64,000 nt of DNA from the human T2T-CHM13v2.0 reference genome, Homo sapiens, in the NCBI RefSeq assembly GCF_009914755.1, contig NC_060941.1; one strand, 5' to 3'. The position numbers were made by a program, and so were the translations under genes. Shown here in pieces: positions 1-64,000 of the stretch (its first letter is position 1; every line of letters starts with the position of its first letter). Below the pieces are notes generated by a model, which was not told the origin of the DNA, made no database searches, and saw nothing but the letters and a program-made list of their open reading frames with translations.

Positions 1-578
<578 letters not shown>

Positions 579-940
579 TTATTTTTGACTTGGGGAAATG
601 GATTAAATCTAAGTTTGTTGGCATAGTTGCTCAAGCATTCATCCCTCTGAAGTTCAGAATTATTTTACCTTTTTTATTCTTTCACTCTTTGGATATGTTT
701 TTATTGAAAAGCCACAGTATGCTGGCTTGTGGTCACTTAAAAAGAAAAACATTTTTTAAAGAGAAGGGAAAAAAAGAAACGCCACAGTACTATTTGTAAA
801 AGGGGATAGTGGGTGGCTGCCAAGAAAAGATTTCCAAGCAAACTCCTTTTCAGTGTTTATTCATTTGAAGAGCCTCCTTGGGGCAGCTGCAAACTGTGGT
901 GTCCTTGGTGCTGTTCTCAGTCTGCGCCTGGTCATTGCAG

Positions 941-1036
941 GGCCCCGTGAAGCACGTGTACAGAGTCCTGCAGTGTCAGGAAGAAGAGCTCACGCAGATG
1001 GTGTCCACGATGTCCGACGGCTGGAAATTCGAACAG
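941..1036 (+). CDS. KCTD2: KCTD2 internal coding exon ([32 protein letters not shown])
   Basis: 96-nt phase-0 exon bounded by ttgcag| and |gtac; peptide is the KCTD2/5/17 C-terminal domain. Confidence 0.95.
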
Positions 1037-1662
1037 GTACATCTCTTAACAGAGCAGCAATCCCAGGCCCCGTTCAAGGGGTCTGCAGCTCTTCAAACAA
1101 TCAGTGTGGATGGCCAATTAATAACCACGGGAGACGGCTACGGCCAGGTGGGATCCTATTCCAAAACATGGGCAAAGAGCCATTTGGTGGGCACTGCTGG
1201 CCTAGTGGTGCGTGAGGAGTTGGGGAAACAGAGGAGCATCATGTCTTAGCTTCACACGCAGACTTTCCAGGGGAGCCAACGAGCAGTTTAGGCTTGAAGT
1301 GCCTCAAAGCCTTTGGTTTTTGTTCCCTCACAGGGATCGTAGAATGAGTCCCTAAAGGAGACTGGGATTCGACAACAATCCTTCCATTTCTTTTCCCAGG
1401 GTCAGAACTTTTTGGTTCTGAATGTCTTATGTAATCCACCGTGAAGAGCTTGGTGAACAGCTGTGCTAGGAAGGATCAGGCGCCATGGGAAGTGTGGTGC
1501 GGCCGTTTCCCCTACTTCTCTCCGCCTCGTGCTTACGACTGAGCTATCAAAACAAAGCTATGACAGTTGGAGCTTCACTGTTCTCCTCCATTAGATGGCA
1601 GACTTGTTAAATTCTGTTGCCTTCAAAACATAGGAAGGCCAGAGCGAATAGAGTAAATACAA

Positions 1663-2165
1663 TTTTTTTTTTTTTTGGAAAGTCAAATCCCTTTCTTCAT
1701 TCCATCCCTTTTAGACATGGCATTTAAAACAGACATTGCTACATCACTAACTTCCCACAAGCTGTGGTGTCCACTGGAAAAATGTAGTCCTTGATATTTC
1801 TATTTCACATTCAAGTGATCCTCTGCCACTTATTAACTGGTTCACTTCAATTTCAAAAAGCCAAAAAAGTCCTCTAACATAAGCCTTCCAAGGTGATACT
1901 TTCAGAAACCAGGGTTGGAACTAACCAGACAACAGCGCGACAGCCAAGACCAGCTGCTCTTGATGCCCTTTTCACTTCTGTGTTGTCCTGGTTGAAGTTG
2001 GCAAAGAGCAGCTGGCCGGCGCCGGCCTCCCCGCTCTGGCTCGCCAGGTTCATGGCTGGGCGCGTGGCGAGTGGGCCCGGCCAGGGAGGGCGCGCGTGCG
2101 AGGGCGGGTCAGGCTGCACTCAGGGTCTCGGTCGCCGCCACTCGCCACCCTGGGATCAACCGCCT
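1663..2165 (-). pseudogene. Semi-processed WIPI2 retrocopy: 5' UTR + exon 1 + 54-nt exon 2 spliced, then ~250 nt of retained intron and an A14 tail
   Basis: Minus-strand peptide [43 protein letters not shown] (ATG 2053-2051) matches the WIPI2a N-terminus; donor GTTAGT at 1925-1920; T14 at 1663-1676; flanking direct repeats GAGTAAATAcaATTTT (from 1651) and GAGTAAATAtgATTTT (from 2166). Confidence 0.9.
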
Positions 2166-3550
2166 GAGTAAATATGATTTTATACGGATTATGCCTACTT
2201 ATGTGTAGAGTTTTAACAGGTCAACAGCTGTCTCACCAGATGCTTACCTTCTAAAAGAAAACTCACACTTTGCATTAATGCTGTTATCTCACAGATCAAG
2301 TGCAAAGCTGTCTCTGCCTTCAGAGCCAGCGGTGATTATTTCTCACACTTAGCTTCCACCACGGAATCCACTCTGCCTGTGTCTGTCATCCTGGTTCTTA
2401 CTGGGCATGGGTTGTAAAACGTCGCCAAGAGTTTAATGCCCTCCACTCCAGAAGTATTTTTCCTAATATGAGCTCTTAAGCAAAGGATTTTTTTAATGTA
2501 TTCTTTGTGAAACTAAAATGAATAATTTCTTGTTAATTTCTCATCTTATTACTGTCCCGTGGGAAGACGGAGGGTGTTCCTATTGCCTCCCTTCTGGATG
2601 AGGAAGTTTGTTTCAGACAGGCGGAGGCGCCCCCAGCCCCATCCTACCACAGTCAGCCATGCCGCCCATGTGAGGCCTCGCCTGCTCACTGGGATGCCCT
2701 CACCCTCTGCCTGAGCTGCTCCCCTGCGTGTGTATTTCCTCTTTAGAATTAAATTCTGAATTCTATTATCCAAAAAGGTTAAAAGTACCAGCATGCTGGG
2801 CACGGTGGTTCACACCTGTAATCTCGGCACTTTGGGAGGCCACGGTGGGAGGATTGCTTGAGTCCTGGAGTTCGGAGACCAGCCTGGGCAACATAGCGAG
2901 ACCCCCCTTCTCTATCAAAAATAAAAGAATTAGCCAGGCATGGTGGCTGTAGTCCCTGTAGTCCCAGCTACTCAGGAGGCTGACGTGGGAGGATCACTTG
3001 AGACCAGGAGGTGGAGGCTACAGTGAGCTGTGATTGCACCACTGCACTCCAGCTTGGGTGACAGAGCTAGACCCTGTCTGGAAATAAAAAGTACCAGCAG
3101 CATATGACTTCCAGTAGCTGATCAGTGATTGGCTCGGTGCTTTCCAGAGCCTCCTGTCCCCAGTCTAGGGCTTCTGCTGATAGAGGAGCCAGCTGTGTGT
3201 GTGACTGAGGCAAATGTCCATTTTGTTGGCAGATGCGTTCTGTCTTCCCTTGCTGTGCTCGACGGGGCGTGGGCATGTTAATCCTGCCGCTGACGGGGGG
3301 GGACTTCAGAGCTTGGGTGAGGGGACAGTGGAGCTCATACTCTTCCTCCTGGGGAGGCCTCACCAATGATGCCCTGATGAAGAACAGGCCCATTTCTCCC
3401 CGGGGGCTTTGGTAGTCACAGAGAACTCATATAAAGAGTTAAACCTTTGATAACTTAAAAGTTCAGTCGGAAGAGGGGTGATTTGTGTAGCACTTTCGAA
3501 AGTATGTTAAGATTGCCACATGAATGTTCACTGTATTCTTGGTTCATCAG

Positions 3551-3676
3551 CTCATCAGCATCGGATCTTCCTATAACTACGGCAATGAGGATCAGGCAGA
3601 ATTCCTCTGTGTTGTCTCCAGAGAACTAAATAATTCTACCAATGGCATCGTCATAGAGCCGAGCGAAAAGGCGAAG
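3551..3676 (+). CDS. KCTD2: KCTD2 penultimate coding exon ([42 protein letters not shown])
   Basis: 126-nt phase-0 exon, ttcatcag| ... |gtaagg; continues in frame from 941-1036. Confidence 0.95.
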
Positions 3677-4129
3677 GTAAGGAGCCCCTTCCCTGGGCAG
3701 TTGCCTCTGGCTTGCTTGTTCGCACCCCCTCCGTGGGCTTTTCCTGAACTCTTGCTCCTCACTTCTTCCCTGGCCTTCTAGAGCCAGCGTTGCATTTTCC
3801 CCTCGTTTTGTTATTTTTGACTGTTGTAATTTAATTGGGATTTACGGAGCACTGACAGGTGTTTTTAGTTAGAAAATATGAACCTAAAAAGGGTAGACTT
3901 TCTCCATCCTCTGCCAAATCAATGAAAAAGAAAAGCTGGTTGCCACTAATTACTACAGGGTAGGATTTCTGAACTCAGACTTGGAAGGTATTTTGATTTA
4001 TTCTTTAAAACTGTGCTTTTTTCACTGCCTCAGGAGAAAAGGGTGTTTTCTTACCTTGGTGACCTTTACCTCCCTTAAGTTCCTGGAAAACTGTTTCTTT
4101 TCCCTCCACTGTGCACCCCCCTCACCCCC

Positions 4130-4130
<1 letters not shown>

Positions 4131-4192
<62 letters not shown>
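4131..4192 (+). repeat. (AC)~31 microsatellite in the last KCTD2 intron
   Basis: Perfect AC dinucleotide run. Confidence 0.97.
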
Positions 4193-4194
<2 letters not shown>

Positions 4195-4466
4195 CTTCTA
4201 AATCGTGGATACCAGGTAAGCTGGAACCACTTCCTTTCAGTTGGCAAAGCTTTGGTCCAACAGCATATAAGCTTTAGACCCAGCTGTGCCCAGCAAGAGA
4301 GTGTTTCGCACCAGAAGCACTGCGGGTGAGGCTGCGGCTGCACCCCTGCTTGCTTCCTGGGATGACAGGACCATCATGCCACTCATCGGGTCCAGTGGAA
4401 AGCATCCCCCGACATCTCTGTCTTTCCCTCAGCAGCCTCAGCCTCTCCCCCATCTCCAACTTTCAG

Positions 4467-4496
4467 ATTCTTCAGGAGAGAGGATCGCGGATGTAA
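4467..4496 (+). CDS. KCTD2: KCTD2 last coding segment (ILQERGSRM*)
   Basis: Acceptor tttcag at 4461-4466; ATT CTT CAG GAG AGA GGA TCG CGG ATG TAA. Confidence 0.93.
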   Translation: MLQERGSRM

Positions 4497-7330
4497 ACTA
4501 AGACCCCGAAAACTCCAGACCTTCAGGAGAGCAGTCAGCAGAGCCCCTCTGTGAAGTGAAACCTCACTCCTGTCCAGTGACCGAGCCACTGCAAAGCACA
4601 GCTGATCCTGGCCCCCTGTGAAGAAGTGTTCTGGTCAAAACTAAAGGAACTCCCTCCCCACCTGCAGGACTCCGAAGACAGTGCGACTTCTGGCTGCAGA
4701 ATACCTTTTCAGAAACCTGCTTTCATTTGCTTAGCCAGTATTAGAACAGATCTTTACAACAGCAGCTGGGCTGGGTTCCCAGTCGGAGCCTTTCGGGGAT
4801 CTGGGGGATGAGGGCGGAAGGCCTAGCTCCTTGGAAATGGCCTGTACTTTAAGGACGCTGGAGCCAAGAGGATTGTTCCCGTGCCGTGCCATGGTTTCAC
4901 CCTATGTGTGCCACAATGGACGTTAGCAGCTGCTTCGGAACACCGTCCCTCCTATGCACCCTCCAAGACCTGCAGCAGATGCAAAGGGTTCTAGCTGCAG
5001 TTTGTCGAATTGAGGTTTTAGGTAAAGCATAGAGTTGCCAGAGTACCCCGCATTCCCATGAATAGAGCCTCCAAGGAAAGGGAGGATGGGGTGTCCTTTG
5101 TTGTGGTTGGAGGTTGGTGATCATTGCTCTGGATTTGGGGCTCCCGGCTGCCACCACATGCAGCTTTGCCTCAGCTTTCTCCAGCAGCCGGGACCCTCTG
5201 GAGAGCTTGTTTTCCCTCCAAGAAGAGGTTTGAGACAGGCGGCATCCTGCACTGAGTCAGACAAGTGGGAGCTGTAGGAACTGCACCTGCAGCCTCTTCT
5301 TACTCCCCATTGACCCTGTCTTCCTTCCCTGGCTTTTTCAACTGGACCAAAGATGAAGGCACTTATGGACCCTTTGATGGCTTGGAGTGGGGAAGGCTGT
5401 TTCTTTGAAAGTTGCCAAATGTGTTACGTTGTGTCTCAGAGAGAGTTATTTCTGTGACTCTCTTGGAAATGCCTTGACTGAATGTGCAATATTTGTGTCT
5501 CTTGGTTTCTAACCTTGGCGGACCTGCTCCCCTCTGTACTGTCCCCAGTGGTATGTATGTATGTGCTAGGCAGTCTGGGGACCCCCTGTGTCTCTGACCA
5601 CCCCCCTGACCCCCGCCATTACTTTCTTTTCTGGAGTGCCATGCTGGCGAGGATCCGGATGCGGCAGCACCCTCTTTCGGGCTGCATCCACAGAGTTTGT
5701 GTCCACACTTTCTCTCCGAGCATGTGGGTCTCGCTGAGCAGTCATGGAATGCGGTAGAGCCAGGGGACCCTGTCTGCCCCGAATAACTTTCAGTAGTATG
5801 GCAGATGGCACAGAGAAAGGGAAGGGGCTCTGGGGACTTCTCCTTCTATGAAAGCCTCCTCGAGCCAGGTGCTCCTGGGCACCTTCAGAAGTGATGTCCT
5901 GTGTGCTCCACAGCTCACCTGCTTGCCAAGGTACGTCTGGGTAGTAGTTTCTGGAAATGACTGCAGACTGTGCCAAATGTCTTTTGAGCTTCTGACCTGA
6001 CCATGCCCAGATGGCATAACTTTTCCCTAGGACCCTCAGTCTCCTTGTTTCTCTGTATCTGTACCATAGCATAGAACCCGGTATACAGGGGTTTCTGCTG
6101 ACACATCAACGTCTACACACCTATGCGCCACATTTTACAGCTGTAAAGTGTTAGATGAACTGCCGTCCTCAGTAAAAGCAGCCACCCCTTCAAGAGTCAC
6201 AGGCATCCATCCAGTCGTATCTTTCAGAGAAAAAAAAAGTTAGATGTAGCCAAGGAAAGTAGTGATCACGGGAAGGACTGCTCTGAGCCGGGTAGGATGG
6301 AGGACTTTGGAAGAGGCGCTCCTTGGCCAGGTCCAATGAGTAACATCAGACTGACAGAGGAAAAGCAGCTTGGTTTGCGGCCTTGTGCCCAGTCTCGTTG
6401 AGGCGCTTGTCCCTGTCTGCTTTCCTGGGGCATGCCTGATCAGCGTGGGCTGGAGCTCCTAGACCAACCCCAGCTTTCTCACCAGGTTCAGCAAGGAGGC
6501 CTGGGGGTCAGACACCAATGTTGAGCACCTCCTGAGGGCGCCGTTTCCTTCATTCCTCTTAGATTCCATAGTTGCCGCCATGAAAAGACTGCTCTTGAGC
6601 CCCAAGGCACAGGCACGTGCTCTGGGAAATAGACAGGAGTGGTATTTCCGCCCTCTCGGAGGGCTGGTGTTCACCAAGTTTCCCTCCTCGCTGCAACCCA
6701 ATGACACCTGTATTGTTCCAGCGCTCCAGGACTCTGGGTTCTTAAGATTTCTGGGAGCGTTGTTCACCCACCCCCTTTAGGAACCAGGCTGGTGTTCTTG
6801 CTTGAAAGCGTTGTGCCCTCTGAGTGTCTGGCTGATCACATCAGAGAGGTCTGCGTGGCAGTTTGGGGCTGTCACGTGACCAGTGACCCACACTCTCTGC
6901 TGCCCAGTACTGCCAAGTGGGGAGGGTCCTGCCTTTTTCTCTGCCCCAGGTCTGGGACGCAGGTGATGCCAGCCAGGCCCAGGAGTGCCCAGCATCCCCC
7001 AACTGATGACACAGTAGCACTGATTCTGTCTTTTCCTCAGAATCTGGCCTTTTTCCATGGCAATGAGGTGGGGCCCAGCCTCCTCTAAAGTGACTTTGTT
7101 TCTGCACAGTTGTAACTGCTCTTGGGGATGTCAGTGAGGCTGGGAGCAGGGAGCCACGGGATGCTGAGAGAGGAGGCCCGAGAGGACACCCCACCCTCCA
7201 GCGTGGCCTTTGATCCAGACTTAGGGACGAGGCTGTCACTGGTGGGCACCCTCTGTTCCTGTTTGTGTGTTTGAATAGTCTGAAATGCTGTGACTTTTTT
7301 TGTGTGAATAAAGATATGAAACTTCTGAAT
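4497..7330 (+). other. KCTD2: KCTD2 3' UTR (~2.8 kb, Alu-free)
   Basis: Runs from the stop codon to AATAAA at 7307-7312, followed by a GT-rich downstream element (gtggtgtgtttt); exact cleavage site approximate. Confidence 0.8.
7307..7312 (+). terminator. Polyadenylation signal of KCTD2
   Basis: AATAAA with upstream T-rich and downstream GT-rich elements. Confidence 0.8.
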
Positions 7331-7625
7331 CTCAAGAACTGTGGTGTGTTTTCCATTACTGCAGTCTCCTGGTTCCCACTGTCACTTCCTGTCGATGGTT
7401 CTCACATGGGTTTCAGGAGATGACTTAACTACCTTTCCTACCAGGACAGCTGACTAAGTCCTTTTCTCCTGCTACTGAAACCACCAAAGGGGGTGTTGGG
7501 CCTTCTCCCTCCTCCCTTTCATTTTACTGAATCTGAAAAGACCCAGAGAATGCAGAGAAACAGAAGGTGGGACGGATGGGCTGCCCACCAGAGAGCTGGA
7601 AAGAGACAAGGGGAGGAGTGTGAGA

Positions 7626-11480
<3,855 letters not shown>

Positions 11481-11732
11481 TTTTAATAAGAGTCATACCA
11501 CACAGAAAGATTTTCATCAGTAAAGCTTTCCCCTGGAGTAAACTGTTACTCCATGAAGCCAGATTAATTCCTTGATCAATTTTCTATACAGGGCAATTAA
11601 ATTGCTTCTAAGTTTTATATTTTCATTTTAATTTTTACTTAAATACTTTCATTAAGATCATGGTTTTCCTAGAATCTTTCTGAACTTACTCTGATTCAGA
11701 GGACTGCCCAATTAAAAAAAAAAAAAGATTGG

Positions 11733-15200
<3,468 letters not shown>

Positions 15201-15749
15201 AGACTTTGTCAGTGAAGGAAGGACTACATTGATTTACAACCTGGCATGAGCTTCTTATGTTGCTAAGAGCCAGCAGTGGTTCATGGACAGCACTTGGAAT
15301 TGCACTGTTGTGTAATATAACAATGAAAATTCCCGTTGCTGGGATAGGTGGAGACTAAAGGCTTATGTGGGACTTGGGCCTGGCAGCACTGCCGCAGGGC
15401 GCCCACACGGCTGTATACCTGCTATGCCCCTTCTGGCCCTGCTGCCTCCTGAGCTCTCCAAGGCCCTTTCCTGTGGCCTGAAACCCTATGATCATCACTG
15501 TTAGGAGCAAATAACCTGATTCCTTCGAATTAGAGACAGGCTCTCAGGGAGTGGGAGCAGCCCTCCAAGCAGAGGGCTAGGCCGTGGGCCATCCAGCACT
15601 GCACCCTCATTCTCATTAAGCTGAGCAGAAGAATGAATGAGGGATGTCTCTTCTGGGCTCGGACATGGGCCTGTTTGCAGTAGGGCTTCTCTGAGGCCAC
15701 CTCTCTGAATCAGGGGCCCCTCCTCCTCTCCCCCAACACCTTACCCCAG

Positions 15750-15845
15750 GCCGAGGTTCAAAAGGTCCAGGACACTGTGGGGAAGCAGATGCTGATCATC
15801 GCTGCTGACGGCCAAAAGCACCAGGGTCGGGTGGCCTTTCTCTCA
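15750..15845 (+). pseudogene. TRIM80P: TRIM pseudogene coiled-coil exon (AEVQKVQDTVGKQMLIIAADGQKHQGRVAFLS)
   Basis: 96-nt phase-0 exon, ccccag| ... |gtaagg; 96 nt is the typical TRIM coiled-coil exon size. Confidence 0.75.
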
Positions 15846-16044
15846 GTAAGGTTGGCCCACCCCACCCCAGGCCCAGGCTTCCCCAGTGCCCTGCATCAGG
15901 CTGCAGGGACCTCCCAGGACTCTGAGTGGATGGCATGGGACCAGGCAGTCAGGGACAGGATGCCTAGGTGGGCTCCGGGCTGTGACAGTGGTGGTGCTGG
16001 AGTGGAGCTCACGGACGCCTCTCTACACACCCCACAACCTCCAG

Positions 16045-16843
<799 letters not shown>

Positions 16844-16968
16844 TAATCCTGACTGCTCGGGAGGCTGAGGCAGGAGAATTGCTTGAACCCAGGAGGCGGA
16901 GGTTGCGGTGAGCCGGAGATTGCGCCACTGCACTCCAGCCTAGGCAACAAGAGCGAAACTCCGTCTCA

Positions 16969-17012
<44 letters not shown>

Positions 17013-17886
17013 TCAGCCTTTAGGGTGCATCACTGTGTCCATTCCCCTGCCTCAGGGAGCCTCCCCATTCCAGGTCTTCTGTCTTGAGCTTGCACGAACA
17101 CCCTTGGCTTTCTCCACTTCAGAGCTCAGCCTTACCCTAACTTTCCTGCCTTGGTTTTCCTGGAACACATGGGATTCCAGGCATCTAGCACAGCCTAAGT
17201 TTCTCCAGACTTCCCTGGATCATGGCTGAGAGTGAGACCAGAACAATCTGTATAGCCTGGATTGAAATCCCTTTTCCAGCCCAGGAGGTGGAGGTTGCAG
17301 TGACCCAAGACTGCACCATTGCACTCCAGCCTGGGCAACAAACTAAGACTCTGTCTCAAAAAAAGAAAAAAAAAAAGAATCATGAAATCCCTTTTCCTTC
17401 CCCAATCCTGGCCTGGCCCTGAAGCCTGGACTGATGCTGCTGTAAGTAGCGGGTGGGGCCAAGCAGCAGCCTTTTCTGGACGGTGCCTGGAGTTGCCCAA
17501 ACCCTGTGCTTGGGAACTCCAGCTTCCTTTAAGCTGCCATCACACCCTGGGCAGACATCTAGGGCAACTGCTCACTTTGTCCCCTGTGCACAATGGGAAG
17601 CATTTGGCAATGGCTTTTACTAAGCAGTTCAAGGCACAACAAAAATCCTCCCATCATTTTCTGAAAATCCCCTTTGCCTAATGCACACTAGGCCACAGTG
17701 GCCAAGCCCTTGGCAAAGCCCTGACCTCTGATGTCCAAATAGCTAGGAGGAGGGAAAGGAGATGCCCAGGTTTGGAAAGGGGAAGCTTCTGCTCCACCGG
17801 CCCATGGTTCTGGAGGCCTCTGGGCCTGTGGCATCGGCCTAGGTCCTGGCTAACAGGTGGTACCTCTGGCCCCTCCCTGCATCCAG

Positions 17887-18045
17887 GGGTTCCTCCGACT
17901 GAAGCAGTTCTCAGCCTGCATGGAACCCCTGATGGGCATCAACTGTGAGGAAACGCAGAGCTTCCCCCAGCTGCCAGAGACCCTGGCTGAGCTCTGGATG
18001 CGGCTGCTGGACATGGGCCTCAGCTTCTTTAACCAGCTCTCAAAG
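17887..18045 (+). pseudogene. TRIM80P: TRIM pseudogene linker exon remnant (GFLRLKQFSACMEPLMGINCEETQSFPQLPETLAELWMRLLDMGLSFFNQLSK), running directly into Alu
   Basis: ccctgcatccag| acceptor; open phase-0 frame; no donor before Alu sequence. Confidence 0.6.
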
Positions 18046-18073
18046 TTCTGGGATTACAGGATTACAGGCGTGA

Positions 18074-18277
<204 letters not shown>

Positions 18278-18635
18278 TAGAGATGGAGTTTCACCATGTT
18301 GGTCAGGCTGGTCTTGAATTCATGACCTCAAGTGATCCGTCCGCCTTGGCCTCCCAAAGTGCTGGGATTACAGGCGTGAGCCACCTCGCTGGGCCCCCAC
18401 TCAGTCTTGTGTGCCTGAACAAATACAAAGGGAGACGATGTTAGGGTCTGATGGCGGGGGAGGAGGGCGACCTGGGGCAGCACCCACTCACCCTCCAGGC
18501 TGTGTCTGAGCAGCGGGCTGAGTTTGGGGACAGGAGCGTGGGTGGAAGCATCCCCTGACTTGTATGCAAATGCCTTGCAAGCCAGCGTCCTGCCCTGGAG
18601 GCTGCTGACCCTGCTTCCCCACCTCCACCCGCCAG

Positions 18636-19222
18636 GTTACTGCAACCTGAACTTTGACCCCGCCACCGCCGGCGACGAGCTGTTCCAGCTCTAGGAGACC
18701 CGCTGGGTGCTGAACCTGGGGATCCTCCTGGAGCCCCTGACAGGGGGCGGCCCCTTCCCGGGCTTCAAGCAGTGACCGCAGATGCTGTGCTCGCGCGGCC
18801 TGTCCGAGGGCCGCCACTAGGACGGGAGGTGGAGGTGTCCAACTCGTGGGTGTGCCTGGGCGTCACCTACCCCCGCAGCTCCCCGCTCGGCGGCCGCCCG
18901 AGCCGCAGCGTGGTCTACCTGCTGGGCCGCAACCCCTTCTCGTGGTGCCTGGAGTGGGACTCGCTCAAGTTATCGGTGTGGCACGACAACGCGCAGACCG
19001 TGCTGCACGGCGCCTACCACCGCACGCTGGGCGTGGCGCTCGACTGCGACGCCGGCGGCTTGTCCTTCTACGGCCTGGCGGGTGGCGCCAGCCTCTTCTA
19101 CCGCTTCCTGGCATCCTTCCTCGAGCCGCTCTACCCCGCGGTCATGGTCAGCAGCGGCGCCTCGGCCACGCTCAAGCGGCGCCCGGAGCCCGCGCCGCCC
19201 GTGACAGCACCCCATAAATAAA
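18636..19222 (+). pseudogene. TRIM80P: TRIM pseudogene terminal PRY/SPRY (B30.2) exon with 3 stops and a frameshift
   Basis: YCNLNFDPATA, LSEGRH*..EVEVSNSWVCLGVTY, LLGRNPFSWCLEW, LGVALDCDAGGLSFY and FLEPLYPA are B30.2 motifs; TAG 18692, TGA 18773, TAG 18818; frameshift ~18821-18825; terminal TAA 19219-19221 overlaps AATAAA 19217-19222. Confidence 0.92.
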
Positions 19223-21010
19223 CCTGGACTTATCTAAGCGCTGGCTGGCGCGCCAGGACGGTTCCCGGCCCTGCGCCATCCCACCTCCCAAAACGCAGGC
19301 GACCCTTTCTCGCCACAGCCACAGGAGGGCTCTAATCCGGCTAGAGTTCCCCCAGGCACTGGGGACAGTCCCGTGGCCTTGTGGGTGGGGGATTCCTGAC
19401 TGCGGTGCACAGCCCACTCCCAAACCCCATCCCAGCAGCGTCCTCTGGCCTTGGTTCTCCAGGCTGGTCTTGGCCGCTTGGCGCTGGGGCCTGTGCCAAA
19501 GGCCTTGTCGTCTGAGAGGGGGCAAGGTTTGGGCCAGGTGGTCAGACTGAGAGGTGGCGCCAGCTGGATTGGGGTACGGGTGGGCTGTCTGAGTGGCTTC
19601 ATTGTCGCCTGAGAGGTTAAACTGGAGGAGCCCAGGCCTACCTCAGATCCAAAAATGTTGGGCTGGGGACCCAAGCCCAGGCAGGGGTGGGGCTGCTGCC
19701 CAGAGCAGAGCTGCTCACTCAGCTGGTGTTTTACAGCCCAGAGGGGGTGTGACACTATCGCGGGTGAGTAAACCTTAAACCCCCTCCACCCTGCTGAGTG
19801 CTGCTGAAAGCTGCTCCCCCATCCCCAGCCATCACCAACCCACTCAGCTCCCAGAAGGTAGCACTGCTCACAGCAGAGGGGCTACGTCCATATCCAGGCC
19901 TCTGCCATCCGACCAGAGGCTGAATCCAGGCCGAGACCCTGCCAGGGGACCCTGGCCAGGCCATGACTGAGAACTCAGCTCCTCTGTCTGGGGAAGCGGA
20001 AGATTTGGGTGCACCATGGAGCCACCTCCACATTTCCAGCCTCAACCAGCCACTTGTTCCTGTGGCTTCTCAAGCAAGGGTTCTCAGCGAGGTTAATGAT
20101 TGGCTCTGAAGAGGAACTGATACAAATCACTGAAGAAAAAAATCCCAAGGGCAACGAATTCCAGAACCAGCCCACGCGGTGCCCCAGGGGTGTTCCTGAA
20201 TTCCGTCTCCACCTGGCCTGTTCCGGGAAAAATTAGTGACCCGGTTTTTCCTTCAAGGTGGTCATTTTGGAGCCAGGAGGGCACAGGGGGAGCAGAGTGT
20301 TCTCTGAAGGTTGGTGGGGGCGGGGGGGCTCCTCTGAGGAAGCCCTGGCTACAGCCTCGTGGTAGCCTTTCTCCCTGGAGCCTTCGCTCAGCTCTGAGCC
20401 CAGTGACTCATTCCCCACAGGCTGCTGCCCCTGTGAAGTAAGGAATGAGCTCGAATTCTTTGCCCCTTATTAAAAGACCTTTTGCCCAAAATCCACATCT
20501 TGCCTCCCCACCCCACAGTCTTCCTCCTGGCACCAGTGGCCACAGGCTTCTGCAGAGGAGCGCTCAGGTCAGGAAATGCTGAAAAGGTGAGTGCATGACC
20601 CAAGTGGGTAGCAGCAGCCGCATACATCTCAGAGTCTTCCCACATCACGGGGCTGGCAAGGACAGGGGCTTCCTCGCCAAGTCCTCCCAGCTCTGAAAGA
20701 CACTTGGTGGCAGGATGGTGCGTGACACCCTCAGGCACACATCCAAATGTCCCGGGGATGATACTTGCTCTCAAACAGCTGTTCCTTATTTGGGGGAGTC
20801 CTGGGCCCCCATAGGTCCGCAATGGTGGTCCTGAGGGTCCTGAAACTCTTTTCAGTATTTCCACGAGCCAGATGGCAAGCAGGCCTGTGCTTTCAAGGAG
20901 GCAGGTTAGCAAACCGAATGTCAGGGTGTCTGGTCTCTGCCTGGCCTGTTCCTGGAGAAATTAGTGACCCAGGTTTCAGCCTGTGCTTCATGGGGGAAAA
21001 CATCACAGGG

Positions 21011-28815
<7,805 letters not shown>

Positions 28816-29149
28816 GGCCAACTGAGTACATTTCAACTAATGCACATCAAGGACTACCCAGGTAGGGGAAGAGGGAAAAACCTGAAAAGGGCCTGTAGTT
28901 CTGAGGGCCACATGCAGAAGTGGTGGGTGTCCTCTCACCTGCTCCCAGGGCTGAGGGGTCTGCCTGCTCCCCTACAAGGGACTGCCTGGACTCCCACCGG
29001 CAGGCGCAGCCCTCAAAGCTCGAGGCTTTCATTGGAAGGGCTCCTGGGCAGGGAAAACGCAGAAAGAAGGGATCCTCAACCTCGGGCTCTGCGCCTTCCC
29101 CACCCCACTTCCTGGGAGGTGTGGTCTCTTTATGGCATGTTATCTCCGC

Positions 29150-29870
29150 CCCAAGCCCGGGGCCCTAGACCCTGAGCCGGGAAAACCAGAAGCTAGAAAG
29201 AGGGCATCCGGGTTGTGCAAATTTCAGACACACGGATATCCCGTGGCGCCTGCGTCCGGAGCCCGGCCCTGCTGCTGGACTGTCCCCGGCCACGCCCGCC
29301 GCCCCTCCCGCATCCTGGCCCCTTCCCCACCCGACGGAATCCCGGGGAGGCTGGAAGGTGGGTCCCCGCCCACGCCGCCCTGGGCCCGCCCTGCCTGGCC
29401 GCGGCGCTTGGCCCAGTCCCGCGGTCCTCGTCGCGACCGGCCCGGGCCGCAGGACGCCGCGCTCGGGGGAGCTGAGCCACCTCTCCGCCAGGCCCGTGCG
29501 AGCGGGTGAGCGGGCCCCCCGGGCCCCACTGCCTCGGACGCGTCCCCTCCTCGCCCAGTCCCCTCTAGCGCTGTCGCAGACCTCCTGCCAGGGCCCCAGG
29601 TCTCCTCCCGCCTGGGCGGGCTCAGTGGCGGTGAGGATCTAGAAAAGTCTTCCTGTCCTGGTTCTGGGCTGCCCCGGGGCCTGGGGTGATGACCCGCAAG
29701 CCCAAGGGCGCTCGGACTCCTGGCCCGAAATTCCAGGGCGGACACAGCCCGGGATCCCAGCAGCCCCAACTCGGAGGAGCTCTGCCCCGGGGAGGGAGGG
29801 ACAGCGGAGTGGAAACCAGATTCCGGGGCAGCACTGCGGGGATGGGCAGGGCGAGAGTACGGCATGAGGT
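29150..29870 (+). promoter_or_regulatory. SLC16A5: SLC16A5 CpG-island promoter with candidate non-coding first exons (donors GTGAGC at 29506, GTGAGG at 29631)
   Basis: High GC/CpG content, multiple GC boxes (CCCGCC), two consensus donors ~5.5 kb upstream of the first coding exon. Confidence 0.75.
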
Positions 29871-30584
29871 CCCAGTTGCCTGTCCCAAACCCTTGCTGGT
29901 TTTGCAGTGAATATGGGGGGATAAGGGGAAGGGAGAGAGTGATTTGCCCCAGCCACCCCACCTCTGGGGCTGCCTCCCTCCTCCCTAGGCCAACCACAGG
30001 GTTGAGGGTTCCTCAGCCCCAAGCTCAAGCCTGCCCTTGCTGCTCTCTGCTGGACGGGAGCCCTTCTGCTGCCTGCCTGGGTCCAGGGCTCCAGCCCAGG
30101 AGCCTACTTGATATGGGAAGGAGGGAGGGGTCCCCAGGGCCTGCCTCATTTCCAGCCCGGGGCTCTCCCACCATGGGAGAAGAGCTGGGAAGAAGAAGAG
30201 GAGGCCCCCTCGACTCTGGACACCAGGCCCCTAACACGAGACCTCTGGATGAGAGCATCCGCTCTCCCGTGACCAGGCGTTCGAGCTCCAGGGGCAGGGA
30301 AAGGATTCCCAGGGCCTAGTGAGGCCCCTGTTATCAGATGAGGCGCCCTGAAAACATAGGCTGGGCTTGTGTGAGATGGGAGAAAGACCAGAAGTATCGT
30401 CTAAACTTCTCCCTGCCCACACATCCAGCTTCATGGCACTGTGCTACAAAGCTGGTCTCATTGGGCCTAGGGGTCTTTGAGAGCTGAGCTTGGCAGCCCC
30501 TGGGGCCCAACCTCACCCCTAGTCCCAGCAAGTGAGAGCGAAGCATCTTGCCCTGTCTACCTCCTTGCCCAAAGCACACACCAG

Positions 30585-30765
30585 GCAGTGACCATGACTC
30601 ATGGTTCCCAGTACAAAGAAAAGAGCACTTCCCTGCTGGGGCAGAGGCCAAGCCAGAGCCCTGGCCCCATCACCTCTCTGCCCTGCTTGAGTCTGGAATG
30701 GACCTCCCTGCCTGGAAGCTGCATTGCCCTTGGTCCTGGGCCTGCCTGCCCCCTGGGGAACACAG
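30585..30765 (+). other. SLC16A5: Candidate SLC16A5 5' UTR exon
   Basis: Pyrimidine tract + caccag| acceptor (start uncertain); CAG|GTGGGT donor. Confidence 0.45.
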
Positions 30766-30920
30766 GTGGGTCACATTCATCTCCTCTTTTGTGCTCAGCC
30801 AGAGGCTGGGTGAGGGTTCATGAACAGGTTCTTGCTTATAGTGTGGAAGGGGTAGCAGGGTGGGGGGTGACAATAAAGAAGGGGGTGATCCACTCCAGTG
30901 TGGTGTGAGGACCACTATTA

Positions 30921-31283
<363 letters not shown>

Positions 31284-31321
31284 TTAGCTCCCAGGATGCT
31301 GCTAGGGCTGAATCTTCTTTT

Positions 31322-31432
31322 AAGACTACTCAGGAGCGGTAGTAAGAAGGAGGGAAAGAGTAGAACAAGGAGATCGATCTGTACCTGCCTGTGAACAATT
31401 AACTGAAATTACTCACTACCTTTGCACCCGCC
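31322..31432 (-). pseudogene. Y1 RNA (RNY1) retropseudogene, near full length
   Basis: Minus strand GGCGGGTGCAAAGGTAGTGAGTAATTTCAGTTAATTGTTCACAGGCAGGTACAGATCGATCTCCTTGTTCTACTCTTTCCCTCCTTCTTACTACCGCTCCTGAGTAGTCTT is colinear with hY1; imperfect flanking repeats AGGG(C/G)TGAAT(C/T)TT at 31304 and 31435. Confidence 0.88.
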
Positions 31433-31902
31433 TAAGGGGTGAATTTTTTCTTTTTTTTCTTTTTCTTTTTTGAGACAGAGTCTCACCGTCACCCAGGCTG
31501 GAGTGCAGTGACGTGATCTCGGCTCAGTGCAAACTCCGCCTCCTGGGTTCAAGGGATTCTCCTGCCTCAGCCTAGTTTTTTATTTGTAGTAGAGACAGGG
31601 TGTCACCATGTTGGCCAGGCTAGTCTTGAACTCCTGACCCCAGGTGAGCCGCCTGCCTCGGCCTCCCAAAATGCTGGGATTACAGGTGTGAGCCACCGTG
31701 TCTGGCAGGGCTGAATTTTGAAAGACCAGTTGACTGGAGAAACCGCTCGATGGGAGGGGAGGCTGGAGAGCCGACTGGGCATCCATACCGTGTATGTGAC
31801 CTGGGACTTACTGGGAGTGGGAGAGGAGACAGGGAAGGCCATGTCTGCAGTGGGGGTCCCAGAGAGGCGGGGGAAGGGGGTCCTCAGACCTTGGTGGCAG
31901 AG

Positions 31903-31935
<33 letters not shown>

Positions 31936-31937
31936 GA

Positions 31938-32153
<216 letters not shown>

Positions 32154-33486
32154 TGATCCGCCTGCCTCAGTCTCCCAAAGTGCTGGGATTACAGGTGTGA
32201 GCCACCGCACCCGGCCTGGCAGCAGAGCTTCTAGTGTGCAAAGGTGCATAAGGGTTCCTGGGCTCGGATTGGCCTGGGGCCTGGAGAGAGGAGATGGTCA
32301 GGAACAGCCAGCTCCACTGAAAGGTTCCGGAGGGAAGGTGGGATTCAGAGTGAAGGTCACAGGAGCCTGGGCAAAGTCCCCAAAAACACTGCCCCAAAAA
32401 GTGGATGCTGAGAAGAGCTCTTCTCATAGAAAGAGACTTCTCCATAGACTTCTTCCTGGCAGAGCAAGAAGGGACCAGAGCCAGGCAGTGGGGAGAGGGA
32501 GCAGGGCTGGGGTCCAGCCTCCAGGCCTCCCAAATGCTACCAGGGCCTCGGGGCCTGGGAGTGCCAGGGCTAGGTGGCAGGGAACAGGGAAAGGCAGGAG
32601 GAAGCCAGGAAGGCTGTGGCCTTTCCGGGAGGAAGAGGTGAGAGTATCAAGTGGGAGAGCGGAAGAGCTGGGGAGGAGAGGCGAGCTATGGAGCAGGGCT
32701 GGAACCTTGACATCGGGGCAACACAGAGGATCAGGTGGCGCCTGTGGCCTTTCCGTTTGCTGAGGGAACAGAAATCTTGGGAGAGGCCAGGGCTAGTTTG
32801 CTGGAGAAGCCCCATCTGCGATATTGCCTGGCCTGGAGCTGGGCCAGGAGGAGGGCCAGGCTGGGAGGATCTCTAGCCAGAGGTCGCATGCAGAGGGCAG
32901 GAGGGCAAGCAGTGCTCCGCCTTGCACATGGGTCACACACCCTCACACCCTGAGGCTGCGATGAATGGGACGGTCACCTTGGTGGGGCTCCCAGGGTCCT
33001 CTGGGAGGGCGGAGGATTGGAGACAGCAAAGGAGGCAGTTCAGAGTGGAGCCGGCTTAGGTGCTGCTTTAAAACTCCTAGGCCTGGAGGGAAGCAGTGGG
33101 GTGCTGGGCTTGGCAGGAAGAGGGGGTTTCATATTTCTGGTAGATGTCCGAGTTTCCCCAGAGCTTCCCAGGACCTGGGGTGAAAGGGAGGGAGGCTGTG
33201 GGAACAGCAGCTCCGGGATGCGTGGGCTTCACTGAGGTGGAGGCTGCTCCCTCGCAGTGCCTGCTGCAGCCTAGAGCCCCCAGGCGGTGAGGTCTGAGGG
33301 GGTTGGGGGGCCAGGGCGCAGGAGGCAGGATAGGAGGGGGTTGAAAAAGGGGTCCAAACTTGGTGAGGGGACCTTGGGACTTTGGAGGCCTGGTTATGGC
33401 AGCTTCTGTGATGAGGGGAGTGGCCTGGGTGGTGTTGAACTAAGATAGGACTGGCTGCACCTTGCTAAGCCAAAGATGTGAGGGGG

Positions 33487-34323
<837 letters not shown>

Positions 34324-35098
34324 TATTATTCAGTGTGATTGCGGAACTTGAGTCTTGGCCTTGAGCTCTGTTTGAAAGGAGTGTTGCAGGGTAACTGCAA
34401 AGGGGCCGATGGGAAAGGCCTGGGGGTGTGGGGGTGGATGAGGCCCATGCTTTCTCCAAAGCTGCTGGTTGGGTGCTTGTTAAACTCCTTTGTGTATGCT
34501 CTGTGGCTGCTCCTAGCACCGGCCTGCTCACTCAGGCCTTCACAACAGCACCAATAGTAACTTTGCTGCTTCTGAGGCATTGCGAAAGTCTGTGTTTGTA
34601 TGCAGGAACCCTGGGCAGGAGGGTGTATCCTTGGGTGCATTTGGGGGGCGTTGGGACTACACTGACCCCAGAGGTCTGCTGCATTCTACAAGTAGTGACT
34701 GAGTGGGCTAGGAGGTCCCCCTGTTGACTTCTAAGTGATGTAACAATTAGAGACAATTGTACCCCATTGCCTGGTGCCACCTGCCCTGCCCCGTCCTGTC
34801 CCTCCTATCCCTCCTGTCCCTCCTGTCCTTCCTGCCACCTCCTGCCAGGCTGGCTCTGGGAAGTGGGTGAAAGGAGATGCCAAGGCCAACGCGTGGGCCT
34901 CTGGCCACCTCCCAGGGGTGGTGCCCCTCTGTGACACCTGGTACTTGGGTATGAGGAAGGGATGGCTTAGCTGCCCAGAGAAGGTGGCAGGTGGGCCAGG
35001 AGAGACGGACAGCCTGCTGACCACCAGGCTCCATTCTGTCCCCTCCCCAGGCAGCAGCCACATTGGCAGTGAGGCCGTGGCAGCGTCGGCAGCAGAGG

Positions 35099-35297
35099 AT
35101 GCCCCAGGCCCTGGAGCGTGCAGATGGCAGCTGGGCCTGGGTGGTGCTGCTGGCCACCATGGTGACCCAGGGCCTCACCCTGGGCTTCCCCACGTGTATC
35201 GGCATCTTCTTCACTGAACTGCAATGGGAGTTCCAGGCCAGCAACAGCGAGACCTCTTGGTTCCCCTCCATCCTCACGGCTGTGCTCCACATGGCAG
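35099..35297 (+). CDS. SLC16A5: SLC16A5 (MCT6) first coding exon; the exon itself begins at 35051
   Basis: MPQALERADGSWAWVVLLATMVTQGLTLGF contains the MCT signature [D/E]G[G/S][W/F][G/A]W; donor G|gtgag. Confidence 0.96.
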
Positions 35298-35583
35298 GTG
35301 AGCGGCCTAGGGAGGGGCCGATGAGAAAGTCCTAGGGGTTGCGGGGAAGCCACAACCTCCCTGGCCTTCTGATTCCCTCTCTCTGAGGCCACAGGCTTTG
35401 CCTCCTGGGTGAATTCCTAAGGTTTCACCAGATTTCACCAGGGGCCCCTGGCTGGAATCCAGCTGGACTGGGCTGGAGCCGGGGAGAGAGTGGGGAGGTG
35501 CCTGGGTTGCAAAGCCAGGCGGAGCCTTGCGTCCTTTCTGTGGGATCCATTCCGACACAGGCGTAGGTGTGCTGGGGCGCTCA

Positions 35584-36144
<561 letters not shown>

Positions 36145-37363
36145 TCAAAAAAAAAAAAAAAAGACACCAGGAACAAGAGGGGGACAAGGCAGGAGCCCCA
36201 GCTCTCCCGGGACTCCCTGCAGAGAGGAGGTTGCTAAGTGGGGGTGAGGGAGGAAGGCAGCCCCTGTCTGCCCCTTCTCCTGGCTCTGTCACCATAGGCC
36301 TCAGAGGCCCATGTTCCTGGCTGGCTTTTCCAGGAGTGTGACTGCCTCACCCTGACCCCAGCGTTGGGAGCAGGGCAGAGGGAGGGTTCTCTGCAGTCGC
36401 CGTGGACACAGGGACCTGCCCTCAGCTCCTGGGAGCTCTCCAGGGAGACTGCAGAGACCCTGGCCTCGGAGGGGCCCGGTGGACAGCAGCCCGAGCTGAT
36501 GGCCCACAGGCCTCTGCAGGCATGTGTCTGCTGGCCGCAGCTGCCCATCTCCCCGGCTACCTCCTGGCTACTCCCTCCACTTGCCACCAGCAGCCTGCCT
36601 ATTATTCCAGGTCCTGCCCTCAAACTGGGAGGGAGGTGAGGCTCGGAGAAAGCGCCACCCTCCTGGGTGAGCTCTGAATCTGCCACATGGCCTCTGGCCT
36701 GCAGGGTTGGGGCAGGGAGTGGGAATCCCAGAGGGCTGCTTCTCACACAGGCAGAGCAGGGTTCCTGGGCCAGGGGCTAGGAACCGGGCACCCGGCGGGG
36801 AACCTACTCCCCAGCTGACTTGCGGCTCACCACCCCCAGCAGGCATCTCAGCATCTCCATCAGCATGAGATTCCTGGCTGGCCATCTCTCTCATGTACAC
36901 ATACACGTGTATGAGCCCGTGCTCATTCAGAGTACTGTAGACATTTTATTTTATGTTTATTTATTTATTTGCTTATTTTTGAGACAGAGTCTCACTCTGT
37001 CACCTGGGCTGGAGTGCAGTGGCATGATCACAGCCTATTGCAGCCTTAACCTCTCAAGCTCAAGCGATCCTGCCACCTCAGCCTCCCGAGTAGCTGGGAC
37101 CACAGGTGTGCACCACCACACCCAGCTAATTTTTTTTTTTTTTAGATGGAGTCTCGCTCTGTTGCCCAGGCTGGAGTGCAGTGGTGCAATCTCAGCTCGC
37201 TGTAACCTCCGCCTCCCAGGTTCAAGCGATTCTCCTGCCTCAGCCTCCTGAGTAGCTGGGACTACAGGTGCGCACCACCATGCCTGGCTAATTTTTTGTA
37301 TTTTTAGTAGAGACGGGGTTTCACCGTGTTAGCCAGGATGGTCTCGATCTCCTGACCTCATGA

Positions 37364-37564
<201 letters not shown>

Positions 37565-37978
37565 TGACCACAGTATTGTAGAAATTTTTAAACACGATGA
37601 ATCATGGATACTTTCACTGATCCTTTCAAGTGCCCCTGCCCCTACCTACGCCTTTTAGAGGTAAGGAAAGCAAGCAGGCACAGAACACAAGACCTGCCCA
37701 AGGCTGAAGAGTGAGTTCACGGCAGAGGAAACACCCTGTGTCCCGCCCGGCCACACCACCCTCAGCTATGCAGCTCTGGCCTGCAGCCCAGTCCCCACCC
37801 CCACCCCTGTGACTAAGGGCTTTCCCCAATGTCAACTTCCCTAAGTCAGGCCAGAGTCTCTGGCGTGAGGAAGCTCTGTGGGTCAGTCCTCTCCAGAGCC
37901 ACCTCCCCCTCTACAGGGGCAGAGACGCCGGGCCACCAGCCTCTGCTTGATTATGTCTGCGACGGGCTGCTCACTTAG

Positions 37979-38691
<713 letters not shown>

Positions 38692-39500
38692 TAGTTGCAC
38701 TCTCGGAGAGTAAGTTAGAGAAGCTCCACATGTGCTTGGGTGAATGGGGCCCCTGTGAGGTGCCAAGGAGCAGTCTGCAGCTCTTTTCTATTTTTTTGGG
38801 GTGTGGATTGGTGAGAAAGCAGCTGGGAGCCAGGCAAGGAACAGGCCCCCCTCCACATTGAGCCAAACCTCTAGGTGCAGACTTTGGTGGTGCTGGAGGT
38901 GGTGTGGGAGGGGAGAACCTACCCTGCCTGATTGTCTGCAGAGGCCAGTGCAAGGAGGCGCAGAGGGGCCCAGGGTTCCCCTCAGCTGTAGGGCTGGGAA
39001 GGTGGTGGGAGGGTGGGAGGGATCTAGCCAGTCTTCCTGAGGATGTTGGGTGTGGGGATGGGGCAGGTAAAACAGGATCTGAAGGTGCACACTGTAATCT
39101 AGATGTCCTGGAACACTGCCCCAACTCCTCCCACCAACAGACCCCCAGCGAAGTGGGGGAGGTAAACTCATGAACCAATCCTGTTTCACCCGGATAGAAT
39201 GAGCAGCCTCAGGTCTGTGTAGTTCAGGGTCTTGCTCCACCTTTCAGGGAATCCTCATCAGGGTCAAACATCGCCCATTCTGAATCCTTACTTTGTAGGG
39301 GAAAAAATTGAGGCACGGAGAGGGATCAGGCTTTGCTCAGGCCACATGGCCAGTCCATGGCAGGTGGGTATCAGAATCCAGGCCTGCTCGTGCCCTTGAA
39401 ACCACCTGGCTAGTTCCAGCTGGAACTGCCCTCTCCAGCCACTCTCCTCTCCCGCCACCTCCTCATTCAGCTGCTACCTGCTGGCTGTCTTCTCCCACAG

Positions 39501-39644
39501 GGCCCCTGTGCAGCATCCTGGTGGGACGCTTCGGCTGCCGAGTGACCGTGATGCTGGGGGGCGTGCTGGCCAGCCTGGGCATGGTGGCCAGCTCCTTCTC
39601 TCACAACCTCAGCCAGCTCTACTTCACAGCAGGATTCATCACAG
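39501..39644 (+). CDS. SLC16A5: SLC16A5 coding exon 2 (GPLCSILVGRFGCRVTVMLGG...FTAGFIT)
   Basis: 144 nt, phase 1-1, cccacag| ... |gtgact; MFS loop motif. Confidence 0.96.
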
Positions 39645-41031
39645 GTGACTATCACTTCATCTCCAGAATTTATAGGCACCTGCTAGAAAGTGCCAGGCAC
39701 AAGTGGACAGGGCAGGCAGGCCTCTTAATCTTCTGGAACTGCTGGCTGGGTGCGGTGGCTCACACCTGTTATCCCAGCACTTTGGGAGGCTGAGGCGGGC
39801 AGATCACCTGAGGTCAGGGGTTCGAGACTAGCCCGGCCAACATGGTGAAACCCTGTCTATACTAAAAAAAATACAAAAATTAGCCAGGCTTGGTGGCGGG
39901 CCCCTGTAGTCCCAGCTACTCGAGGCTGAGGCAGGAGAATCGCCCGGGAAGTGGAGGTTGCAGTGAGCCAAGATCGCACCACTGTACTCCAGCCTGGGCA
40001 ACAGAGCAAGACCCCATCTCAAAAACACAAAAAACAAAGTGCTGGGATTACAGGTGTGAGCCCATCATGCCCAGCCCTTTCACGGCATTTTGTTTTAAGG
40101 GGACTGGAGGAACAGACTATACCCAGAAGTGGTTATGAGGTCAAGACAGGCTTTTTTTGTTTGTTTGTTTGTTTGTTTTTAATGGGAGAAATAACGAAGG
40201 AGAAGGATCTAGGAAAGAAGAGAAAAAGGATGATGCAGGAGAGAGGGGACTTGCTAGAGGGGTGCCTCTGAGTGGAGAGGATGCAGGGCAGAAGGGAGGG
40301 ACAGCCACTGGGGGAATGGGCAAGCCATTGTCACTGGCTAGCAGGCATGTGGGCAGCTGAGCATAAGGATGGGGAGGAGGTGTTGGGGGGCACAGAGGAA
40401 GACACCGGTAGTCACCTAGCAGGGCAGGCAAGGCATGATTGAGGGAGCTGTAGTGGCGTCACAGGCAGCCTGAGGGCCCGCCTGAGGCCACGGTCACACA
40501 TGATTGAGAACTTTTTCTCCAGCATGCTCAGGTGTGCAGGTGCAGACACTGAGTGGGTGGGGAGCGGGGAAGGCCCCTCTGGAGAGGTGGCGTCTGAACT
40601 GAGAGGAGAGTGGAAAGTCTGGAGGAAGCAGATTCCAAGAAGGAACAGCAGCTACAAATAACCCGAGGTAGGGGCAGCTTCATGTCCAGAGGCAGAGAAA
40701 GAAGTTCCTGTGTCTTGATCCTAATGAGTGACAGGGAGCAGCCTGAGATGGCATCTGAGAGGCGGGCTGGAGCCGGACCACAGAGAGCCTTCCAGGGCAT
40801 TGTGGAGACTGTGGATTTTTTGTCAAGTGTGATGGGAAGTCTTTGGAAGGTGTTAAGCCAAGAGAGACTTAATCCAATTTGGGGTTTGTTTGTTTTTGAG
40901 ACAGAGTCTCACTCTGTTGCCCAGGCTGGAGTGCAGTGGCACAATCTCAGCTCACTGCAACCTCCACAACCTCAGCTCACTGCAACCTCCACTTCCCGGG
41001 TTCAAGTGATTCTCCTGACTCAGCCTCCTAG

Positions 41032-41232
<201 letters not shown>

Positions 41233-41469
41233 CTACACCTAGGGGAACAGGGATGCCCTGGCAGCCTTGGGAGGGCAGATCTGGGGTGGGGTGCCTACAG
41301 GGAGGTGGCGAGGCCAGCTGATTCCATGGTCAGTCCCCAGGGACTTGGAGCTGGGTATGGACTAGAACCAGAGGAGGGCAGGTGTGTGAAATGACCACTG
41401 ACCCCACCCCTGGGTGCAGGTGGAAGGCCCCAGTGCGCCTCCAGGCTGGTTTCCCCTCTTGCCCCGCAG

Positions 41470-42279
41470 GCCTGGGCATGTGCTTCAGCTTCCAGTCAAG
41501 CATCACGGTGCTGGGCTTCTACTTTGTCCGCCGGCGGGTGCTGGCCAACGCGCTGGCCTCGATGGGCGTCTCCCTGGGCATCACCCTCTGGCCGCTGCTC
41601 TCCCGCTACCTTCTGGAGAACCTGGGCTGGAGGGGTACCTTCCTTGTCTTCGGCGGGATCTTTCTCCACTGCTGCATCTGCGGGGCCATCATAAGGCCTG
41701 TGGCCACCAGTGTGGCCCCTGAGACCAAAGAATGTCCCCCGCCACCTCCCGAGACACCTGCACTTGGCTGCCTGGCTGCATGCGGCCGGACCATCCAGCG
41801 CCACCTGGCCTTCGACATCCTGCGGCACAACACAGGCTACTGCGTGTACATACTGGGTGTGATGTGGTCCGTCCTGGGCTTCCCACTGCCACAAGTCTTC
41901 CTGGTGCCATATGCCATGTGGCACAGCGTGGACGAGCAGCAGGCAGCCCTCCTCATCTCCATCATCGGCTTCAGCAACATCTTCCTGAGGCCCCTAGCCG
42001 GGCTGATGGCAGGACGGCCGGCCTTTGCTAGCCACCGCAAGTACCTGTTCAGCCTGGCACTCCTGCTCAATGGGCTCACTAACCTGGTGTGTGCGGCATC
42101 AGGTGACTTCTGGGTGCTCGTGGGCTACTGCCTGGCGTACAGCGTGTCCATGAGTGGCATCGGCGCCCTCATCTTCCAGGTTCTCATGGACATCGTCCCC
42201 ATGGATCAGTTCCCCAGAGCCCTGGGACTCTTCACTGTCCTGGACGGCCTTGCTTTCCTCATCTCCCCACCACTGGCCG
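41470..42279 (+). CDS. SLC16A5: SLC16A5 coding exon 3 (GLGMCFSFQ...YFVRRRVLANALAS...LISPPLA)
   Basis: 810 nt, phase 1-1, ccgcag| ... |gtgagg; MCT motif YFxRRRxLAxxxAxxG. Confidence 0.97.
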
Positions 42280-42548
42280 GTGAGGAGCTGGGAGGGAGGG
42301 CAGCCAGATAGTGTGGTAGAAGGGGAACAGTTTAGACAGATCTGGGCCCAGTCCAGCATCTCCAGAGGTTGTGCTACAGCTGGTTTCCAACCTGGCACTC
42401 AGAGTATGAACAGTTAAAAACATGGGTTTGGCCCGGCGCGGTGGCTCATGCCTGTAATCCCAGCACTTTGGGAGGCCGGGGCGGGCAGATCATGAGGTCA
42501 GGAGATCGAGACCATCCTGGCCAACATGGTGAAACCCCGTCTCTACTA

Positions 42549-43416
<868 letters not shown>

Positions 43417-43620
43417 TAAAGTGGGGATAAATAGAATCTACCTCCAAGGAAAGAGCTTAGGAGAGAGTCTGGTGTGCAGTCAGCATCCTGCAGAGTTTCC
43501 TGTAATGATCATCCCAGTTCTCCTGCTTCCTGCCTGTGGGACCCAGGCAAGTCTTTTTCCCTTTTTGAGCCACAGTGCCATCTGCAAAATGCAGACGAGA
43601 GCACCTGCCCTAATCATTTA

Positions 43621-43947
<327 letters not shown>

Positions 43948-44111
43948 TCAGCAACCATCCTGGTGATTTATGATGCGAGGGAAACCAAATAGGGAAGTAG
44001 AGGTGCACGTGAGAGGCAGCTGAGAGTGTGAGATTCTGAGCAAATGAGGGCAGGTTTGTAAAGCCCTCGGTACCGGGGAGCAGTCAGACAACACAAGGCG
44101 GCGGTTATTAG

Positions 44112-44632
<521 letters not shown>

Positions 44633-44815
44633 TGAGCCACCGCTCCCTGCCTTAGTTTTTGTATTTTTAGTGGAGACAGGGTTTCACCATGTTGGCCAGG
44701 CTGGTCTCGAACTCCTGACCTCGTGATCCACCTGCCTCAGCCTCCTAAAGTGCTGGGATTACAGGCGTGAGCCACTGTGCCCATCCAAGGGAATTCTTTT
44801 TTTTTTTTTTTTTAA

Positions 44816-45028
<213 letters not shown>

Positions 45029-45433
45029 TGATCTACCCACCTCAGCCTCCCAAAGTGCTGGGATTACAGGCGTGAGCCACCGTGTCAGGCCCCAAGGGAA
45101 TTCTTTAAGCAAACAAGTGGGGAGAGCTCTTCAGAAGGAGGCATAGGTGAGACCTGGAGGGTGGGTGAGCAAATATCCCAGACTCCACTAGTTCCCTACC
45201 ACCACATGCCCTTAAGTTCTCTTGCAGCCTGAGGACTCTTCCTGCCCAGGCCAGAGGAGGTTGTGTTTCTTCCCCTCCTTTCATTCTTCAAGTATCTGTT
45301 GAGTGTCTACTGGGTGTCAGCCACAATTCCTAGTACAGCAGAGACAAAAATAAAATACCTGCTGTCAGGGAACACACAGCTGAGTTGGGGGGAGGCCTGG
45401 TAGCACTGGCCTAACTTGATCTCTGTTCCCCAG

Positions 45434-45644
45434 GGTTGCTCCTGGACGCCACCAACAACTTTAGCTATGTTTTCTACATGTCCAGCTTCTTCCTCATCTC
45501 AGCTGCCCTCTTCATGGGTGGCAGCTTCTACGCCCTGCAGAAGAAGGAGCAAGGCAAGCAGGCTGTCGCGGCGGATGCCCTGGAGCGGGATCTTTTCTTG
45601 GAAGCCAAAGACGGTCCTGGGAAGCAACGGTCCCCTGAGATCAT
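45434..45644 (+). CDS. SLC16A5: SLC16A5 coding exon 4 (GLLLDATNNFSYVFY...RSPEI)
   Basis: ccccag| acceptor; donor AT|gtatgt; read-through gives MYVTSV* ending 45663. Confidence 0.93.
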
Positions 45645-45902
45645 GTATGTAACCAGCGTCTAAGACCCAGGGTTCATCTGTGTGACCAGTGTCTGAGTCC
45701 TGGGATCACTGAGTGAACACTGTCTCAGCCCAGCCCAGGAGGGGGACCTCTAGCTCCTTCACCAGGGGCTTGGGTGAAGAGTAGCCCAGGAAGCCCGGGC
45801 TGTCCAGGCTCTGCAAGCTGGGACTCTGCCAGGAGCTGGGACTTTGGAGGCTGGCCTCTGAAGATGCCCTGAGAAACTCTTTTTTTTTTTTTTTTTTTTT
45901 GA

Positions 45903-46043
<141 letters not shown>

Positions 46044-47343
46044 TAGCTGAGATTACAGGCATGCGCCACCACTCCCGGCTAATTTTGTCTTTTAGTAGAG
46101 ATGGGGTTTCTCTATGTTGGTCAGGCTGGTCTCCAACTTCCGACCTCAGGTGATCTGCCCACCTCAGCCTCCCAAAGTGCTGGGATTACAGGCGTGAGCC
46201 ACCGTGCCCAGCCAGAGGAACCCTTTTCTAACAACTAGCGGAATCCAGGAGCAGGCCCTCCGGACTTTTTTCCTTGGGTACCAGGGTACTCGGGGCCCAG
46301 GAACCTGGGTCTGAGCCCTGCTCAGGTTTGTCCCAGCCGGCTCAGCGCAGCTGGCTGTGTGTTGCTGCTCCTACAGCTCAATGCACTGGACCTTCTCGTC
46401 CAGCCTGGATGCCTCTATCATTTCTCTTTGTCTTTCTCTGGCCTCCATACCGTTCTGAAGAGCTCACCTTCCTCTAGGTTCCTCCTGCCCTGCTCTTCCC
46501 AAGTGACCCAGCCCTCACCTGTAGGGCAGCCAAGGCTGGTGGTGCAGCTGCCCCCAGTGAAGGTCATTGGGCATCGCACTGGGCAGTGCAGAGGTCCAGG
46601 CTGAGGAGTTGAGTGGCGCGCCCATCCTGGCGCCTGTGCAGAGAACGGGAGGGGGGCCCCTGGCTTGGATCCTAGAATCGGTGAAGTCTGAGGGCCCCCC
46701 TGCAGTCTCAGCAGGACCTGCTCTATCAAGGGGCTTCCTCCTTCCTTTCCCCACCCTGTCTCCTTGGCGGGGAGGATTAGTGCCAGGTGGGGGAAGCCAG
46801 ACATTTGACTGACGGGAGAGGAAGGCTTGCCAGGCAGCCCGAAGACTGTTGTGAAAATGGGGCTGCTTTTGCAAGGGAAGCTCTTTTACTCCCCATTCCT
46901 GTCCTCCAGAGGCCCCCCTTTTCCCTGCCGTGTTATTGGTGTCAACCCTGGGGTAAGTGGCTGGCTGGACTCACCCCTGCTCCCCGTACACCTGTGCCTG
47001 TGACTGGCGGTCCAAGCTCCCCACACACACATCTTGCTGGTGCCTTTCCCTGAAGTCACCACCCAGGGGCTGGCTGTCATCAGCCCATTCTTGTCCCAGC
47101 AGGGTACCGAGGGAATGATAAAACAGAATGTGTTTGAATTACACACAAAAATGTTCCCTGCAGCAGGTCATAAACTCTGTGAACTAATGAAGCTGACAAA
47201 CAGAGCTGGAGTACGTTTCCCCTCACCCTTCCTTTCCTCCTAGCTCAGCAAGGGGTGCTCAGGTTCAGGATGTTGTTTGTTGATTCAGGCTCAACCAGGC
47301 TCCGCAAGAAAACCTTATCAGGAGATTTTATTTTCATGAACAG

Positions 47344-47497
47344 GTGCCAGTCTTCCCGCCAGCCACGTCCAGCTGGCGTCAATAAGCATCTTTGGGGATG
47401 TCCTGCCTCCTCCAGGACCAGCCATGAGTGGCTCTTATGGCCAAAGGCGGTACTGCAGGCCAAGCAAACGGCTCTGGGCTGGAATAGCCCTACCTGA
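47344..47497 (+). CDS. SLC16A5: SLC16A5 terminal coding exon (MCQSSRQPRPAG...ALGWNSPT*)
   Basis: gaacag| acceptor; exon lengths 199+144+810+211+154 = 1518 nt = 505 aa, the known human MCT6 length. Confidence 0.88.
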
Positions 47498-47570
47498 GTG
47501 CCCTGTTTGACTCCGCCACTATCTGCCATGTGAGTTGGGCAAATTGTTGACCACCTCTGAGCCTTGAAAA
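47470..47570 (+). mobile_element. MIR-like fragment overlapping the SLC16A5 stop codon
   Basis: ggctctgggctgga...ctccgccactatctgccatgtgagttgggcaaattg...ctctgagcct resembles the MIR core ctctgccacttactagctgtgtgaccttgggcaagt...ctctgagcctc. Confidence 0.55.
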
Positions 47571-47599
47571 AGTAGGAGGTTACTTTGTTAGAGCAAAAT

Positions 47600-47605
47600 A
47601 ATAAA
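47600..47605 (+). terminator. SLC16A5 polyadenylation signal
   Basis: AATAAA ~100 nt after the stop codon. Confidence 0.75.
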
Positions 47606-47934
47606 ATTTAATTTTAAAAAAGAAAACGTAGGAGGTTCGTTTGGATGAGCTAGTCTCTTCCGGTTGAAAAGTCTGACTCGGTGAGCATCCTGACGACTCC
47701 ATTTCCTTCTGGCTCCCCACCCAGTCTTACACTTGGCTGCCATCAATACCACATGCTCTGAAGGGAGAGTGCTTGCATGTACTTTGCCAAATCCTGTCTG
47801 CTCCATCTCAGTTGAATGGAAAAGGAGGGAGGTGGGGCTGGTAGATAGGTGCTTTTGGTGCTAGTATCCACCAGGTTTTGTGTGCATCCCGTAATGAGCC
47901 CACTTCCTGAAAACATTTAAAGAAAAAAGATATC

Positions 47935-49580
<1,646 letters not shown>

Positions 49581-50035
49581 GGGAGAAGACCAATGAGGGA
49601 AGATGGGGTGGCCCATCTGATTCAGCAATCCCCATCTAGCTGATTGCCTGCGAACCTCTAGAGAAGGTCTGGGGCAGTTCCTGGGCAGGGAGGGATGGAG
49701 CTTACTTCCATCCTCCCTGTTTCTGGGCTCCTATTTGCTGCTCTGTCCAGCAAGAGGCAGAGAAACCCCTTGGGCACCTAGGGGTAAGATGCACTTCCCA
49801 GGCTGCAGAGGCTCCCAAGAGAAGCCAAAGGGCTTTGGTGAGGGTCCTGGGGCCTAGGTACCCAGACTAAGTTAGAAACTCCTGCCTCAGAGGGTGTACA
49901 TAGGGCAGGGGCTGACCACAAGGACCTGAAACCTCAGAGGTGAGGCCTGCTTCCAATGGGGCTGCAGCTGGCTGGAGTGTGACGGCCACTCTGCCTTCAT
50001 CCGGGCCCAGGGCTTAAGATAATGGTCCTTGCCTT

Positions 50036-50475
50036 TGTCAGCCTAAATAACAGAGAGGCTCTCTCAAAGAAAATGATATCTATTTGGGCATAGGGCATTG
50101 CAATGGTAGTATCCATGCCATAGTAAACTATATGGGTATTCAGGGAGGTAAAGGAAGACAGGCTTTAAGGGAAAAAATAGGATTACATAATTGTTTTGAA
50201 ATATTTATCCTTAGGTAGAAGGATTAATAACAAGGGTGACCGCTCAAGGTTGGACAAGCGGTTGCTGGGCAGATGGCCATTCAAAAGTATGTTTTGTGCA
50301 AGGTTGTGACGCCCTTTGTGCAAGGTTGTGGTTTTTGCAGAGTCTTTGTGATAGTTTTCATTATCAGGTATTTATGCACGAGAACCCTCTTGTCATGGGT
50401 TTCTTGGGCTGTGTCCGGGTTTTTTTGTTCTGTTTTTTAACACAAGTGACTCCATTTAGATTAACAACTTTTGCA
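50036..50475 (-). mobile_element. Solo ERV1 LTR (MER31/MER67-like)
   Basis: TG...CA termini, ~440 bp; resembles recalled MER31 consensus (gagaggctctct..aaagaaaatgatat, gggaggtaaaggaagaca); family and strand tentative. Confidence 0.6.
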
Positions 50476-51017
50476 CTCTCAGGACACTCACAGCCTAAGC
50501 CACCTCTACCCCTACGTTGTCAAATGCGATGGGAGTGTGGCTAGACCACCTCCTTCCCTGGTGCTTTGTTTCCTGTAACCACGAGCAATCTATCACACAC
50601 CCGCTTCCTGATAATCTCCGAGAAGGAATCGGCCGAAGGGCTTCAGCATCCAGAAAGCCCCGAAAGCGCCACAATCAAGGCTCCTCCTCGGGCTCCCCCG
50701 TGCTGCCCCGGGCGCGCGCCATCCACCCGGCTGACAAAAAGCACCAGGACATGACCCAGTACCCTTTGATTTCTGTCCAGAGGTGGCGGACCCACCTCGG
50801 GGCTGGGATGGAGGGCGGGTCGGGGTCGCTAGGCTTTTTGCAAAAGGGGCAAAGGACTGATGGGGGGCGTAAGGAGCTGACGCCCGCGCTCCAAAGGGGC
50901 GTCCTGGTCAAGGAGGATGGGCCGCGCCCCCGCCAGCCGTGGGGACCCTGGAGGTGCTTCTGCCTCGACGTCCTCCAACATGGGTGCTGCCAGACTCTGC
51001 TGCGCTCCTGAGTTGCT

Positions 51018-51240
51018 CCTGGCGGAATTCCAGCCACCCGACATGGGTGTCTCATTTTCGGCTTCTGGGCCATGTCGGGACGGCGGAGGACCCCGGGGGA
51101 CCGGCGGGAGAGTGGGAAAGGTGGGGCGGGAAAGCCGAGCGAGGCCCTCACTCGCCCATCTGTTGGCGGGGGCGGCAAGTGGGTTTCTTTCTTGCGTTCA
51201 GATTTTGCAGTAATTTGCATCTGGACATGGGATACGGGAG
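51018..51240 (-). repeat. Inverted paralogous copy of the ARMC7 5' UTR + start of CDS (pairs with 51574-51810)
   Basis: Reverse complement aligns colinearly with 51574-51810, including ATGGCCCAGAAGCCGAA (MAQKPK). Confidence 0.93.
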
Positions 51241-51755
51241 GCCAGGCTGCTCCTCGCAGTACACCCACCCACGCCTGCACCTGCCTCAGCGAAGCCGCTC
51301 GCCGCTGGTTCCAGCACAGGCTAAAGAGCTTCGGCATCCAGAAAACCAGAAGCGCGCCGCGCACGCGCGCCAAGGAGTTCGGCGACGGCCCCGCCCCTTC
51401 GGGGGTAGGGACAGCGCGGCTTCCGCCGGGAGCCCGGAACCGAGCCCAGGAGCCGGGGACGGTGCGCCAGTGCCCCCTCCGCGAGCCCCAACCAGTAGAC
51501 GGTTCCCTGTCTCCCGCGCCCCAATTTCGATTTTCAAACGCAACTCCTACAGGATTCTGAGACCCCGTCCCATCTCCCATATCCCATTTCCAGCTGCAAA
51601 TTACTGCAGAATCTGAACCCAGGAAAGAAACCCATTTGCCGACCCCCTCTTCCCTCTCCAGACAGGTGGAGAGCGGGTGAGGGTCTCGCTCGGCTTTCCC
51701 CCTGCACCTTTCCCACCCTCCCGCCCGTCCCTGGGGGTCCTCCGTCACCGCGGCC

Positions 51756-51846
51756 ATGGCCCAGAAGCCGAAGGTGGACCCCCACGTCGGGCGGCTGGGA
51801 TACCTGCAGGCGCTGGTCACGGAATTCCAGGAGACCCAAAGCCAAG
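51756..51846 (+). CDS. ARMC7: ARMC7 coding exon 1 (MAQKPKVDPHVGRLGYLQALVTEFQETQSQ)
   Basis: Strong Kozak gcggccATGG; donor G|gtgaga. Confidence 0.95.
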
Positions 51847-51929
51847 GTGAGAGCCACGGTGGGATCAGGTGGCAGGGTCCGCTGTGACCGCCGCCCGGAC
51901 CTGGCTTCAGTGCCGCTTTCCCGTTGCAG

Positions 51930-52073
51930 ACGCCAAGGAGCAAGTCCTCGCCAACCTCGCCAACTTCGCTTATGACCCCAGCAACTACGAGTATCTGCGG
52001 CAGCTGCAGGTCCTGGATTTATTTCTCGATTCGCTGTCGGAGGAGAATGAGACCCTGGTGGAGTTTGCTATTG
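51930..52073 (+). CDS. ARMC7: ARMC7 coding exon 2 ([48 protein letters not shown]); remainder of gene lies beyond the window
   Basis: ttgcag| ... |gtaagg, 144 nt, phase 1-1; conserved [10 protein letters not shown] motif. Confidence 0.95.
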
Positions 52074-52147
52074 GTAAGGGCGGGGCCCGTTCCCTAGATG
52101 CCTAAATGGGCCAGGGTGAGATAAGTGAATTAGAAGTGAGTCCTTGG

Positions 52148-55117
<2,970 letters not shown>

Positions 55118-55686
55118 AAAAATACATTATGATAAGTGTGATTCAAATTTTTCAAAGACCATCCAGGTCTCCTCTAAAGAGGAGAGGAGATTCCTGGGGC
55201 CAGACTACAAATGAGGGTCTTCTCTCCATGAGGGGGCTCCAGCACATGTGTGTGCGGATTCACACCCCCACAGACAGCTGCCCCTTGGCCACTCCCTGGG
55301 TTTGGAAGTGCACACACCAACAGTGGCATTCACTCCTGGGAGTCAGGATCCAAGAGAGAGGCCCATGCAGCCGTGGGAGCAGGTTTAGGGCCTGGAGCTC
55401 CAGGTGCAGGGGAAGGACGGCTGTGGGCTTTGGGTGAGCTCCCTGGACTTACTGCCCCACAGAGGACCAGAGTGGGGCCTGCTAAAGCCAAGCCAGGGCA
55501 GGAGCCCCAGTTTCCCAGGTCCCCGAGTGATGCCAGCTCCTCTAGAAGATTATTATGCCAAACAAATATTCTAAAAAGTTGGTCTCTAAAACGTCCTCCG
55601 TCCCGTCCCTTTTCGTGCCTCTGCCCCCACAGCTGCTGCAGTCTGAATGGTGACGGTGGCCCCTGCAGAAGCATGTGGCTAAATCT

Positions 55687-55699
55687 CCACCAGGGGGCG
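55687..55699 (+). promoter_or_regulatory. Candidate CTCF site
   Basis: CCACCAGGGGGCG, near-perfect CTCF core, in unique non-Alu sequence. Confidence 0.65.
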
Positions 55700-57793
55700 A
55701 TAGAGCTCCTCCAAATCAAGCTGCTGCCCCTGGAGAAAAATTGGCGGAAGTCACAGAGCAGTCCCCACCAAAAGTGTTTACCAAGTGGAGTCTTTCCTGC
55801 TGGCGTTTCCTCAGGGTCAGGAAGCAACTTTCCCAGGACAGGGGCACCCTGAGGTCCGGGTCCACTGAGCTATGGGGGCGGCGTGGGCCTGGGCTGGGTT
55901 CTTGCCATCCTGGGCAGCTTCCCGGCGTGGGTGACTGAGCCCGGGTCCTGGAGTCCGCGGTCCCAGCGTCTCCACTTCTCAGCTGATTCCTAGAAGCTGA
56001 GTCCCGTCCCTTCTCCGAGCGTGGTTTCCTCTCCCGCCTTGCCTGCGTCGCAAGCAGTTGTGGGAGCAGAAGTGTGTCTGTGCATCTGTGTCTCTGTGCA
56101 GGTATTTTAGAATTGTTAGGATCATTATCACCAGCTTTACTTTTCCCAACCATTTTTTTCCTCCTTTTTTTCTCTTCCTTCTTCTGCCACAGCAAGACCC
56201 CCCCGCCCCAAGCACAGTAGCTTTCTCAGCGTCGAATCCCTCCGTGGGACCATGTTGCAATGAAATTTCAACATGCAAATGAAATTTCTCGAAATTTCTC
56301 TTGTGTTTATTATGCATGACTGAGAAGGAGAGCCCCCGCGTATTTTCTTACTGCCGTCGTTTCCCTTTCTCTTAGTGTCTCTGCTTGGGGATCCCCGACA
56401 GGCACTTATTCTGCTGTTTCTGGAGAAGGCTCTGTGCTGCGCTTTGGAGCTTTGAGTCTTTTATCCGATGTGGCAGCCCTGAGATTGTGATCTCCCTGAG
56501 CCAGAGCCAGCCTTACTTCTGTCTGCATGGTTTGAGTGCTTAGGCCTTTTGGCCTAGGGAGGAGGAAAGAAGGGGAAGAAAAGGCAGGAGATCTTCACTT
56601 AATAGGTGTGGAGTCCTGGCCATGACTTGGTGCAACACCCCTGAGCAGGGTTGGTTCTGGAAGGACTGGCACAGTGGAGAGCTGAGTCAGATTGCCCATG
56701 GCTGTGGCTCGCAGAACCAAAACCAAGCTGGGTATGGTGGCTCACACCTGTAATCCCATTTGGGAGGCCGAGGGGGGAGGATCACTTGAGGTCAGGAGTT
56801 CGAGACCAGCCTGGCCAACATGGCAAAACCCCGTCTCTACTAAAAATACAAAAATTAGTTGGGTGTGGTGGCGCACACCTGTAGTCCCAGCTACTCGGAG
56901 GCTGAGGCAGAAGAGTTGCTTGAACCAGGAGACAGAGGTTGCAGTGAGCCAAGATCACGCCACTGCACTCCAGCCTGGGTGACAGAGCAAGACTCTGTCT
57001 CCATAAAAAAAAAAAGGAACCAAAACCATTGTCTGCTTGGTTGAGCAGGGTGGTTCATACCTGTAATCCCAGCATTCTGGGAGGCTGAAGCAAGAGGATT
57101 GCTTGAGCCCCCAGGAGGTCAAGAGCAGCCTGGGCAACATAGCAAAACCCTGTCCCTACAAAAACAAACAAAACAAGTATCTGCTTGTTGGCAGGCAGCA
57201 CAGTGAGTTGGATGAGAGCTGGGCCCTGGGGTCAGGCAGGCATCTGGGTGTGGGCTCTCTCTCCTCCAATCATCTGTCAGATGGGGACAGTGCCAGTAGC
57301 TGCTTCACATCAGTTGAGAGAATTAAATGAAACACCACAGTGCTCTTTTAGGGTTAGTGTCTGCAGCCATAGATAGGATTCCCTTGGTTGCCATCCAAAG
57401 ACAAATACCCAAAACCCTTTGAGGGTGAGCTGTCGCCCCTTGTCCCAGAGAGGTGAGGTGCGGGATGGGATAACGTCCTATCAAGGGAATCACTCATCTG
57501 CTCCAGGAATTCTTACCTTCTGGAAAAACATCACGGAATGACAGGAACACCGATCCTCAGCCTCCCAGAGGGTGCCCAGGCAATGTCAGGTGGGGAGAGC
57601 CTGGCTGCAGGCCCGGTGCTGTTGTGCCCCCATCACGGATGGCATTAGCTCACACTTGGGGAGCACCCACTGCATGCCAGGCGCTTGCATCTTGTGCATT
57701 GGACATAGTACTAAAGTAGATGTGCTTACACCGCCTTCTTTCCAATCAGGACTCTGAGGCTTAGAGAGGTTCTGTGGGCTGGCCAAAGGTTTA

Positions 57794-58148
<355 letters not shown>

Positions 58149-58439
58149 CTAGTCCCTTGGCCCTTTTCCTGCCCTTAGAGGAGTTCCAATTCCTAGGATT
58201 GTGGAGCGAAAGCGAGAAAGGAGTTTACTCCAAATTGCTCATTTTATCAATAAGGAAGCTGCGGTGCAGACAGCTGCCCCTCGTCTGGCTGTCGCAGGCC
58301 AGGATGAGAATGCAGGCTTCCTTCCGTCTGTCCCTGCAGCCACCACACTCACAGGTACCCTTCCATGCTGGCTTTGCTGTGGCAGCTCTGAGTGAGGTCT
58401 GCTCTTTGGCCCAGCACTTCTGCCTCCTCTCTGAGGGCT

Positions 58440-59820
<1,381 letters not shown>

Positions 59821-60587
59821 CCATGTCAGCCAGGGCTTCAGTCTGGCCTCAAGTGTTCCCATCAGCGGTGGCAGTGGAACTACAGTGGCAGCAACCACTT
59901 GCCAACAGGGGCCTGGCCTCACTCACCGTCGTCTCTGTGTGGCGGTCTCTTTCTCCTGTGGCTTCCTCTCAGTTGCCCGCCGTCGGCACCGCCACAGCCA
60001 TGAGGAAGGATCCGGCTACAGCGACCGCGGAGAACACGCACGGGTTTTCAAGTCTCTGGCCTCTTTTGTGGCCTCTTGTGGATCTGCCCATTTAGAGCAA
60101 TTGTAGAACTAGTTTATTGACCCTTTCTGTGCTTCTGGCTGCCTTTTCTGCCCAGGGTCCAGGGCTCCTGTTTGGGTGCTGTTGGGATAAAAGCTGCCTC
60201 TCCTGGATGCCCGCCCAGTGCACACCATGTGCTCGCCACACGCCCACCTGAACCAGCCTGTCCACAAGGCCTCTGAATCGGTCATGAACGGCAAGGCCGA
60301 TGGTTCTAACCCCTTTGTACATATCGGGAACCCCCACCACCAAGTGAGGGCAAGTCCACTGCCTGGGGCTCCCGCTGTTAGTGATAACTGGAGCCAGGAC
60401 TTCGCCCCTGTCATCCAGGATCCAAATTCTGTGCCCTGGGAACCCAGCTGGCACCAGGCTCAGACTCTAGTCCCTTGTTCTGGCCTCAAACTCCTGGGCT
60501 CAAGTGATCCTCCGACCCCAGCCTCCCAAAGTGCTAGGATTACAGGCATGAGCCACTGCACCCAGCCCCAGTGGCAGTTCCTCTATG

Positions 60588-60646
60588 ACACTGGTACACT
60601 GGACTGTACACTGGTACACTGGTACACTGGACTGGTACACTGGACT
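60588..60646 (+). repeat. Short tandem array of TACACTGG units with GACTG variants
   Basis: acactggtacactggactgtacactggtacactggtacactggactggtacactggact. Confidence 0.85.
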
Positions 60647-60905
60647 ATTCACAGGGGATTATTTGTTCTTGGGTTTTCCTTCAGTGTCTTGAAAATGGCT
60701 CCTTCAATTTCAAGTCTGAAGGACAGACAGTACATAGAGTAAGCTACCCTTTGTGTGAGAAGGCAGGGTGGAGATGAACACACCTCTGTGTATGCACTCA
60801 CGCTGGCAAGACACAAAAGTGTAATAAGGAAATGGGTTAGTACGAGGCAGGGAACAAGGTAGAAGGGACCAGAATGGTGGTGAGACTTCTGAAAATACCC
60901 TGTGA

Positions 60906-61130
<225 letters not shown>

Positions 61131-61286
61131 TAGCCAGGATGGTCTCGATTTCCTGACCTTGTGATCCGCCTGCCTCGGCCCTCTCAAAGTGCTAGGATTA
61201 CAGGCGTGAGCCACCACGCCCAGCCTGCTGTGAAGACTTTGACCCTGGGCTGCTTCAGCTCAGCATGGGCGAGTCCCCAGATGTAG

Positions 61287-61763
<477 letters not shown>

Positions 61764-62168
61764 TGAGGTCACCCACCTGACCTCCCTGAGTCTCCGGCTT
61801 TCTCATCTTGCTTTCATGTGGGGTTTCCTCTTTTGCCTCTCCAGGGTTCTCGTGTAGAGTTCCTGTGTGTCCTGATGTCTGGAAGGCCCTGCCCTTGCTT
61901 CTTGTTTTCTCTCTGTCTTGTGCAGAGCATGTTCATCAGGAAGTCGGAACTTGTTCTCCTTTCTGTTTTATAACGATTTTTAAGACTGCAGTATGGTGGC
62001 TGGGCACGGTGGCTCAGGCCTGTAATCCCAGCACTTTGGGAGGCCGAGGCGGGCGGATCACGAGGTCAGGAGATCAAGACCATCCTGGCTAATACGGTGA
62101 AACCCCATCTCTACTAAAAATACAAAAAATTAGCTGGGCATGGTGGCGGGCACCTGTAGTCCCAGCTA

Positions 62169-63500
<1,332 letters not shown>

Positions 63501-63667
63501 AAAAGAATAACATCTGGCCAGGTGTGGTGGCTCACGCCTATAATCCCAGCACTTTGGGAGGGCGAGGCAGGTGGATCACAGGGTCAGGAGTTCAAGATAA
63601 GCCAGGCCAAGATGGTGAAACCCCATCTCTACTAAAAATACAAAAGGAAATTAGTCGGGCATGTTGA

Positions 63668-64000
<333 letters not shown>

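What the first reader, a model, noticed from the sequence alone, without database searches (positions are those of the whole stretch)
51018..51810. Head-to-head inverted duplication of the ARMC7 5' UTR/start codon across its own promoter
Seen: the reverse complement of 51018-51240 aligns with 51574-51810 (7 mismatches in the first 68 nt; roughly 80-85% overall by eye, with one ~15-20 nt indel). The 333-bp spacer holds the GC box and ETS motifs. The arms are not Alu or simple repeat; the right arm is the ARMC7 leader plus its first ~18 codons. The promoter therefore faces near-identical leaders and the same ATG GCC CAG AAG CCG AA in both directions. Inference: a local inverted duplication produced a mirror-image transcription unit, giving a divergent RNA with an ARMC7-like 5' end. 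Any RNA spanning both arms (for example read-through from SLC16A5 3.5 kb upstream) would fold into a ~220-bp hairpin that hides the ARMC7 AUG and could be an ADAR/Dicer substrate. The arms could also support inversion or gene conversion.
Basis: partly seen in the sequence, partly recalled or inferred. Interest (0 to 1): 0.85.

Follow-up and report, generated by a model that had tools for sequence, protein, structure and literature searches.

The report
Inverted copy of ARMC7 leader upstream
A roughly 230-base piece of the first exon of the human ARMC7 gene, start codon included, was copied long ago in reverse orientation just upstream of the gene's own promoter; the copy is real and unique in the genome but looks like a decaying relic rather than a working mirror gene.

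Summary
Window 51015-51240 is the reverse complement of 51574-51813, with 191 of 225 aligned bases identical (84.9%), five indels and a 333-nt spacer. In the whole T2T genome each arm matches only itself and the other arm (E 1.5e-49). Neither arm is repeat-masked.

The right arm is part of ARMC7 exon 1: 182 nt of 5'UTR plus codons 1-19. Its peptide start is conserved in 9 of 9 placental orthologues aligned, so the right arm is the parent. The left copy is frameshifted after about codon 7, carries no ARMC7 start site or promoter sequence, and its 132-aa ORF has no relatives.

Divergence (K2P 0.17) suggests an age of tens of millions of years; this rests on recalled rates. No minus-strand gene is annotated.

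The long hairpin is computationally real (-515 kcal/mol, z -25.7) but needs an RNA that spans both arms. The only annotated candidates are 12 Gnomon SLC16A5 models. They splice into an acceptor created inside the left arm (51201|51202) and keep only about 39 nt of that arm.

Arm-to-arm inversion or gene conversion is unlikely now, because the longest identical run is 18 nt. My verdict is an old local inverted duplication, a new member of a known kind, with function unproven.

The parts
51015..51240 (-). Left arm: the decayed inverted copy (226 nt) of part of ARMC7 exon 1. Read on the minus strand it resembles the ARMC7 leader plus the start codon.
   Evidence: 191/225 identical to the right arm; its only other genomic match is the right arm; not masked
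51241..51573 (.). Spacer of 333 nt: the core of the ARMC7 CpG-island promoter. It holds the RefSeq start site at 51436, GC-box, ETS-like and NRF1-like motif matches, and a RefSeq 'silencer' element at 51427-51506. It is not itself palindromic.
   Evidence: annotation; motifs; CpG o/e about 1.0 at 51200-51500; spacer halves inverted: score 8 vs shuffles 9.6 +/- 1.6
51574..51813 (+). Right arm: the parent sequence (240 nt). It covers ARMC7 exon 1 from +139 of the transcript: 5'UTR 51574-51755 and codons 1-19 (51756-51813).
   Evidence: exon 51436-51846, CDS from 51756; MAQKPKVDP identical in 9 of 9 placental orthologues aligned
51071..51073 (-). Mirror ATG in the left arm. It opens a 132-codon minus-strand ORF (51073 down to 50678) that shares only MAQKPK with ARMC7 before a 1-nt indel shifts the frame.
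   Evidence: (18/18 block); no homologues
51756..51758 (+). ARMC7 start codon. In the predicted hairpin of a spanning + strand RNA it pairs with 51071-51073.
51202..51616 (+). Alternative terminal coding exon of 12 Gnomon SLC16A5 models. Its 3' splice site (pyrimidine tract plus AG at 51200-51201) lies inside the left arm and is the reverse complement of a purine-rich stretch of the ARMC7 leader. The ORF runs across the ARMC7 promoter and stops at TGA 51614-51616 in the right arm.
   Evidence: 12 XM models; 11 end at 51616 and one at 51560; splice context, 138-residue Arg/Pro-rich tail; exon ends close a stem of about 37 bp, z -6.0
50500..52000 (.). CpG island that contains both arms (GC 0.56-0.72, CpG o/e 0.6-1.0).

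Best explanation
A fragment of ARMC7 exon 1 (about 182 nt of 5'UTR plus the first 19 or so codons) was copied once, in reverse orientation, to a site 333 bp upstream, inside the gene's own CpG island.

The likely mechanism is a replication template switch or fold-back event; this is inferred. The right arm is the working original. The left arm is a copy that has since drifted: 15% substitutions, five indels and a frameshift. The event is old, tens of millions of years, inferred from K2P 0.17 and recalled primate substitution rates. It should therefore be shared with other primates.

Most likely the copy has no selected function. Its effects would be by-products of its position:
- (a) Any upstream-antisense RNA from this CpG-island promoter would run through an ARMC7-leader-like sequence with the same ATG context. 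No such RNA was shown here.
- (b) The inversion turned a purine-rich leader stretch into a pyrimidine tract plus AG. RefSeq's Gnomon SLC16A5 models use this as a 3' splice site.
- (c) Unspliced SLC16A5 read-through RNA would fold into a hairpin with about 205 inter-arm pairs that includes the ARMC7 AUG.

The confidence of 0.7 is for the whole statement. That it is a locus-specific inverted duplication with the right arm as parent I put at about 0.95. That it has no selected function I put at about 0.65-0.7.
For: - Inverted repeat real and highly significant: and (E 1.5e-49).
- Unique to this locus. Each arm query returned 2 of 2 scored matches: itself and the other arm.
- Arms unmasked. The only masked stretches within 49000-53500 are 48985-49592 and 52142-53223.
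- Control in the 64-kb window: of 1951 inverted pairs at E<=1e-5, only 3 have both arms <20% masked. This pair is the strongest by far, at 202 bits against 58 and 52.
- Direction of copying. ARMC7 starts MAQKPKVDP in 9 of 9 placental orthologues aligned. Of the 10 mismatches in the coding part, 7 would be nonsynonymous in ARMC7, so they must lie on the left arm (my reading of the list).
- Decay. A 1-nt indel after about codon 7 shifts the frame. No homologue was found for the 132-aa or 422-aa ORFs, and no Pfam match.
- No sign of selection for pairing. 13 of 19 transitions are G-U compatible on the + strand, binomial p 0.17.
- Similarity stops sharply at both ends. Spacer halves and outer flanks score at or below shuffles.
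- Splice-site by-product.
- Hairpin.
- Mechanism. Local template switching is described as a one-step route to hairpin-forming inverted repeats in PMC5453318 (abstract and four passages read).
Against: - No other species' DNA could be examined. The age, the claim that the arms drift neutrally, and the absence of gene conversion are all inferences.
- The inner 68 nt are more alike (90%) than the rest (about 83%). This could be chance, local constraint or a past conversion tract.
- The transition:transversion ratio (19:15) is low for neutral mammalian DNA.
- The copy has stayed inside a CpG island with CpG o/e 0.7-0.8, so it lies in regulatory chromatin and could well bind factors.
- Template-switch events documented in the papers I saw are short (fragments of at least 10 bp). 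A 226-nt copy placed 333 bp away is larger than that class.
- A second short direct repeat (50631-50670 and 51319-51358) hints that the history may be more complex than one event.
- Twelve Gnomon models share one junction. That is one piece of evidence whose read support I could not see.
Confidence: 0.7

Rival explanations
1. The repeat is a working cis-regulatory RNA hairpin. SLC16A5 read-through transcripts carry the left arm, pair with the ARMC7 leader and AUG (in cis, or in trans with ARMC7 mRNA), and thereby lower ARMC7 translation or feed ADAR or Dicer.
For: - Predicted hairpin of -514.7 kcal/mol against -340.7 +/- 6.8 for 20 shuffles.
- 205 inter-arm pairs, longest uninterrupted helix 28 bp, AUG paired.
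- Trans duplex of left-arm RNA with ARMC7 exon 1 of -396 kcal/mol.
- RefSeq Gnomon models show same-strand transcription from SLC16A5 reaching 51202-51616.
- Intramolecular inverted Alu pairs are a major A-to-I editing target (PMC526178; listing and start of abstract only).
Against: - The annotated models splice out all but 39 nt of the left arm, so the mature RNA has only a stem of about 37 bp that does not cover the AUG.
- ARMC7 mRNA itself starts at 51436 and lacks the left arm. Its exon 1 alone folds with z of only -2.25.
- There is no significant excess of pairing-preserving substitutions (13 of 19, p 0.17).
- No editing, small-RNA or expression data were available.
- No Rfam family matches the arms.
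Confidence: 0.08
2. The left arm is the 5' end of a real divergent transcription unit: an upstream-antisense lncRNA or small-ORF gene that inherited an ARMC7-type leader and start codon.
For: - The geometry fits. The left arm lies 196 nt upstream of the ARMC7 start site, inside the CpG island.
- The mirror ATG keeps 18 of 18 bases of context and opens a 132-codon ORF.
- The minus-strand frame is stop-free for 447 codons, reached by 0 of 1000 global and 2 of 1000 block shuffles.
- There is no AATAAA or ATTAAA on the minus strand between 51450 and 48000.
- Bidirectional promoters have been proposed as a source of lineage-specific transcripts (PMC3583895; listing and start of abstract only).
Against: - RefSeq annotates no minus-strand gene in the window (and the annotation supplied).
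- The copy lacks the ARMC7 start site and the first 138 nt of the leader.
- The frame is shifted after about codon 7, and the ORF is Arg/Pro/Gly-rich.
- The 422-aa query had 977 candidates, none with E<=0.001. The 132-aa query had no candidate at all. Proteins known from samples alone were left out, so these blanks are weaker than they look.
- No Pfam family matched.
- Only one strong 5' splice-site-like motif lies on the minus strand within 3.4 kb, GTGAGT at 50491.
Confidence: 0.1
3. Both arms belong to a dispersed repeat, for example the terminal inverted repeats of an old DNA transposon, which ARMC7 later took over as leader and start codon.
For: The total size (799 nt) and the long inverted ends around a unique core resemble a non-autonomous DNA transposon.
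Against: - No other copy in 3.1 Gb at E<=10.
- Not soft-masked.
- No target-site duplication at the outer flanks.
- The right arm encodes an N-terminus shared by 9 of 9 placental orthologues aligned, and ARMC7 homologues reach sea urchin, insects and an oyster. The coding end is therefore not transposon-derived.
- Caveat: the genome search skips very common words, and closed regions are not shown.
Confidence: 0.02
4. The arms are kept similar by occasional gene conversion or template switching between them, so the duplication is much older than its divergence suggests.
For: - Identity is uneven: 61 of 68 in the inner block and 18 of 18 around the ATG, against about 80% elsewhere.
- The coding part, where only the left arm can change at nonsynonymous sites, is no less diverged (48 of 58) than the UTR part (143 of 167), where both arms can change.
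- Template switching between non-identical inverted repeats homogenises arms in yeast (PMC8604942; listing and start of abstract only).
Against: - The numbers are small, and the differences between blocks are within sampling noise.
- The longest identical run is 18 nt.
- No outgroup was available to detect conversion tracts.
Confidence: 0.1

Closest known systems
Inverted repeats and hairpins made by local template switching during replication (Loytynoja and Goldman 2017, PMC5453318; follow-ups PMC8794818 and PMC10710096)
   Same: A nearby sequence is copied in reverse complement in one step, giving an inverted repeat with a spacer that can fold as an RNA hairpin. No transposon is involved.
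   Different: The events catalogued there are short: the filter passage I read requires fragments of at least 10 bp. Here the copy is 226 nt, lies 333 bp away, and includes a gene's start codon. The junctions are too decayed to show microhomology. For the two follow-up papers I saw only the listing and the start of the abstract.
Hairpin-RNA loci born from inverted duplication of a gene fragment: plant proto-miRNA genes, Drosophila hpRNA loci, mouse oocyte endo-siRNA pseudogene hairpins (recalled; PMC5392987 seen only as a listing)
   Same: One arm is a copy of a protein-coding gene's sequence, so any hairpin product would be complementary to that gene's mRNA.
   Different: In those loci both arms are transcribed together from an outside promoter and small RNAs are documented. 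Here the gene's own promoter sits in the loop, so the normal ARMC7 transcript carries one arm only. No small-RNA evidence was available.
Inverted Alu pairs in transcripts as ADAR substrates (PMC526178; listing and start of abstract)
   Same: Arms of a few hundred nt at about 80-85% complementarity within 1 kb, which would give long imperfect dsRNA if co-transcribed.
   Different: The arms here are single-copy gene sequence and not Alu. They straddle a promoter rather than lying in an intron or 3'UTR.
Divergent (bidirectional) CpG-island promoters with upstream-antisense RNA (PMC4085477 and PMC3583895; listings and starts of abstracts)
   Same: A CpG-island promoter with sequence on both sides that could be transcribed in opposite directions.
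   Different: Ordinary divergent promoters do not have homologous sequence on the two sides. Here the upstream side mimics the gene's own leader. No minus-strand transcript is annotated.
Large inverted segmental duplications that mediate inversions, such as F8 int22h (PMC12382273; listing and start of abstract)
   Same: Paired inverted copies within one locus.
   Different: Those copies are kilobases long and nearly identical. These are about 230 nt at 85% identity with an 18-nt longest perfect run, so recombination between them is not expected.

Membership tests
Dispersed repeat or transposable element (Alu, MIR, DNA transposon with terminal inverted repeats) | Multiple copies elsewhere in the genome | tested here: not met
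   each arm (queries of 311 and 301 nt, E<=10) matched only itself and the other arm. Caveat: closed regions are not shown and very common words are skipped.
Dispersed repeat or transposable element | Masked as a repeat in the reference | tested here: not met
   the masked stretches near the locus are 48985-49592 and 52142-53223 only. The table lists stretches of 100 bases or more, without family names.
Dispersed repeat or transposable element | Target-site duplication flanking the unit | tested here: not met
   the outer flanks 50995-51014 and 51814-51833 share no direct repeat. Decay could have erased a short one.
Local inverted (fold-back or template-switch) duplication of a gene fragment | Two locus-specific copies in opposite orientation, separated by a short unique spacer | tested here: met
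   for the arms; the spacer is not palindromic and the outer flanks are unrelated.
Local inverted duplication of a gene fragment | One copy is the functional parent and the other a decayed derivative | tested here: met
   the N-terminus encoded by the right arm is conserved in 9 of 9 placental sequences aligned; frameshift, and 7 of 10 coding mismatches are nonsynonymous, so they lie in the left arm.
Local inverted duplication of a gene fragment | Microhomology or a template-switch signature at the junctions | tested here: inconclusive
   no microhomology can be recognised. At 15% divergence, and with an outer boundary uncertain by about 20 nt, none would be expected to survive.
Processed pseudogene (retrocopy) of ARMC7 | The copy continues across the exon 1/exon 2 junction without the intron | tested here: not met
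   rc(50600-51014) against 51814-52140, which contains intron 1 and exon 2, scores 10 against shuffles of 11.5 +/- 1.5. The similarity ends inside exon 1.
Bidirectional promoter with a paralogous divergent gene | An annotated or conserved gene on the minus strand | tested here: not met
   RefSeq has none; no protein relatives in named sources; no Pfam match.
Bidirectional promoter with a paralogous divergent gene | Minus-strand transcription initiation in the spacer | not testable with these tools
Hairpin-RNA, endo-siRNA or miRNA locus | A transcript containing both arms | tested here: inconclusive
   12 Gnomon SLC16A5 models cover 51202-51616, i.e. 39 nt of the left arm and 43 nt of the right (one model ends at 51560, before the right arm). 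No model spans both whole arms.
Hairpin-RNA, endo-siRNA or miRNA locus | Small RNAs or a curated RNA family | tested here: not met
   in 50400-52200 at E<=1, Rfam gives only an Alu-derived SRP fragment and a chance HOTTIP match, both outside the arms. Small-RNA data are not testable here.
ADAR substrate | Long intramolecular dsRNA | tested here: met
   in silico only and conditional on a spanning RNA: 205 inter-arm pairs and helices of 28, 24, 22 and 22 bp.
ADAR substrate | Observed A-to-I editing | not testable with these tools
   No editing database or reads were available.
Inverted repeats competent for homologous recombination (inversion of the spacer) | Long uninterrupted identity between the arms | tested here: not met
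   the longest perfect run is 18 nt at 84.9% identity. The requirement of 100-200 bp or more of identity in mammals is recalled, not tested.

The most novel reading that the evidence does not exclude
The inverted copy couples two neighbouring genes. When SLC16A5 transcription reads through or splices into the left arm, the resulting RNA carries an antisense-like image of the ARMC7 leader and AUG. It could pair with the ARMC7 leader in cis (a 37-bp stem in the spliced form, about 205 pairs in the unspliced form) or in trans with ARMC7 mRNA. Expression of a monocarboxylate transporter gene would then tune translation, editing or stability of the mRNA of ARMC7, a gene linked in the literature to the minor spliceosome. 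At the same time the upstream-antisense RNA would carry an ARMC7-type start context heading a new 132-codon ORF. My evidence excludes neither possibility.
Probability: 0.07. Interest if true: 0.6.

Novelty: new member of a known kind. Interest (0 to 1): 0.3.

Why it matters
If the relic reading is right, this is a clean, datable example of a mid-sized inverted duplication, larger than catalogued template switches and far smaller than segmental duplications. It lies inside the CpG-island promoter of a gene that the paper listings link to cell-line essentiality and U12 splicing (listings and starts of abstracts only).

It shows how one such event can create new signals at once: a splice acceptor, a mirrored G-quadruplex motif, a second start-codon context, and hairpin potential. 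It also explains why RefSeq's SLC16A5 gene span now overlaps ARMC7.

There is a practical consequence. Reads, probes, guides or primers aimed at the ARMC7 leader or start codon have an 85%-identical inverted target 0.5 kb upstream.

If the hairpin or divergent-unit readings were right, it would be a rare mammalian case of a gene regulated through an inverted copy of its own 5' end.

Tried and rejected
- Palindromy of the spacer, and extension of similarity beyond the arms: rejected. Scores were at or below the shuffles.
- Retrocopy origin: rejected. There is no similarity to intron 1 or exon 2.
- Transposon origin: rejected.
- Known RNA family: none in the arms.
- Protein-coding potential of the minus strand. 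The 422-aa ORF search gave 977 candidates, none with E<=0.001. The 132-aa ORF had no candidate. There were no Pfam hits for these ORFs or for two + strand ORFs.
- Selection for RNA pairing: 13 of 19 transitions are G-U compatible, p 0.17, not significant.
- Cross-species dating: not possible. No non-human vertebrate DNA is reachable with these tools. I could not search for primate counterparts of the 592-aa SLC16A5 Gnomon isoform either. The query would have had to be a spliced (joined) protein, and the contiguous tail (137 aa) is outside the length band needed to find 592-aa proteins.
- Promoter survey for rarity. I planned 100 regions holding 269 start sites on chr17. I obtained 20 regions, trimmed by the tool to 10 kb each, holding 39 usable start sites. 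0 of 39 had a non-masked inverted repeat longer than a 22-nt palindrome. The sample is small and biased towards start-site-dense regions, so it gives only a loose upper bound.
- Literature. ARMC7+SLC16A5 returned 7 papers, none on this structure by title or abstract start. ARMC7 alone returned 65 papers, 25 listed, none on the promoter repeat. 'SLC16A5-ARMC7' returned 0 papers. 'inverted duplication / first exon / bidirectional promoter / human' returned 348 papers, 15 listed, none on ARMC7. One search was badly targeted: with min_terms 2, none of the 25 papers listed contained ARMC7. Conjoined-gene, editing-site or inverted-repeat tables in supplements could list this locus, and I could not see them.
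Full report
**1. Observation**

The region was read directly and scanned for repeats. Three collinear inverted segments appear:
- 51168-51240 with 51574-51646 (73 nt, 89%).
- 51084-51183 with 51645-51744 (100 nt, 79%).
- 51057-51074 with 51755-51772 (18 of 18, the ATG GCC CAG AAG CCG AA block).

A gapped alignment joins them into a left arm 51015-51240 (226 nt) and a right arm 51574-51813 (240 nt), separated by 333 nt.
- 191 of 225 aligned columns are identical (84.9%; 79.3% with the 16 gap columns).
- There are 19 transitions and 15 transversions, and five indels of 10, 1, 3, 1 and 1 nt.
- K2P distance is 0.170. 12 of the 34 mismatches are in CpG context.
- Without CpG-context columns, 22 of 182 differ (JC 0.132).

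The local score of 136.5 compares with 12.2 +/- 2.0 for 500 dinucleotide shuffles, none reaching it. The outer end is uncertain by about 20 nt.

**2. Not a dispersed repeat**

Whole-genome searches with each arm (E up to 10) returned only the arm itself and its partner: 79% identity, E 1.5e-49, 2 of 2 scored candidates in each search. The RefSeq-derived mask covers only two stretches nearby, 48985-49592 and 52142-53223, both Alu-like by their repeats. Neither arm is masked.

In the whole 64-kb window, 1951 inverted pairs reach E<=1e-5. Only 3 have both arms less than 20% masked. The ARMC7 pair (202 bits) far exceeds the other two, which are 63-66 nt, 52-58 bits and 30 kb apart. There is no target-site duplication at the outer flanks.

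A small survey of other chr17 promoters found no comparable structure. Of 39 start sites examined, 0 had a non-masked inverted repeat longer than a 22-nt palindrome. It is also biased towards start-site-dense regions.

**3. What the arms are**

By RefSeq, ARMC7 exon 1 is 51436-51846 and the CDS starts at 51756. The right arm is therefore transcript positions +139 to +378: 182 nt of 5'UTR and codons 1-19. The start site and the first 138 nt of the leader lie in the spacer and are not duplicated.

A protein search with ARMC7 exon 3 (fetched) gave 295 hits. I aligned 22 of them, chosen across taxa. All 9 placental sequences begin MAQKPKVDP and are nearly identical through residue 19. Monotreme, marsupial and more distant sequences differ at the extreme N-terminus. 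So the right arm carries the old, constrained sequence and is the parent.

In the left copy, a 1-nt indel after about codon 7 shifts the frame. Of the 10 mismatches in the coding part, 7 would change the ARMC7 protein, so they must have occurred in the left arm (my reading of the list against the codon phase). Similarity ends abruptly at both ends. The spacer halves are not mutually inverted, the outer flanks are unrelated, and there is no match to intron 1 or exon 2. That rules out a longer palindrome and a retrocopy.

**4. Age (inference)**

The inputs are K of about 0.17 between the arms (0.13 without CpG columns) and a catarrhine-type rate of about 1e-9 per site per year per lineage. That rate is recalled, not computed. 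The split would then be roughly 35-80 million years old, and older if the right arm is constrained. The structure should therefore be shared with other primates. No non-human DNA could be reached to test this.

**5. Setting**

Both arms lie in one CpG island of about 1.5 kb (about 50500-52000) whose CpG o/e peaks at about 1.0 in the spacer. The spacer holds GC-box, ETS-like and NRF1-like motif matches and a RefSeq 'silencer' element at 51427-51506.

By construction the arms mirror other signals:
- A G-quadruplex-type motif lies on the + strand at 51095-51130 and on the minus strand at 51712-51731.
- A perfect octamer (ATTTGCAT) is present only in the left arm, at 51213.

**6. Transcripts**

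RefSeq has no minus-strand gene here. It does have 12 Gnomon SLC16A5 models that skip the usual last exon and splice from 45644 to 51202. Eleven of them end at 51616, at a TGA stop (51614-51616); one ends at 51560 in another frame.

The acceptor, a pyrimidine tract followed by AG at 51200-51201, lies inside the left arm. It is the reverse complement of a purine-rich stretch of the ARMC7 leader, so the inversion itself created it. The added coding tail is a 138-residue Arg/Pro-rich read-out of the ARMC7 promoter, with no Pfam match. All 12 models share this one junction. I could not see its read support.

Because of these models, the SLC16A5 and ARMC7 gene spans overlap on the same strand (51436-51616).

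**7. Hairpin**

A + strand RNA covering 51015-51813 is predicted to fold at -514.7 kcal/mol, against -340.7 +/- 6.8 for 20 shuffles (z -25.7). It has 205 inter-arm pairs, 15 of them G-U, and helices of up to 28 bp. The ARMC7 AUG pairs with 51071-51073. The minus-strand RNA folds similarly.

The spliced Gnomon exon 51202-51616 keeps only the inner 39 nt of the left arm. It closes a stem of about 37 bp around the spacer (z -6.0) that does not reach the AUG. ARMC7 exon 1 alone is unremarkable (z -2.25).

There is no significant excess of pairing-preserving changes: 13 of 19 transitions are G-U compatible on the + strand, p 0.17. No Rfam family matches the arms.

**8. Coding potential of the mirror unit**

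The mirror ATG (51073-51071, minus strand) opens a 132-codon ORF. That ORF is the tail of a 422-aa TTG-ORF, within a 447-codon stop-free frame running from 52021 to 50678. The length of that frame is reached by 0 of 1000 global and 2 of 1000 block shuffles.

Neither ORF has a relative in named protein sources or a Pfam domain. The composition is that of translated GC-rich DNA. I treat the long frame as an unexplained side observation.

**9. Recombination**

The longest perfect match between the arms is 18 nt. Inversion of the spacer or ongoing gene conversion is therefore unlikely today. The identity threshold I apply here is recalled.

**10. Mechanism and comparison**

The simplest origin is a single replication template switch or fold-back copy. 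Local template switching is described as a one-step source of hairpin-forming inverted repeats in PMC5453318 (abstract and four passages read). The events catalogued there are much shorter.

A weak direct repeat, 50631-50670 with 51319-51358, suggests the history may include a second small copy. It is 30 of 40 identical. Its core 17-mer pattern occurs only twice in the genome, both here, although I derived the pattern from the two copies.

Other analogues differ in defining features; these are listed in the membership table:
- Gene-fragment hairpin loci in plants, flies and mouse oocytes (recalled).
- Inverted Alu pairs as editing substrates (PMC526178; abstract start only).
- Divergent promoters.
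- Large inversion-mediating duplications.

**11. Novelty and verdict**

Four targeted literature searches found nothing on this structure. Supplements were closed.

It is a real, locus-specific, old inverted duplication of the ARMC7 leader and start codon: a new member of a known kind. The functional claims (mirror transcription unit, AUG-hiding hairpin, recombination) are respectively unshown, conditional on an unobserved unspliced read-through RNA, and unlikely.

Interest is 0.3. The most concrete consequence is the splice acceptor the copy donates to SLC16A5 read-through models.

Noticed in passing
window 50631-50670 and 51319-51358: A short direct repeat inside the same CpG island: 30 of 40 identical, core 17-mer 16 of 17. 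Local score is 20 against a shuffle maximum of 18.5 (0 of 200). The degenerate 17-mer occurs only twice in the whole genome, both here, but I derived the pattern from the two copies. It may be a second small duplication or a shared motif.
   Followed up: partly
window 50678-52021, minus strand: A stop-free frame of 447 codons (TTG-ORF of 422 aa at 50675-51943) runs antisense through ARMC7 exons 2 and 1, the promoter, the left arm and beyond. It is longer than 1000 of 1000 global and 998 of 1000 block dinucleotide shuffles. No homologue in named sources and no Pfam domain.
   Followed up: yes
window 45644 -> 51202-51616, + strand: Twelve Gnomon SLC16A5 models use an alternative last exon that lies across the ARMC7 promoter and start site, so the two gene spans overlap by 181 nt on the same strand. 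If such RNAs continue into ARMC7 exon 2 they would be conjoined, probably decay-prone transcripts. 'SLC16A5-ARMC7' occurs in no searchable paper.
   Followed up: partly
window 51095-51130 (+) and 51712-51731 (-): Mirror-image G-quadruplex-type motifs, one in each arm. Each lies on the strand that would be the template for transcription running away from the promoter. The ARMC7 leader RNA itself is C/T-rich, with negative GC skew downstream of the start site.
   Followed up: no
window 51213-51220: A perfect octamer motif (ATTTGCAT) is present only in the left arm. The right-arm counterpart has one mismatch.
   Followed up: no
window 50293-50308 and 50315-50330: Two identical 16-nt copies 22 nt apart, just upstream of the CpG island.
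   Followed up: no
window 48000-51450, minus strand: There is no AATAAA or ATTAAA on the minus strand for 3.4 kb upstream of the ARMC7 promoter, and only one strong 5' splice-site-like hexamer (GTGAGT at 50491). Upstream-antisense regions are usually described as rich in poly(A) signals (recalled).
   Followed up: no
window 4130-4194 vs 34146-34241: The only other unmasked inverted matches in the window: 63-66 nt at 78-80% identity, 30 kb apart, between the KCTD2 and SLC16A5 regions. Probably a short unmasked repeat fragment.
   Followed up: no
L015 (chr17:7138882-7148881), PHF23 start site +674 to +695: A perfect 22-nt palindrome. It was the only unmasked inverted match among the 39 surveyed promoters.
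   Followed up: no
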